A DNA stretch of 64,000 nucleotides from the NCBI GenBank assembly GCA_038213805.1, contig JBBQSO010000003.1:63648-127647 (forward strand), read 5' to 3'. Numbering within the stretch: the first letter of the stretch is position 1; the number at the start of each line of letters is the position of its first letter. The DNA is from Planctomycetota bacterium. Its GTDB lineage: Bacteria > Planctomycetota > UBA11346. The notes beneath the pieces were generated by a model. The model did no database searches, had not been told where the DNA came from, and was given only the letters and a program-made list of their open reading frames with translations. Both the position numbers and the translations under genes were made by a program. Positions 1 through 64,000 of this stretch are shown piece after piece.

Positions 1-575
1 ACGCCACCACCCGCGCCGGCCACGTCAGCCTGCGCCAGATCAGCACCGCTGCGCGCAACCTCGCGGCCGCGCGCGATGCCGCGCTGGACCGCCTCGACCT
101 CAATCTGACCTTCGGCAAGAACGGCACCGACCCGAACGCGCGCACCAGCGTCAGCAAGCTCAGCGATCCCCAGACCTACCACTGGACCGCCGGCCTGGTC
201 TACGAGCACCGCTTCGGCGCCGACAGCGAGCGTCTCGAGCTGGAGCGGGTCCGTCTGGCGCTCGAGCAGGCCAAGTACCGTGGCGTGACGGATCAACGCG
301 CCTGGGAGACCCAGCGCGTGACGCTGCGCCAGAACCTCGAGGACGCGCGCGCGCGCGTCGGCGAGCAGCAGCGCATCCTCGACGCCTACCGCGAGGAGGT
401 GCGCTTGGTCAGGGCCCAGGCCGATGCCGGCACCATTCCCGCCCTCGACCTGGTCACGGTGCGCCAGGGCGCGCTCGGCGCCGAGCTGGCGGTGATCCAG
501 GCGCGCCTCGACGTGCTGCGCGCCGACCTCCGTCTGCGCGCCCAGGAAGACCGCCTCTTGGAACTGCTGCCATGA
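1..575 (+). CDS. TolC-family outer membrane efflux protein, 5'-truncated by window edge
   Basis: The frame of ORF 285..575 is open back to base 3. C-terminal helices resemble OEP proteins (...AGTIPALDLVTVRQ...LAVIQARLD). Stop overlaps the adaptor start (ATGA 572-575). Confidence 0.8.
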   Translation, partial: ATTRAGHVSLRQISTAARNLAAARDAALDRLDLNLTFGKNGTDPNARTSVSKLSDPQTYHWTAGLVYEHRFGADSERLELERVRLALEQAKYRGVTDQRAWETQRVTLRQNLEDARARVGEQQRILDAYREEVRLVRAQADAGTIPALDLVTVRQGALGAELAVIQARLDVLRADLRLRAQEDRLLELLP

Positions 576-1789
576 CATGCCCGCGCCTGACCGCTCTGCT
601 CGCCGCCCCGGCCTGCGCCCTGCTCCTCGGCCTGAGCGGCTGCGGTGGCGGCGATGCGCCCGCCGGCACGACCACGCCCGGTGCCCCCGGCAAGCCCGCC
701 GCCGCGACGGCCGGCACCGCCTTGCCGATCAAGATCCTCACCGCGAGCGGCGGCATCGTCACTGAGACCCTCGCCGCGCAGGGCCGCCTTGAGGTGTGGC
801 GGCATGAAATCCTCGCCGCGCGCGCCGCGGGCGTGATCAGCGAGCTGCCAGTGCTGATCAACCAGGTGGTGAAGCAGGGCGATATGCTGATGCAGCTGAA
901 GGCCCCCACCGAGGACCTTGAGGGCGCCGCGCGCGCCGCGGTCAAGCTCGAGCGCGCCAAGCGCGACCTGGCGCGGCGCGAGGCCCTGGCCAAGGCCGCG
1001 CCGGAGACGGTCTCGGCCGCCGACCTCGACGCGGTGCGCGATCTGGTCAACGACAGCGAATTGGAGCTGCGGCTCTACCACCAGCGCGAGGAGAATCGCC
1101 GGTTGATCGCGCCCTTCGCGGGCGTGGTGATCAACCTCACCGGCGTCGTCGGCCAGCAGGTCGCCGAGGGTCTGATGGTCGGAGAGCTGCTCGACACCAG
1201 CCGCTTCCGCCTCGCCCTCGACCTGCCCGAGCCCAGCCTGCGCCGCCTGAGCGATGGTCAGGACGTCGACCTCAGCGCGCTCGCCGACGCGTCGAACGCG
1301 CGCGGGCGGATCCGCACCCTGCCCGGAGCCATCGATCCGGCCAAGGGCACCGGCCGTGTGCTGGTCGATGTCACCACCCCACCTGCGTCGTGGCGCCCGG
1401 GCGGCTTCGTCACCGCCCGCCTGGTGCTGGGCGAAACCAAAGCCGACCTGGTGCTGCCGCGCGACGCGGTCCTGTACCGCGAAAACCGCCCGTACGTGTG
1501 GATCGCCGAGACCCACGAGGACAAGCTGGTCTCGCGTCGCGCCTACCTTGAGCTGGGCGTCGGCGACCCCACCCGGCTGATCGTGACGCGCGGCGTCAAC
1601 CCCGGCGAGCAGGTCGTCATCGAGGGCATGAACGGCCTGAGCGACGGCGTGCCGGTGGCGATCCGCACGGACGATCCGCCCGCCGAGAAGGCGCTCGATG
1701 CCGCGGCCAACGACGCAAAGCCCGCTGCCGAGGCCGGCAAAAAAGACGAGAAGAAGGACCCCAAGCCCGAGGCCAAGAGCGGTGGGTGA
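572..1789 (+). CDS. RND efflux periplasmic adaptor (MFP) lipoprotein
   Basis: Lipobox LSG-C; lipoyl-like halves (GVISEL..VKQGDML, APFAGVV..VGQQV); coiled hairpin; WRPGGFV and GVNPGEQVVIEG motifs; lies between TolC and RND genes. Confidence 0.92.
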   Translation: MTCPRLTALLAAPACALLLGLSGCGGGDAPAGTTTPGAPGKPAAATAGTALPIKILTASGGIVTETLAAQGRLEVWRHEILAARAAGVISELPVLINQVVKQGDMLMQLKAPTEDLEGAARAAVKLERAKRDLARREALAKAAPETVSAADLDAVRDLVNDSELELRLYHQREENRRLIAPFAGVVINLTGVVGQQVAEGLMVGELLDTSRFRLALDLPEPSLRRLSDGQDVDLSALADASNARGRIRTLPGAIDPAKGTGRVLVDVTTPPASWRPGGFVTARLVLGETKADLVLPRDAVLYRENRPYVWIAETHEDKLVSRRAYLELGVGDPTRLIVTRGVNPGEQVVIEGMNGLSDGVPVAIRTDDPPAEKALDAAANDAKPAAEAGKKDEKKDPKPEAKSGG

Positions 1790-1823
1790 GCGCGCCCTGA
1801 ACCCTGTGGTGCTCCTGGCCGTC

Positions 1824-1858
1824 GACTTCCGGACCCCCGGACTTCCGGACTTCCGGAC
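1824..1858. repeat. Tandem octamer array (ACTTCCGG)x4, one degenerate unit
   Basis: Read directly: g-acttccgg-acccccgg-acttccgg-acttccgg-ac in the MFP-RND spacer. Confidence 0.9.
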
Positions 1859-1876
1859 GCGGCGCGGAGCGCCGCA

Positions 1877-4800
1877 GTGCTAACCCAGATCATCCGCCGC
1901 CCGATCGGCGCCTGTTTCGTCGCGCTGTCGCTGGCCCTGCTCGGGGTGATGGCGCTGCGCCAGCTGCCCGTCGCCCTGCTGCCGCCGGTCGAGCTGCCGG
2001 TTCTGACGGTGCGCTGCGACAAGCCCGACAGCTCGGCGATCGAGCTCGAGGAGCAGCTGCTGCGCCCGCTTGAGGAGGCGCTCAGCACGGTGCCCGCCCT
2101 CACCCGCTTGGAAGGCCGCGCCGCGCCCGGGGCGGTTGAGGTGCGCCTGACCCTGCGCGCCGACGCCGACCTCGACGGCATCTCCAGCCGCCTGCGCGAG
2201 CGCCTTTCCGGCCTGCCCCTGCCGACCGGTGCCGAGCCGCCGCGCGTGCTGCGCTACGATCCCAGCGCCGAGCCGCTGCTGCGCCTGGTGCTGGAGCCGC
2301 TGCCCGGCGGACCAAGCGCCGCCACCCTGGCGACGGTCGCGCGCGACGAGCTGGTGCCGCAGATCGAGGGCCTCTCCGAGGTCGCCGCGGTGCGCCTGCG
2401 CGGCGGCCGCGAGAGCGAGGTCAGCGTGATCCCGGATCCCGCGCGCCTGGTCGCGGCCGGCATCAGCGCCGACCAGCTCGAGACCGCGGTGCGCGGCGCG
2501 GTCACCAGCCGCGCGGTCGGCATCGTCTACGATCCCGAGGGCCAGCGCCGGGTGCGCGTGCGCGGCTCGATCGTACGCCCCGACGACCTGCCCAAGGCGC
2601 TGGTCGCGCCCGGCATCACGCTCGGCGACGTCGCGACCGTCGAACAGCGACTCGCGGAACCCGAAGAGCTGGCGGTGGCGCTGCCGCCCGCGGCGGAGTC
2701 GCCCGGAACCGCGACCTCTGCGCGCGCCGCCGGCAAGGCGACGGTCGGCGACGGCGACGCGCTGCTGGTCGAGATCATGGCCCAGGCCGACGCCGGGCTG
2801 GTCGCGGCCTCGGAGGTGGTACGCCAGCGTCTGGCGCTGATCGCCAAGCCCGAGATCGGCGACGGCAGCGGACTGTCACGCTGGAGCTACGAGGGCGGCC
2901 GGCTGACCCTGCTGACCGATCGGGCCGAGGCCGTGCGCACCGCCATCGGCGAGGTCAAGCACGCCACCGTCGAGGGCGCGATCCTCGCCTGGCTGGTGCT
3001 GCTGGTGTTCCTGCGCGCGCTGCGCCCATCGCTGATCGTGTTCCTCGCCATCCCGCTGTCGGTGGTGGGCACGTTCCTGCTCATGTCGTTGTTCGGGGTC
3101 GGGCTCAACCTGATGAGCCTGGGTGGGCTGGCGCTGGGCGTGGGCATGCTGGTCGACACCGCCATCGTGGTGCTGGAGGCGGCCGAGCGCGTCGGTGGCG
3201 CGCATCAGGACGGCGAGCCGCGCAAACGCGCCATCGCCATTGGCGTCGGCGAAGTCGCCGGCGCGGTGGTGGCGTCGTGCCTGACCAGCGTCGCGGTGTT
3301 CGTGCCGCTCGCCTTCCTGCCCGGCGTGCTCGGCCGGCTGTTCTATGATCAGGCGTTCACGGTCTCGGCCAGCCACGTGGTGAGCCTGGCGGTCGGCCTG
3401 GCGCTGGTGCCGACGCTGCTCGCCCTGCCGACGCTGCGCCGGCGCCGCGAGGCGCTGCCGTGGAGCTGGCCGCCGGTCGCGCGCAACATCTGGCTGCCAG
3501 CCACCGCGCTGCGCTGGCTGCTGGTCAACCTGGCGCGGGTGCTGCTGCTCGTGCTGCTCGCCCTGGGCTGGCTGGTCGGCGTGCCGCTGCGCCTAGTCGC
3601 GCGCGTGCTCGACCGCAGCTGCCTCGCGGCGCTCGCCCTGGTCGAGCGCATCTACGGCCGCGCGCTCGACGTGGTGCTGGCGCGTCCGGCGCTCGGCCTG
3701 GCCGGTTTTGCGGTGGCGCTGCTGCTTGGCGCGGCCTTCATCCCGCGCCTGCCGGTGCGCCTGATGCCGCCGAGCCTGTCGACGCGCTTCACCCTCGACG
3801 TCGAGCTGCCGCGCGGGCGCAGCGTGATCGACAGCGCGACCTGGGCGCGCGGCTACATGCGCGACCTGCGCGCGCACTGGGGCGATCTCGAGGCGGTGGC
3901 CGTGGCCGGCGAGGACCCGCGCTATGCGCCCGGGCTGACGCGCCGCCAGGACCACGAGCTGGCGCTGGTGCTGACGCGCGCGCACCGCGCGGCCGACCTT
4001 GAAGGCGAACGCGCCTTCCTCATCGGCCTCGAGCGTTTGGCTTTGGAACACGGCGCAGTCGCCGCCGCGGCGACCACGCCGCCGCTGGTCGACCTGGGCA
4101 TGGGCTCGGCGAACGCGCTCGACATCGCCATCCGCGGCGACGACCCCGAGACCCTGCGCACCCAGGCGCTTGACTACGCGGCGCGCCTGCGCGTCCTGGG
4201 CTGCCGCGGCGTCTCGACCTCGGCGACCTCGTCAAGCGATGAGGTGCTGGTGGTGCCCGACACCGCACGCATGCTCGACGCCGGACTGACCCTCGATCAG
4301 GTGCAGAAGACCATCGCCGCCGCCGCCGACATCCACCAGATCACCGACTTCATCCCGCGCTTCAACGCCCGTCAGGCGACCACGCGCACCCTGCCGATCC
4401 GCATCCGCGGTCCGCTGCGCGAGCACCAGACCAGCCTGCTCGACGAGCTCAACCTCGGCACCGCCGCCAAGCCGGTGCCGCTGTCGCGCATCGCCACCAT
4501 CACGCGCGCGCCCGGCGATGGCCTGATCGTACGCCACAACGGCAGCCGCGTCGCCACCCTGGTCGCGGCCGCGCTGCCCCCCGGTTCGGAGGTGCGCGCG
4601 GTGCTCGCCGGCCTGCAGCGCGCAGCACCGCTGCCGAGCGGCTACGACCTGGTCGGGCGCAGCGTCGAGAACAATGCCAACGACGGCGCCTTGGCCATGG
4701 TCGGTATGCTCGCGCTGTCGGTGTTCCTGGTCATCGTGGTCATGGCGGTGCAGTTCGAAAGCCTCAGCCAGCCGCTGCTGGTGATCCTCGCCGTGCCGAT

Positions 4801-5239
4801 GGCCGCGGCCGGGGCCTTTCCGGCGCTGTGGTTGTGCGGCCACGGTTTCGACGTGATGAGCGGCATCGGCCTGGTGGTGCTGGTCGGTGTCGCGGTGTCG
4901 AACGCCATCGTGCTGGTCTCGACCGCCAATCTGCGCCGCGCCCAGGGTCTGGCGCCCCTCGCCGCCATCGCCGTCGCCGGCCGCGAGCGCCTGCGCCCGA
5001 TCCTGATGACCACTGCGACCTCGGTGCTCGGCCTCGCGCCCCTCGCCGTCGGTTGGGGCGAGGCCGCCGAACTGCGCGCCCCGCTCGCCGTTGCGGTGAT
5101 GGGCGGCCTGCTCAGCTCGACCGTGCTGACCCTGCTGTCGCTGCCCGCGGTGCTGCTGCTGACCGCTGGCAGAGGTCCACGCCCCGCCGACCTGGAGCCC
5201 ACGCCTGAGCCTGTGGCAGCCGCTCAGACCGCAGGATGA
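1877..5239 (+). CDS. RND efflux permease (AcrB/AcrD/AcrF family)
   Basis: 1120 aa with IIRRPI, LPVALLP, LNLMSLGGLALGVGMLVD, QFESLSQP and RLRPILMT motifs. GTG start after GGAG. Confidence 0.95.
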   Translation: MLTQIIRRPIGACFVALSLALLGVMALRQLPVALLPPVELPVLTVRCDKPDSSAIELEEQLLRPLEEALSTVPALTRLEGRAAPGAVEVRLTLRADADLDGISSRLRERLSGLPLPTGAEPPRVLRYDPSAEPLLRLVLEPLPGGPSAATLATVARDELVPQIEGLSEVAAVRLRGGRESEVSVIPDPARLVAAGISADQLETAVRGAVTSRAVGIVYDPEGQRRVRVRGSIVRPDDLPKALVAPGITLGDVATVEQRLAEPEELAVALPPAAESPGTATSARAAGKATVGDGDALLVEIMAQADAGLVAASEVVRQRLALIAKPEIGDGSGLSRWSYEGGRLTLLTDRAEAVRTAIGEVKHATVEGAILAWLVLLVFLRALRPSLIVFLAIPLSVVGTFLLMSLFGVGLNLMSLGGLALGVGMLVDTAIVVLEAAERVGGAHQDGEPRKRAIAIGVGEVAGAVVASCLTSVAVFVPLAFLPGVLGRLFYDQAFTVSASHVVSLAVGLALVPTLLALPTLRRRREALPWSWPPVARNIWLPATALRWLLVNLARVLLLVLLALGWLVGVPLRLVARVLDRSCLAALALVERIYGRALDVVLARPALGLAGFAVALLLGAAFIPRLPVRLMPPSLSTRFTLDVELPRGRSVIDSATWARGYMRDLRAHWGDLEAVAVAGEDPRYAPGLTRRQDHELALVLTRAHRAADLEGERAFLIGLERLALEHGAVAAAATTPPLVDLGMGSANALDIAIRGDDPETLRTQALDYAARLRVLGCRGVSTSATSSSDEVLVVPDTARMLDAGLTLDQVQKTIAAAADIHQITDFIPRFNARQATTRTLPIRIRGPLREHQTSLLDELNLGTAAKPVPLSRIATITRAPGDGLIVRHNGSRVATLVAAALPPGSEVRAVLAGLQRAAPLPSGYDLVGRSVENNANDGALAMVGMLALSVFLVIVVMAVQFESLSQPLLVILAVPMAAAGAFPALWLCGHGFDVMSGIGLVVLVGVAVSNAIVLVSTANLRRAQGLAPLAAIAVAGRERLRPILMTTATSVLGLAPLAVGWGEAAELRAPLAVAVMGGLLSSTVLTLLSLPAVLLLTAGRGPRPADLEPTPEPVAAAQTAG

Positions 5240-5261
5240 AAGAGCGCCCCTGGGCACTCCC

Positions 5262-6194
5262 ATGCCGCCGCCGTACACCCACCAGCACGTTCGCGACCTC
5301 GCCTGGCTGATCGGCAGCCCGCCGCTGATGGGCGCCGGCACGCCAGGCATGGACGTGCCGCCCGCCGCTTGGCTGGCAAAGCTCGCGACGGAGGCGCAGC
5401 CGTGGCTGGACGAGATCGACCGGCGGCCGGAAGAGCTCGACGGCTGGCTGGCGCGCCACCGCCACCAGCGCCTCGGCCACCACGCCGAGGCGCTGATGGA
5501 GTTCTGGCTGCGCCGCCAGCCCGGCATCCGCTTCCATCAGGCGCACCTCACCATCACCGAAAGCGGCCGCACGCTCGGCGACCTCGACCTGCTGTTCACC
5601 GCGGAACGCCGCAACGCACGGCTGCACTGGGAACTGGCGGTGAAGTTCTACCTGGGCACCGCGCCAGGCGGGGAGTGGGCGACCTGGATCGGTCCCGATC
5701 CACGCGATACGCTCGCCGCGAAATTGACCAAGGTCATCAAGCACCAGCTGCCGCTCGGACGGCATCCCATGGCCAACCACGGCGCCACCCAGGCGACCGT
5801 CTCCGAGGCCTTCCTCAAGGGCTGGCTGTTCTCACCACTGGACGCGGCCGGTCAGCGCCGGGCGATCGATCCGCCACTCGGCGCCCATCCGGATCACGGC
5901 CGCGGTTGGTGGCGGCGTTACGGCGAGGGGCCGCTGCCCCGCGCCAGCCGTGCCGCGCGCTTCATCGTCCTGCCGCGCCTAGCCTGGCTGTCGCCGGCAC
6001 GCCAGCCGCGCCGCGGCGGACTGCCAGCCATGGCGCCGGGCGAGCTCGACGTCTTGCTGTCCGGGCATTTTTCCCGGCATATCGATGCGCTACTGATCGC
6101 CGAGGTGCAGCCCGACCGAGCCGGCTGGTGGGCCGAGACCGCGCGCGGCTTCGTGGTGGCGCCGGCCTGGCCGGACACCCGTGGCGCGGGCTGA
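5262..6194 (+). CDS. DUF1853 family protein
   Basis: VRDLAWL, RLG..AE, RTLGDLDLL and HWELAVKFYL motifs. Confidence 0.85.
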   Translation: MPPPYTHQHVRDLAWLIGSPPLMGAGTPGMDVPPAAWLAKLATEAQPWLDEIDRRPEELDGWLARHRHQRLGHHAEALMEFWLRRQPGIRFHQAHLTITESGRTLGDLDLLFTAERRNARLHWELAVKFYLGTAPGGEWATWIGPDPRDTLAAKLTKVIKHQLPLGRHPMANHGATQATVSEAFLKGWLFSPLDAAGQRRAIDPPLGAHPDHGRGWWRRYGEGPLPRASRAARFIVLPRLAWLSPARQPRRGGLPAMAPGELDVLLSGHFSRHIDALLIAEVQPDRAGWWAETARGFVVAPAWPDTRGAG

Positions 6195-6321
6195 GCGGAC
6201 GGCCGCACGCCCGTCCGACCCGCCCCGGCCGCGCCCTGGTGCCCGGGCGCGGCCCCCCTAGCATGCCGAACCACGTGCGGCCGGCCGCGGACAGCCTGGC
6301 GCGCGGAGGCGGAGGCAGCGG

Positions 6322-7287
6322 ATGATCATCGTCACAGGCGGAGCCGGTTTCATCGGCAGCAATCTGGTACGCGGGCTGAATCGCCGCGGTACCACCGATA
6401 TCCTGGTGGTCGACAACCTCACGCGCGGCGACAAGCACCGCACGCTGAATGCGCTCGAGTTCGCCGACTACCTCGACAAGCGCGATTTCCTGCCGCGCAT
6501 CGCCGATCTGATCGCACCCGGGGTCGATGGCGTGTTCCATCTCGGCGCCTGCTCCGACACCATGGAGTCGGACGGCCGCTACCTGATGGACAACAACTTC
6601 GCCTACAGCAAGGCGCTGTTGCACCGCTGCCAGGAGGCGGGAGTGCCGTTCATCTACGCGTCGTCGGCATCGGTCTACGGCGACGGCGCCCGCGGCTTCG
6701 TCGAGGAGCGGCGCTGCGAGTACCCGATCAACGCGTACGCCTACTCCAAATTCGTCTTCGATCAGTACGTGCGCCGCCTCGGGCCGACGCGCACGCCAAT
6801 CACCGGCCTGCGCTACTTCAACGTCTACGGACCGCAGGAGAACCATAAGGGCCGCATGGCCACGGTGGTCTACCAGTTCCACCGCCAGCTCAGCGCCGGC
6901 GGTCGCCTCGAGCTGTTCGAGGGTAGCGACGGGTTCCGCCGCGACTTCATCCACGTCGACGACGTGGTCGGCGTCAACCTGCACTTCCTCGAGCGCCCGG
7001 CGAGCGGCATCTTCAACTGCGGCACCGGTCGCGCCGAGAGCTTCCGCGCCATCGCCGAACTGATGGCGCCGCTGTACCCGAGCGCCGAGATCGGCACCAA
7101 GCCCTTTCCCGAAGCGCTCAAGGGCAAGTACCAAGCCTACACCTGCGCCGACCTTACGCGCCTGCGCGCCGCAGGCTTCGTCGGAGACTTCACCAGCCTC
7201 GCCGACGGCGTGCGCTCCTACGTGGCGCTGCTCAAGGACAATGACGGCCATTACCGCACCGCGGCCGCGGCTGGAAGCGCCCCGTGA
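6322..7287 (+). CDS. hldD: ADP-L-glycero-D-manno-heptose 6-epimerase
   Basis: MIIVTGGAGFIGSN, HLGACSDT, YASSAS, YAYSK, LRYFNVYGPQE.HKGRMA, KGKYQ.YTCAD. Confidence 0.96.
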   Translation: MIIVTGGAGFIGSNLVRGLNRRGTTDILVVDNLTRGDKHRTLNALEFADYLDKRDFLPRIADLIAPGVDGVFHLGACSDTMESDGRYLMDNNFAYSKALLHRCQEAGVPFIYASSASVYGDGARGFVEERRCEYPINAYAYSKFVFDQYVRRLGPTRTPITGLRYFNVYGPQENHKGRMATVVYQFHRQLSAGGRLELFEGSDGFRRDFIHVDDVVGVNLHFLERPASGIFNCGTGRAESFRAIAELMAPLYPSAEIGTKPFPEALKGKYQAYTCADLTRLRAAGFVGDFTSLADGVRSYVALLKDNDGHYRTAAAAGSAP

Positions 7288-7844
7288 GGCACGCGGCCGG
7301 ACCGGTGGTGCTGCTCGACCGCGACGGCGTGCTCAACGTCGACCGCCCGACCGGAGTGCACGGCCTGGACGAGCTCGCGCTGGAGGCCGGTGCGGCGGAG
7401 GGCGTGGCGCTGCTCGCGCGCGCCGGATTCACCTGCCTGGTGATCACCAATCAGGCCCTGGTCGGACGCGGCGAACTCTCCCCAGCCGGCTTGGAAGCGA
7501 TCCACACCGAGCTGGCGCGGCGCATCGCCGCCGGCGGCGGGAGCATCGCCGGCTGGTACGCCTGCGCGCACCGCGCCGAGGACGGTTGCGCGTGTCGCAA
7601 GCCGCGGCCTGGCCTGCTTGAACGCGCCCAACGCGAATGGGGCTTCACCCCGGCGCAAACCTGGTTCGTCGGCGACGCCGAGCGCGACGTCGCCGCGGCG
7701 CGCGCCGCGGGCTGCCGCCCCGCCCTGGTCGCGACCGGCAAGGGCGCGGTGAGCGCGCGCGCCCTGACCGACGTGCCGCTGTTTCCTGACCTGCCCGCCT
7801 TCGCCCGTGCGCTCGCCAGCGCCGCCATGGAGACGCCCGAATGA
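7284..7844 (+). CDS. gmhB: D-glycero-D-manno-heptose 1,7-bisphosphate phosphatase (HAD IIIA)
   Basis: DRDGVLN, ITNQ, CAH..EDGCACRKP zinc motif, VGD...D; heptose operon context. Confidence 0.92.
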   Translation: MRHAAGPVVLLDRDGVLNVDRPTGVHGLDELALEAGAAEGVALLARAGFTCLVITNQALVGRGELSPAGLEAIHTELARRIAAGGGSIAGWYACAHRAEDGCACRKPRPGLLERAQREWGFTPAQTWFVGDAERDVAAARAAGCRPALVATGKGAVSARALTDVPLFPDLPAFARALASAAMETPE

Positions 7845-8464
7845 CCGCACCGACCTCCTCCATCGCAGCCGGCGAAGCGGCGGCGCTCGCCGGGATCGCC
7901 GCGATCCTGGACGACCACCGCGATACCATCGCGCGCCTCGCTGCGCTGGCGCCTGAGATCCTCGCCTTCGCCAGGCTCATCCATGGCTGCACCACGAGCG
8001 GCGGCACGGTGTGGTGGTTCGGCAACGGCGGCAGCGCGGCGGACGCGCAGCACCTCAGCGCCGAGCTCATCGGGCGCTTCGTGCGCGACCGCCGCGGACT
8101 GCGCTCGGTGGCGCTCAGTACCGACACCTCGCTGCTGACGGCGGTGGCCAATGACTACGGCTACGAACGCATCTTCGCGCGCCAGCTCGAAACCCTGGCG
8201 CGCCCGGGCGACGTGGCGGTGGCGATCTCGACCTCAGGGCGCAGCGCCAACATCGTCGCCGGCGCTGCCGCCGCGCACGCCGCGGGCGCCAGCGTGGTGA
8301 CCATGACCGGCGCGGGCGGTGGCGCCGTCGAGGCGTACGCCACGCTGCGCCTGCGCGCGCCATCGACCATCACCGCGCGCATCCAGGAATGCCACGGGCT
8401 GATCGGCCACACGGTATGCGAGCTGATCGACGCCTGGCACGAGGGAACTCCGCATGTTCAGTGA
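7841..8464 (+). CDS. gmhA: Sedoheptulose-7-phosphate isomerase
   Basis: GNGGSAADAQH, NDYGY, ISTSGRS, RIQECH. Confidence 0.95.
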   Translation: MTAPTSSIAAGEAAALAGIAAILDDHRDTIARLAALAPEILAFARLIHGCTTSGGTVWWFGNGGSAADAQHLSAELIGRFVRDRRGLRSVALSTDTSLLTAVANDYGYERIFARQLETLARPGDVAVAISTSGRSANIVAGAAAAHAAGASVVTMTGAGGGAVEAYATLRLRAPSTITARIQECHGLIGHTVCELIDAWHEGTPHVQ

Positions 8465-9992
8465 CCTGGCCGCGCTGCGAACCCTGGTCGCGGGCGGCTT
8501 CGCCGGCGCGCGCGTGCTGGTGGTCGGCGACCTGATGGTCGACTGCCACGTGCGCGGCGAGGTCGCGCGCATCTCACCCGAGGCGCCGGTGCCGGTGGTG
8601 CGGGTGACCGGCCGCAGCTGGACACCCGGCGGCGCGGCCAACGTCGCCGCCAACCTCGCCGACCTGGGCGTGGCGGTCGAGGTCGCCGGCTTCACCGGCG
8701 CCGACGAGGGACGCGCCCGCCTCCTTGAGCTGCTCGGCGCGCGCGGCATTGGCAGCGCCGCGCTGGTCGCCGCGGCCGGCCAGACCACCACGGTCAAGAC
8801 GCGCATCATCGGCGGCCACCAGCAGATGCTGCGCATCGACGACGAGCGCGCCGGCGCGCCCGCGGCTGGCGACCAGCAGGCCCTGCTCGCCGCCATCGAC
8901 GGCGCCTTCGCGCGCGCACCGGCGGCGGTGGTGATCTCGGACTACGCCAAGGGCGTGTGCGGTGCTGCGACCTGCAGCGCGGTCATCGCCGCCGCACGGG
9001 CGCGCGGCATCCCGGTGCTGGTCGATCCCAAGGGCGCCGACTTCGCCAAATACGCCGGCGCCACCACCATCACGCCCAACACCGGCGAACTGGCCGTCGC
9101 CACCGGCGTGCCGGCCGGCGACCACGAAGGCCTGGTCCGCGCCGGCCAGGCGCTGCGCGCGCGCCTCGGCATCCCCTTCCTTACCTTCACGCGCGGCGAA
9201 CACGGCATCAGCCTGGTCGAGCCCGACGCCGTCCACCACGTGCCGGCGGCGGCGCGCGAGGTCTTCGATGTCTCGGGCGCCGGCGACACCGTCATCGCCG
9301 TGCTCGCCGCCTGCATCGCTGCGCGCGGGACCGGCACCACGCCCACGGCGCTCGACGCGGTGCGCCTCGCCAACCTCGCGGCCGGCGTGGTGGTGGCGAA
9401 GGTCGGCACCGTGCCCATCCACCGCGACGAGCTGCTCGCGCTGCTCGCAACCGGGCCCGGCCTCGCCCACCTCGGCAAGGTGCTGGCGCGGACGGATGCG
9501 GCCGAGCGCTGTCGGCAGTGGCGCGCGGCCGGCGACAAGGTGGTCTTCACCAACGGCTGCTTCGACGTGCTCCACGCCGGGCACGTCAGCCTGCTCGAAC
9601 AGGCGCGCGCCGCCGGCGACCGTCTGGTGGTCGGGCTCAACAGCGACGCCTCGGTGCGCGGCCTCAAAGGCCCGGGCCGCCCAGTGAACAGCGGTGGCGA
9701 CCGCAGTCAGGTGCTGGCCGCGCTCGCCGCCGTCGACGCGGTGGTGGAGTTCGGCGAGGCCACCCCGCTGGAGCTGATCCTGGCGCTGCGCCCCGACGTC
9801 CTGGTCAAAGGCGCCGACTACCGCGTCGACCAGGTGGTGGGCGGCGCAGAGGTGCAGTCCTGGGGCGGACGCGTGGCGCTGATCGGGCTGGTGCCTGGGC
9901 GCAGCACGACGGCGACCATCGCCAGGCTCGCCGGCGGGGCCGGCGAGGGTCCGGAAGTCCGGAAGTCCGGAAGTCCGGAAGTCCCGCGCTGA
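8454..9992 (+). CDS. hldE: Bifunctional heptose-7-phosphate kinase / heptose-1-phosphate adenylyltransferase
   Basis: RISPEAPVPV, GGAANVA, SDYAKG and DVSGAGDTV (PfkB kinase domain); FTNGCFDVLHAGH and LVKGADY (nucleotidyltransferase domain). Confidence 0.96.
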   Translation: MFSDLAALRTLVAGGFAGARVLVVGDLMVDCHVRGEVARISPEAPVPVVRVTGRSWTPGGAANVAANLADLGVAVEVAGFTGADEGRARLLELLGARGIGSAALVAAAGQTTTVKTRIIGGHQQMLRIDDERAGAPAAGDQQALLAAIDGAFARAPAAVVISDYAKGVCGAATCSAVIAAARARGIPVLVDPKGADFAKYAGATTITPNTGELAVATGVPAGDHEGLVRAGQALRARLGIPFLTFTRGEHGISLVEPDAVHHVPAAAREVFDVSGAGDTVIAVLAACIAARGTGTTPTALDAVRLANLAAGVVVAKVGTVPIHRDELLALLATGPGLAHLGKVLARTDAAERCRQWRAAGDKVVFTNGCFDVLHAGHVSLLEQARAAGDRLVVGLNSDASVRGLKGPGRPVNSGGDRSQVLAALAAVDAVVEFGEATPLELILALRPDVLVKGADYRVDQVVGGAEVQSWGGRVALIGLVPGRSTTATIARLAGGAGEGPEVRKSGSPEVPR

Positions 9993-10153
9993 CGACGCTG
10001 GACCTGCGGGTCGCGGTCTGCGGTCTGCGGTCCGCGATGTAGGAACCGCGCATGACGTGGTTCGTCAACCTGCAACACCTGCCCCACTGCAGGACGTCGC
10101 GGCAAACACCTTCAGCGGGAGACTTCCGGACTTCCGGACTTCCGGACTTCCGG
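9951..10153. repeat. Perfect 33-bp inverted repeat of (CCGGAAGT)x4 arms at 9951-9983 and 10121-10153, with a (GCGGTCT)x3 heptamer array at 10013-10033 between them
   Basis: Read directly. Each arm lies inside the 3' end of one of the two convergent genes. Confidence 0.92.
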
Positions 10154-11185
10154 CCCGGGTTGCGCGGAGCTCAACCCCCACCACGCCTCCACCACCTGCG
10201 CGACGGAGATGCCGTCCATGTGGTGGTGCGCCGCCCATCCCGCCTCGCCGTCGGGTGCCGGCGCGCCCGGCGGGCCGGTGACCACTGCCACCGGTGAACT
10301 GCGCGAGAGCGGTCCGTTGGTGCGCGGATCGGTCTGACCGAACAGCACCACCAGCGGGCAGCCCACCGCCGCCGCGGCGTGCGCCGGGCCGGTGTCGACG
10401 CTGATCATGCTGTGCGCGAGGCGCAGCAGCGCGAGCAGCTGGCGCAGGCCGGTGCGGCCGGCGATCGAGGTCACGCGCGGGTCGCCGCAGGCCGTGACGA
10501 TGCCGGCGACCAGCTCCTGCTCGCCCATGGAGCCGGTCAGCAGCACGCGCGCCTCCGGTTTGTGCACCAGCACCGCGCGGACGGTCTCGACCCAACGGTT
10601 CGTGGGCCACTCCTTGAGGTTGCGGCTGCGCTTCCGCCAACCGCCGCCCATGGTCTTCTTGTTGCCGGCGTGGACCAGCACGACCGGCGCGGCGCCGGCC
10701 TCGGCGGTGAGGAAGGCGCGGGCCGCGGCGCGCTCCTCCGCCGAGGAGAGCAGCTCCGGTACGCGGTCGTAGCCATCCGCGGCGAAGCCGCACACCCGCC
10801 GCTGGTTGTCGACCTGGTGCTCGTTGGGCAGCGTGCCGAGCGCGAAGATGCTGGCGGTGGCGGCGAGGCCGGCGCGCACCGCGAGCGCGGCGCTGCGCTC
10901 GTCGCCGACCATCAAGTAGACCGGGTGGCCGCGGAAGCGGCGCAGGAAGTCGACGAGCCGCCACTGGTCCGGGCTGAACCAGTACGGCGCCTTGCGGCTG
11001 CGCACCGTGGCGATCTCGCCGACGAAGGGCAGGCCACGGTAGAGCTGCGGCACCCAACCTCCGATCGCCGCCACCGCGCACTGGGCACCGTGGCGCGACG
11101 CGAGCGCGCGCAGCGCCGGCACGGTCATGACCATGTCGCCGAGCGCGCCATAGCGGAGGACAAGTGGGGACTGGCGATCGCTCAC
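10112..11185 (-). CDS. Glycosyltransferase family 9 (heptosyltransferase-like)
   Basis: LGDMVMTVPAL, K.WP..RW, ISVDTGPAHAAAAVG and VVLFG motifs; adjacent to the ADP-heptose genes. Confidence 0.92.
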   Translation of the reverse strand: MSDRQSPLVLRYGALGDMVMTVPALRALASRHGAQCAVAAIGGWVPQLYRGLPFVGEIATVRSRKAPYWFSPDQWRLVDFLRRFRGHPVYLMVGDERSAALAVRAGLAATASIFALGTLPNEHQVDNQRRVCGFAADGYDRVPELLSSAEERAAARAFLTAEAGAAPVVLVHAGNKKTMGGGWRKRSRNLKEWPTNRWVETVRAVLVHKPEARVLLTGSMGEQELVAGIVTACGDPRVTSIAGRTGLRQLLALLRLAHSMISVDTGPAHAAAAVGCPLVVLFGQTDPRTNGPLSRSSPVAVVTGPPGAPAPDGEAGWAAHHHMDGISVAQVVEAWWGLSSAQPGPEVRKSGSPEVSR

Positions 11186-11243
11186 GGGTCGGCAGTTTCC
11201 CGCCGACCGCGGGGGCGCAATTGGAAAAGCCTGCGCCCGCCGC

Positions 11244-11762
11244 TCAATTCACGTAGTTCGCGACCCAGCCGGCGGGATCGAGGAAGATGCGGATCGCGGT
11301 GATCTGGCGGTCGTCGCAGAGCGTGAACAGGTGGTGGTAGTTGGCCGGCACGGTGATGAAGTCGCCGGGATGCAGCTCGGCGTCGATGGGATCGCCACCG
11401 CCGTCCGGGAAGAGCGTGAACACGCCGCGGCCCTGGACGATGAAGCGCACCTCGTCGTCGGTGTGCAGGTGCTTCTTGTCGAACTTGGCGAGCATGACGT
11501 CGAGGTTCGGAGTCTCGGGATAGAGCGTCACGACGTCAGCAGTCTTGTAGCCGCGCTCGCGCTTGAGGCGGGCGATGTCCGGATCGAAGGCGGTCAGCAC
11601 CTGCTGCTTCTCGACGTCGCTCAGGCTGCGGCTGGCGAGGTTGGCGGGCAGGCGCGTGGTGCCCCAGCGCTCGTAGACCACGCCGACCTTGCCGAGGGTC
11701 TGTTCAATGCCCGGCTGGTCCGAGATGACGTGCTTGGTCTGACGGTAGCGGAGGATGGCCAT
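11244..11762 (-). CDS. mtnD: Acireductone dioxygenase (cupin)
   Basis: GV.YERW, H.HTDDEVRF...GRG.F, PGDFITVPA...H.F. Start set at ATG 11762, which follows GGAG. Confidence 0.9.
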   Translation of the reverse strand: MAILRYRQTKHVISDQPGIEQTLGKVGVVYERWGTTRLPANLASRSLSDVEKQQVLTAFDPDIARLKRERGYKTADVVTLYPETPNLDVMLAKFDKKHLHTDDEVRFIVQGRGVFTLFPDGGGDPIDAELHPGDFITVPANYHHLFTLCDDRQITAIRIFLDPAGWVANYVN

Positions 11763-11892
11763 GTGCGGGCTCCAGGTGCGGATAGAGATCATAGCCGATG
11801 CGCGACGTGGTCCAGGGGCAATCCCCGCGGCCCCGTGCGGGCCCGCGCGCGCACCGACATGTGCGGGCTCTAGCGCGTGCTACGCTGAGGGC

Positions 11893-13950
11893 ATGGACGC
11901 CGGGACCTCGTTGCGCTTCCTGCCTGGCGTGGGCCCGGCCCGCGCCGCGGCGCTGGCCGAGGCCGGCCTGCACGACGTCTGGGATCTTCTGCATGCGCTG
12001 CCGCGGTGCCTCGGTCCGCCACCGCCGCTGGTCGAGAGCGGGGCCATCCCCGCCGCCACCGCGGTGCGGCTGCGCGCGCGCGTGCTCAGCGCCCGGCCGG
12101 TCTTCGGCGGTGGCCGCGGGCGCGGCATGGGCCTCGAGGCGCTGCTTGAGCGCGCCGACGGCTACGCGCTCAAGGCGCGCTTCTTCAACGCCGGGTACCT
12201 GCGCCGCCACCTGCTGCCCGGCGAATGGTACCTATGGGAAGGTCGCAGCGACGCGGAGAAGGCCGCGGTGCTGCTGCACCCGTCCTTCGTCCACCTGAAG
12301 CAGGGCGCGGACGAACAGCCGCCCGCTGAGGCCGCCTGCCGGGTCGCCTACCGCGCCGTCGCGGGCGTTTCCGAACGCACCCTGGTCGCGCTGGTCGACG
12401 CGGCGCTGGAGGGCACGCTGGACCATCTCGCCGATCCGGCCGGCAGCGACGACGTCGGCCACCGCCGCGCGCTACTCACGCTGCACCGTCCGGAGTCGGC
12501 CGCCGCCTATGAGGAAGCCCGCCGCGCGCTGGCCGCGCGCGAACTGCTCGCCCTTGCCTGGCGCATGCAGGCGCGGCGCAGTGCGCAGGTCGGCATGCCC
12601 GGACGCGCCTGGCGCTGGGACGACGCCATCCATGCCCGCGCCCTGGCGCGCCTGCCCTTCGCCCTGACCGCCGGGCAGGCGGAGGCTCTGGCCGCGCTGC
12701 GCACCGACCTGCGCGCCGCCCAGCCGATGTACCGGCTGCTGCAGGGCGACGTCGGCAGCGGCAAGACCGCGCTCGCGCTGCTCGCCAGCCTGGCGGTGAT
12801 CGCCGATGGCGCGCAGGCGCTGTGGTGCGCGCCGACCGCGGTGCTCGCGAGCCAGCACCACGCCTTCGCCGCGCGCTGCCTGGTCGGGACGCGCGTGCGC
12901 ACCGGTCTGCTTACCGGCGGCACGCCGGCGGCCGAGCGCGCGCAGCTGCTCTCCGATCTCGCGGCGCGCCGCCTCGACCTGCTCATCGGCACCCACGCGC
13001 TGCTTGGCGAGGCGGTAGAGGCCGCGGAGCTCGGCCTGGTGGTGATCGACGAACAGCACAAATTCGGCGTCGCCCAGCGCGCCGCGCTGGTCAACCGCGC
13101 GGCGCAGCACCAGGGCTGGGCGCCCGACCTGCTGCTGCTGACCGCCACGCCCATCCCGCGCACCCTGGCGTTGACCGCCTTTGGCGACCTCGAGGTCGCG
13201 CGCATCGCCGGCCGGCCGCCCGGACGCAGCGCGGTCGCCACCGCGCTCTTCCGCGCGGCCGGTGCGACGCAGCTTGCCGCGCCGCTGCGCGCCGCGATCG
13301 CAGCCGGCGGCCAGGCCTACGTGATCTGCCCGCTGCGCGAAGACGCGTCCGAGGCGGGCGATGACGATGTGGCCCCAGTCGCCGACGCCACCTCGGTCAC
13401 GCGCGCCTTGGCAAAGACCTGTCCCGAGCTGGCCATCGGTCTGCTGCACGGAGCCCTGCCCGAACGCGAAAAACTCGCGCTGATGGCGGAGTTCGCCGCC
13501 GGCCAGCTGCACGTGTTGGTCGCGACCAGTGTCATCGAGGTCGGCATCGACGTGGCGGGCGCGACGCTGATCGCAGTACTCGACGCGGAACGCTTCGGCC
13601 TGGCCCAGCTCCACCAGCTGCGTGGCCGGGTCGGACGCGGAACCATGCCGGGACGCTGCCTGCTCTGCCACCGCGCTACCGAGGCGCCCGAGCGCCTACA
13701 GATCCTGCTGGCGAGCGACGACGGCCTCGCCATCGCCACCGCCGACCTCGCCGCCCGCGGCCCCGGCGCGCTGCTCGGCACTGCCCAGCACGGCGCCTTG
13801 GCACTGCGCTGCGCCGACCTGGTGCGCGACCTCGACCTGCTCCAGGACGCCCACGCCGAGGCGCGCCGGCGCACCGCCGCGGGCGAGGCCATGCCACCGG
13901 GGCTGGCACGACTGCTGACGGGCGGGTCGGGGCTTCTCGCTGGCGGGTGA
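11893..13950 (+). CDS. recG: ATP-dependent DNA helicase RecG
   Basis: LLQGDVGSGKT, IDEQHKFG, TATPIPRTLA, DAERFGLAQLHQLRGRVGRG. Start set at MDAGTSLRFLPGVGP. Confidence 0.95.
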   Translation: MDAGTSLRFLPGVGPARAAALAEAGLHDVWDLLHALPRCLGPPPPLVESGAIPAATAVRLRARVLSARPVFGGGRGRGMGLEALLERADGYALKARFFNAGYLRRHLLPGEWYLWEGRSDAEKAAVLLHPSFVHLKQGADEQPPAEAACRVAYRAVAGVSERTLVALVDAALEGTLDHLADPAGSDDVGHRRALLTLHRPESAAAYEEARRALAARELLALAWRMQARRSAQVGMPGRAWRWDDAIHARALARLPFALTAGQAEALAALRTDLRAAQPMYRLLQGDVGSGKTALALLASLAVIADGAQALWCAPTAVLASQHHAFAARCLVGTRVRTGLLTGGTPAAERAQLLSDLAARRLDLLIGTHALLGEAVEAAELGLVVIDEQHKFGVAQRAALVNRAAQHQGWAPDLLLLTATPIPRTLALTAFGDLEVARIAGRPPGRSAVATALFRAAGATQLAAPLRAAIAAGGQAYVICPLREDASEAGDDDVAPVADATSVTRALAKTCPELAIGLLHGALPEREKLALMAEFAAGQLHVLVATSVIEVGIDVAGATLIAVLDAERFGLAQLHQLRGRVGRGTMPGRCLLCHRATEAPERLQILLASDDGLAIATADLAARGPGALLGTAQHGALALRCADLVRDLDLLQDAHAEARRRTAAGEAMPPGLARLLTGGSGLLAGG

Positions 13951-14123
13951 AGCGTCAGACAGGTGACATCGTCGAGTTGCCAGGTTGAGATGCGTGCTGA
14001 ATGAGGAATGCACGAGCCACCACTGCAGCCGTGCGGGTTGCGCCGCCAGGCGTGCGCACCTCAAATCCTCAGACCTGCGTTGGTCTGCTCGCGACGAGTC
14101 GGTTCTCGCGCTGCGCAGTCACG

Positions 14124-14918
14124 TCAGCGGTTGCCCGCCCCCGGCGGAATGACCCGGACCCGGTACTGGACCTCGCCCTCGTACGCCTGCAACCCGCCAG
14201 CCTGCCGTGCGATGTACAGCCCGACGCCGAGGGTGTCCTTGCTCAACGTCATCACGAACGGCTTGTCCACGGTTCCCGTCGGCACGTTCGCGAGGGTCGC
14301 GGGATCGGTCTGGGAATCGGCGATGATCACCTGATTGCCGGGCACGGTGGCGGGGTCGTCCGGACTTTCGAGTTCGGTGGTGCTCCTGCGTCGGCTGGTC
14401 CACTTGCCGGCGACGTACTGGACAATGATGATGGTGCCGGCGCGCAGATTGCCGATCCCTGCGCCTACGCCGCGCGCGGCGGGGACCCTGATCAGTTTGG
14501 CGCCGGTCATGTCGATGCGCGGCTCGGTCGGCTTGACCGCCGCCGCCGTGCTGGCGGTGGTGCGACCATCACCGAGCAGCGGGCCCTTCTGGGTGGCGAC
14601 CTCAAGGAGCGCCTCGTCGAGCTGGCCGTTGGCGCCCAACCAGCGGCGCGCCTCGTCGTTGGCCGGCTCGAGCGCCAGGACCAGCTTCCACACCGCGCCG
14701 GCGCTCACACTCGGCTCGCGTTTGGCCTGCGCGACCAGGGCGATGAGGGCGCGCGCGCGCTCCTTGCCCAGGCCCTCGTCGTAGGACTGCTGGAGCTTGG
14801 CCGCAGCGTCAGCATAGCGTGCGAGCTCGTCCTCGATCGGATCAGCGGCCGCCGCGTGCTGGGCGAGCGCGATGGGCAGCAGGAAGAGGGCGAGAAGCAG
14901 CGTCCGCGTGCAGCTCAT
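14124..14918 (-). CDS. Secreted hypothetical protein (paralogue of 14915..15700)
   Basis: Signal peptide and clear similarity to the neighbouring ORF. Confidence 0.8.
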   Translation of the reverse strand: MSCTRTLLLALFLLPIALAQHAAAADPIEDELARYADAAAKLQQSYDEGLGKERARALIALVAQAKREPSVSAGAVWKLVLALEPANDEARRWLGANGQLDEALLEVATQKGPLLGDGRTTASTAAAVKPTEPRIDMTGAKLIRVPAARGVGAGIGNLRAGTIIIVQYVAGKWTSRRRSTTELESPDDPATVPGNQVIIADSQTDPATLANVPTGTVDKPFVMTLSKDTLGVGLYIARQAGGLQAYEGEVQYRVRVIPPGAGNR

Positions 14919-15700
14919 GGGTTCTGCACCTGGATGCGGTAGCGGATCTCGCCATGCGCGTCACCCGGCACGACGTCGAGGTTGATGCCCAGGTAGATGC
15001 GCTCGCACGCGCTTTTGAGGCGCAGCGCATAGGGCATTTGCGCGGTCCCCGCCGGCAGTACGGCAAGGATGCTCTCGCTGCCGTCCTGTGAGCCGGTGAC
15101 ACGGACGTGCAGCGGCGTCGGAGTCTCGCTCAGGTCCGGGCTGCGCGCCTTGCCCTTGACCGGCGACCAGCCACCGTCGACGTACTGGAAGACCAAGGTG
15201 GTGCCAGCGGCCAGCGGTCCAAGCACGCCCTTGGCGTTGGGTTCGGGGGCGATGGTGAACTGCTCGCCCACCAGCGGCGGGGCGGCAGCAGTCGGTGTAC
15301 CGGCCGGGGTGGCCTTCACATCCACCGGCACCGCACCGTCCGCCGACTTCGCCGAGACCACACCGGACCCGGCCGGATCGCCATCCGTGCTGTCAAGCGC
15401 GGCGAGCACGGCATCGAGCGTGCCCTGGGCCTGGAAGTAGCGCCGCGCCTCAGCGTTGGTGTTGTCGAGGACCAGCACCCCCTGCCAGGCCATCGCCGCC
15501 GCTGCCGGAGTGGCGGCGCGCTTCGCGAGGGCGGCGAGACTGCCCACGGTGCGGACCTTCTCCTTGGCCACGCTGTCGTCATAGGCGCGGCGCAGTTTGG
15601 TGGCCGCGTCGTTGTAGCGCAGGACCTCCTTGTCGGACGCGTCGGATGCCCCCGCGACGCCGGCAAGGAGGAGCAATCCGATCAGCACCGGGCAGCGCAT
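14915..15700 (-). CDS. Secreted hypothetical protein (paralogue of 14124..14918)
   Basis: Start set at ATG 15700 (MRCPVLIGLLLLAGVAGA signal peptide). 4-nt overlap with the downstream paralogue. Confidence 0.8.
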   Translation of the reverse strand: MRCPVLIGLLLLAGVAGASDASDKEVLRYNDAATKLRRAYDDSVAKEKVRTVGSLAALAKRAATPAAAAMAWQGVLVLDNTNAEARRYFQAQGTLDAVLAALDSTDGDPAGSGVVSAKSADGAVPVDVKATPAGTPTAAAPPLVGEQFTIAPEPNAKGVLGPLAAGTTLVFQYVDGGWSPVKGKARSPDLSETPTPLHVRVTGSQDGSESILAVLPAGTAQMPYALRLKSACERIYLGINLDVVPGDAHGEIRYRIQVQNP

Positions 15701-15878
15701 CGCCTCAGCCTTGGGCGGCGCACAGCGCCAGCGTGGACATGGAAATCGGGCAGGCAGGAGATGCTGGACAGGGCATGGACGGATCCACAGGTGCAGGGGC
15801 GATCCTAGGTGGCCATCCGCCACGGGAAGACGTTCCTTGCATTCCTTACCAGCCGTGGGGGATACGGCCGTTCCGACC

Positions 15879-16304
15879 ATGACCAGCATCCCCACCGACC
15901 AGCCCGAATATGCGTGCGCCGTCCTGACCGCCGGACCCGGCCGCATCCTCCTCCACCTGCGGCCCGGCGACGCCACGCGGGCGGCCAATCACCTGACCTG
16001 CTTCGGTGGCCACCGCGAGGCCCGTGAGGACGCCCGCGCCTGCGTGGCCCGGGAGCTGGGCGAGGAACTCGGCTGGTCACCAACCTGTATCGGTGACGTG
16101 GCTTGCGACCTTCACCGCGGCCCACGCTGGATCGCACGCTTCTTCCACGTGGCCCTCACCGTGCCCATGACCCACCTGCGCCCCGCCCCAGGCCACCGCC
16201 CGCTGGCGGTGCCCTGGAAGGCCCTCCCCGGCCTACCGGTCAGTCCGTGGCACCAGCAGGCCCTGGCCGCGGTCCTGCGCGGGGTCGCCGTGATCCACGT
16301 TTGA
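15879..16304 (+). CDS. NUDIX hydrolase
   Basis: Nudix box GGHREAREDARACVARELGEELG. Start set at ATG 15879. Confidence 0.82.
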   Translation: MTSIPTDQPEYACAVLTAGPGRILLHLRPGDATRAANHLTCFGGHREAREDARACVARELGEELGWSPTCIGDVACDLHRGPRWIARFFHVALTVPMTHLRPAPGHRPLAVPWKALPGLPVSPWHQQALAAVLRGVAVIHV

Positions 16305-16320
16305 AATGGACGAAGGCACT

Positions 16321-16394
16321 GAGCACGAGGTGCGACGTCACGTTCCACGACCGGCAACCTGTCAGACGCCCCCGTAGCGAGGCGAGCGTCGCGC
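16321..16394 (+). ncRNA. Candidate guanidine-III (ykkC-III)-like riboswitch aptamer with an elongated linker
   Basis: P1 GAGC/GTTC encloses ACGAGGTGCGACGTCAC and is followed by CACGAC. A 9-bp pseudoknot is possible between 16330-16338 and 16386-16394. Compared with the ykkC-III architecture from memory, not by covariance search. Confidence 0.6.
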
Positions 16395-16402
16395 TTTTTT
16401 TT
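16376..16402 (+). terminator. Intrinsic terminator
   Basis: Hairpin AGCGAGGC-GAGC-GTCGCGCT (one mismatch, one G-U pair) running into a T tract that ends at 16402. Confidence 0.65.
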
Positions 16403-16522
16403 AGCCGGTAGCCCGTAGCTCGAAACCCAAGCCCACTCCCTGCTACCTCGCACCCACCCCGCCTGCCGCTCCCCACCCGATGGCTTCCTGATGCCCAGCG
16501 GGCGGCTACCTTTCATCCGCCC

Positions 16523-17374
16523 ATGCTCCCCCTGCGCATCGTGCTGCCCACCTACAACCGCCGCGCGGTCCTGGAACGCACCCTGCCCGCCTACTTGGCG
16601 ATGCCCCACCCTTTGCTGGTGATCGATGATGGCTCGCAGGATGGCACATCAGCGTGGCTGCGTGGGCAGGGTGTGGCGGTGGTCGCGCACCCGCGGCGGC
16701 TGGGCTTGACCGCGGCGCGCAACACCGGTCTGGAGCTGGCGGGCTCGACCTGGGTGCTGTTCGGCGAGGACGACGTGCTGATGCCGCCTGACCATGGCGA
16801 CCGCTTGCTCGCCGAGGCGGAACGCCTGGGCCGTAGCGTGCCCCCGCCGGGCGCGGTGGCGGGGCGGTTGTTCGCCGGTGAAGACTGGACGTTGCCAGCA
16901 CCGATGCCCGCGGACCAGCCGGCCGCGCTGCTCGACGCGCACTGGCTGCTCGGCAATTTCGCCGCCCCGCTCAGGACGGCGCGCCCGTTGCCCAGCCTGC
17001 ACGCCTGCGCGTTGGTGCGGCGTGCCGCCGCGCTGGAGATCGGCGGCTACGATCGCACTTTCAGAGACAGCGCCTTCCGCGAAGAATCGGATTTCTACGC
17101 CCGCCTGTGGCACGCAGGCCACCCCTGCTGGCTGACGCCCGCGACCTGGGCGGTGCACGTGCGCCACCGCTTGGGCGGCGGTTGCCGCGGCGATCGCCGC
17201 GTAGCGGCCAAACTCGCGAACCGCTGGAGCTACTGGCGCAACAACGCGCGCTTCCTCGACCGCCACCGCCGCCTGTGGCAGCGCTGGGACACCCAGGCCG
17301 CCTGCGGCAGTCCCAAGGGCCGCTGGGCCGGGCGCATCGCCGTTCGCGCGCTCCAGGCGTGGCGCAGTCCATGA
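16523..17374 (+). CDS. Glycosyltransferase family 2
   Basis: VLPTYNR, IDDGSQD, ARNTG, GEDD, GGYD..F...AFREESD. Confidence 0.9.
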   Translation: MLPLRIVLPTYNRRAVLERTLPAYLAMPHPLLVIDDGSQDGTSAWLRGQGVAVVAHPRRLGLTAARNTGLELAGSTWVLFGEDDVLMPPDHGDRLLAEAERLGRSVPPPGAVAGRLFAGEDWTLPAPMPADQPAALLDAHWLLGNFAAPLRTARPLPSLHACALVRRAAALEIGGYDRTFRDSAFREESDFYARLWHAGHPCWLTPATWAVHVRHRLGGGCRGDRRVAAKLANRWSYWRNNARFLDRHRRLWQRWDTQAACGSPKGRWAGRIAVRALQAWRSP

Positions 17375-17396
17375 GGCGCGCACCGCGGCCGAGCCG

Positions 17397-18542
17397 ATGA
17401 GCGCCCCGCTACGCATCGCCCTGGTCACGCCAGAGCATCCGGAGTGCGGCCCGTCCTTCGGCGTGGGCGCCTACGTCAGCGCGCTTGCCGGCGTGCTGGC
17501 GGACGCCGGCCACGAGGTGCTGCTGCCGGTCGCCGGGGCGGGCGGTTGGTGGACGGTCGCACCCGGCCAGGCACCGCGGCGCTGGCATGATCCGGGACCC
17601 GCGGCGCTGCGGCCCGCACTGGCGGCACCGTGGCTGCGCGCCCGGCTCGCGGCCTTCGTCCCAGACCTCGTCGAGTACGCCAACTGGGGCGGCCTGGGCG
17701 CTTGCGACCACGGCCCGTGGCGGCGCGTGGTGCGGCTCTCGACGCCGGTCCTGGAGATCCCGCCCGCAGACGTCCTGCGCGCCGCGCTGCGCCCCCTCCA
17801 CCACCTGTGGGAACTGCGCACCGTGCGACGCGCGCACCTGCTCATCGCCAACAGCGCCGCCATGGCCGCGACCTCCGTGGAGTGCTATGGCCGGGAGCCG
17901 CACGCGGTGATCCCACACGCCTGGTGCGGCGCGGTGCTGCCGCCGGTGATGGACGGCGACGAGGTGCTGTTCGTCGGGCGGCTCGAGGCGCGCAAGGGCG
18001 TCGACGTGCTGCTCGCGGCCTGGCAGCGCATCGCGGCGGCGCGCCCGGACCGCACCGGCCTGCGCCTGCACCTGGTCGGCCCCGACGCCGCCGGCTTCGG
18101 CGCGCGCGCGCTGGCGCGCTGGCCCACGGCCACCGTCACCGTGCACGGCCGGCTGATTGGCGCCGAGCTCGCGCTGCTGCGTCGACGCTGCCGGATCCAG
18201 GTGGTGCCGTCGCTGTTCGAGAGCTTCGGCCTGGTCGCGCTCGAGGCCTGGGCGGGCGGCCAAGCGGTGGTGGCCAGCGCCGCGGGCGGCCTCGCCGAGG
18301 TGGTCGGGGACGCCGGTCTGCAGGTCCCCCCCGGCGACGCGGACGCGCTCGCGGACGCGCTCGGCACATTGCTCGACCATCCGGCGCGCGGCGCGGTCCT
18401 GCTCGCGCGCGGCCAGCGCCTGCTGCGCGCTCGCTACACGCCGACCGCCTGGCGCGACGCCACCCTTGCCGCCTACGCCGCGGCGCGCGCGCGGCCCGCC
18501 GCGCTGCGCGGGTGGGCTGGCGCACCGGCGGCAGGAGTCTAA
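17397..18542 (+). CDS. Glycosyltransferase family 4
   Basis: FVGRLEARKG and PSLFESFGLVALEA (EX7E). Confidence 0.92.
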   Translation: MSAPLRIALVTPEHPECGPSFGVGAYVSALAGVLADAGHEVLLPVAGAGGWWTVAPGQAPRRWHDPGPAALRPALAAPWLRARLAAFVPDLVEYANWGGLGACDHGPWRRVVRLSTPVLEIPPADVLRAALRPLHHLWELRTVRRAHLLIANSAAMAATSVECYGREPHAVIPHAWCGAVLPPVMDGDEVLFVGRLEARKGVDVLLAAWQRIAAARPDRTGLRLHLVGPDAAGFGARALARWPTATVTVHGRLIGAELALLRRRCRIQVVPSLFESFGLVALEAWAGGQAVVASAAGGLAEVVGDAGLQVPPGDADALADALGTLLDHPARGAVLLARGQRLLRARYTPTAWRDATLAAYAAARARPAALRGWAGAPAAGV

Positions 18543-18551
18543 GGTCGCCCC

Positions 18552-19394
18552 ATGGCCGAGCCCAGCACCTCCACCCCGCCGCTGACGGTGATCCGCCCGC
18601 AGCAGGGCTGGGCCGATCTCGGCCTGGGCGAGCTGTGGGCGTACCGTGAACTGCTCGGCATGCTGGCCTGGCGCGATCTGGCGGTGCGCTACAAGCAGAC
18701 CGCGCTGGGCGTGCTGTGGGTGGTGCTGCAGCCGTTGGCGATGGTCCTGGTCTTCACTATCGCGCTCGGCCGGATCGCGGTCTTCCGCGATCCGGCGGCG
18801 CCCTACCCGCTGCTGGTCCTGGGCGGGCTGCTACCGTGGATCCTAGTCGCGCGCGGACTGGTCGACGGTGGCGGCGCCCTGAGCGCCAACCAGCGGCTGC
18901 TCGGCAAGGTCTATTTCCCGCGCGCCGCGCTGCCTGCCGCCGCGGTGCTGGCGGCGCTGGCCGATCTGCTCATCGCCTTGGTTCTCGCGCTCGGCGTGCT
19001 GGCGGTGTGGGGCCATCCGCCGGGCACCGCCACCCTGTTGCTTCCCCTTTTGCTAATCCAGACCCTGCTCCTGGCGCTCGGCGTGGGCTGGTGGGTCTCC
19101 GCACTCGACGGGCGCTGGCGGGACGTGCGCCACACCATCCCATTCCTGGCGCAGCTCTGGTTCTTCGCCTCGCCGATCGCTTATCCGCTGGCTGCGGTCG
19201 ACGCGGCTTGGCGCTGGCTGTACATGTTCAATCCGTTGACCGGGCTGGTGGAAGGTTTCCGCTGGTGCCTGCTTGGAGCGCCCGCGCCGCCGGGCGTCCT
19301 GCTGGCCACCTCGGCCTGTCTAGCCGTGGGGCTTGCGGGCTCCGGATTACTGCTCTTCCGCCGCTGGGAGCGCGACCTCGCGGATCACCTATGA
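18552..19394 (+). CDS. wzm: Polysaccharide ABC transporter permease
   Basis: ELWAYRELL...RDL.VRYKQT.LG..W, KVYFPR and NPL..LVEGFR motifs. Confidence 0.93.
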   Translation: MAEPSTSTPPLTVIRPQQGWADLGLGELWAYRELLGMLAWRDLAVRYKQTALGVLWVVLQPLAMVLVFTIALGRIAVFRDPAAPYPLLVLGGLLPWILVARGLVDGGGALSANQRLLGKVYFPRAALPAAAVLAALADLLIALVLALGVLAVWGHPPGTATLLLPLLLIQTLLLALGVGWWVSALDGRWRDVRHTIPFLAQLWFFASPIAYPLAAVDAAWRWLYMFNPLTGLVEGFRWCLLGAPAPPGVLLATSACLAVGLAGSGLLLFRRWERDLADHL

Positions 19395-20650
19395 GCGCAC
19401 CTGCGATTTCCGTAGTCGGCCTCGGCAAGAGCTACCGTCTGGGCACCCCGGCGCGCTACGGCAGCCTGCGCGACAGCCTCGCGGCGCTGGCGAAGGGTAA
19501 ACTCGGATGCGCCCGCGGCGACGAGATCTGGGCCCTGCGTGACGTGAGCTTCGCCATCGCCCAAGGCGAGGTGGTGGGCGTGATTGGCCGCAACGGGTCG
19601 GGCAAGAGCACGCTTCTCAAGGTGCTCGCCCGCATCACCCAGCCGACCACCGGTGAGGCGCGCATCTACGGCCGCGTCGGCAGCCTGCTCGAGGTCGGCT
19701 CCGGTTTCCACCCCGAGCTCACCGGCCGCGAGAACATCTATCTGGGCGGCGCTGTCATTGGCATGCGCCGCCGGGAGATCGCCGGGCGCTTCGCTGAGAT
19801 CGTGGCCTTCGCCGAGCTTGAGCGCTTCATCGACACCCCAGTGAAGCACTACTCAAGCGGCATGTACATGCGCCTGGCCTTCGCCGTGGCCGCCCACCTC
19901 GACGCCGAGATCCTGCTCATCGACGAGGTCCTCGCAGTCGGCGACGCCGCGTTCCAGGCGCGCTGCCTGAGCAAGATCGGCGAGCTCGCCGGGCACGGCC
20001 GCACGGTGGTGTTCGTCAGCCACCAATTGAGCGCGGTGCGGCGCTTCTGCAGCCAGGCGCTGTGGCTCGACGGTGGGCGCGTGCGCGGCCATGGCCACAC
20101 CGATGAGATGATGGCCGCCTACCTCGCCAGCCTCGATCCCGGCGGCGGCCACGGAACGGCGGCGCAAATCGCGGCGCTTCCCCCGGACCCCGCGCTGCGC
20201 CTGCTGGCGGTGGCGCTGCGTCAGAACGGGCAGCCCACCCTCCAGGCTGAGACCGGGATGCCGCTCGAAGTGGTGATCGACTACGAGGTGCTACAGCGCA
20301 CCCCGGGACTGCGCGTCTACGTGATACTGCGCGACCTCGACGACGCCGCGATCTTCCGCAGCCACGCCCATGGTGAGCAGACCGGGCTGCCGACCGCCTT
20401 GCCAGGCCGCTACCGGGCCACCTGTACCTTCCCACCCAACCTCCTGGCACCGCGACGCTACATCATCGAAGCCAGCGCCGATGTGCACAACGTGCGCAAG
20501 TGCTTCGTGCCGGGAGCCCGCCTCGCGTTCGATCTCCACGATTCGGGCGTCCTGCCCTTCGCCTTCGCCAGCGATGGAGCCCGGGGCGTGCAGATCGCAC
20601 CGCTGCTGCCCTGGCGCACCAGCCCACTGGACGGGCCGCGCGATGCGTGA
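19391..20650 (+). CDS. wzt: Polysaccharide ABC transporter ATP-binding protein with C-terminal Wzt_C-like domain
   Basis: Start at ATG 19391 overlapping the wzm stop. GRNGSGKST, YSSGMYMRLAF, DEVLAVGD, then a beta-rich C-terminal extension. Confidence 0.93.
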   Translation: MSAPAISVVGLGKSYRLGTPARYGSLRDSLAALAKGKLGCARGDEIWALRDVSFAIAQGEVVGVIGRNGSGKSTLLKVLARITQPTTGEARIYGRVGSLLEVGSGFHPELTGRENIYLGGAVIGMRRREIAGRFAEIVAFAELERFIDTPVKHYSSGMYMRLAFAVAAHLDAEILLIDEVLAVGDAAFQARCLSKIGELAGHGRTVVFVSHQLSAVRRFCSQALWLDGGRVRGHGHTDEMMAAYLASLDPGGGHGTAAQIAALPPDPALRLLAVALRQNGQPTLQAETGMPLEVVIDYEVLQRTPGLRVYVILRDLDDAAIFRSHAHGEQTGLPTALPGRYRATCTFPPNLLAPRRYIIEASADVHNVRKCFVPGARLAFDLHDSGVLPFAFASDGARGVQIAPLLPWRTSPLDGPRDA

Positions 20651-20698
20651 GGCGGCGCCGACGCACACGACTGCGGATAGCCCCGGGGACGGCTGACG

Positions 20699-22294
20699 AT
20701 GCGCATCTGCTTCTTACCCGCGGCTGGGGCCGAGACGGCCGGCGCCAGAATCCGCGCCTTCGCGCTCGCACGCGCGGTGGCGGAGCTCGGCCACGAGGTG
20801 CGGATCGGGCCATGGCCGGAAGCAGAGGTCGTGGTAGTCCAGAAACGGCTCGACCGCGCTGTCCTGCGCCTCGTCCAGGGCATGCGCAAGCAAGGTGCGG
20901 CAGTGATCTACGATGTCGACGATAGCGGGCCGGCGCTCGCCTTCTGGGCTGCGCCACGCCTGTTCAGGCGCATGGTCCGTTGGGCCGATCTCATCACCAC
21001 CGACACCACCGGGCATCGCGAGCGCTTGACCGGAAGCGTGGGCGGGACCGAAATCGTCATAGTCCCTGACCTGATCGACTACGCCCCAACTGAGCCGCGC
21101 CGTCTGCTCCAGTGCGAGGAGGCGGAGCTCCGTGTCCTGTGGTTCGGCAGTTTCTCAAACATCGCCCTCTTCGCACGCCATGCCGCCACGCTACTCGCCA
21201 TGCGCGACGTCCGCCTGGTGGTTATCACCTCCCTGGCCAGCTGCGCGCAGATCGCGGAACGCTTCCCCGGCATCGACTTCCTGCCCTGGTCGGTCGACAG
21301 CTTCACCAGCCAGTTGGCTACGTGCCACCTGAGCTGCCTGATGCATGACGGCAGCGAGGATGACCAGGCGAAGAGCAACAACCGGATGATCACGAGCATA
21401 TGCTGGGGCGTGCCCGCGGTGGTGACCGCGACCAGGGATTATCTGCGCACGGCCATGGAGTGCCGGATCGAGTCCGCCGTCTTCGCCGATCCTGACGAAC
21501 TGGTCGCGGCGATCACGGGCCTGCGCAGCGCCGCGGCCAGGCGGGCGTATCTCGCGAATGCGCAGGACGAGGTGTGGCGGCGGTACGCGCCGCAGACTGT
21601 TGCGCGCACCTTCCTCGCGGTCGCCAACCGGGCGCTCGCGCTCGCTGCCGCCAGGAGTCGCCGGTGTGGGTGGCGCCAGCGGCTGGCGGCGCGGATGCCG
21701 GCGCGCCTGCGCACCCTGGTCCGGGCCTGGCGCAACCGCGGGACCGAGCCACCGGTCGACGCACCGCGCGAGTACCTGCTCGCGTGGGTCGATCCCGCTG
21801 GGCAGGGGTACCGCGATGCGGTGTACGCCCGCCAGCGCAGCGGTGGCAGCCTGCCCCTGCTCGACAACCCCACGGTCGAGGAGATCGCAGCCGTCCTGGC
21901 CGCCGATGCCCCGGCCGAGGTGCTGGAGGTGGGCTGCGGTTGGGGACGCCTGCTCGAACCCCTGGGGGCCCGCTTCCGCATCACCGGCTGTGATGTCTCA
22001 GCGGAAATGCTCGCGCTGTGCCCGCCGGGCCTCGCAAAGTTCCGCTTCGATCTGGCAACCGCCGACAGCGCCGAAGTGGCCGCCCAGGAAGGGCGCTGGG
22101 ATGTAATCTTTATGCGCGGTGTCATGCTGTATCTAGTCGAGAATCCGCAGCACGCCCGACGCGCGCTGGCCAACCTGCTGCGCCTGGCGCGCAGGCAGAT
22201 CCACGTGTGGGAGTGGCCAGAGACCTGCGCGCAGATGCGCGCGCTGTGCCCAGACCGTCGCTTCGTCTATCACCCGATTGAGCACCGCGAGTGA
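20699..22294 (+). CDS. Glycosyltransferase-like (GT-B) domain fused to a class I SAM methyltransferase
   Basis: N-terminal VVQK, IYDVDD, VLWFGS and KSNNR motifs; C-terminal VLEVGCGWG, GCDVS..ML and WDVIF motifs. Confidence 0.78.
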   Translation: MRICFLPAAGAETAGARIRAFALARAVAELGHEVRIGPWPEAEVVVVQKRLDRAVLRLVQGMRKQGAAVIYDVDDSGPALAFWAAPRLFRRMVRWADLITTDTTGHRERLTGSVGGTEIVIVPDLIDYAPTEPRRLLQCEEAELRVLWFGSFSNIALFARHAATLLAMRDVRLVVITSLASCAQIAERFPGIDFLPWSVDSFTSQLATCHLSCLMHDGSEDDQAKSNNRMITSICWGVPAVVTATRDYLRTAMECRIESAVFADPDELVAAITGLRSAAARRAYLANAQDEVWRRYAPQTVARTFLAVANRALALAAARSRRCGWRQRLAARMPARLRTLVRAWRNRGTEPPVDAPREYLLAWVDPAGQGYRDAVYARQRSGGSLPLLDNPTVEEIAAVLAADAPAEVLEVGCGWGRLLEPLGARFRITGCDVSAEMLALCPPGLAKFRFDLATADSAEVAAQEGRWDVIFMRGVMLYLVENPQHARRALANLLRLARRQIHVWEWPETCAQMRALCPDRRFVYHPIEHRE

Positions 22295-22414
22295 GCGGAT
22301 GCCACGGCCTCCACGCGACCCCGGCTCCAATGGCCGCCACCGCTGGCGGCCCGGACCGCCGCGCACATGCTCATATTCCAACCTCGTGATCACCCACTGT
22401 ACTTGGGACCCCCG

Positions 22415-23530
22415 ATGACCCAGCTCTTCAAGCCCTTCGTTAGCGAGGCCGCTATCGCCGCGAGTGCCGAGGTACTGCGCTCGGGCTGGATCGGCCTTGG
22501 TCCACGCACCGCCCGATTCGAACGCGAGTTCGCCGCCTACATCGGCTGCCGGCACGCGGTGGCGGTGAACTCGGCAACCTCGGCACTGCACCTCGCAGCG
22601 GTGGTGTCGGGCATCGGTCCCGGCGATGAGGTGCTGACCACGCCGATGACCTTCCTCTCGACCAATGCGGCGATCCTGTACCAGGGCGCGGTGCCGGTGT
22701 TCGTCGACATCGAACCTGACACCCTCAACCTCGACCTCGCCCAGGCCGCCGCGCTGGTCAGCCCGCGCACCAAGGCTATAATGGTCGTGCACTACGGCGG
22801 CAACCCCCTCGATGAGGAGCGGCTCTATGCCTTCGCCACCCGGCACGGCCTGGCGGTAATCGAGGACGCGGCCCACGCCTGCGGAGCGACCTTCCGCGGT
22901 CGGCGCATCGGCGCCTTCGGCACCACCTGCTTCTCGTTCCACGCGGTCAAGAATCTGCCGCTCGGCGATGGTGGCATGGTGACCACCGATGACGACGCGC
23001 TCTGCGCGCGCCTGCAGCGCCTGCGCTGGATGGGCATCGACCGCAGCACCTTCGACCGCAACGCCGGTGCCTACCAGTGGGAATACGACGTCGACGAGCT
23101 CGGCTACAAGTACCACATGAACGACATCGCCGCTGCGATCGGCTGCGCGCACCTGCCGGAACTCGATGCGTGGAACCGGCGCCGCGCGGGCTTCGTCGCG
23201 ATCTACCGCGAGGTCCTCGGCGATCTGCCGCGTGAGCGCCTCGCATTCCTTGCCACCACCCCAGGGGCCGAGTCCGCGCACCACCTCTGCGTAGTGCTAG
23301 TCGCCGACCGTGACCGCCTGAGCGGGCTCCTCAAGGAGCGCGGCATCGGCGTCGGTGTGCACTACAAGCCGAACCACCATTACCCGCCGTTCCGCCGTTT
23401 CGTGCGCGCCCCCCTGCCCGCCTGCGAAGCGGCTTATGCCCGGCAAATGAGCCTGCCGCTGCACCTCCATCTCGATGAGGCCGAGGTGCGCACCGTGGCC
23501 ACCACCCTGCGCGAGCTGATCGCGTCGTGA
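22415..23530 (+). CDS. DegT/DnrJ/EryC1/StrS sugar aminotransferase
   Basis: NSATSALH, IEDAAHACG, FSFHAVKNL (PLP lysine), GDGGM. Start set at ATG 22415. Confidence 0.94.
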   Translation: MTQLFKPFVSEAAIAASAEVLRSGWIGLGPRTARFEREFAAYIGCRHAVAVNSATSALHLAAVVSGIGPGDEVLTTPMTFLSTNAAILYQGAVPVFVDIEPDTLNLDLAQAAALVSPRTKAIMVVHYGGNPLDEERLYAFATRHGLAVIEDAAHACGATFRGRRIGAFGTTCFSFHAVKNLPLGDGGMVTTDDDALCARLQRLRWMGIDRSTFDRNAGAYQWEYDVDELGYKYHMNDIAAAIGCAHLPELDAWNRRRAGFVAIYREVLGDLPRERLAFLATTPGAESAHHLCVVLVADRDRLSGLLKERGIGVGVHYKPNHHYPPFRRFVRAPLPACEAAYARQMSLPLHLHLDEAEVRTVATTLRELIAS

Positions 23531-24714
23531 ATCCGCCCTCCCCGCGGCTGGGGCAACTGGACCAGCCGCCGCGCGTGGCAGTGGTGCTCGCGAGCGCGGC
23601 GTGGGGCGGAGCCGAGAGTCAGGCGCTGCTCGGCGCCGCAGCGCTACGTGCCGCCGGCCGTGCCGAGATCGTCGTGTTCGCCATGACCAGCGCGCCCCTG
23701 GCCGGCAGTCCGGTCGCCCTCGCCTGCGCGGCCGCCGGCTTCCCGTGCCTGCCGCTGCCGCGCTGCGAATCGCGCTGGGGATGGCGCACCTGGTTGCGCA
23801 TCCGGGCCATCGGCCGGCAACTGCGCGCCTCCAAGGCAGACCTGCTGCTGCCCTTCACCATGCCCGCCAACATCGCCTGCGCCCTGGGACGCACCGCGAG
23901 CGGTGCACGCGCGGTGATCTGGAACCAGCGCGATCAGGGACTCGCGCGCTTTCCACGCTGGCTGGAGCGGGCCGCCGTACGCCGCGCGAACGGCTTCATC
24001 GCCAACAGCCCGGGTGGGGCGGCCTTCCTCGCCGACAGACTCGGCGTCCCCGTCGCGCGCATCCGCGTGGTGCCCAACGCCGTAGCACTCCAGCCGCCGC
24101 GCCAAGCGCGCGCCGCCTGGCGCAGCGGACTGGGCATCGCAGCGGATGTCCCGTTGGTGTGCATGGTGGCCAACCTGAGCCCGCACAAGGACCATCACAC
24201 GCTGCTCGCGGCGTGGGCCCTGGTGGTCGCCGACTACGCGGAAGTGGTTCCTCACCTCGTCCTGGCCGGGCGGGACGATGGCGCCGGTGTGAGCCTGCAC
24301 GCGCAGATCGATGCCGCTGGACTCGCCGCCTGCGTACACTTCGCCGGCCCGGTAGATGATGTGGCAGGATTGCTCGCCGCCAGCGATCTGGCGGTCTTCA
24401 GCTCGCGCTCCGAAGGCCTACCCAATGCCGTGCTGGAGTCGATGGCGGCCGGGCTCGCTGTCGTGGCCAGCGACATCCCTGGGGTGCGCAGCGCCCTCGG
24501 GGAAGGCACGCAGCCGCTCGCGCGACCTGGCGATGCCGCTGGCCTCGCCGCGCTGATCATCGCCGCGCTCCGCGATCCCCGGCTTCGCGAGAGACAGGGG
24601 GCAGCCAATCGCCAGCGCGCGCAGGAGAGGTTCTCGACCGCCGAACTGGCACGCGCCCTGACGGAAGAGATCAGCCTCGTGCTGGACTCTCCGTCGCGTT
24701 CCGAGCCGCCATGA
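23527..24714 (+). CDS. Glycosyltransferase family 4
   Basis: GGAE, VANL.PHKDH, SRSEGLPNAVLESMAAG. Confidence 0.92.
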   Translation: MNPPSPRLGQLDQPPRVAVVLASAAWGGAESQALLGAAALRAAGRAEIVVFAMTSAPLAGSPVALACAAAGFPCLPLPRCESRWGWRTWLRIRAIGRQLRASKADLLLPFTMPANIACALGRTASGARAVIWNQRDQGLARFPRWLERAAVRRANGFIANSPGGAAFLADRLGVPVARIRVVPNAVALQPPRQARAAWRSGLGIAADVPLVCMVANLSPHKDHHTLLAAWALVVADYAEVVPHLVLAGRDDGAGVSLHAQIDAAGLAACVHFAGPVDDVAGLLAASDLAVFSSRSEGLPNAVLESMAAGLAVVASDIPGVRSALGEGTQPLARPGDAAGLAALIIAALRDPRLRERQGAANRQRAQERFSTAELARALTEEISLVLDSPSRSEPP

Positions 24715-25520
24715 CCACCCTCGCCTTCCTCATCCCCAGCCGCGACCGCCACGGCGAGCTGGCGCGGTGGCTGCCAAGCGTGCTGCGCGCCGCGCAGCGG
24801 GTCGAAGCCGCGGTTCTGATCTGCGACCAATCCGCACGACCCTTTTCCGCCCCGCGCGGCGCGACCGTCCTGCACCGCCCGGACCTCGCCGGGTTGCCGG
24901 CCGCGCGCAACGCCCTGCTCGCGGCATGCGCAGCCGAGGTGGTGTGCTTCCTCGACGATGACGCCGCGGTCGCCGGCGACTTCGCCACCGTCCTGCTCGC
25001 TCTGGCAGCGGTCGAACCGGACACCGTGGCCTGGGGCCCAGTAGTGGAGGCCCGGCCCCTGGCCGTGCGCCGCCTGCACCGCCTCGCCCAGTTGGGGGTC
25101 TTCCACGATCCCCGCCGCCTGATCGGCCAGCGCCGCGACCAGCCGACCACGGCGCTCTTCGGTTGCTGCTTCGCCGTGCGCCGCGCCGCAGCCGTGGCGA
25201 CCGGGTTCGACGCCCGGAGGGACGGCTACGCCCTGGGCGAGGATCTCGACTTCTGCCTGCGTCTGCGTGCGCACGGCGGCCTGCGCTTCGCACGCGGACT
25301 GCGCGCCATCCATCACCGCGCCGCGACCGGCCGCGCCGACCGCGACCGCCGCGGCCTCGGCAAAGGCGCCTTTCTGCGCTGGCTGGCGCGCCGCCATGGC
25401 GGCCATAACCCCTTCACCGTGCTGCACCTGCTCCTGGCGGCTGCTGCCGCCGCCAGCACTCGCGGAGAGGAACCGGCCAGCTTCCTGGGGGTGATGCGCG
25501 GCCTCTGGGCCGGACGATGA
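24711..25520 (+). CDS. Glycosyltransferase family 2
   Basis: IPSRDR, ARN, FLDDD, GEDLDF. Confidence 0.88.
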   Translation: MTTLAFLIPSRDRHGELARWLPSVLRAAQRVEAAVLICDQSARPFSAPRGATVLHRPDLAGLPAARNALLAACAAEVVCFLDDDAAVAGDFATVLLALAAVEPDTVAWGPVVEARPLAVRRLHRLAQLGVFHDPRRLIGQRRDQPTTALFGCCFAVRRAAAVATGFDARRDGYALGEDLDFCLRLRAHGGLRFARGLRAIHHRAATGRADRDRRGLGKGAFLRWLARRHGGHNPFTVLHLLLAAAAAASTRGEEPASFLGVMRGLWAGR

Positions 25521-25620
25521 GCATGTCCCACCGGGCCCACCGGCGAAAACGCTGCGGGAAAGCCTCAAAGAGACGAACGTTTGCCCAAATCCTCCCACTT
25601 TACCCCGCGCGTCAGCCCCT

Positions 25621-25665
25621 CAAGCGATTTCCCGTCTTGAAAATCGCTTGCCCGGCACCTAGACT
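25621..25665 (+). promoter_or_regulatory. Sigma70-type promoter with overlapping inverted repeat (putative operator)
   Basis: TTGAAA (25637-25642), 17-nt spacer, TAGACT (25660-25665). Inverted repeat CAAGCGATTT-N10-AAATCGCTTG at 25621-25650. Confidence 0.65.
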
Positions 25666-25830
25666 GACCATCCGCAAACTACCCCCTGAATTCGACTTCG
25701 CGCCGAAGTCGCATCCCGCTGTCCGGCACTTGTCGTACGGCGTTTCACCTTCGGGCATGGAAGCATACGGTTCCGCGGCGCGGCGGACGATCCGGATCGC
25801 CGGCACGTCGGAACCTGTTCTGGAGCGCGC

Positions 25831-27228
25831 ATGAGCAGTCTCACGCTTGACTACACCAACTGCCTCTCGGATGCCATCGGCGCAACCCATGGCCTGACCA
25901 AGCCCGAGGTCGATACGTTGGTGGCCAAGTTCCCCAAGCACCACGAGAACATCGAGGAGCTGCGCAGCACCGGGGAGAGCAGTTTCTTCGACCTGCCCTA
26001 CCAGGACATCAGCGAGCTCAAAGCCCTGCTCAAGAAGCACCAGGGCAAGTGGGACAACCTGGTGGTGGTGGCGATCGGTGGCAGCGCGTACGGCGCCAAG
26101 GCCCTGCTCACCGCGCTCGGCCACTCCGCCTTTAATCTCCTCGAGGGCAAGGCGCGCCGGGGTGCCCCGCGCGTGCACTTCGCCGCCAATCCCGATCCCC
26201 TGGCTCTGACCGAGCTGGTCGAGGTCCTCGACCTCAAGAAGACCCTCTTCCAGGTGGTCAGCAAGACCGGCACCACGGTCGAGACCAATGCCATGTTCCT
26301 GTGGTTGCAGGAGCTGCTCAAGAAGAAGGTCGGTAAGAGCGCCCTCTCCAGCCAGGTGGTGATCACCACCGATCGCGAGAAGAGCCCCCTCATCGAGATC
26401 GCCCGGCAAGAGAAGATCGACACCCTGAATGTGCCGTCGAACCTGACCGGCCGCTTCGGCGTGCTCGGCAACAGTGGCCTGTTCACTGCCGGCATGGTCG
26501 GCATCGACGTCGCCGCACTGCTTGCCGGCGCCGCCGACATGGACAAGCGCTGCCGCCACGGCGAGGCCTTCCGCAACCCGGCTTACATGCACTCGCTGGT
26601 GCACTACCTGTTGACGCGCAAGCGCCGCAAGACCATCCACGTGACGTTCAGCTTCAGCAACCGGGTGCACGGCATCGGCGAATGGTACTCGCACCTGTGC
26701 GCGGTCAGCCTCGGCAAGATGCTCAACCGCAAAGGCAAGGCCGTGCACGTCGGGCCCAGCCCGGTGTCGGCGCTCGGCACCTTCGACCAACACGGGCAGA
26801 TGCAGCTCTTCGCCGAGGGCCCCTTCGACAAGGTGGTGACCTTCATCACCGTCAAGGACCACGGCGCCCAGCTTATCGCACCCGCCGCCTACCCCAAGGT
26901 CGAGACCGTCGGCTACCTCGGCAATGCCGACTTCGCCGCCATTCTCGACAACGGCTACCTGGGCGCGGAACAGCACATCACCGCCAGCGGTCGGCCGAAC
27001 ATGACCATCATGCTCGACAAGGTCGAGGCCGGCCCGGTCGGCGGGCTGATCTACCTGCTGCAGCTTTCGACGGTGATGAGCGCCGAGCTCTACGGCATCG
27101 ATCCCTTCGACCAGCCGGGCGTCGAGCACGGCAAGCACGCCTCCTTCGCCCAATTCGGCCGCGCCGGGTTCGAGGACCACGCCAAGCGCATCAAGGATTA
27201 CCGCGGCAAGCCGCGCAAGACCTGCTGA
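25831..27228 (+). CDS. pgi: Glucose-6-phosphate isomerase homologue lacking the catalytic Glu
   Basis: IGGS, SKTGTTVET, GRF, DQHGQMQL and DPFDQPGVEHGK are present, but QLxxESxGK reads HLCAVSLGK. GGAG RBS. Confidence 0.88.
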   Translation: MSSLTLDYTNCLSDAIGATHGLTKPEVDTLVAKFPKHHENIEELRSTGESSFFDLPYQDISELKALLKKHQGKWDNLVVVAIGGSAYGAKALLTALGHSAFNLLEGKARRGAPRVHFAANPDPLALTELVEVLDLKKTLFQVVSKTGTTVETNAMFLWLQELLKKKVGKSALSSQVVITTDREKSPLIEIARQEKIDTLNVPSNLTGRFGVLGNSGLFTAGMVGIDVAALLAGAADMDKRCRHGEAFRNPAYMHSLVHYLLTRKRRKTIHVTFSFSNRVHGIGEWYSHLCAVSLGKMLNRKGKAVHVGPSPVSALGTFDQHGQMQLFAEGPFDKVVTFITVKDHGAQLIAPAAYPKVETVGYLGNADFAAILDNGYLGAEQHITASGRPNMTIMLDKVEAGPVGGLIYLLQLSTVMSAELYGIDPFDQPGVEHGKHASFAQFGRAGFEDHAKRIKDYRGKPRKTC

Positions 27229-27349
27229 ACCCATCCGGGAAGCTGCGAGCCCATGCGGCTTGGGGACTTGCGAGGCGCCACCCCTTGCACCGCCGCCCCA
27301 GATCGGCCATGATAGACGGACGCCCGCCTCGGGACCAAGGACCGCCGCA

Positions 27350-28342
27350 ATGCCCCTCTTCGACCAGCTCAACGAGCTTCTCCACCCGGTGCGGTGGGTG
27401 ATCCTGGTGGTGGCCGTGCCGCTGCTGGTGATCTATGGCCGCGTGCTGGCCGGCGCCCTGTTCGGCAGCGCCGCGCCCGGCACCAAGACCGCCTCGATCG
27501 TTGGCGGCAAGCCGGTGGTGCCGGTGCGACGCAACCCGGGCGCTGGTCCGCGGCCTGGCGGCGCGAAGACGCCCACGCCGATCCCGCCCGGCGGCAAACA
27601 GGAGGTCCTGCCCAGTTCGCTTGAGGCCGGCATCGCCGGCCACGCGCAGCGCGCCGCCGCCAAGACGGCCAAGATACCCGTCCCGCCCGCACGCGCCAGC
27701 GACAGCCAGGCGCCCACCGACATCATCCCGCCGTCGGTGCCGCGCGGCGCGACCCCACCGGCGACCGCGCGCATCGACAAGCCGGTGCCGCCCGAACCGT
27801 CCATCATCGGTTCCGGCACCAGCGACGATGCTGCCCTCGCCGACCTCTTCGGCGGCGTGGCCAAGGCCGAGGCCCCCGCCGGTCCGCAGCCGACCGAAAC
27901 CGAGCTGAACCGCCGCAAGGCCACGCGCATGGAGGAACTTGGATTCCACCACAGCATCGCCAGCGACACCGTCACCGGCGCACCCGGCGCAATCGCCCCC
28001 ACCGGCGACACCAGCAGGCCGGCCGAGCCGCCGCGCAGCCAGACCGCCGAGCTGACCTCGATCCTGGAGCGCATCGACAAGTTCCTCGCCGAAGACCAGC
28101 CCGCCCCCGGCGCCGAGAAGCCCACGGACAAAGTCACCGACAAGGTCGAGGCCAAGCCGCCCACCACCACCATCACCGTCAAACCGGCCGGTGAGCCGGC
28201 CGCTGCCAGCGCCCCGCCCGAGAACCCGGCGACCAAGAAGACCCAGCCGCTGTGGGCGCGCGCCGACGTGCAGGATGAGGACCTCGAGAAGAAGGATCCC
28301 CCCATGGATCCGAAGCCGCCGGAGCAGCAGCGGTTGTTCTAG
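27350..28342 (+). CDS. Single-pass membrane protein with long Pro/Ala-rich disordered tail
   Basis: Start set at ATG 27350 after AGGA. N-terminal hydrophobic helix, low-complexity tail, GC3-rich codons. Confidence 0.75.
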   Translation: MPLFDQLNELLHPVRWVILVVAVPLLVIYGRVLAGALFGSAAPGTKTASIVGGKPVVPVRRNPGAGPRPGGAKTPTPIPPGGKQEVLPSSLEAGIAGHAQRAAAKTAKIPVPPARASDSQAPTDIIPPSVPRGATPPATARIDKPVPPEPSIIGSGTSDDAALADLFGGVAKAEAPAGPQPTETELNRRKATRMEELGFHHSIASDTVTGAPGAIAPTGDTSRPAEPPRSQTAELTSILERIDKFLAEDQPAPGAEKPTDKVTDKVEAKPPTTTITVKPAGEPAAASAPPENPATKKTQPLWARADVQDEDLEKKDPPMDPKPPEQQRLF

Positions 28343-28353
28343 GGAAATAAGTG

Positions 28354-28402
28354 GGCTGATGGCTGATGGCTGATGGCTGATGGCTGATGGCTGATGGCTG
28401 AT
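28354..28402. repeat. Tandem heptamer array (GGCTGAT)x7
   Basis: Seven perfect units read directly. Confidence 0.95.
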
Positions 28403-28480
28403 CGTCAGCATCGCGATCGCGAATCACGCTTTCCTCACATTTGTAGGCTGGCGAAGAGGAGAGATGGGCGAATCGGTCGC

Positions 28481-28831
28481 CTGCCTAGAGCGCCTACGGC
28501 GCGGCCAGTTGGCCAGCCCAGGGCAATGCCCTACCCATTACCCACCACTGCTCTCGACGTCGCGAAATGATCGGAAATTTGCATATTTAACCGCTTTCTG
28601 AGCCTGCGGAGCAGGCGACATCGACTAGCCCAGGGCGTGAGCCCTGGGACGAGATGGAAGCAAACTCCCATCCCGTACGGTTCGCGGTTCCTGCCGATCA
28701 GCAACCCGCGATGACGTTTGGGATGCGAGCCGGCAGGAATCGCGAACCGGACGGGATTCCAGCGTGATCGCGGCATTCCTGGGCGTTTCCCTGGGCTGCT
28801 TGTCTGGTCGCGCCGTTGGCGCTCTGGGCAG
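28481..28831. mobile_element. REPIN/MITE-like non-autonomous element with nested inverted repeats
   Basis: Outer inverted repeats 28481-28532 / 28780-28831 (41 of 52 match by hand alignment); an inner REP-like unit at about 28600-28648; an inner 27-bp hairpin 28670-28696 / 28731-28757 with 2 mismatches. Confidence 0.65.
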
Positions 28832-29025
28832 ACAGCGGAACTGCTCCACGATCTCATGCGAGATCACGAGATTTTAGATGAAGCGGAAGTCGCTGCCCTG
28901 GGCTCTCATGGAAGCACGCTTGCAGTGCTAGGGACGATGTCTGCGAAGAGTTAAGGAGGTGGGCAAGGCTCACGACATGATTCAACGTCGTCCGCCAGCC
29001 CCACGCGCTCATGCCCGCGCCGCTC

Positions 29026-29826
29026 TCAGCGCTTGCGCGCCGCGATCTTCGCCGGCGCCGCCTGCGTGCTGCGCGGGATCGGCGACGAACCCGAGTCGTC
29101 ATCATCGTCGCGCACCACGGGATAGGTGGGCCCGACGTAGAGGTCCTCATCGCTGGTCGTGACGTAGCCGGAAGGTGAGTGTACCGGCCCGCGCGCAGGC
29201 GTGGGGTCGGCAGGTGCTACCAGCTCGTCCGCGACCTCGGCGGTGGCGGCCTGGGCGCCGGCGGCCGCGGTGATCGGCGCGGTGGTCTTGTGCGCAGGCC
29301 GGTTGTCGAGGCGGCGCTGATTAAGGCGGTGGATGGTGAGATTGACCTGCACCACCGTCTGTTCGGGCATCAGCTCGGCGAAGCGGCGGCGCAGCAGGCG
29401 CTGGCAGAAGCGGTTGCGCTCGGTGACGTTGGCGACCTCCCAGAGCGTGACGATGGCCTCGATCACGATCGAGCGCTTCACGCGATCTTCGAAGACGCGC
29501 ACGGTGGCCTTCTTGACCTCGGACTCGCCCTCGATGGCGCGCGTCAGGGCCTCCTCGATGGCGATCAGGCTGACCGAGATCTTGCCGTTCTCCGTGGTAT
29601 AGCTGATGTCGCGCGCGCGGCGGAAGACATGCCACCAGCGCAACAGCACGGCCAGCGGGCAGAGCAGGAAGACTAGCGCCAGCCCGGCCATCACCATGTT
29701 GCCGTTGGGGGTGCGCAGGAAATCGAGGATCTGCACGTTGATCATCGGCTCGGTGCAGGCCGCGAGCAGCCCGGCGCCGACCAGGAAGGCCGTGATGTAG
29801 AGCAGCGCGTTGAAGACTGCACTCAT
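29026..29826 (-). CDS. Membrane protein, AmaP (alkaline shock response membrane anchor)/Asp23-like
   Basis: Two N-terminal TM helices, then TTENGKISVSLIAIEEAL...EVKKATVRV, which resembles AmaP; disordered tail. Confidence 0.65.
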   Translation of the reverse strand: MSAVFNALLYITAFLVGAGLLAACTEPMINVQILDFLRTPNGNMVMAGLALVFLLCPLAVLLRWWHVFRRARDISYTTENGKISVSLIAIEEALTRAIEGESEVKKATVRVFEDRVKRSIVIEAIVTLWEVANVTERNRFCQRLLRRRFAELMPEQTVVQVNLTIHRLNQRRLDNRPAHKTTAPITAAAGAQAATAEVADELVAPADPTPARGPVHSPSGYVTTSDEDLYVGPTYPVVRDDDDDSGSSPIPRSTQAAPAKIAARKR

Positions 29827-30049
29827 GTGGGCACTATGGTCCGCGGCCCGGAGGGCGCAACCGCGGGTGAAGGCCGGAACGTCCGGGGTCCGGCATCCGC
29901 AGTCTTGCGCACCCGGTGTGATGATGCCGACTCAGGCAGGCGAAACCCAAGAACGCCAACGACATCGGACGTCGGACCGTAAAGCTCGGACACGCCGTGG
30001 TCCCCGCGCCAAGGCTTGCGCCGCGCGCTTCCCGACCACCATGCCGCCC

Positions 30050-31270
30050 ATGACCGACCAGCGCCACGATGCCCGCTACCAGGCGCGCGGAGTCTCCGCC
30101 GGCAAGGCCGAGGTGCACGCCGCGATAGCCCGCCAGGACGGCGGACTATTCCCCGGCGCCTTCTGCAAGATCGTCCCCGACGAGCTGACCGGCGACCCCG
30201 AGCACTGCCTGGTGATGCACGCCGACGGCGCCGGCACCAAGTCTTCGCTCGCCTACCTGGCCTGGAAATCCGGCCTGAGCGACCGCACACCCGAGCAGAT
30301 CTGGGCCGGCATCGCCGAAGACAGCTTGGTGATGAACCTGGACGACTGCGCCTGCGTCGGTGCACTCGGCCCGTTCCTGATCTCCAACACCATCGGCCGC
30401 AACGCCAAACGCATCCCCGGCACGGTGGTCGCGGCGATCGTCGATGGCTACCAGAAGCTCTGCGAGCGGCTCACCGCGCTCGGCATCCCCTGCCGCATGA
30501 CCGGCGGCGAGACCGCCGACGTCGGCGACCTGGTGCGCACCATCATCGTCGACAGCACCGTCACCACGCGCCTGCTGCGCGACCGCGTCATCGACGCCGG
30601 GCGCATGGCCCCCGGCGACGTCATCGTCGGCTTCAGCTCGACCGGCAAGGCCGCCTGGGAGCACGAGCCGACCACCGGCATGGGCTCCAACGGCCTGACC
30701 AGCGCCCGCCACGAGCTGCTCGGCGGCGGCTACCGCGAGCGCTTCCCGGAGACCTACGCCCCCGAGGTCGACGGCGACCTGATCTACTGCGGGCGCTACC
30801 GCCTGGGCGACACCCTGCCCGGCGACGCGCGCTTCACCGTCGGGTCGGCGCTGCTCTCGCCCACGCGCACCTACCTGCCGCTGATCAAGAACCTGCTCGA
30901 GCGCTTGCCGCGCAGCGACATCCACGGCCTGATCCACTGCTCCGGTGGCGGCCAGAGCAAGATCGTGAAATTTGGTGGTCGCAAGCGCAAGCAGGGCAAC
31001 CGCTACGTGAAGGACAACCTCTTCCCGGTTCCGCCGCTGTTCGCGGCACTGAAGGACGCCACCGGCCAGTCGTGGGCCGAGATGTACTCGGTCTACAACA
31101 TGGGCCACCGCCTCGAAGCGGTCGTCCCGCCCTCGTGCGTCGACGCCTGCCTGGCGGCCGCGCGCGATTCGCACATCGACGCACAGGTGGTGGGGCGGGT
31201 CGAGGGCAATGATGAAGCCGGCAACGAGGTGGTGGTGCGGACGGCGCATGGCGAGTTCAAGTATCGCTGA
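30050..31270 (+). CDS. purM: Phosphoribosylformylglycinamidine cyclo-ligase (AIR synthase)
   Basis: RGVSAGK.EVH, HADGAGTKS, GGETADVGD, GSNGLTSARH, HCSGGGQ, YNMGHR. Start set at ATG 30050 (30041 also possible). Confidence 0.92.
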   Translation: MTDQRHDARYQARGVSAGKAEVHAAIARQDGGLFPGAFCKIVPDELTGDPEHCLVMHADGAGTKSSLAYLAWKSGLSDRTPEQIWAGIAEDSLVMNLDDCACVGALGPFLISNTIGRNAKRIPGTVVAAIVDGYQKLCERLTALGIPCRMTGGETADVGDLVRTIIVDSTVTTRLLRDRVIDAGRMAPGDVIVGFSSTGKAAWEHEPTTGMGSNGLTSARHELLGGGYRERFPETYAPEVDGDLIYCGRYRLGDTLPGDARFTVGSALLSPTRTYLPLIKNLLERLPRSDIHGLIHCSGGGQSKIVKFGGRKRKQGNRYVKDNLFPVPPLFAALKDATGQSWAEMYSVYNMGHRLEAVVPPSCVDACLAAARDSHIDAQVVGRVEGNDEAGNEVVVRTAHGEFKYR

Positions 31271-31285
31271 GGGGGCGTACCCGCG

Positions 31286-32581
31286 ATGACCCCAGCGCCG
31301 CCAAACGCCGAGAGCGCGGCTCCTGCCGCTGGCCGCAGGCGCGGTTGGCGGTTCCTGGCGATCTTCAGCGGCGCGGTGTCACTGATGGGCACTGGGCTGT
31401 TCGTCGCGTGGTTCCTCAGCGACGCCGACGTGCAAAGCCTGCGCGCTGAACTCGCCGCAGCGGGCGTGGCCACGACTTGGCCGGAACTGCACTTGGTGGC
31501 GTCCGGACCTGAGGTAATGGAACCCTGGAACCGGCTGGCGCCGCTGCTCAAGCGTCTCAAAAGCTACGAACGGGCGCGCACCAGCATTTACTACACCGCT
31601 TACGCCCTCGCTCCGTTCGTCCCAGTGCCCGACGCAGCTCGTATCCACCATGCTGACCTCGACCAGGAGGCCCTCGCCTCCCTGCGTGACTGCATCGACC
31701 TGCTGGGGGACCGCGGCGTGGTGCTCAGGACCGCAGAGAATCGCCGGACCCTGCGTCCCGAGATCGGGGTGGGGCGCGGCGTCCTGGAGCTGCTCCAAGA
31801 GGACGCGCTGCTCGCCGACTCCGCGCGGGTTGCGGCGTGCTGCCGGCGCATGCTGCGCTTCTGCGCGGTCCAACCGCTCGATGACGGCATTGGCCAGATC
31901 CTAGCGACGACTTACGCGCAGCAGACCTTCAAGACCATCGCTGGGCGGCTGGACGACCTGAAACAGACCGAGCCGGCAATCGCGGACGACATCGCGCACC
32001 TCACGGACCAGCTCCTGGCCCAGTTGCGCCCCGCCATCGCGGCGGCAACGGTTGGCGCCTGGACCACCTGGGCAGATCGCCAGAACGGGTGGATGGGGTA
32101 CCCCATCACCGAGCTCCGCTGGGTCGATCGCGCGCTCACGCCGGTGTTCGTGCGCGCCGGGCGCGCCGCTTACCTGCGCCACTTCAGTAACGCGCTGGCA
32201 ATCGTCGACTCGCATGCGGCACCGCCGGCGATCCTCGCCGCCAACGAAGACCTGATCCGGGAGGAGCGGCGCTCGAAGGACCATAGGCTTTCCCCGGTCG
32301 CGCTCCTCCGCGGGATGGAGCTATTACCGCCGACGATGATCATCACCTCGACCTTCATGAGCGCCATGTACGGGCGCCTGCTGGTCGCGGAATTGCGCGG
32401 CCAACCGTGGCCGGAGGACTGGTGCGACCCGGCGCATGGCCGGCTGCGCGCCCTCGTCAGAGATGGGCGCATGGTGGGCGCCTATTCCGTTGACGTCGAT
32501 GGCACCGACAACGCCGGTAAGAAGCCCAACCACTATTACCCACTTGTGGAGCCGCTGGTTCCGCCTGGAACGAAGCCATGA
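31286..32581 (+). CDS. Membrane-anchored hypothetical protein (paralogue of next gene)
   Basis: N-terminal TM helix; end-to-end similarity to 32578..33864. Confidence 0.8.
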   Translation: MTPAPPNAESAAPAAGRRRGWRFLAIFSGAVSLMGTGLFVAWFLSDADVQSLRAELAAAGVATTWPELHLVASGPEVMEPWNRLAPLLKRLKSYERARTSIYYTAYALAPFVPVPDAARIHHADLDQEALASLRDCIDLLGDRGVVLRTAENRRTLRPEIGVGRGVLELLQEDALLADSARVAACCRRMLRFCAVQPLDDGIGQILATTYAQQTFKTIAGRLDDLKQTEPAIADDIAHLTDQLLAQLRPAIAAATVGAWTTWADRQNGWMGYPITELRWVDRALTPVFVRAGRAAYLRHFSNALAIVDSHAAPPAILAANEDLIREERRSKDHRLSPVALLRGMELLPPTMIITSTFMSAMYGRLLVAELRGQPWPEDWCDPAHGRLRALVRDGRMVGAYSVDVDGTDNAGKKPNHYYPLVEPLVPPGTKP

Positions 32582-33864
32582 GCGGGGGACACGCGGTCAC
32601 GCCCGTCAGCCCCGCGAAATCGCGCCGCCGTGGCGTCCTGATGCTCTGCGTCGTCGTCGTCGCCGGCATCCTCGTCACGACGATCGTCTTCTTCCTGTGG
32701 CTGCGCAGCACCAGCGACCTCGACGGCCTACGCCGCGAGCTGCAGGCGGAGCATGTCCCGACGACCTGGGAGGAGCTCGACCTCCACCTGTCGCCCCCGG
32801 CGACGCTCGCGACCTGGAAGCGGATCGGCGAGCTGTCGAAGCTGCTCAAGCCCTTCGCGATCCAGTATCCCGTCTTCGCCGGTACCACCGCGGCGCTGAC
32901 GCCGTTCTCACCGGTGCCGGATGCGGCGCGCATCCAGCATGCCATGCTCGACCAGGATCGGCTTGAGGAGCTGCGCGCCTGCGTCGATGCGCTCGGCGAC
33001 CAGCGCCTGGAGCTGCGCACCACGAGCGACTTCTTCACCAGCATAGATGAGATCGGCGTCGGCCGGAACGTGGTCAACCTTCTGGCCGATGACGCGCTAC
33101 TCGCCGATCCCACGCGGGTCGCGGCGGACGTCCGGCGCCTGCTGCGCTTCGTCGCTATCCAGCCGTGCGGAACGATGCTCTCGCACCTGATCCGGATCTC
33201 GCTGATCGAGATCGCGTTCTCCACGGTCGCAGGGCGGCTCGAGACCCTCTCGGGCGCTCCGCAGCGCGTCGACGACCTGGTCGAGGAACTCGCCACGCTG
33301 GCGGTCGCGGAGCTGCCGGACATGGAGACCCGGGAGATGCTGAACGCGTGGACCAGCTTCGTACGCGAGCCCAATCTCAAGGACCAGATCACGATCACCG
33401 ACGTCAGGTGGTTGGACGCCCTGCTGCGGCCCGCGCTGCTGCGCGCCGGCCGTGCGGGCTTCTTGCGGCGCGAGGCCGGGCTCATCCACCGCTACGCGCA
33501 ACCCGTGGGTGGCGCCGGTCCTGATGCGTTGATCGCCGACCTCGAGCAGGCGGTCCGTACCAAACGCTTTTCCCTGACCGGCTTCATGGTCGCCCAGATT
33601 GGCAACTACGACGCGATGGTCTGCCAGATGTCCTACGAGTGCCGCCTGCACGGCCTGCTGCTGCTCGCCGAGCTGCGCGGGCAGGCGTGGCCGCGCGACC
33701 CCTTCGACCCCGCACATCCGCAGCTGCGCGCGCTGGTCCGCGCCGGCCGCACGGTGGGGGCATACAGCGTCGGCAGGGACGGCGTGGACCACCTCGGCAA
33801 GCGGCCAGACCACTACTTCCCGCTGCTGGAGCGGTTCGATCCGCTCAAGCCACCACCTCCGTGA
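32578..33864 (+). CDS. Membrane-anchored hypothetical protein (paralogue of previous gene)
   Basis: N-terminal TM helix; ATGA overlap with the previous gene; C-terminal DPF...YSVGRDGVD motif. Confidence 0.8.
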   Translation: MSGGHAVTPVSPAKSRRRGVLMLCVVVVAGILVTTIVFFLWLRSTSDLDGLRRELQAEHVPTTWEELDLHLSPPATLATWKRIGELSKLLKPFAIQYPVFAGTTAALTPFSPVPDAARIQHAMLDQDRLEELRACVDALGDQRLELRTTSDFFTSIDEIGVGRNVVNLLADDALLADPTRVAADVRRLLRFVAIQPCGTMLSHLIRISLIEIAFSTVAGRLETLSGAPQRVDDLVEELATLAVAELPDMETREMLNAWTSFVREPNLKDQITITDVRWLDALLRPALLRAGRAGFLRREAGLIHRYAQPVGGAGPDALIADLEQAVRTKRFSLTGFMVAQIGNYDAMVCQMSYECRLHGLLLLAELRGQAWPRDPFDPAHPQLRALVRAGRTVGAYSVGRDGVDHLGKRPDHYFPLLERFDPLKPPPP

Positions 33865-33957
33865 TCTCTCCTCCCTGTCACATTGCGCGCCTGCTCTTCC
33901 GCTCTCCCCCTCCCCCTTCCCACTCCCCCCGCCCGCCACCTCCGCTACCCTCCCCCC

Positions 33958-35328
33958 ATGCCCAAGCCCGTCGCCCTGATCCTCTGCGTCGGCCTCACCC
34001 AGGCCCACCTCGGCAGCGACACGCCCAATCTCACGGCTTTGGCCAGCCGCGGCTTCGCGACGCCGATGACCGGGGTGGTGCCAGCGGTGACGACCACGGC
34101 GCAGACCTCGCTCCTGACCGGAAAACTGCCGCAGGAGCACGGCATCGTCGCCAACGGTTGGTACTTCCGCGAGCTGGGCGAGATCTGGTTCTGGCGGCAG
34201 AGCCAGCGGCTGGTGCAGGCGCCGAGTATCTGGGAGCTGGCGCGGCGCAGCCGGCCGGACCTGCGCGTGCTCAAGCACTTCTGGTGGTACGCGATGAACA
34301 CCGACGCCAGCGGTACGGTGACGCCGCGGCCAGTCTACCACCACGATGGGCGCAAGAGCCCGGATTTCTACGCCTGGCCGCCAGAGCTGAAGAACGCGCT
34401 GGCCGCGCGCCACGGCGCCTTTCCGCTGTTCAACTTTTGGGGACCGACCGCCGATGTGAAATCGACGCGCTGGATCGCCGAGAGCTTCGCCACCGCCTGG
34501 GACCAGGTGCGGCCGGACCTCGGCCTGTGCTACCTGCCGCACCTCGACTACGACCTGCAGCGCTTCGGCCCGACCGGCGACCACCTCGCGCGCACCCTGC
34601 GCGAGCTGGATGCGGAAGTGGGCAAGGTCATCGCCGCGGCCGAGGCGCGCGGCGCGGTGGTGGTGGTGGTCAGCGAGTACGGCATCGAGAAGGCCGACCA
34701 CGCAGTGCCGATCAACCGCGTGCTGCGCGCCGCCGGGCTGCTGGCGGTGGTCGGCAACGCCGCCGGCGAGCTGCTCGACCCGGGGCCGAGCGCGGCCTTC
34801 GCGGTCTGCGACCACCAGCTCGCCCACGTCTACTGCCGCGACGCCGCGGCGGTCGACCGCGCAGCGAGCCTGGTGCGCGGCCTGCCCGGGGTCGAACGCG
34901 TGCTGGTCGGTTCCGAACGCGCCCAACTCGGCCTCGACCATCCGCGCTCCGGCGAGGTCGTGGCGCTGGCCGCGCCCGGTGCGTGGTTCGCGTACGACTA
35001 CTGGCTTGAGGACGCCAACCGCCCGGACTTCGCGCGCGCGGTCGAGATCCATAAAAAGCCCGGCTACGACCCACGCGAGCTGGTCTTCGACCCGCATGGC
35101 GGCAAATTCCGCGCTGCCCGCGCGCTGGCGAAGAAGATGCTGGGCCTGCGCTATGTGATGGATCCCATCTCGCTGGACACCAGCCTGGTCAAGGGCACCC
35201 ACGGCCGACCCGCCGCGCGACCCGAGGATGGCCCGCTGCTGATCACCTCCGAGAAGGACTGGGCGCGGCCGGCCTGGAGCATGCTCGACCTGGCGCCGCG
35301 GCTGGTGGCGCACCTCACGGGGGCCTGA
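33958..35328 (+). CDS. Alkaline phosphatase superfamily nucleotide pyrophosphatase/phosphodiesterase (EboF-like)
   Basis: PAVTTTAQ, HGIVANGWY, YLPHLDYDLQRFGP, SEYGI, IHKKPGYDP.EL, VKGTHG. Start set at ATG 33958. Confidence 0.88.
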   Translation: MPKPVALILCVGLTQAHLGSDTPNLTALASRGFATPMTGVVPAVTTTAQTSLLTGKLPQEHGIVANGWYFRELGEIWFWRQSQRLVQAPSIWELARRSRPDLRVLKHFWWYAMNTDASGTVTPRPVYHHDGRKSPDFYAWPPELKNALAARHGAFPLFNFWGPTADVKSTRWIAESFATAWDQVRPDLGLCYLPHLDYDLQRFGPTGDHLARTLRELDAEVGKVIAAAEARGAVVVVVSEYGIEKADHAVPINRVLRAAGLLAVVGNAAGELLDPGPSAAFAVCDHQLAHVYCRDAAAVDRAASLVRGLPGVERVLVGSERAQLGLDHPRSGEVVALAAPGAWFAYDYWLEDANRPDFARAVEIHKKPGYDPRELVFDPHGGKFRAARALAKKMLGLRYVMDPISLDTSLVKGTHGRPAARPEDGPLLITSEKDWARPAWSMLDLAPRLVAHLTGA

Positions 35329-35515
35329 AGTCGGACTGCGCGCGGATGCCGGACGTGCGTTCCGTGCATCCGTGGGCCGTGGCCTGCGTTAAGGATTTTA
35401 GAGCGGGCCAGTGGCCCGTGGTCCCAGGGAGGAGGGCATGCCGCATCCGGCGGTGCCGCGTTTGGATGCCTGAACCGACTGTTGCCGGCGAGCCTGGGGC
35501 GGACAGGCTGAGCGT

Positions 35516-36193
35516 ATGAACCTACGCCTGACCCTGCTGCTGCTCGCCGTCGCCGCCGCGCCTGCTTTCGCGGTCGAGACGCTCAAGACCAGGAACGGCC
35601 GCACCCTGGACTACGAGACGCTGATCTGCGACCCCAGCACGCCCAAGACCGCGGTGACGCTGAAGAATGGCTCGACCATCACCGCGCTGAAGCTGTCGGA
35701 GATCGACTTGGCGGCACTGCCCGAGGCCGACCGCACGCGCATCGCGGCCTACACCAAGGAGCAGAAGTCGAAAGCCGTGATCCTGCTCGAGGACGAGTGG
35801 GTCAATCGCGACGAGTACCTGCTGAAATCCGATAAGCGTTTCGCCTATGACAAAAAACTGCACCGCGTCGGGACCAGCCTGCTCGAATTGGTCAACGATG
35901 AGAAAGTGCGCGTGACCATCGGCCTGCGCATCACGATCAAGGCCGACACTTTCGGCACCGAATTCAGCGTCGAATCGGGCAAGAAGAAATCCATCCAGGT
36001 TCCGGACGGCACCTACCTGGCTTACGTGGTGCGCGAAACCGAAAACGATACCGAGCTGTCGGTGACCGAGCACCACCCCGGGGCGCTCAAGAACCTGCAC
36101 CTGACCCTGACCGTCGGCGGCGACTCGAAAGACGCCGTCAAGGGCAAGGACGCGGGCACCATCGCGATCCCACAGGAGATGCGGAGGGAGTGA
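35516..36193 (+). CDS. Secreted hypothetical protein
   Basis: Signal peptide ending APAFA; GC3-rich codons. Confidence 0.78.
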   Translation: MNLRLTLLLLAVAAAPAFAVETLKTRNGRTLDYETLICDPSTPKTAVTLKNGSTITALKLSEIDLAALPEADRTRIAAYTKEQKSKAVILLEDEWVNRDEYLLKSDKRFAYDKKLHRVGTSLLELVNDEKVRVTIGLRITIKADTFGTEFSVESGKKKSIQVPDGTYLAYVVRETENDTELSVTEHHPGALKNLHLTLTVGGDSKDAVKGKDAGTIAIPQEMRRE

Positions 36194-36205
36194 CGTGCAG
36201 AGTCC

Positions 36206-36344
36206 GGCAGTCCGGGGTCCGGAAGTCCGGAAGTCTCGGCGCACGGAGGGCATTCCGGGCTCGACGAACGTCCGGCCCAGGGATTGGCAGACCGCCTTGA
36301 TCCACTGGCCTTCCGACTTCCGGACTTCCGGACCCCGGACTGCC
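36206..36344. repeat. Perfect 30-bp inverted repeat built from CCGGAAGT-type octamers
   Basis: GGCAGTCCGGGGTCCGGAAGTCCGGAAGTC at 36206-36235 and its exact reverse complement at 36315-36344, between convergent genes. Confidence 0.92.
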
Positions 36345-36355
36345 TGACCATCCGA

Positions 36356-37354
36356 TTACAGCATCGCCACTTCCGCGCACTGCACCGCGTTCAGCGCCGC
36401 GCCCTTGAGCAGCTGGTCGCCGACCACCCACACGTCGAGGGTGTTGGGCTGGCTGTGGTCCTTGCGGATGCGGCCGACGAAGACGTTGTCCTGGCCGGCG
36501 ACGTCGGTGGGCATCGCCCAGCGGTTCTTGGCGCGGTCTTCGAGCACGGTCACGCCCGGGGCCTTGCGCAGCAGCTCGTAGGCCTTCTCGACGCTGAGTT
36601 CGCGCACGAATTCGATGTTGAGCGCCTCGGCGTGGGTGCGTAGGACGGGCACGCGCACGCAGGTGCCGGTGATGCGCACGCTGGGATCGTGGAGGATCTT
36701 CACCGACTCCTTGGCCAGTTTCATCTCCTCCTCGCAGTAGCCGTTGTCCATCATCGCCGAATTGTGCGGGAATAGGTTGAAGGCGTAGGGATGCGGCAGG
36801 ACCTGCGGCGTGAAGGGCTTGCCGTCAAGGTAGGCGCGGGTGCTGTCCTTCAGCTCCTCCATCGCGGCGTGCCCGGCGCCCGAGGCGGCCTGGTAGGTGG
36901 CGGCGACGACGCGGCGGATCGGCATCGCCTGATGCAGCGGATTGAGCGCGAGCAAGGCGATGATGGTCGTGCAATTGGGGTTGGCGATCACGCCCTTGTG
37001 ACGCTTGGCGTCCTGCGGGTTGACCTCGGGCACGACCAGGGGCACGCCCTCTTCCATGCGGAAGGCAGAGGAGTTGTCGACCATCAGGCAGCCGGCCTTG
37101 ACGCACGACTCGCGGTATTCGCGCGAGATCTTGGCGCCGGCGCTGAACAGGGCGAGGTGGCAGCCCGCGAAGCTGTCGTGGGTGAGTTCGGTGACGGTGT
37201 ACGGCTTGCCCTTGAAGTCGAGGGTGGTGCCAGCACTGCGCTTGGAGGCGAGCAGGACCAGTTCATCGACGGGGAAGTTGCGGCGCTCGAGCACTTTCAT
37301 GAACTCGACGCCGACAGCACCGGTGGCGCCGACGATGGCGACCTTGAAACCCAT
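36356..37354 (-). CDS. asd: Aspartate-semialdehyde dehydrogenase
   Basis: VGATGAVG, DNSSAFRM, VVPEVN, ANPNCTT, TYQAASGAG, KGAALNAVQ. Start at ATG 37354 after AGGAG. Confidence 0.97.
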   Translation of the reverse strand: MGFKVAIVGATGAVGVEFMKVLERRNFPVDELVLLASKRSAGTTLDFKGKPYTVTELTHDSFAGCHLALFSAGAKISREYRESCVKAGCLMVDNSSAFRMEEGVPLVVPEVNPQDAKRHKGVIANPNCTTIIALLALNPLHQAMPIRRVVAATYQAASGAGHAAMEELKDSTRAYLDGKPFTPQVLPHPYAFNLFPHNSAMMDNGYCEEEMKLAKESVKILHDPSVRITGTCVRVPVLRTHAEALNIEFVRELSVEKAYELLRKAPGVTVLEDRAKNRWAMPTDVAGQDNVFVGRIRKDHSQPNTLDVWVVGDQLLKGAALNAVQCAEVAML

Positions 37355-37605
37355 GGCGATCTCCTGGGCCACGGACGTTCTGGCCGCGGCGGAGGGCGCG
37401 AGTGTGGGGGGTGAGCAGGGGAGACAAGAGGGAAGAAGGTGAGTCACGAGGGCGGCAGGGAAGCAGGGCCGGGGTGAGGCGAGGTGCGCGCGGCGAGGCT
37501 CACTGACATCGTCCGCATTGGTCGCGGTTTCTGCATGCCTCCCCTGCTGCCCGCTTGCCTTCCGCTTCCCCCCTCTTGTCCTGCCTTTATCAACCTGGAG
37601 TTCCG

Positions 37606-37812
37606 ATGTCCGACCGCATCAAGCGCCTGTCCAATTCCGACCGCGAGGACCTCGGCGACCTGCGCATCAAGCTCGAGACCGCCGCGCACAACATCCAGGT
37701 GATGGTCAAGAACCAGGATATCGACGAGATCCGCGTGGCCGTTGGCAACGCCGTCGAGATGACCTCACAGGCCCTGGCCGCGCTCCAACGCGTGCGCGAT
37801 CACCTGGGCTGA
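37606..37812 (+). CDS. Small helical hypothetical protein (68 aa)
   Basis: GGAG RBS at 37597-37600; GC3-rich codons; amphipathic helices. Confidence 0.72.
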   Translation: MSDRIKRLSNSDREDLGDLRIKLETAAHNIQVMVKNQDIDEIRVAVGNAVEMTSQALAALQRVRDHLG

Positions 37813-37818
37813 CGACGC

Positions 37819-38943
37819 TCAGGGTTTGGCCGGAGCGGCGGCGGCCGGCTTCGCGCCTGCAGCCGGAGCCCCACCCTGCTTGCCGAGGGCCGCCTGGGCC
37901 GCTTCGAGCTCCTTGACCGCACGCACGCGCCGGGCGGCGAGGTCGGTCTTCTTACGCTCAAGGTTCTTCTTCTCCTCATTCAAGGTGGTCACCGCGCCCT
38001 GCTGGCGCGTCACCTCGCTCTCGGCCCCGCCGGCATCCGCGCGCGCTTGGTTGTAGGCCTTGCGCGCGTCCTCGACCGCCTGGAAGAGCGGCTGGAGGTT
38101 CACGGTGTTGGCGTTGGCGGGCGTGCCGGGGCCGCCTGGGCGTTGGGTGCTCCCCTGATTCTGCTGTTGGGCCTGGGTTAGGTTGCGCTGCGCGCCGTCG
38201 TAGGTCGCCTTGGCCTGGGTCACGCGCTGCGCCTGGCCCTGGGCGGCGGCGAGGGCCGTGTTGGCCTTGGCCAGCTCAGCGTCGATCAGCGCCGGGCGCT
38301 TCTGCAGATCGGCGAGCTGCTTGTCGAGGGTCACGATGTACGCGGCCTTGCCGTCGAGGTCCTTCTGGGCGTTGTCGTGGGCCGCACCCTCCTTGGCCTT
38401 CTCCTTGAGCGCCTCGGCCTCGGCGGTGGTCAGGATCTGGCCCTGATAGCGCACTTTTCCCTGGGCCGCGAGCCACTCACTCTCCTTGACCCATTTACCT
38501 TCGACCTGGATCCAGCCGAGGTCCTTGAGCAGGGCCAGGGCCACCGGCTGGTCGGCGGTCTGAGCGAGGGCCTCCTGCGCCTGCGCCGCGGCGCGGTCGG
38601 GCATCGCCTGGTCGCGGCACCAGGCGGCGAGAGCGGCATGGTCGTCCGCGCTCTTGGCCGCGGCTGCGCGCTTGGTGAAGTCGACCTCGGGATCGGCAAG
38701 CGTGACGATCGACAGGATGGCCTCGCGCTTGTAGCCCATGGTCACGCTCATCGTGCCGGTCTTGGTCGCGATGGCGGATTTGACCCGCACCTCTTTGTCG
38801 TCCTGGCCGATCATCTCGCCCTTGACCACCTGGCCCGAGGCGAGGTGCAGCTCGACCTGCTGGGCGGCGGCAAGCCGCGCAGCGCCACCCAGCACCAGGG
38901 CAGCGGCGAGAAGGAGGGAGCGGTTGATGGGGGAGCTGGCCAT
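37819..38943 (-). CDS. Secreted coiled-coil hypothetical protein
   Basis: AGGAGG RBS, signal peptide, LAAWC/GW..VEGKWV segment, long heptad region. Confidence 0.8.
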   Translation of the reverse strand: MASSPINRSLLLAAALVLGGAARLAAAQQVELHLASGQVVKGEMIGQDDKEVRVKSAIATKTGTMSVTMGYKREAILSIVTLADPEVDFTKRAAAAKSADDHAALAAWCRDQAMPDRAAAQAQEALAQTADQPVALALLKDLGWIQVEGKWVKESEWLAAQGKVRYQGQILTTAEAEALKEKAKEGAAHDNAQKDLDGKAAYIVTLDKQLADLQKRPALIDAELAKANTALAAAQGQAQRVTQAKATYDGAQRNLTQAQQQNQGSTQRPGGPGTPANANTVNLQPLFQAVEDARKAYNQARADAGGAESEVTRQQGAVTTLNEEKKNLERKKTDLAARRVRAVKELEAAQAALGKQGGAPAAGAKPAAAAPAKP

Positions 38944-39089
38944 AAGACCTCCTGTGTGTGCAACCGGCTACGGTCGCAACGGGGAGGCCTTGTTCCATGG
39001 AATCAGCGTCCAGGCATGGACGGTACGGGGTACAGCGTGGCTTGCGCAGCGACCACCGGGTATCGCGGCGTGCACTCCGGCTGCCGGCT

Positions 39090-39305
39090 TCAGCGGTTCG
39101 CTACCCGCCCATCGCCCTGCTCCGCCGACAGCGTCGCGAACGGCTGGCTGGTCTCCGCCCCCGACGGACCGATGAACGGATTGTTCTGCTCGCGGCGGCC
39201 CTTGTCGCCGCACCCGCTTACCAAGAGCAGCGCGGCCAAGGCGCATGCGCCGGCCAGGGTGGCGGCCGCACCTGCACGGCGTGCGCTCGGATGGGGTAAT
39301 GTCAT
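39090..39305 (-). CDS. Small lipoprotein (71 aa)
   Basis: Forms the 3' end of ORF 39090..41261. ATG 39305 follows GGAG; hydrophobic stretch then lipobox LVSG-C. Confidence 0.65.
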   Translation of the reverse strand: MTLPHPSARRAGAAATLAGACALAALLLVSGCGDKGRREQNNPFIGPSGAETSQPFATLSAEQGDGRVANR

Positions 39306-39482
39306 GGGCGGCACTCCGGCGGGTCCCGAGCACGCTATGGGTGTGGCGCGGGCTTCAACCCTCACCGCAGGCGGCTGGGCCGGGCTGTGGCACGGACGCG
39401 GCCCCCCCGGGCTTAGCCGCATGGGCCAGGGCCGACGGCTTGCGGCTTGCTTACCCCCCGCCGCAGGCGCACCCTGACCGTC

Positions 39483-41987
39483 ATGCTCACCGGTCTCCGC
39501 GCCTCCGACGCGCCCATCCTGCAGCGCCTGTGCGGCGCCGACATGCGCCTCTTCCTGCGCCTGGGCGCGCTGCTGCAGGCCCACCTCGCAGTCACCGAGC
39601 CGGCGCTTGCCGCACTGCAGGCGACCCCGGGCGGCAAGGCCCTGATCGCCGACCGCCGCCTGCAGGACGCCACCGCAGCCAGCTTCCCCGCGCTGCTCGC
39701 CGAGCACGCCGGTGACAGCGGCCTGGCGCTGCTCGACGAGGCCGGCGGTGCCGAGCCCGGCTGGCGCGTGCTCGCCATCGCCGACGAGGTCGGCAACCCC
39801 CTGCTCGCCGCCATGGCCGGGCCGGCCGTCGCGCGCGGCAACGGTGAAGTGATCGAGGCCGAGGTCATCCACGCCGAGGCCATGCCCGCGCTCAGCGAAC
39901 TCGCCGCCACCCTCGCTCCGGCGCTGCGCGGTCCCATCGAAGGGCTGCTGCAGGCGCGCGCCGACGACCAGCGCGCGGCGGCGCTTGAGCAGCTGCGCTA
40001 TGCCACGCCGCCGCTGCACCTGGTGGGCGAGATCATGCCCATGCTGCTCGCCGATGGTGCCGAGCTGGTGCGCGAGCGCGCCATCAGCCTGCTGGTCGCC
40101 GCCGGCGCGCACATCGCGGTGGTCGACCTGATCCGCGCGCTGCAGCGCAAGGACGAGGCTGCGCTGACGCGCCTGGGCGAAGTACTCTCGACCCTGCCCG
40201 ACCAGCAGCGCGACCTGGCGATCGCGGCGCTGGTCGCGCACGTCGCGCGCGGCCACGCCACCCCCGCCCTGGTCGGCCTGTGCCAGCGCCTGGCCGAGCA
40301 CCTGGTGCGCTTCCGCGGGCTCGACCGGCTGCTTGAGCTGCTGCTGCCGACGCGCATCAGCCTGATCAGCCTGGTGCGCGCCCTGCAGGAACACGACGCG
40401 GAGCGCGTCGAAGGCACGTTGCGCCGCCACCTCGGCGAGGGCGCGGAGGCCGACGCCAACCTCATCGTGCTGCTGGCCGCGCCCGGCCGCGGTGCCGACG
40501 CCGCGCTGATCGAGCGCGGCGTCGACCTGCTGATCTCGGCGGGTGACGCGCCGGTCGAGCGCATGGCCCTGGCCGGCGCGCTGCGCCGCATCGACGCCGC
40601 GCCCGGCGCTGAACATGGCACCCTCGCCGCACGCCTGGTGGCACGCTCCGCCGCCATCCCCGCGGCGCGCGACACCAGCGTGATCTGGCTGCTCGCAGAG
40701 TTGTGCCGCGACGGGCTGATCAACGCCGCCGACGGCGAACGCCTGGCCGAGGCGCTGCGCCATTGGCTGCGCGACGCGCCCGGACCGATTCTGGTCGCAC
40801 TGCTCGAACAGCAGCTGCCCGCGCACCTGCCGGCCAGCGCCGCCGCGCGCGGCGCCCTGGTCGAACCGCTGGTCGAGATCATCGCGCGCTTCCGCGATGA
40901 ACGCTCCCTCGATCTGGTCGGGGTGTCGCTGTCCGGCATCGGCGCGGCTGGCGTGCCGGCGCTGTGGCAGCTGCTCGAGGAGCACCCGCACGAGCCGGTG
41001 CGCCTGCTCACCGCCGGCCTGCTGCCCACGCTGGTCGCGGCGGACGATGCCGCGGCGCTCGCCGCGGCGGTCAAGCGCCTGCTCGGTGGCCTGGCGCGCG
41101 TCGAGCAGGGTCGCGAGCGCGGCGCGCTGGTCACCGCCGCGGCGCGCCTGGCCGGCAACCCCATCGCCGCACCGGCGCACAGCGCCGTCGTGTTCGCCGC
41201 GACCCAGGGTCTGGGCGAGTGGGGGACCGAGGCGCTCGGTTTCCTTGCGGCCGGCCCGCATCTGACGTCAGAGCAGCGCGGCGAGATCCTCGAACAGCTG
41301 CTGCGCGAGCTTGGCGAGGAGCTGCCAGACATGCCGCTCGACGCCCAGATCGACGCCGCGACGCAGGAGCAGACCTTCATCCTCGACCAGCGCCTGGGCG
41401 CGCACACCGAAAACATCCCGCGCGTGCTCGACGCCCTGCAGCGCATCGGGCGCTCACCGCACCTCGACGCGTCCGGTCTCAAGCGGCTGGTCGAGCGCAT
41501 GTGCGTGCAGTGGGCGGCGGTCTCGACGTGGCGCACGATCTGGGGCCCGGGCAACGTCCAAGAGCTCGGCCGCGCGCTGGGTCTGCTCGCCGGCCGCGCG
41601 GACTTCCCGGGGCCCCTGCGCATCCGCATCTGCGAGGCGCTGCTGCCGCGGCTCAGCCAGCTGGTGGTCGCGCGCAGCCTGGCGCGCGCCTTCGCCACCG
41701 GCGACGGCCCCTACCTCAGCGAGCTCGCCGGCAAGGCCGCGGCCAAGCTGGTGCAACTCGCCGCCGACAAGTACTACGCCGACGACGAGTGGCCGGAGCT
41801 CGCCGAGACGCTGATCGACTTCCTGGTCGTGCCGCACCTCGGCGCGAACGGCGCGCCGCTGCGCCGGCGCCTCGCCAACCTGGTCGGCGCGTACCGCGCA
41901 AGCTGCACCAGCCGCGCGCGCGCCAAGCTGTGCGCCATCCTGCCCGACCTCGAACCGGATCTGCGCGCGCGCCTCGACTGGGCCTGA
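39483..41987 (+). CDS. Large alpha-helical (HEAT/ARM-like) hypothetical protein
   Basis: Leu/Ala-rich helical units (LLADGAELVRERAISLL, EEHPHEPVRLLTAGLL). Start at ATG 39483, or TTG 39447. Confidence 0.78.
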   Translation: MLTGLRASDAPILQRLCGADMRLFLRLGALLQAHLAVTEPALAALQATPGGKALIADRRLQDATAASFPALLAEHAGDSGLALLDEAGGAEPGWRVLAIADEVGNPLLAAMAGPAVARGNGEVIEAEVIHAEAMPALSELAATLAPALRGPIEGLLQARADDQRAAALEQLRYATPPLHLVGEIMPMLLADGAELVRERAISLLVAAGAHIAVVDLIRALQRKDEAALTRLGEVLSTLPDQQRDLAIAALVAHVARGHATPALVGLCQRLAEHLVRFRGLDRLLELLLPTRISLISLVRALQEHDAERVEGTLRRHLGEGAEADANLIVLLAAPGRGADAALIERGVDLLISAGDAPVERMALAGALRRIDAAPGAEHGTLAARLVARSAAIPAARDTSVIWLLAELCRDGLINAADGERLAEALRHWLRDAPGPILVALLEQQLPAHLPASAAARGALVEPLVEIIARFRDERSLDLVGVSLSGIGAAGVPALWQLLEEHPHEPVRLLTAGLLPTLVAADDAAALAAAVKRLLGGLARVEQGRERGALVTAAARLAGNPIAAPAHSAVVFAATQGLGEWGTEALGFLAAGPHLTSEQRGEILEQLLRELGEELPDMPLDAQIDAATQEQTFILDQRLGAHTENIPRVLDALQRIGRSPHLDASGLKRLVERMCVQWAAVSTWRTIWGPGNVQELGRALGLLAGRADFPGPLRIRICEALLPRLSQLVVARSLARAFATGDGPYLSELAGKAAAKLVQLAADKYYADDEWPELAETLIDFLVVPHLGANGAPLRRRLANLVGAYRASCTSRARAKLCAILPDLEPDLRARLDWA

Positions 41988-41995
41988 TTCCGGCA

Positions 41996-42631
41996 ATGCG
42001 CACGCTCCGCCGCCTGCGCCTGGGCGCCCGCCGCCTGCACCGCCTGCGGCCGGCCCTGCGAGCCGGGCTGCGCACGCTGCTCGCCGGCCACCTGACGCCG
42101 CGTCAGGCGGCGTGGGCGAGCGCGGTCGGCGCGGCGGTCGGGGTGGCGCCGCTGCCCGGCCTGCAGTTCGTCACCGCCGCCGGCCTGGCCTGGGCGCTGC
42201 GCCTGAACGTGCCCCTGGTGCTGCTGTGGAGCAATCTCAGCTTCGGACCGTTGCTGCTGATGTGGGGCGCGCTCAGCGCCGCCCTGGGCGTGTGGCTGCG
42301 CAGCGGCGCCAGCCCGCTGGCGACCTACCGCGCGCTGCTCGCCCACCATGCCGGCGAGGGTTGGCGCGCCGCTGGCGCCCTAGCCAGGGAGGTGCTCGGC
42401 GACTGGCTGGTCGGCAGCCTGGTGGTGATGCCGTGCGTGGCAGTGGCTGCGGGTGCATGCGGCCATGTGGTCGCCGCGCAACTGATCCGCCGACGCGCGC
42501 GCATCACCGCGGCGGTGGTGGCAGCTGCGACGCAGGCGGCGACCGTGCGGGTCGCGGCTGCGGAACCCACAGATGATGCCGCGGGAAACGCCGGGGCCGT
42601 CACCCTGCCAGTGGTCCGGGACCCGGCCTGA
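41996..42631 (+). CDS. DUF2062 domain membrane protein
   Basis: TPRQAAWASAVGAAVGVAPLPG and ALRLN.P motifs. ATG 41996 lies inside ORF 40964..42631. Confidence 0.8.
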   Translation: MRTLRRLRLGARRLHRLRPALRAGLRTLLAGHLTPRQAAWASAVGAAVGVAPLPGLQFVTAAGLAWALRLNVPLVLLWSNLSFGPLLLMWGALSAALGVWLRSGASPLATYRALLAHHAGEGWRAAGALAREVLGDWLVGSLVVMPCVAVAAGACGHVVAAQLIRRRARITAAVVAAATQAATVRVAAAEPTDDAAGNAGAVTLPVVRDPA

Positions 42632-42633
42632 GC

Positions 42634-43449
42634 ATGCGCCCGCAGCCGTGGATTGATGGGTCCCTGCTGGTGGCCGCCGCCGCGCTGGCCGCCGCGCCTG
42701 GAATGGTGCCGTTTGCGCCCTACGCGCCGCTCGGCGCGATCGCCCTGCTGCACGTCTGGGGCGCGGCGGTGCCGCGCTCGAGCTACTTCCTGCGCGTGCA
42801 TTGGCGCCTGCCGCCGGGCTGCCCCGGCCTGGCGCTGACCTTCGACGACGGCCCGCACCCGGAGATCACGCCGCGCCTGCTCGACCTGCTCGCGGCCGCC
42901 CACCAGCAGGCGACCTTCTTCGTCATCGGCGAGCACGTGCGCGCCCATGGCGCCCTGCTGCGCCGCATGCTCGCCGAAGGCCACGCGCTGGGCATTCACT
43001 CCGATCGCCACGACCGCTTCCTCGCCGCGCGCGGCACCGCCACCGTGCGCCGCGACCTCGAGCACTGCGCCGCGGCGATCGCCGACGCCACCGGCGCTGC
43101 GCCGCCGCGGCTGTTCCGCCCGCCCATCGGCATCAAGAGTCCAAGCGTCGCACGCGCCGCGGCTGAGCTTGGCCTGAGCACCATCACGTGGTCGTGCCGC
43201 GGCCTCGACGGCGTCGCGCGCGCCGATCCCGCGCGCGTGCTGGCGCGATTGGCGCGCGGCATCGCGCCGCGCGCCATCCTCACCCTGCATGATGGGCACG
43301 AACCGGGCCATCCTTGTGATCGCAGCGCCTGCCTGGTGGTGACCGAGGCCCTGCTGCCGCGGTTGCGCGCAGCGGGGTGCGCGAGCCGGGCGCTGGTGGT
43401 CGCCAGGGATGAAATCAGCCTGGCAGAAGACGCAACCCGGAGGGCGTGA
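42634..43449 (+). CDS. Polysaccharide deacetylase (NodB/CE4)
   Basis: LTFDDGP, ATFFVIG, HSDRH, LFRPP.G, LHDG. Confidence 0.92.
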   Translation: MRPQPWIDGSLLVAAAALAAAPGMVPFAPYAPLGAIALLHVWGAAVPRSSYFLRVHWRLPPGCPGLALTFDDGPHPEITPRLLDLLAAAHQQATFFVIGEHVRAHGALLRRMLAEGHALGIHSDRHDRFLAARGTATVRRDLEHCAAAIADATGAAPPRLFRPPIGIKSPSVARAAAELGLSTITWSCRGLDGVARADPARVLARLARGIAPRAILTLHDGHEPGHPCDRSACLVVTEALLPRLRAAGCASRALVVARDEISLAEDATRRA

Positions 43450-43515
43450 TGGCCAAATGCCAGGCCCGTGACGCGATGACGCGCCACGGGCCTGACGTCG
43501 CAGATCCGCAGCGTC

Positions 43516-46500
43516 TCACTTCGCCGCGGCGGCCACCGTCTCGAAGTACGCGAAGATCGACGCCAGGTCCTCGGGCTGCAGGTTGTTGGCCAGGCCCTCG
43601 GGCATCATCGACTTCTGCTCCTCGCCGCGCTTGACGATGTCGGCTGTGTTCAGCTCCATGACCTGGCCGACGATGTTGCGCAGTTCGATGGTCTCGGCGC
43701 CCTCGTGGGTGACGAAGCCGATCTGGTGGGTGCCGTCCTTCATGTCGAACCAGCGCGTGGTGAAGCCCTGTGAGATCACCGCGCTAGGGCGCAGCACCGA
43801 CTCGGTGAGCTGCGCGCGGCTGTACTGCTTGGTGATCTCGCCCAGGTACGGCCCCTTCTGCGGCACGTCCTTGGCGACGGTGTGGCAGGCGATGCAGCCC
43901 TGCATGGCGAACAGCTGCTGACCCTTCTTCGGGTCACCCTTGGCCTTGCCCACCGCCACCATCACGTCCTCGTAGGACAGCGTGCCGATGGCGCCGCCGC
44001 CGGCCTGCTTGGCGGCCGCGGCCTTGGCCTTGGCGAGGATGTCGGCGTCGGCCTGGTTATCAGGCTTCTTCGCGCCACCGGCCAGGACGATGCCCTCGAT
44101 CTTGAGCTTGAGGAATTCGACCTGCGCGGTGATGTGCTCGGCAACCTCGCCACCCTCGGCGATGCCGGCCTTGAGCGCCGCCTCGATCTCGCCCGAACCG
44201 GCCCACGTGGCGCGCTGATAGTAGGGGCCGGTGTGTTCGGGACGCGTGGTCCACCAGGCTTTGCGGTCCCACTCGCCCTCGGTGTAGTAGAGCCGGGCGA
44301 GGTCGGTGTAGAGCTTCTTCTTGAGGTCCGCGGGCGCATTGGCGAGTTTGCCGATCAGGCCCTTCACCACGCGCTCGTCGTGCATCCAGCGCAGCGCCCA
44401 CAACGCGCCATCGACCAGGTCGCCGGGCGCGCCACTGCTGACCGCCTCCAGCGTGGCGTCGACCGCGTTCAGTCCGACCAGGGCGCGCACCGCCAGGTGC
44501 GGGATGATGAGCTGGGCATCCTTCCATTCCGGCTTCACCGCGAGCAGCGGCACGATCGCCTTGCCGGCCTCGGGCTTGCCGAGGCGCAGCAGACCGATCA
44601 GGGCCTGCACGCGGACGCGCGGATTGTCGCTCTTGAGGCCCTGGGTGAAGGGCTCGAGCGGGACGTTGGCGAGCTGGGTCTTGCGGTCGGCGAGGGCGCG
44701 CAGCGCCCACTCCTGGATGGTCGCGTCCTTGGTCAGCGCGACGAGGTCGGCATTGGCGTCGGCGCCAAACAGCGACTTGAACGTGAACAGTGCGGCGATG
44801 CGCGCATGGAGCGGCTGGGCCTGGCCCTTGGCGATATCGAGCAGGCCAGCCTTCCACGGCGCCTTGGGCCCGCGGCGCAGCATCTCGTCCTGGGCCTGCT
44901 GGCGGCACACCGCGCTGCGCGCAGCGATCAGCGGCACCAGGGCGGCGTCGCTGGCCTTCTTCAGGTCGGGGAACTTCGCGGCCGGCTCGCCGCCCTCGCT
45001 CGGGCGCAGTTCGATGATCGCGCCCACGCTCGGGCCGTTGTAGGTGAAGACGGCGCCCTTCCACGACGACACGAACAGGTGCGAATTGCCGTCGGCGTCC
45101 ATGTCGGTGACGTTCTGGACCTTCGCCCAGTCCTCGCGGCTGTCGAGCGCCCAGCCCGCGCCATCGGCCTTCAGCGGCATGCGGTAGACGTTGCCGGTGC
45201 CCCAGTCGCAGGTGAACTCCGCCTCGCCGTCGCCGTTCGGCAGACCGGGCTCGTGCAGGAAGATGCTGCCGACCGCCGAACCGCCACCGAAATCGTGGAG
45301 GGGCGGCAGCAGCTCGTTGCCGAAGCGCGCGTACAGCGACGGGTAGCCCATGTCGGCGCCGCCCAGGAAGTAGCTGAAGCGGCTGTTCCAGCCATCGCCG
45401 TCGTTGGTGTTGTCGTAGATGAAGCCGTTCAGGTAGGGATCGACCGACACATCCATGATGTTGCGCGTGTGGTGCGCGTAGACCTCAAGCTCGCTGCCGT
45501 CCGGGCGCAGGCGCACCACGCCGCCGCCGCGCATGGTCATGTGCTTGCCGTCGGTGCCGACGCCGTCGGGGATGCCGAAGTCGCCGATCGCGCAGTAGAT
45601 CCAGCCATCGATCGCCTGGCGGATGCCGTTGGAGGTATGGTCGGCCGGGTGCATGTCGAAGCCGTAACCGATGCCGGTGATGATGTCCTTCACCTGGTCG
45701 GCCTTGCCGTCGCCGTCGGTGTCGCGGTAGGCGGTGAGGGTCGGCGGGTGCAGGCAGTACAGCGTGTCGCCGTCGAAGGAGATGCCGCGCGGCGAGTCGA
45801 CGTCGGGTACGAAGGTGTCGAATTTATCCGCTACGCCGTCGCCATCGGTGTCGGTGGCGCGCACGATGCTGCCGCGGTGCTTCTCGCGGTCGAGCGAGCC
45901 ATTCTTGTCGACCGAGATGTACAGTTCGCCCTTGCCGCTGGCCGCGATGCACACCGGATATGAGACCTCAGGTGGGTGCGCGAACATGGTCGCGGTGTAG
46001 CCCTTGGGGATGCGTCCCATGAAGTTGCGTACGCCGACCTCGTGCACCGCGAAGTCGAGCGCCTTGAGCTCGCCGAGCGGGATCGCCACCGGCTTCTCGC
46101 CGGCGAAGGCGATCTTCGCATCCACCCAGTCCGCGTGGTCCTTGCCATTGCTGTCGCCGCCGTCGCTGACGTGCAGGCGCAAAAGCTTCACGCCCGTGAG
46201 CTTGACGTTGGCCTTGACCGCCTCGTCGCGCCCGTGCAGCACGCCGCTGCGCCACAGGATCTTGTCGTCGCCGATGACGAAGAACTCGACCGAGCCGTCG
46301 CCGGTGGTCTCGTCGTCGACGCCGACCTTGGCGGTGAAGGATTCGCCGCCGCCTTTGAGGTCGATCAGCAGATCGCTGTCCGCGTGCGTCCCGAAGCCGT
46401 TTGCGAACTTCGTCCCGCCAATGGCGAGGCCGTTGCCCTCCACCGTCTTGTCGACCGCCGGCGTGCGCCAGCCCTGCTTGGCGAGGCTGAGATCAAGGGT

Positions 46501-46578
46501 CGACAGCACCACGCTATCGGCGGCGTGGACTTGAACGGTGGCGAGGGCGAGGGCCGTCAGGCCGAGGAGGCGTTTCAT
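43516..46578 (-). CDS. Secreted NPCBM + PVC-type membrane-bound dehydrogenase propeller + HEAT + heme-c (CxxCH) protein
   Basis: Signal peptide from ATG 46578; NPCBM domain (GFGTHA, VGVDD, DHADWVDAK); DTDGDGVAD repeats; DGWIY, NTNDG; C-terminal GCIACH and SMMPEGL. Confidence 0.88.
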   Translation of the reverse strand: MKRLLGLTALALATVQVHAADSVVLSTLDLSLAKQGWRTPAVDKTVEGNGLAIGGTKFANGFGTHADSDLLIDLKGGGESFTAKVGVDDETTGDGSVEFFVIGDDKILWRSGVLHGRDEAVKANVKLTGVKLLRLHVSDGGDSNGKDHADWVDAKIAFAGEKPVAIPLGELKALDFAVHEVGVRNFMGRIPKGYTATMFAHPPEVSYPVCIAASGKGELYISVDKNGSLDREKHRGSIVRATDTDGDGVADKFDTFVPDVDSPRGISFDGDTLYCLHPPTLTAYRDTDGDGKADQVKDIITGIGYGFDMHPADHTSNGIRQAIDGWIYCAIGDFGIPDGVGTDGKHMTMRGGGVVRLRPDGSELEVYAHHTRNIMDVSVDPYLNGFIYDNTNDGDGWNSRFSYFLGGADMGYPSLYARFGNELLPPLHDFGGGSAVGSIFLHEPGLPNGDGEAEFTCDWGTGNVYRMPLKADGAGWALDSREDWAKVQNVTDMDADGNSHLFVSSWKGAVFTYNGPSVGAIIELRPSEGGEPAAKFPDLKKASDAALVPLIAARSAVCRQQAQDEMLRRGPKAPWKAGLLDIAKGQAQPLHARIAALFTFKSLFGADANADLVALTKDATIQEWALRALADRKTQLANVPLEPFTQGLKSDNPRVRVQALIGLLRLGKPEAGKAIVPLLAVKPEWKDAQLIIPHLAVRALVGLNAVDATLEAVSSGAPGDLVDGALWALRWMHDERVVKGLIGKLANAPADLKKKLYTDLARLYYTEGEWDRKAWWTTRPEHTGPYYQRATWAGSGEIEAALKAGIAEGGEVAEHITAQVEFLKLKIEGIVLAGGAKKPDNQADADILAKAKAAAAKQAGGGAIGTLSYEDVMVAVGKAKGDPKKGQQLFAMQGCIACHTVAKDVPQKGPYLGEITKQYSRAQLTESVLRPSAVISQGFTTRWFDMKDGTHQIGFVTHEGAETIELRNIVGQVMELNTADIVKRGEEQKSMMPEGLANNLQPEDLASIFAYFETVAAAAK

Positions 46579-46600
46579 CGAGGGCTCCGGAGGTGTGGTG

Positions 46601-46629
46601 TATACGTCGCGCGATACGAATGCGTTGCA
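46601..46629 (-). promoter_or_regulatory. ECF sigma-type promoter
   Basis: Minus strand reads TGCAAC-N17-CGTATA, 22 nt upstream of the dehydrogenase start. Matches the AAC...CGT ECF pattern. Confidence 0.6.
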
Positions 46630-46731
46630 CGGCATAAGCGATGGACTGGCAGTATACTCCAAAGATCATCCGCAGGGTCGGGAAGCCTGAAACGCCGGCG
46701 CTTCTCGCGCTGTATGTACGGAAGGGAGCGC

Positions 46732-47316
46732 ATGGCCTTTGTCGATCTGCAGCCGATCATCGACGAGGCGGTGCTCCAGGTACGACGCGGCGACCGCGAG
46801 GCCTACCGCGCCATCGTCGAAGCCTGTGAAAGCCGCCTGCGCGTGCTGGTCGCGCCGGTGCTGCCCGATCCCGCGACCGTCGAGGACGTCGTCCAGCAGA
46901 CCTTCGTCACCGCCTACCGCAAACTCGACCAGTACCACACCGGCACCGGCTTCATGGCGTGGATCGCCACCATCGCCCGCTATGAGGCGCTGAACGAACG
47001 CCGCCGCTGGATCACCGAGCGCTCCTTCCGCCGGCGTTATGGTGACGAGGTGCGCATTGAGCAGTTCCTCGAAGATGACCTGGTCGAGGCCAGCGCCGAT
47101 TGGGACGAGGGCATGGTCGAGCGTCTGCACCAGTGCATCGGTGGCCTGCAGGAGCGCACCGCCGCGGTGGTGAAGGCGCACTACTTCCAGCTTCAGGACA
47201 ACCACGACATCGCCGCCGCCCACGGCCACGATGCCGCGTGGGTGCGCCTGGTGCTGCACCGCGCGCGCCTCGCCATCGCCTCGTGCCTGAAGGCGCAGCG
47301 GGGCGCGCATGCCTGA
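46732..47316 (+). CDS. ECF RNA polymerase sigma factor
   Basis: GDREAY, VEDVVQQTF, FMAWIATIAR, region 4 (L..CIGGL...IAA...V...LHRAR). ATG 46732 after GGAG. Confidence 0.9.
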   Translation: MAFVDLQPIIDEAVLQVRRGDREAYRAIVEACESRLRVLVAPVLPDPATVEDVVQQTFVTAYRKLDQYHTGTGFMAWIATIARYEALNERRRWITERSFRRRYGDEVRIEQFLEDDLVEASADWDEGMVERLHQCIGGLQERTAAVVKAHYFQLQDNHDIAAAHGHDAAWVRLVLHRARLAIASCLKAQRGAHA

Positions 47317-49156
47317 TGATGTGGACCGCGAACGCCGCCTCGCCGACCACGCCGCCGGTGGCACCGCAGCCGGACTCGCCGACGAGCTGGCCGCGGATGC
47401 CGCGCTCGGCGCGGTGCTTGCAACCAGCATCGCTCTCGACCGCGCGCTGCGCACCGTTGCGCGGGGCCGGATCGACATCGACGCGGTGATGCGCGCCTTG
47501 CCCGCGCTCGCGGCGCGGACCGACCGCGCCATGCTGGTCGAGTCTGGGGCTCCGACCACGAGCGCCGAACGGCGTCTGGCTGACCGCGTCGCCGGCGTGC
47601 GCAGTGCCGCGTCTCAGGACGATCTCACCGCCACTCTCGAGATCGATGGTGGTCTGCGTCGCACCCTCGCCATCAGCACCGCGACTGACCGCGTGCTGCG
47701 CGCCGCCGCGCATGGCTGCATCGAAATCGACACGGTGATGCGCGCCCTGCCGGCGGCCCCGGCCGCCGGCCACGAGCGCCCCCTGACGATGTCGGGACGC
47801 GTGCTGCGTGCGCTCGGCACCCAGCCGGGGCGCGGGCGGCGCCGGGGCCAGGCGCGCCCGCGGGCGGCCCTGCCGGGCCTGCGCGTGCTGCCCGCAGCCG
47901 CGGCTGCAGCCCTGCTGGTGATCGGCGTGGTAGCGTTGTTGCACGCGCGCCCACAGCCCGCACCGGCCGTGCTGGTCGGCAGCCGCAGCGCGGTGTGGGC
48001 GCCGGCCCACCTGGGCGACGGCATCTTCGAACTGCGCTCCGGGCTCGCCGAGATCAGTTTCCGCAGCGGCGCACGCATCATCCTGGAAGGGCCGGCGACC
48101 CTTGAGGCGCTGACCCCGATGCGTGCCCGCCTGCACAGCGGCCGCTTGGTTGCCCACGTGCCCGAGGGCGCGCACGGCTTCAAACTTGAGACCGCCACTG
48201 CCGAAGTCGTCGATCTCGGCACCGAGTTCGGCATCGCCGTCACCGACGCCAACCATGCCGAGGTGCAGGTCTTCGCGGGCCGCGTGGTAACCGGCCTGAG
48301 TCCGGCGGCCGGCGGCCTCGAGGCCGCGCGGCTGACCCTGGTCGCAGGCCGCGCGGCGCGCCTTGACGCCACCACCGCCTCGGTGGTGCGCGTCCCCGCC
48401 GTGCTCGCGCGCTTCGTGCGCGAGATGGACACCGACCGTCTCGACCTCGACCTCAGCGACATCATCGCCGGAGGCGACGGGCGCGGCAACGGCAGCGCGG
48501 ACGGCATCGATCCACGCGACGGGCGCATCGTCAGCGCACCGGCGCTGGGCACCACCGTCGGCGACAACCGCTACCACCGCACCGCCAGCCCGTTCGTCGA
48601 CGGGGTCTTCATCCCCGACGGTTACCATGGACCGACGGTGATCAGCTCTGGCGGCCACTGGCTGCAGTTCCCGGTGACCAGCGGCAGCGGCTACGACCTG
48701 ATCCGTAACGGCGGTACGCTCGAGCACGCCGAATTCGGCGGCTCGCCCGAGAATCCGCGCATCCCGCCGGTGTTCGGCAGCTGTGACTTTGGCGAGTTCG
48801 GCCACACCGCGCTCGGCATGCATGCCAACGCCGGCTTCACCGTGGACCTCGCGGCGCTCAGCCGCTTCCACCACGGCCTGAAGGCGACGCGCCTGACCGG
48901 CATGGTGGCGAACATCGGGCGCAAGAAGAGCAACACCGGCGACGCCGATTTCTGGGTGATCCTCGATGGCCGCATCCTGCTCCACCAGGACCACATGTAC
49001 CCCAGTGACCGGCCCCTCAACCTCGATCTATGGATCCCGGACGACAGCCGCTTCCTGACCCTGGTGTCGACCGACGCGGGCGACGGCGTCACCCTCGATT
49101 GGCTCAGCCTGGGCGACGCGCGGCTGCGCATGGCGGCGGTGCCAGAGGGTCCTTGA
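47309..49156 (+). CDS. FecR-type anti-sigma factor with C-terminal NPCBM-like domain
   Basis: Overlaps the sigma gene; TM helix; LRSGLAEI.F.SGA.IILEGPA and VVDLGTEFG motifs; C-terminal MHANAGFTVDL...RFLTLVSTD.GDG...DW. Confidence 0.85.
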   Translation: MPDDVDRERRLADHAAGGTAAGLADELAADAALGAVLATSIALDRALRTVARGRIDIDAVMRALPALAARTDRAMLVESGAPTTSAERRLADRVAGVRSAASQDDLTATLEIDGGLRRTLAISTATDRVLRAAAHGCIEIDTVMRALPAAPAAGHERPLTMSGRVLRALGTQPGRGRRRGQARPRAALPGLRVLPAAAAAALLVIGVVALLHARPQPAPAVLVGSRSAVWAPAHLGDGIFELRSGLAEISFRSGARIILEGPATLEALTPMRARLHSGRLVAHVPEGAHGFKLETATAEVVDLGTEFGIAVTDANHAEVQVFAGRVVTGLSPAAGGLEAARLTLVAGRAARLDATTASVVRVPAVLARFVREMDTDRLDLDLSDIIAGGDGRGNGSADGIDPRDGRIVSAPALGTTVGDNRYHRTASPFVDGVFIPDGYHGPTVISSGGHWLQFPVTSGSGYDLIRNGGTLEHAEFGGSPENPRIPPVFGSCDFGEFGHTALGMHANAGFTVDLAALSRFHHGLKATRLTGMVANIGRKKSNTGDADFWVILDGRILLHQDHMYPSDRPLNLDLWIPDDSRFLTLVSTDAGDGVTLDWLSLGDARLRMAAVPEGP

Positions 49157-50006
49157 GACTCAATCGACAGGTCATGCACACGACTTCGGCGACGGTGATA
49201 CTCGCATCGACGATGAGGCCACCAGGCTGCTGACGCCACCGCGCGGTGATACGCGCCTCGTCACCGGGTCGCACCGCGGACGTAAACTTTGCGCGCATAA
49301 CCTCGCCCAGGGTCCAGTTCCCACCGCTGCCGCGTCGCACGGCGGCGAGCGTCCCCGCGAGGAGGTGGACGCCGGGCACCAGTGGATGTCCGGGGAAGTG
49401 GCCGGCGAACAGCGGCAAGTCGACCGGGAAGCGTAGGAGCGCAGAGATCACCTCCGGCGACTGAGCCTGCCACGATTCCAGGGCGGACACCGCCTGCCGT
49501 TGTGGAGCGAAATCCACGGTCGGCGATCCATGGTGGTCAGGCTCCGCAGATGTGGCGGGAGGTGCTGCCGCATACCCGTCGCCGGCCGACGCGCCTGCTG
49601 GTCCCGCGATCTCGACCCCCTCGGCGACCGCGAGCGTGCCGCGCATCACCTCAGCTGCGGCGGCATCGCGGATGGTGACATGAGCCTCACGCAACGTCCC
49701 GAGCGCCATCCCCCAGGTAAGGTCGATCTCAAGCTGTTCGTCGCGGGTCGCGGTTCGGCCCACAGTGCAGGCGCGGACCGCGACCAGCGCCCCTGGGCGC
49801 GGCGCAGCGCCCGTCGCATGGCCGGCGGCGCCGGCGAGGACCGCGGCGGCCTGCGCTGCGCCCTCGAGCAGGGCCAGCGGATCGTCGGCGAACCCGCGCA
49901 GCAGCCGCACGCGGCCGCCGGCAGCCGCGCATTCCAGCACCGCCGCAATGAGCAGGGCGGGAGAGCGGTGACGGGTGAGCGCGGCGGGCGCGGGGAAGGG
50001 CGTCAT
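49104..50006 (-). CDS. Double hot-dog acyl-ACP dehydratase (ApeP-like + ApeI/FabZ-like fusion)
   Basis: N-domain HRSPALLI...LLEGAAQAAA; C-domain FAGHFPGHPLVPGV...KFTSAVRPGD. Confidence 0.78.
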   Translation of the reverse strand: MTPFPAPAALTRHRSPALLIAAVLECAAAGGRVRLLRGFADDPLALLEGAAQAAAVLAGAAGHATGAAPRPGALVAVRACTVGRTATRDEQLEIDLTWGMALGTLREAHVTIRDAAAAEVMRGTLAVAEGVEIAGPAGASAGDGYAAAPPATSAEPDHHGSPTVDFAPQRQAVSALESWQAQSPEVISALLRFPVDLPLFAGHFPGHPLVPGVHLLAGTLAAVRRGSGGNWTLGEVMRAKFTSAVRPGDEARITARWRQQPGGLIVDASITVAEVVCMTCRLSLKDPLAPPPCAAARRPG

Positions 50007-50011
50007 GCCGC

Positions 50012-50713
50012 TCAGAAGGGGCCGCCGGGCGGCGCCACCACCACGCGGTCGATGCTCGCCGAGGCCGGCGCTTCAAGCATGAAGCGCACCGCGGCGGCGA
50101 CGTCGGCGGCGCGGCACATGCGCGCGCGGTCGAAGGTCGAGTCGGCCGGCCAGACCTCGGTGTCGGTGGCCCCGGGCGCGACCACGCCGACGCGCACGTT
50201 GGTGCCGCGCAGCTCCTCGCGCAGGGTGCGGCTCCACACCTCGAGCGCGGCCTTGGTGCCAGCGTAGACGCCGCAGCCGGTGTAGGCGGCCTCGGCGGCG
50301 GTCGACGAGATGTTGATGATCCAGCCGCCATTGCGCCCGCGCAGGTGCACCAACGCGGCCTGGGTCAGCAGCATGGGCGCGGCGACGTTGAGCCGCCACA
50401 AGCGCTCGAGGTGGTCGGGCGAAATGCTGCCGATCGCCGCGGCCTCGAACACGCCGGCATTGTTGACCACCGCGTCCAGGCTGCCGTAATGCGCGACGGC
50501 TTGCGCGACCACCTCGGTCGGCGCGTTCGCCGCGGTGAGGTCGATGGCGATGGCCAGCGCCTGCCCGCCGGCCGCGCGAATGCGCGCGGCCAGTTCGTCG
50601 AGACGCTCGCGGCGGCGCGCGACCAGCACCAGGCGCACGTGTTCCGCGAGCGCCAGCGCGGTGGCCGCTCCGATCCCCGACGACGCCCCGCTGATGATGA
50701 CGACGCGGTTCAT
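50012..50713 (-). CDS. Short-chain dehydrogenase/reductase (NADP-type)
   Basis: SGASSGIG, VARR, NNAG, YAGTK, PG.TDT. Start at ATG 50713 after AGGGA. Confidence 0.92.
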   Translation of the reverse strand: MNRVVIISGASSGIGAATALALAEHVRLVLVARRRERLDELAARIRAAGGQALAIAIDLTAANAPTEVVAQAVAHYGSLDAVVNNAGVFEAAAIGSISPDHLERLWRLNVAAPMLLTQAALVHLRGRNGGWIINISSTAAEAAYTGCGVYAGTKAALEVWSRTLREELRGTNVRVGVVAPGATDTEVWPADSTFDRARMCRAADVAAAVRFMLEAPASASIDRVVVAPPGGPF

Positions 50714-50952
50714 GGCCGATCCCTCCCTGCCTGCCACCTTCTGCACCGCCGCACCACGCTCAAGCCGGATGCCGGGAACGGCTCGCGGTGCGCTGGATCT
50801 TCGCCAGTGGCACGCTGGGCAGCGTGAACTTTTGACGCAGAGTGCACCGAGCGGACGACCAGGGGCCGCAGAGGCGAATGGCGACGTGCAGATAGAAAGA
50901 GACTGGCCGGGCCTGGACATGGGGACAGGTCGGAACCCATCCGCTGCCTTCC

Positions 50953-50979
50953 CCCTCTGCGCCCTCTGCGCCCTCTGCG
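50953..50979. repeat. Tandem nonamer (CCCTCTGCG)x3
   Basis: Read directly. Complementary CGCAGAG words lie upstream at about 50836-50875. Confidence 0.8.
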
Positions 50980-51008
50980 TTTCAGTCCGCCGTCCCGGAC
51001 CCCCGTGA

Positions 51009-52502
51009 TCAGCGATAGAAGATCACCCACACCACCACCAGCACCGGCAGCAGGATGGGCAGGGAATAGCGCAGGAACTGGAAGAATCCCGGCACCGTGA
51101 CCGCCGGCTCGCCGCGCTCATCGCGCACGGTCTCGGCGATGGCCTTGACCATGAAATTAGGTCCGTTGCCGATGTAGGTCATGGCGCCCCAAAAGACCGA
51201 GGCCGCCGCAGCCGCGCCGAGCGAATGCGCGATCACCGGATCGCTGGCGTGGCCGAGCTCGGCTGCGCTCACGCCGAACTGGCCTTCAAGGCCGGCGAGG
51301 AAGGCGATGAAAGTCGGCGCGTTATCGAGCACCGCGGAGCAGAGCCCGGTGCCGAAGTAGTACAGGGAGGGCGTCAGCGGCAGACCAGCGATGGTGCCGG
51401 TCTGGGCCTCGTGGCGGATGAGCTCGAGCGCTGGCACCATGGTCGCGAAGATGCCGATGAAGAGCAGCGCGACCTCACGCAGCGGCGCGAAGGTGAAGCC
51501 GTTCGCCTGAAGGTGCTCGTGCCGTGACCAGCGCCACGCGGCCACGCCGATGGCGATGAGCAGCAGTTCGCGCACGAAGCTGACGCGCTGGCCGTGGAAG
51601 GGGATGCCCGGCACCCACGGCAGGCGCCCGGGATCGAGGAACAGCACGCCGACGGTCAGCGCCATCAGCGCCAGGTTGAGCCATCCCGACAGCCACAGGA
51701 TGCGACCCCGGCGCGGCCCGACAGATGGGCGGCCGTCCTTGACGTGCACCCCAGCCAAATCCACATTGCGCCAGTCGAACACCCAGAACGTCGCGAGCAA
51801 CAATCCCAGGCAGGTCAGCCAGGGCAGGAGGTTGAGCTCGAGGAAGTGCAGGAAATCGATGCCACGCAGGTAACCGAGCAGCAGCGGTGGGTCGCCGATC
51901 GGGGTCAGCGCGCCGCCGACGTTGGAGACCAGGAAGATGAAGAACACGATGTGGTAGGGGCGTAACCGGCCGCGATTGACGCGCATGAACGGACGGATCA
52001 GCAGCAGCGAGGCGCCGGTCGTGCCGACCAGGTTGCTGAGCACCGCGCCGCCCGCGAGCAGCAGCACGTTGGTGAGTGGCGTACCGCCGATGTGCAGGCC
52101 GACGACGATGCCCCCCGAGCACAGGTAAAGCGCGCCGATCAGGGTGATGAAGGAAGCGTACTCGAACCCGGCGTGCGCCATCGGCGCCGCGTCTCCGAGG
52201 CCGATGAGATAATAGGCGAGGGTGATCGCGCCCAGGCCGATCGCCACGTGGGGATACCAGTGGTGCCACCACCGCGGGGCCAGCACGGGGCCGCCGGCGA
52301 TCGCCAGCAGCAAGGCCGCGAAGGGCACCAAGGACCATACAGCGGGGAGGGTGTGGACGGCCGCGGCTGGGTCAGCGCCGGCGGACTCCGCCCCTGGAAG
52401 GCCGAGGCCTAGTGCGGACGCGCCCAGGAGGAGCGCAGCGCGGGCACCAACGCCCCCGGACGCGGCCACGGCCTCGAAAAGCAGGGGGCAGCGGGCTGAC
52501 AT
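51009..52502 (-). CDS. Putative sodium:proton antiporter (ion transporter superfamily)
   Basis: Multiple TM helices; GTTGAS.LLIRP, SNVGGALTPIGDPPL.LG, LDNAPT, GAMTYIGNGPNFMVKAIA. Start uncertain. Confidence 0.85.
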   Translation of the reverse strand: MSARCPLLFEAVAASGGVGARAALLLGASALGLGLPGAESAGADPAAAVHTLPAVWSLVPFAALLLAIAGGPVLAPRWWHHWYPHVAIGLGAITLAYYLIGLGDAAPMAHAGFEYASFITLIGALYLCSGGIVVGLHIGGTPLTNVLLLAGGAVLSNLVGTTGASLLLIRPFMRVNRGRLRPYHIVFFIFLVSNVGGALTPIGDPPLLLGYLRGIDFLHFLELNLLPWLTCLGLLLATFWVFDWRNVDLAGVHVKDGRPSVGPRRGRILWLSGWLNLALMALTVGVLFLDPGRLPWVPGIPFHGQRVSFVRELLLIAIGVAAWRWSRHEHLQANGFTFAPLREVALLFIGIFATMVPALELIRHEAQTGTIAGLPLTPSLYYFGTGLCSAVLDNAPTFIAFLAGLEGQFGVSAAELGHASDPVIAHSLGAAAAASVFWGAMTYIGNGPNFMVKAIAETVRDERGEPAVTVPGFFQFLRYSLPILLPVLVVVWVIFYR

Positions 52503-52625
52503 GGCGACACCCTAAAGGCCCCCGCTGCGAGCGCCACCCGGCGTCCCGGGCCCGCCGAGCGACGCAGCGCGCAGCACTGGCGTGGCCGCCAAAGTCGCCC
52601 AAGCTCCCGCCACCCCGAGGCACCC

Positions 52626-53186
52626 ATGATCCGCAAGAATCCCAACGGCGACCTGCCGGTGATCCACCCCTCCGCCTACGTCGACCAGACCGCGATCGTG
52701 TGCGGCAAGGTCTTCATCGGCGAAAACGTGTTCATCGGCCCCTACGCCGTGATCCGCGCCGACGAAGTCGATGCCGCGGGCGGCATGGAGCCGATCATCA
52801 TCGGCGCCAACTCCAACATCCAGGACGGCGTGGTCATCCACAGCAAGGCCGGCGGCCTGGTGCGCGTCGGCGAATTCTCGTCGATCGCCCACCGCTCGAT
52901 CGTGCACGGACCGTGCGTGCTTGGCGACCGCGTCTTCCTTGGCTTCAACAGCGTGGTGTTCAACTGCACCATCGGCAGCAATTCTGTGATCCGCCACAAC
53001 AGCGTGGTTGAGAACTGCCACGTCCCCGAAGGCTTCCACATCCCGTCGACGACCAACGTCCACAACGATGAGGACCTCGCCAAGATCCCGCTGGTGAACG
53101 CGGACATGACGTCGTTCTCGGAGAGCGTGGCGATGACCAACCTCGAATTGGTCAAGGGCTACAAGAAACTTTCCAACGAATTTTGA
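52626..53186 (+). CDS. Gamma-class carbonic anhydrase
   Basis: Hexapeptide repeats; IRADE, SNIQDGVVIH and IAHRSIVHGP supply three His metal ligands. Confidence 0.9.
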   Translation: MIRKNPNGDLPVIHPSAYVDQTAIVCGKVFIGENVFIGPYAVIRADEVDAAGGMEPIIIGANSNIQDGVVIHSKAGGLVRVGEFSSIAHRSIVHGPCVLGDRVFLGFNSVVFNCTIGSNSVIRHNSVVENCHVPEGFHIPSTTNVHNDEDLAKIPLVNADMTSFSESVAMTNLELVKGYKKLSNEF

Positions 53187-53210
53187 GCGCCCGCGGCGCG
53201 CCGACGCGGC

Positions 53211-56200
53211 TCACGGCGACGTGATCTCGACCTCCAGCGCTGCCCGGTGCAGCAGCACGTCGAGGCGCTGACACCAGGTCCGGTACGCCGCCGGCGGCGC
53301 AGTGCCCCGCGACAGGGTGAAGGACTGGCGCAGGACCGGCTGCGCGCCCGGAGCTAGCTTCTCGGAGAACGCCATCACGCCGTCATCGTCGGCGGGCACC
53401 TGGGCACGCAGCTGCGGCACACCTGTCGCGCTGCGACAGGTGGTCGTGACCGTGACGACCATGGCGCAACTGCGTGCGAAGGGTCGCTGGCGCTCGCCCG
53501 ACTGCTGTGCAGCCCACGCCCAGCGATAGCCACACCATACGTCCGGGATGCGCCCGGCGAGCCTGCCCGCGACGTGCTGCAGGCCATCGCGCAGACGGTA
53601 CTCGAGGTGCAGGTGCAGCGGCTGGTGCACGTCATCCAGGCCTGCAACGGTCAGCCGGTCGAGGATCAGGCCCGCACCGAGCGCGTCCTGAAGGCGGCGG
53701 CAGCGCGCGCTGTCGTCCTGGCCAGCGCACTCGCTGCGCCAGTGCGCTGCGGTGTAACCGCTGAGGTCCACGTCTTCGCTGCCACTGAGCGCGCCGTCTG
53801 CGGCGATGGCAATGGTACGCATGACCGCGATGCGGTCCTCGCCGGCGGGCGGCGCGGTGATGACGCGCGGCGCCCGCGCATCGAGCAGGAGCAACGGCCG
53901 GTCGGCCTCGTGAGGCGGCACCAGCTCGAGGTCAAGCTGCTTCGCGGTCGGATCGAGGAGCCGCATCCGCCCGTCCTGCTCGGCCACCACCACCATGTGG
54001 TTGAACTGGTCGAGGTCGGGCAGCCCATCGATGAGGTGCCCGCCTGGCACGAGCGCGAGGTGCGCCGTGACCCCGGCCGCGGCCAGCAGGCGCTGCAGCA
54101 GCACCGCCTGGTCCTTGCAGTCTCCAAGGCGCCGTTCCAGGGTACGCGATGCAGGTTGCGGGATGCGCCCGCGCCGTCCGAACTCGAGCGCACTGTAGGC
54201 CACCGTGCGCTGGACGTAGTCTGCGAGCACGCGTATCCGCCCAGCGACGCCTTCCACCCCGGCCACCTGCGCACGCGCGATGGCCGTGAGCGCCGCATCG
54301 TCGCCCAGGAAAGGCGCGAGCTCGGCGAGGTAGACGCCGGCCAGGGTCGCCCAGGTGCCGCTGTGCGGACCGACCCACACCACCGGCAGGTCGCTGGGGT
54401 CCTCCGGCACCAGCGGTTCCCAGAGGGTGGCGGGCAGGTCTTGGGCCTCGACCCTGGTGGAGCCGGGCGCTCCGGCGACCTGCTGTAGGCCGCCGCCGGT
54501 GACCAGCTCCAACGCGCCGGCACTGGCGGTCACGGTGACGACTGCGCGCTGCGTCGGGTGCGGGCCGGCGAGGCGCACGAGGGTGAAGGGTGGGGTGCCG
54601 TCGCCCGTGGGACGGGCGCGCGTGGTGAGCAGATCGATGACGCACCCGGGGCGCAGGCCGGGCACCGGCAGGTGTGCAACCTTGGCGGTGCCCGCGATCG
54701 GCCCGTCCTGCTCGTCGGCGACGTACCAGTCGTCGCGCCGCCCTTCGGCGAGGATGCGGCCCTGCTCGTCGCGCACCGTCAGCCGGTTGACGAAGAAGTC
54801 CTCCAGCGCCGGGTCGAAGTACAGGTTGATGGTGCTCCATGACTCACAGGCCGCGCGATCGGTGATGGCCACCACGCGGCGTTCGCTGTGGTGGAAGCCC
54901 TGCTCCGGCGTCCAGGACAGGGCCGCGGCGCGCAGCAGGTAGGCGCCCCCCGGCGGGTGGCCAGCGAGCGCCGGCACGGCTTCTTCGGCGATGCCCGGGA
55001 CCGCCGCAATCGGCGTGGCCAGGCGGCTGGTGTCGCCCTTGCCGAGCTGGCGGTCGATGGCTTCGAGGAATTCGCGCGCGGACTTGGCGGTGGGATCGAG
55101 CTCGAGCTCCTTGCGGAACTCGTCAGCCGCCTCGTGGAAGCGGTCGAGACGGTAGTCGGCGACGCCGAGCAGGTGGCGCAGGCGGGCGCTGCGCGGCAGG
55201 CGCACAACGGCCTGGGCGAGGTCCTCGCGCGCGGCGGCGGGGCGTTCGAGGTCGAGTTCGAGGTCGGCGAGCGCGGCTGCGGCCGCGGCATCGCGTGCGG
55301 CGCGGCCGGTGGCGGCGCGCAGCTCTGCGACCGCCGCATCGTCCTGCCCGTCCTCCCTCAACAGGCGCGCGTGCAGCTGGGCCCCGGCGAGGCTGGTGGC
55401 CAGCGCCGGGAACTCGGCGAAGGCCGCTTCGCCTGCGGTCGCTCCGCCGGCGGCGCGCAGCGCGGTGACGTACTGCGCGAAGTCGTCCGCGTCCTTCCAG
55501 CCGGCGGCGAACAGCGGCCGATACAGCGCCGCGGCCTGGGCGTGTTCGCCCAGCTGCTCGAGCAGGAACGGTTGGTAGGAGGCGAGCGCCAGATCGTCGC
55601 TGCTGCCGACCTGCGCGGTGAACCAGTCGAGCCCCTCCCGCCAACGCTCCAACCGGACGTAGCAGGTCAGCACTTCGATTTCGAGCTCCACCGCCTCGGC
55701 GCCGGAGGCGGGCAGCGTCGCGCGCAGCCACGGCAGGGCATCGACAAAGCGCTTTTTCGTTTTGTAATACCGTCCAACTGCGGCGGCGAAGGCGCGGTCG
55801 CACGCCGGATCGCTGGCTGGCGGCTGCGGGCGGGCCGCCTCGTCGGGGCCGAGACTGGCGAGGAGCGCGTCGCCGATGGCGTCCGCGTCCGTCCCTGCTG
55901 GAGTGGCGCACACCACCACCAGGGCGCGGCCGCCGACGATCATGGTCCAGGCGCGGCAGTCCGCCTTGCCATCCTTGTCGGTAAAGGTGTAGCGCATCGC
56001 CAGACCGCGCCCGGCGGGCAGCGCGATCCTGCGCTCGTCACGCACCGCACCGGCGGCGTAGTCGACGTGCACCAGGTCCAGCAGACCAGCGGCCAGGGCC
56101 TGGTCGCTGGGCTGACCAACCAGCGCGGCGCTGGCCACGAAGGCGAAGGTGCCGGTGGCGTGGTGGACGAACTTGGACTCGATCGCGGCATTGTCGTCGG

Positions 56201-58664
56201 GCTTGGCCGCGACCCGGCTCCAACCCAGTCCGGCGACTGCGAAGCGCCACGGCATGCGCGGCAGCGCCACGCTGGTCAGCTGCTCGCTCGCCGCCAGCAG
56301 GATCGGGGCGGACCGCGCGTGATCTTCGACCGAGAAGTCCGCGAGCAGGTCGTCGGCGATTGGGACGAGCTGCTCTTGCGGGATGGTGCGGGGCGCGCTC
56401 CAGACGTAGAGCTGGTAGGTGAAGCCGTGCGAGGCGAGCGCGGTCAGGTCGTAGATCAGGTCGACGCCGCCGCCGTGCGTGCGCACCCGTGCACGGCGCG
56501 CAGGCAGCCCGTCGACACGAACGTCACCCTGCCAGAGCACCACCAGCGCCGGGTCGTTTCCGCGCAGGTGTTCAAGCATGCTCTCGAGCAGGTTTGCGGG
56601 GACCTGGTCGTCGTCACGCGACAGCTGGTCGGTGACCACGCTGCAGCCGACCTGATCGTCCTTACGCATCCAGATCCGGCGCGCGGGGGTGGTGTCCTTG
56701 TCGACGAACGGGCGCCAGTCGCCGCCGGGCAGACAGCCGCTGTAGTTGAAGTCCGCGCTGGCGAAAAGTTGCCGGTGGCCGCTGGCGCGGCGGTAGTCGC
56801 GCAGGATGGTGGCCCAATCGGTGGGGCCCGCGCGCCCGCCGCGCGCCGCCAGCCGCCCGGCGGTCTCCCACAGGGGCCGAGCGAGGTCGACCGACCCGCT
56901 CGCGACATGTCCATCACGGCACAGCCACAACATCCGCTTATGGAGGTAGCGCGGCGAGGTGATCGCCAGCGGCTGGTCGGGGGCCGCATCTGCCGCGGGT
57001 GGCACATAGCGCAGCCACGGCTCGCCGGCGAGGCGATGTCCGCCCACCGGTGCGGTGGCGAGGGCGGGGCAGGCGTCTGACCAGGCACCGCCCGGCGCCC
57101 CCGCGAGCGCGGCGACGGCGAGGAGACCCTGCCGCGCCCGGTCCTCGTACCAGGCGTCGACGGCGTGGTCGGTTTCGACGGTCCCGATGACGGCTGCGGC
57201 GAAGGGCAGCACCGCCGCGATCGCGGCCCCCTCGCCGTCCAGGCTGGTACCGCTCCCGACGCAGTGCAGCACCGCCTGGACCGGTAGGGGCCGATCGATC
57301 AAGGCCGCGATCACGTCACGCACGGCCCCGATCCGCTCGCGCACCGCGGGAGTCTGCGGATGCCCTTGCGTCGCGCTGGCCTGCAGCAGCGCGCAATAGC
57401 GGAGCATGGCCGGGGCGAGGGCGGCGACATCGAGCGCTATGACCCCCGCAGCGCCCAGCCCGGCGCTCAGCCCTGGCAGGGGCGCCGTGGCCGCCGGCGC
57501 CGGCGCGTCGACGAGTTGCAGCGCGGTGGCGATGCGCCAGTGCGCTGCGTCACGATGCAGCCACAGCGTGGACGGCCACGCCACCGGCAGGACCATGAGC
57601 GCCGGCGCACGGTGCGGCGCATCAGGATCGATCCCGCCCAGGGCGCAGACGCCGGTCAGCAGACGGTCCCACCCGGGCGTGGCCGGCGTGCTCACGATCA
57701 GGTCCGGGAAGGGCGTACCGGGCACAGACGCAACAACCACCGCGCCGTCGAGCCCGCCGACCAGCTCGTCGATGGGGCCGAAATGCTGCGCGCCGCGCAG
57801 GGCGTAGAGCGCGAGCGCGTCTTCGACCTCGGGCACGCGGCGCAGGTCGTGCAGCAGGGCGCTCAGGCGCCGGCCATCACAAGCGAAGGCCATGGCCGCC
57901 CAGGCCTGCGCGGGCAGGTCGGCAAGGTCGGCGGCGGCGAGCGTGGCGCATGGCGCGCGCCAGCCAGGCGCCATCAGCCGGTCTTGGCAGCCAGCGGTGG
58001 TGAAGGTCAGTTCGTAGTCGAGGCGGGTCAGACCACAGGCGGTGAAGAACGCGGCACTTTGTGGTTCGTCACCGAGAGCGGCGATGCGGGCGGGTTCCAG
58101 GTGCGCCCATACGTCGGGAGCGGGCAAGGCGACCGCCGGGGGCAGGCAGTCCGGCACGGCGCCGCCGCGCAAGAACGTGAAGACCGGACCTCGCCAGGCC
58201 AGCGACCAGGTCAGGTCCGGCGCGATGCCGAGCGTACCCGGCCAGGCACCGCCGGCCAAGGACCGCCACCGCGGGTCCACCCCGGGTTGCGCGACCTCGC
58301 CATTCCACATCCACGAGCCATCGGCGGTCGGTGAGCCGGCCACGCGCGCGTGGGTGAAATCGCCAAGGACAGGCGACAGACCGCCCCACGGCCAAGCGAA
58401 ACCTGGCTTGGTGAGGCGCGCACGCAGGCCGGCGAGGGTCGGGTGGGCCCACCAGGTGGCGAAGGCGCTGGCCTGCCAGTGGGTGCGCAGCGCTGCAGCG
58501 TCGCTGCAGGCCGCCTGGAACGGCGCGCCGTCATCGACCGTCGCCGCCTGGACGGATGGGGGAATGACCACGGCGGAAACCAGCGTCAGCAGCAAGCGAC
58601 GCACGCGTGTCGATAGCGGGGCGCGAGCGGAACGGCGTACTGATAGCGGGCGTTTCCAACTCAT
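53211..58664 (-). CDS. Large exported multidomain protein: unknown N-terminal modules + TPR + DUF3857-like + transglutaminase-like domain
   Basis: GDCKDQAVLL, FNHMVV and LLDPT triad motifs; LHLP-type PGLRPGCVID motif; TPR helices. A signal-like segment suggests GTG 58604 as an alternative start. Confidence 0.82.
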   Translation of the reverse strand: MSWKRPLSVRRSARAPLSTRVRRLLLTLVSAVVIPPSVQAATVDDGAPFQAACSDAAALRTHWQASAFATWWAHPTLAGLRARLTKPGFAWPWGGLSPVLGDFTHARVAGSPTADGSWMWNGEVAQPGVDPRWRSLAGGAWPGTLGIAPDLTWSLAWRGPVFTFLRGGAVPDCLPPAVALPAPDVWAHLEPARIAALGDEPQSAAFFTACGLTRLDYELTFTTAGCQDRLMAPGWRAPCATLAAADLADLPAQAWAAMAFACDGRRLSALLHDLRRVPEVEDALALYALRGAQHFGPIDELVGGLDGAVVVASVPGTPFPDLIVSTPATPGWDRLLTGVCALGGIDPDAPHRAPALMVLPVAWPSTLWLHRDAAHWRIATALQLVDAPAPAATAPLPGLSAGLGAAGVIALDVAALAPAMLRYCALLQASATQGHPQTPAVRERIGAVRDVIAALIDRPLPVQAVLHCVGSGTSLDGEGAAIAAVLPFAAAVIGTVETDHAVDAWYEDRARQGLLAVAALAGAPGGAWSDACPALATAPVGGHRLAGEPWLRYVPPAADAAPDQPLAITSPRYLHKRMLWLCRDGHVASGSVDLARPLWETAGRLAARGGRAGPTDWATILRDYRRASGHRQLFASADFNYSGCLPGGDWRPFVDKDTTPARRIWMRKDDQVGCSVVTDQLSRDDDQVPANLLESMLEHLRGNDPALVVLWQGDVRVDGLPARRARVRTHGGGVDLIYDLTALASHGFTYQLYVWSAPRTIPQEQLVPIADDLLADFSVEDHARSAPILLAASEQLTSVALPRMPWRFAVAGLGWSRVAAKPDDNAAIESKFVHHATGTFAFVASAALVGQPSDQALAAGLLDLVHVDYAAGAVRDERRIALPAGRGLAMRYTFTDKDGKADCRAWTMIVGGRALVVVCATPAGTDADAIGDALLASLGPDEAARPQPPASDPACDRAFAAAVGRYYKTKKRFVDALPWLRATLPASGAEAVELEIEVLTCYVRLERWREGLDWFTAQVGSSDDLALASYQPFLLEQLGEHAQAAALYRPLFAAGWKDADDFAQYVTALRAAGGATAGEAAFAEFPALATSLAGAQLHARLLREDGQDDAAVAELRAATGRAARDAAAAAALADLELDLERPAAAREDLAQAVVRLPRSARLRHLLGVADYRLDRFHEAADEFRKELELDPTAKSAREFLEAIDRQLGKGDTSRLATPIAAVPGIAEEAVPALAGHPPGGAYLLRAAALSWTPEQGFHHSERRVVAITDRAACESWSTINLYFDPALEDFFVNRLTVRDEQGRILAEGRRDDWYVADEQDGPIAGTAKVAHLPVPGLRPGCVIDLLTTRARPTGDGTPPFTLVRLAGPHPTQRAVVTVTASAGALELVTGGGLQQVAGAPGSTRVEAQDLPATLWEPLVPEDPSDLPVVWVGPHSGTWATLAGVYLAELAPFLGDDAALTAIARAQVAGVEGVAGRIRVLADYVQRTVAYSALEFGRRGRIPQPASRTLERRLGDCKDQAVLLQRLLAAAGVTAHLALVPGGHLIDGLPDLDQFNHMVVVAEQDGRMRLLDPTAKQLDLELVPPHEADRPLLLLDARAPRVITAPPAGEDRIAVMRTIAIAADGALSGSEDVDLSGYTAAHWRSECAGQDDSARCRRLQDALGAGLILDRLTVAGLDDVHQPLHLHLEYRLRDGLQHVAGRLAGRIPDVWCGYRWAWAAQQSGERQRPFARSCAMVVTVTTTCRSATGVPQLRAQVPADDDGVMAFSEKLAPGAQPVLRQSFTLSRGTAPPAAYRTWCQRLDVLLHRAALEVEITSP

Positions 58665-58733
58665 GTCCGCTCATCCTGCCCGCGGCCCCGCTGCGACAAG
58701 CCCGGGATGCACCTGCGCGCGCCGTCCCACGGT

Positions 58734-59828
58734 TCAGCCGAAAATCGTCTGCTGCACCCCCCACGGACTGCGGAATGCCGCGGTGTTCAGTGCTGGCCAG
58801 TGCTCGGCCAGGCCGGCGCGGCGGCGGGCCACGGAGAAGAGGTCGGCGATCTGCTGGGCGAACACCCCGGCGCCGCTCATGCGCGTGGCGAAGTCGGCGT
58901 CGTAGAGACCGCCGCCGCGCATGGCGCGCAGGCGGTTCAGGATCTTGTCCTTGGCGAGCGGCTGGTGGTCGCCGAGCCAGGTCTCGAACAGCGCTTTCAC
59001 GCCATGCGGAAGGCGCAGCAGGGTGTAGCCGGCATGACCGGCCCCGGCCGCCGCCGCGGCCGCGAGTATGGCGGGGATCTCGTGGTCGGTAAGGCCGGGG
59101 ATGACCGGCGCGACGTTGACGCCGACCGGGATGCCGGCCTCGGTCAGGGTGCGGATCGCGGCCAAGCGCGCGGCGGGCGACGAGGCGCGCGGCTCAAGGG
59201 TGCGCGCGAGGTCCGGCCGCAGAGTGGTCACGGTGATGGTGACCAGGGCGGCGCCGTCGGCGGCGAGCCGCGCGAGCACGTCGCGGTCGCGCGTGACGAG
59301 ATGGTTCTTGGTGATGATGCCGACCGGGTTGCGGAACTCGGCGAGCACTTCGAGGCAGGCGCGCGTCAGGCGCAGGTCACGTTCGATCGGCTGGTAGCAG
59401 TCGGTGACGCCGCTCGCCGCGATGGTGCGCGGGCGCCAGCCGGGGGCCGCCAGCGCGGCGCGCAGCAGCGCCGGGGCGCGCCGCTTGACCAGGATGCGTG
59501 TCTCGAAGTCGAGCCCCGCCGACATCCCGAGGTATTCGTGGGTGGGTCGCGCATAGCAGTAGACGCAGCCGTGCTCGCAGCCGCGGTAGGGATTGATGCT
59601 GGTGTCGAAGCCGATGTCGGGGCTGTCGTTGTGCGCCAGGATGCCCTGGGTGTCATCGTCAAGCAGCACGGTCTCTGGCGCCGGGTCCTGGGCATGATCC
59701 CATTCCGGATCGGGTTGGTGATGCGTGGCCTCGAAACGGTTGCCGGGATTGTCGGAGACACCCCGCCCGCGATGCGCAGCTCGTGAGAGCAGCGGCTGGG
59801 GCTCGGGTTCACCGTCGTCGTGGTCCAT
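58734..59828 (-). CDS. PA0069/Rv2578c-family radical SAM protein (SplB-like)
   Basis: INPYRGCEHGCVYCYARP, TDCYQPIE, ITKN.LV.RD, LEPRA, AP.IPGL.D. Start set at ATG 59828. Confidence 0.93.
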   Translation of the reverse strand: MDHDDGEPEPQPLLSRAAHRGRGVSDNPGNRFEATHHQPDPEWDHAQDPAPETVLLDDDTQGILAHNDSPDIGFDTSINPYRGCEHGCVYCYARPTHEYLGMSAGLDFETRILVKRRAPALLRAALAAPGWRPRTIAASGVTDCYQPIERDLRLTRACLEVLAEFRNPVGIITKNHLVTRDRDVLARLAADGAALVTITVTTLRPDLARTLEPRASSPAARLAAIRTLTEAGIPVGVNVAPVIPGLTDHEIPAILAAAAAAGAGHAGYTLLRLPHGVKALFETWLGDHQPLAKDKILNRLRAMRGGGLYDADFATRMSGAGVFAQQIADLFSVARRRAGLAEHWPALNTAAFRSPWGVQQTIFG

Positions 59829-59836
59829 GCCGATCG

Positions 59837-59875
59837 ATCGTGATCCATCACTGAGATGGGTCAATTAAAACCCAT
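59837..59875 (-). promoter_or_regulatory. Putative promoter with two overlapping palindromes
   Basis: Minus strand TTGACC-N16-CACGAT-N8-ATG. Palindromes CCATC-N5-GATGG (59845-59859) and ATGGGT-N8-ACCCAT (59856-59875). Confidence 0.45.
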
Positions 59876-59912
59876 GACTTCATGGACGGCACCCACGTAG
59901 CCAGCGGCACAC

Positions 59913-61103
59913 CTACGCTCCAGCTTCGCCACCCTTGCGCATCCGCCGCTGCAACATGCTCAGGAAGACGTTGTCCGGATTCGTGGTGTTGCCCGCCAGC
60001 AGCGAGATGATCCCCCGGTAGACTCCGACCTCACGCGTTTCAGAGAAGAACAGATTGTCGATGAAGTGGCCGTCGTACCACAAGCGGATGAAGCCGATGA
60101 AGGTGGCGAGATCGTGGTCGGTCTGGGCCCGCCAGCTCGCGAGATCGACGTCCGCGCCGTGCTCAGCAAGCCGCTTGCCCAGGTGCCACCCCGCGCGCGT
60201 GGCGAGCAGCACGCCCGACGAGAAGATCGGATCGGCGAAGCCGCCGGCGTCACCGATCAGCGCCCAGCGCCGGCCGACGCGCTGACGGACACGGTAGCTG
60301 ATGTTGGGCGTGGCCCGCACCGGTTCCGGCACCTGACCGGCGAGGCGCGCGCCATATTCGGGGAAGTGCACGAGGTTGTTGCGGAAGACCTCCGCGGGCG
60401 AGCCGCCCTTGATCACCGCGTCACGCTTGAGGACCATGCCCACCGACCATTTCGCGTCGGGTGCAAGCGGAATCGCCCACGCCCAGCCGGCCTCGCCCTT
60501 GGCGATCGAGATGTCACCGCGCTCTGCGCCCGGTGCGAGCGGGATGGCGCCGACATGGCCGTAGACCGCGGCGCGCATCAGGTCGCCCTCGCGATCGACC
60601 AGACCGAGCTGCCGCCCGAGCAGGGTCTCGCGCCCTGAGGCGTCGATGACGAAATCGACGGCGGTCGCGCCGTGGTCGTGGTGGATGACCGGCTGGCCCC
60701 CTTCGGGCAGGTCGACGCGCTGCACGCGCACCGGACAATGCAGCTGCGCACCCGAGGCCACCGCGTGCTGCAATAGCATGTGGTCGAAGCGTGCACGTTC
60801 GACCTGGTGGATCCCGGGCGGGTCGCCGGGCAGCCCGTCAGCGAACGGGAAGCGGCAGGTACGCCCAGTGCCGGCCTGCTCGAAATGCGCGGCGAGCTTC
60901 GGTGTGTAGCCGTGGGCCGCGAGGATGTCGCGGCCCAGACCGAGATCCTCGTAGATGGGCAGGTTGCAGGGCAGCAGGCTTTCGCCGATGTGGAAGCGTG
61001 GGAAGACCTCGGCCTCCCACATCTCGACCTGGTACCCGGCGCGCGCCAGGGTCGCCGCCGCCACCGACCCGCCCGGTCCGCCACCGATGATGCCGATGCG
61101 CAT
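59913..61103 (-). CDS. FAD-dependent halogenase-family oxidoreductase
   Basis: GGGPGG, FPRFHIGESLLP, GY.PK, WAWAIP (WxWxIP), GDAGGFADPIFSSGV. Confidence 0.88.
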   Translation of the reverse strand: MRIGIIGGGPGGSVAAATLARAGYQVEMWEAEVFPRFHIGESLLPCNLPIYEDLGLGRDILAAHGYTPKLAAHFEQAGTGRTCRFPFADGLPGDPPGIHQVERARFDHMLLQHAVASGAQLHCPVRVQRVDLPEGGQPVIHHDHGATAVDFVIDASGRETLLGRQLGLVDREGDLMRAAVYGHVGAIPLAPGAERGDISIAKGEAGWAWAIPLAPDAKWSVGMVLKRDAVIKGGSPAEVFRNNLVHFPEYGARLAGQVPEPVRATPNISYRVRQRVGRRWALIGDAGGFADPIFSSGVLLATRAGWHLGKRLAEHGADVDLASWRAQTDHDLATFIGFIRLWYDGHFIDNLFFSETREVGVYRGIISLLAGNTTNPDNVFLSMLQRRMRKGGEAGA

Positions 61104-61383
61104 GCCGCCTCCGCACGGGGACTGTGCTGGCGCGCGTCAGGAGGCGCAAGGGGTGGCGGGGTGATGGCGAGACAACGCTTCGCCATACGGGAGCGGTCAT
61201 CTCCGGGAGCCACATGATGCTTCCTGGCCAGGATCCAACCGCCGACAGCCCACGGCGATCAGTCCGCCCCACCGCCACGACACCTCACCCTCCCACGGCA
61301 AATGCCGCATCAAATGCCGCAAAACCGTGTGGCACTCGGGCGTTTTGACGCTAGGCTTCCCCGAAACCGTTCCGGAGTCCCTC

Positions 61384-61617
61384 ATGAAGCCCGTCCACAC
61401 CGTCGCCCCGTTCTACGAATCCTTGCGCGCGGAACTGCTGAGCTGGGGCACCAAGGGCAGCATCAAGACCCCGGAAGCCTGCATCGAGCGGCTGAAGCAG
61501 TGGAAGCGCGAGACCGTTCCCGGTCCGCTGCTGACCCGCATCAGCGTCGAGGTGCGGGGCAACCGCGTGCGTGCGCTGTTGGCGATGGCGCCGCCGATCA
61601 CCGACGAGACGCTCTAA
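61384..61617 (+). CDS. Small hypothetical protein (77 aa)
   Basis: ATG 61384 after GGAG; GC3-rich codons; TAGGCT -10-like element upstream. Confidence 0.62.
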   Translation: MKPVHTVAPFYESLRAELLSWGTKGSIKTPEACIERLKQWKRETVPGPLLTRISVEVRGNRVRALLAMAPPITDETL

Positions 61618-61685
61618 ACGAGGCAGTCACTGGCGTGCGCTGCGCGCCGCCGACGTGCAGTCGTGGAAGGTTGTGACAGCGCCTT

Positions 61686-62642
61686 TCAGACCCAATACGC
61701 GAAGAAATTATGCCACTGCTGTGGGTGCTGGCGGACCTCCAGCTCCAGGCGGCGTGCCCAGCGTTGCACGATCACGCCCAGGGCGGCGTCGCGGGCGCGA
61801 CCGCGGGCGGGCAGGGTGATCGTCCAGGGCGCGTCGACGCGCATCTCGTAGCGGTCGAGGGCGGTCTTGACCATGAAGCTGGTGATGATCGGCGCACCGG
61901 TCAGCGCCGCGGCAAGGAAGGGGCCGATGGGCATGCGCACGGTGCCGCCCAGGAAGCGCACCGGCACCGATGGCTGGTGTTCGGCGACACGGTCGCCGTG
62001 CATGCACACCAGTCCACCCGCCGCGAGGGCGGCGCGGATGGCGAGCGCCGCGCCGATGCCATCGCGAGAGTCGATGATGCGCACGTGCGCACCGCGCAGC
62101 AGGCGATCGAGATAAGCCTGGACCTCGGCGTCCTCCTGGCGCGCCATCACCAGATGCAGGCTGCCGGTCTCGGGCGACAGCCTGCGCAGGTAGTAGCTGC
62201 ACAGTTCCCAATTGCCGAAGTGCGCGGACAGCAGGATGCAGCCGCGGCCCTGGGCGCGCAGCGCACGCAGGCCTTCGCCTCCGCATTGCACCAAGGTGAA
62301 GCGGCCCGGCCGCCACGCGACCATCAGGCGGTCGCCAAGGATGCGCCCGAAGCTGGCGAGCTGGCGCCACACCGACAGCACCAGCGCGCCGGTGCCGGCG
62401 CGCGGACGCAGGCGCCGCCAGTAGTCGAGCTGGTGGAAGCAGGTGCGCCCGCCGATGAGCAGGAAGGCCAGGCCCGCCAGGTACGAGAACGCCCAGGCGC
62501 CGCGCACGCCCATCAGCGGCAGCAGGCGCGAACCCATACGGAAGAGCAGCAGGCCACCCAGGCTGCGGCCGCTCCAACGGCTGGCGCTGCTGGCGCGGAC
62601 CGTCGCGACGGCAGGCGCGACAATGAGTGGCGCGGGCGGCAT
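61686..62642 (-). CDS. LpxL-like lysophospholipid acyltransferase (aryl-polyene cluster type)
   Basis: ILLSAHFGNWE, MHGDR, FLG....P.GPF..A, PQQWHNFF..W. Start set at ATG 62642. Confidence 0.87.
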   Translation of the reverse strand: MPPAPLIVAPAVATVRASSASRWSGRSLGGLLLFRMGSRLLPLMGVRGAWAFSYLAGLAFLLIGGRTCFHQLDYWRRLRPRAGTGALVLSVWRQLASFGRILGDRLMVAWRPGRFTLVQCGGEGLRALRAQGRGCILLSAHFGNWELCSYYLRRLSPETGSLHLVMARQEDAEVQAYLDRLLRGAHVRIIDSRDGIGAALAIRAALAAGGLVCMHGDRVAEHQPSVPVRFLGGTVRMPIGPFLAAALTGAPIITSFMVKTALDRYEMRVDAPWTITLPARGRARDAALGVIVQRWARRLELEVRQHPQQWHNFFAYWV

Positions 62643-62728
62643 GGCGGGCAGGGTGGGTGGGCGCGCTGGCGGGGCAAGGCCAGGCCTGGACTTGAGCACC
62701 CCGTCCTGCGCCCAAGGATCAGCCAGCC

Positions 62729-63919
62729 ATGCCGGACCCCACCACCCGCCGCCCCGGCGCACCGCTCGCCATCACCGGCCTGGGCTGCATAGGCGCGCCG
62801 GGCCGCGGCCTTGCGGCGCAGCGCCACGCCCTGGCAGGGGGCATCTGCGGCCTCGCGGCTTGGTCGGACGGCCCCCTGCCGATCGCGCGCGGCATACCGG
62901 TCGGCCGCGTCATCGCCGCACTGCCGGCGGTCACTGGCCGTACCACCGCCCTGGCCCTGGCGGCGGGCGCCGACGCGCTCGCCGACGCCGGCCTGGAGCC
63001 GGCCCGGCGTGGCGAGGTGGCGCTGGTGCTTGGTACCTGCACGGGCGGGATGGCCGAGAGCGAGCGCGCCTGGCTGGCCGACGGCGGGGCCAGCGCGAAT
63101 CCCAGTTACCGCCGCCAGCAACCGCAGCGCAGCACCCAGGCGCTGGCACGCGCGCTGCACTTGGGCGGCGCGCAGAGCACGCACGCGGTGGCCTGCGCTT
63201 CGGCCGCGTGCGCGATCATTGAGGCCGTCATGCTGGTCCGCAGCGGCGTGTGCCCGGCGGCCCTGGCGATCGGCGCGGACGCGCTGACACGCGTCACCAC
63301 GGCCGGCTTCACCAGCCTGCAGCTGGTCGACCCGGCGGGCTGCCGGCCATTCCTCACCGAGCGCGCCGGCATGAGCCTGGGCGAAGGCGCCGGCGCGTTG
63401 CTGATCGAGGACGCGGCGCACGCGCGCGCCCGTGGTGCGCGCGTCCACGCCAGCCTGGTCGGCTGGGGCCTGCGCGCCGACGGCTACCACGCCACGCGAC
63501 CCGATCCGGGCGGCGTGCAGCTGCGCGGGGCGATCGCAGACAGCCTCGCCGATGCCGGGCTGGACGCTGCGGCGATCGGCTACGTCAACGCGCACGGCAC
63601 CGGCACGCGCGACAACGACGCCTGCGAGCAGACTGCGCTCGCGGCGCTCTTCGGCGCGGTGCCGACCGCCTCGGCCAAGCGCTGCTACGGGCACACCATG
63701 GGCGCGGCCGCGGCGATCGAGGCGGTGGCCTGCTGCCTGGCGCTGACGGAGCAGGCCTGCTGGATGAGCGCGGGCGCCGACCTGGGCACGGTGCTGGATG
63801 GCATCGAGGTGGTACGCGCCACGCGGCCCACGCGCCTCGACGCGGTGCTGTCCACCACCCTCGCCTTCGGCGGCGTCAACGCCGCGCTGGTCTTCGCCGG
63901 AGCCGAACGGTGCGCCTGA
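62729..63919 (+). CDS. Beta-ketoacyl-ACP synthase (Cys-His-His)
   Basis: VACASA, GEGAG, YVNAHGTGT, GHTMGAA, AFGG.N. Confidence 0.93.
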   Translation: MPDPTTRRPGAPLAITGLGCIGAPGRGLAAQRHALAGGICGLAAWSDGPLPIARGIPVGRVIAALPAVTGRTTALALAAGADALADAGLEPARRGEVALVLGTCTGGMAESERAWLADGGASANPSYRRQQPQRSTQALARALHLGGAQSTHAVACASAACAIIEAVMLVRSGVCPAALAIGADALTRVTTAGFTSLQLVDPAGCRPFLTERAGMSLGEGAGALLIEDAAHARARGARVHASLVGWGLRADGYHATRPDPGGVQLRGAIADSLADAGLDAAAIGYVNAHGTGTRDNDACEQTALAALFGAVPTASAKRCYGHTMGAAAAIEAVACCLALTEQACWMSAGADLGTVLDGIEVVRATRPTRLDAVLSTTLAFGGVNAALVFAGAERCA

Positions 63920-64000
63920 GCCGGTTCGCGTTCATCCCCGGCGAGAACACCGCGCCCTCGCCGTCGTGGGTGCCGGCGGGAACCAGGCGCCGGCTCGATC
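63910..64000 (+). CDS. Probable ketosynthase chain-length factor, 3'-truncated by window edge
   Basis: GTG 63910 overlaps the KS stop. Reads MRLSRFAFIPGENTAPSPSWVPAGTRRRLD; the P...RRRL pattern resembles CLF N-termini. Not in the ORF track. Confidence 0.55.
   Translation, partial: MRLSRFAFIPGENTAPSPSWVPAGTRRRLD

Follow-up and report, generated by a model that had tools for sequence, protein, structure and literature searches.

A PGI-Fold Protein Without the Catalytic Glutamate in a Class of Planctomycetota and Its Candidate Non-Catalytic Role

Introduction

Few enzymes are as conserved as PGI, whose known additional roles are cases of moonlighting by the active enzyme. The window analyzed here (the whole stretch of 64,000 nucleotides, from contig JBBQSO010000003.1 of a Planctomycetota bacterium) encodes a PGI homologue, P0001, with valine at the place of the catalytic glutamate. 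This locus raises the question of whether such a gene is a sequencing error or a decaying duplicate, an isomerase whose base has moved, or a protein kept for something else. A preliminary description of the gene inferred a new role rather than decay, and two findings described below agree with that inference: the genome has a canonical pgi at another locus, and orthologues share the altered motif.

The Gene and Its Putative Control Sequences

The reading frame encodes 465 amino acids with zero internal stops, and GGAG lies 5 nt upstream of its ATG (Table 1); a full-length frame and a ribosome-binding site had both been claimed at the outset; the first holds, and GGAG, being Shine-Dalgarno-like, is a candidate for the second. 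The gene had also been credited with a promoter of its own. One sigma-70-like site does lie upstream, but the evidence is weak because 0.3 such matches are expected by chance. Contigs of X1 and X2 span the Val codon with zero differences and are not counted as independent, since they possibly derive from the source sample itself. One sequencing run, presumed to be RNA, contained only short pieces of relatives.

Table 1. Coordinates of the variant gene, its segments, and its neighbor (positions are those of the window)
Feature	Position	Strand	Basis
Sigma-70-like promoter, TTGAAA-17-TAGACT	25637..25665	+	Consensus match only
GGAG, Shine-Dalgarno-like	25822..25825	+	Sequence
Variant PGI-fold gene, P0001	25831..27228	+	465 aa; Pfam, AF2 model, structural alignment to 2Q8N
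N-terminal segment, residues 12–39 (IGATHGL ... KxPxHH), newly near-invariant	25864..25947	+	Alignment
GIGGS loop, residues 81–88, relaxed	26071..26094	+	Alignment
Phosphate loop, residues 144–149, partly kept	26260..26277	+	Ser/Thr counts at 144, 146, and 149
Basic helix/loop, residues 249–270 (NPAYxHxLxxYLLTRKRRKTxH), newly near-invariant	26575..26640	+	Alignment
Fixed switches of the active-site helix, from His288 in place of Gln to Val292 in place of the catalytic Glu	26692..26706	+	Homologue counts
Basic hairpin, residues 293–311 (SLGKMLNRKGKAVHVGPxP), NRKGKAVHV part newly near-invariant	26707..26763	+	Alignment
Helix end, residues 412–423 (LSTxMSAELYGI), newly near-invariant	27064..27099	+	Alignment
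C-terminal Cys465, at least 97% in family, not seen in canonical relatives	27223..27225	+	Alignment
Class-specific neighbor gene, candidate partner	27350..28342	+	Hydrophobic N-terminus, Pro-rich low complexity, C-terminal QQRLF

Loss of the Catalytic Glutamate

In PGI, the Glu serves as the base for isomerization, and mutating it seriously affects activity (PMC9436075); the His acts in ring opening, the hydroxyls of the sugar substrate are contacted by Gln, Glu, His, and Lys, and the phosphate is clamped by Ser/Thr hydroxyls (PMC9436075, PMC8354745). In P0001, the codon GTC (Val292) is found at 26704–26706 within WYSHLCAVSLGK, as first read, and the codon CAC (His288) at 26692–26694 replaces the neighboring Gln of canonical PGI. 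This register is obtained without gaps when WYSHLCAVSLGK is set against WYRQLWAESLGK of Thermotoga maritima PGI (2Q8N), the best match among solved structures, and in an alignment with the genome's own long PGI, H288 corresponds to Q352 and V292 to E356. The other motif readings of the preliminary description (AIGGS, SKTGTT, TGRFG, DQH, and DQPGVEHGK) are likewise present in P0001.

Residues were counted in 121 homologues, namely the query and the best 120 of 678 protein-search matches, at 50–96% identity. Within this set, position 292 is Val in 120 sequences, Ala in one, and Glu in none, while 119 have His and two have Gln at position 288; the motif with Val is common to these homologues, and the Glu that, as had been considered at the outset, orthologues might have carried is absent from all 121. 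R208, the Arg of GGR(F/Y)S, is kept in 119 of the 121, and K435, the Lys of GVExGK, in 115 of 120, P0001 included. The ring-opening His of DQH, H321, is present in P0001 and in 91/121 overall, with Tyr in 24/121. At other positions of the same best matches, S85 is Ala in 36/116 and Glu in 2/116, G207 is Asp in 21/121, and Ser or Thr occupies positions 144, 146, and 149 in 107, 101, and 117 of 118 sequences, respectively.

Outside the family the Glu is nearly constant. When 1.84 billion representatives were searched with a profile, 11,368 matched, of which the best 150 were examined: four family members or fragments are followed by an abrupt fall in score, and the Glu is present in 145 of the 146 nearest non-family rows. 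Counted by residue in the 148 further profile matches, two of which are family fragments, Q is found in 142 and E in 145. Furthermore, QLxAESxGK is found in the 10 best-scoring short PGIs of other Planctomycetota families and in six more. Judged from these sequences, Val292 is neither an error nor a sign of decay, being common to homologues down to 50% identity.

Three degenerate short PGIs, P0171, P0217, and P0250, lie outside the family and have GIGGS, DQHSQ, or GVExGK altered; P0217 is without the Glu, and P0250 represents a cluster of seven. They are possibly independent pseudo-PGIs.

Fold and Predicted Structure

The sole Pfam match in P0001 is PF00342, at 95.4 bits against a cut-off of 22. 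All seven NCBIfam PGI models stay below their cut-offs, the best reaching 247.6 bits against 487, in a scan that did not include canonical near relatives. In the ESM Atlas, P0001 leads only to generic PGI clusters. A structure prediction, which the preliminary description had recommended, gave an AlphaFold2 model (85-row alignment) with a pLDDT of 93.7, and this model has the short, Thermotoga-type PGI fold over its whole length: it superposes on 2Q8N with a TM score of 0.89, an rmsd of 1.9 Å, 35% identity, and a Z score of 47.8, model residues 1–465 being matched to chain residues 0–447 with 447/449 aligned. By sequence and fold, P0001 belongs to the PGI family, yet it lacks the catalytic Glu by which the enzyme is defined.

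When P0001 was refolded in AF2 without residues 1–23, pLDDT fell from ~92 to 74 around residues 254–263 and from ~86–91 to 72–75 around residues 314–333, and the 250–264 helix became shorter, with the C-terminal tail still confident. Because the removal lowers confidence at these two places, the models suggest that the segments support each other, in indirect agreement with a contact between the N-terminal segment and the RKRRK helix.

The C-terminal Cys465 was also considered as an active-site plug or a substitute for the Glu. This is disfavored: the structural alignment reaches the last residue and runs to the end of 2Q8N, which suggests that the tail takes an ordinary path and does not enter the pocket. 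In wheat PGIs, the C-terminal domain of one protomer touches a beta patch on the other (PMC9436075); by analogy, Cys465 may join the patch of newly conserved residues across a dimer.

Distribution and the Second, Long PGI

Contigs related to the variant locus are assigned to Planctomycetota or a taxon within it. The class was examined through 48 genomes, belonging to one family and 18 genera, and the variant gene is present in 46 of them, as 45 long matches and a 36-residue piece at a contig end (G020); G049 (61% complete) and G053 (89% complete) gave no match. No match across the class genomes contains an internal stop.

The second, canonical pgi for which the preliminary description had suggested a search exists in the genome of the window. 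It encodes a long PGI (G000:C8:17814-19457, equivalent to L002:1402-3045, minus strand) with the motifs GIGGS, SKTFTT, GGRYS, QQVDMESNGK, QHS, and DQWGVELGK, and it is 25% identical to the variant; its best solved match is the wheat cytosolic PGI 7E77 (E = 1.5e-236). The long PGI is found, sometimes in pieces, in 47 of the 48 class genomes (not in G008, 83% complete), and together with the variant in 45. Its catalytic positions are invariant in all 30 of the best long PGIs aligned. In a phylum sample of 300 genomes, 285 of them outside the class, 59 of these 285 have a short-type PGI (E ≤ 1e-100) and 58 a long-type PGI (E ≤ 1e-80), with G107 alone in both groups when the two were compared by hand, more distant PGIs falling below these thresholds. 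From this pattern we infer that the short copy is ancestral in the class and was then relieved by the long PGI.

Some individual genomes deserve mention. The long form occurs at 67–74% identity in four of six sampled genomes of another planctomycete family, f22. G016 is the only genome listed with the variant and the long PGI on one contig (L103, G016:C262), where ~8 kb holding PLD-like, GT2, LytB, and ScpA genes separates the two. In G004, the long PGI consists of four separate pieces on two contigs (C23:5931-6716 and C124:4543-5133), reflecting either an assembly problem or a broken gene.

Inverted Conservation of Pocket and Outer Segments

Constraint was compared between 115 full-length family members (six fragments dropped) and 138 canonical relatives, from which 10 rows without the Glu or with lengths outside 420–520 had been dropped; the control is 100% conserved at the Glu column because it was chosen on Glu. 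The family, at a mean identity of 62%, is less divergent than the control, at 41%. Among the 45 control columns that are at least 95% conserved, the family keeps 21, switches four (Y275F, Q288H, E292V, and S322G, all fixed), and relaxes 20, including G81, S85, K145, S146, G207, D319, Q320, H321, and Q428. In the opposite direction, conservation reaches at least 97% in the family but stays below 60% in the control at 55 columns, which lie outside the pocket or next to it and cluster in residues 12–39, 249–270 (YLLTRKRRKTxH), 297–309 (NRKGKAVHVGP), and 412–423 and at Cys465. In variability rank, the old pocket loops are mid-variable (0.43–0.60), whereas the new segments are among the most conserved parts of the protein (0.15–0.27). 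The mean net charge is +3.9 in the family versus −4.9 in the canonical relatives.

Within the pocket, R208 (98%), K435 (96%), E151 (97%), and H288 (98%) are still constrained. Nevertheless, some members have lost much of it: S85E is found in P0097 and P0103, in which His321 and Lys435 are gone, R208H in P0116, and R208S with K435Q in P0119, and in all four YLLTRKRRKT is intact, as are the NRKGKAVHVGP hairpin and the terminal Cys. The family-wide view modifies two earlier claims. Among the concerted active-site changes that had been proposed, the positions altered in AIGGS and TGRFG simply drift across the family, and the only fixed switches are the four listed above. Similarly, the His of DQH and the phosphate loop, described as kept, are so in P0001, but across the family the His stands at 74% and the loop is relaxed; a universal sensor role is therefore weaker, and weight moves to the new surface.

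P0001 and its counterpart in G010 differ by 58 nucleotides and four amino acids (one pair, counted by hand), which points to strong purifying selection. From their conservation, H20, H38, H254, H270, H306, C11, and C465 could form a metal site.

Possible Functions

A new, non-enzymatic binding job is the most likely explanation because the catalytic Glu has been lost and near-invariant basic residues outside the pocket have been gained. The specific reading that we favor, with about an even chance of being correct, is that the variant is a non-catalytic descendant of a short-type PGI that acts as a binding module through the new basic patch, the pocket being secondary. On this proposal, the ancestral short PGI of the class would have been relieved of catalysis by the long, plant-cytosolic-like PGI, and the function under selection would now lie in a new patch of the large domain, basic and rich in His, and no longer in the sugar pocket. 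Dimerization in the manner of PGI, a homodimer in which one subunit supplies the His to the other, has probably been retained; a heterodimer with the long PGI is also conceivable. A single outer surface is presumed to comprise the N-terminal segment together with the RKRRK helix and the KGKAVHV hairpin. It would bind a conserved acidic partner, which may be a protein or else a polyanion, for instance nucleic acid; among proteins, the leading candidate would be the product of the adjacent gene, which is acidic, disordered, and membrane-anchored. In many lineages the relic pocket may still accommodate a phosphate group, and in some it would be dispensable. A fully idle pocket is opposed by the constraint on R208, K435, E151, H288, and Ser/Thr149, which exceeds prediction and is perhaps partly structural. 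In addition, some of the newly conserved residues are hydrophobic and may belong to core packing, and the exposure and contiguity of the patch are themselves deduced.

It is possible, if rather doubtful, that the variant is a sensor of a sugar phosphate or phospho-anion, in which the remodeled pocket binds its ligand without turnover and switches the outer patch; this would be compatible with the binding-module reading, but the pocket would then be essential. The four fixed switches (F275, H288, V292, and G322) alongside the 21 canonical columns kept, the retention of R208 and K435, and the mostly kept phosphate-clamp Ser/Thr at 144, 146, and 149 suit a sensor. The variation at S85, at G207, and at H321, which is lost in 30/121 (the query and the best 120 of 678 matches), does not, nor do the several members that look pocket-dead while their outer patch is intact, and Pfam detects neither a DNA-binding nor an output domain. 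New chemistry is unlikely. Here His288, which lies a single turn of the helix away from where the Glu was, would serve as acid/base on another sugar phosphate, in an anomerase, epimerase, dehydratase, or isomerase. The Q-to-H and E-to-V changes are coupled and 98–100% fixed, with R208 and K435 kept, and the equivalent Gln touches substrate hydroxyls (PMC9436075). Reportedly, the SIS fold has also been adapted to different reactions, such as that of the NagS dehydratase (PMC12680351). An enzyme, however, should hold its pocket tightest, the reverse of the variability ranks given above, and conserved sugar-pathway genes are absent nearby in the loci scanned.

That the protein is still a PGI with a migrated base, whether His288 or an acid or Cys from elsewhere such as Cys465, has a very small probability. 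The fold is intact, R208 and K435 are kept, the terminal residues are modeled with high confidence, and databases often name it glucose-6-phosphate isomerase; against this, the tail apparently follows the ordinary path along 2Q8N and not into the pocket, all seven NCBIfam PGI models lie far under cut-off, a complete PGI exists in 47/48 genomes, and about a quarter of the 121 best homologues lack the ring-opening His. Decay of a duplicated gene, to which the drift of the pocket loops might point, or a mistake in sequencing or assembly has virtually no chance of being the explanation and is refuted by the orthologues: internal stops are absent, 104 of the 115 full-length members measure 463–465 aa, the one pair compared has an excess of synonymous changes, and Val is shared far beyond close relatives.

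Comparison With Known Systems

Relative to short-type PGI (PF00342; T. maritima 2Q8N, Geobacillus 1B0Z/2PGI, and Bdellovibrio 7NSS), the variant has the same fold over the whole length and shares the Arg, the Lys, SxGK, and the Glu of the SKSGxTxE loop. It differs in the Glu-to-Val and Gln-to-His changes, in the relaxed GIGGS, GGRFS, and DQHSQ, in the 55 new near-invariant columns, and in coexisting with a second, complete PGI.

For the sensor reading, a comparison would be the glucokinase regulatory protein, which we take to keep the SIS fold for binding, as RpiR-type SIS sensors presumably also do. The regulators RccR and NanR reportedly resemble the variant in having an SIS fold kept for binding and not for catalysis. 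Unlike RpiR, HexR, RccR, and NanR, the variant is a full-length PGI descendant without an HTH domain, and its pocket is not uniformly conserved. An RpiR-type SIS regulator, with an N-terminal HTH and a single SIS domain, was rejected as an identity for P0001, which has PF00342 as its only Pfam match and aligns to PGI along the whole chain.

Moonlighting PGIs, among them autocrine motility factor/neuroleukin as well as the Lactobacillus crispatus adhesin, similarly use a PGI surface for binding (PMC8354745); these are still active enzymes, whereas the variant is a separate gene with its base lost and a new surface fixed. A review of pseudoenzymes reportedly describes a lost catalytic motif on a retained fold, as here, and notes that catalytic residues may migrate (PMC10211241). 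A retained fold, a lost catalytic residue, and maintained selection are all found in the P0001 family. Among the pseudoenzymes in the parts of the open full-text literature that were accessible, there is no PGI example, and in that literature on inactive PGI, catalytic mutants, and planctomycete pseudoenzymes, with most subscription papers outside this scope, no description of the variant family came up.

A bacterial class appears to keep, nearly universally, a dedicated base-less PGI in which new residues are fixed more strictly than the old active site. It would clearly exemplify how an enzyme central to glycolysis has probably been redirected to non-catalytic work. The family could expose unknown cell biology of an uncultured class of Planctomycetota. 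It is also an annotation trap, its database names being glucose-6-phosphate isomerase or hypothetical protein.

The Downstream Neighbor and Surroundings of the Locus

The neighbor protein has a hydrophobic N-terminal segment, likely a membrane anchor, and a Pro-rich low-complexity region. Its conserved motifs are short, namely RMEELGFH, ELxxILxRIDxxL, WARxDxxDED, and, at the C-terminal end, QQ(K/R)LF. Distant neighbor proteins are strongly acidic and end in KQLDLF (as in G016) or in KQQNLF followed by a few residues. Zero Pfam matches were obtained for the protein, and nothing above 0.8 in the ESM Atlas. The gene is present in 44/48 class genomes and in 0/285 genomes outside the class, where a fast-evolving disordered protein could escape the search. 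In the 43 genomes with both genes, counted by hand, 28, from 10 genera, have the neighbor on the same strand as the variant and no more than ~2.5 kb downstream of it; in ~9 it lies elsewhere, and the remainder are cut by contig ends. It is the most constant gene beside the variant, and the other genes around the variant vary between loci; a sugar-pathway operon was not seen around the variant among 42 hand-picked ORFs in the five loci scanned.

The neighbor protein is accordingly treated as a candidate binding partner on the strength of gene order and sequence; the mere co-occurrence of the two genes says little because both are class-wide. A complex prediction for P0001 with neighbor residues 165–330 scored 0.00 in two runs, for which controls were not folded, and carries no weight either way on whether the two bind. 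The QQRLF/KQLDLF end of the neighbor presumably resembles the beta-clamp-binding motif QL[SD]LF, and we take its ELxxILxRIDxxL helix to resemble the N-terminal helix of PopZ. It is conceivable, though quite improbable, that the two make up a hub specific to the class, in which the basic patch of the variant docks on the acidic motifs of the neighbor and its relic pocket reads the level of hexose-phosphate, which would couple carbon status to a membrane-tethered scaffold of DNA replication or the cell cycle.

Directly after the neighbor gene, at 28354–28400, lies a tandem GCTGATG repeat, for which contig depth is very high in each of three metagenome runs and which is therefore considered a widespread intergenic repeat. 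A 266-aa ORF at 29026–29826 on the minus strand, with two hydrophobic segments and zero Pfam matches, is conserved close by in ~11 related loci and presumably resembles AmaP/Asp23-type proteins. Farther downstream, at 30050–31270 on the plus strand, an AIR synthase (PurM)-related gene is syntenic in ~10 close relatives.
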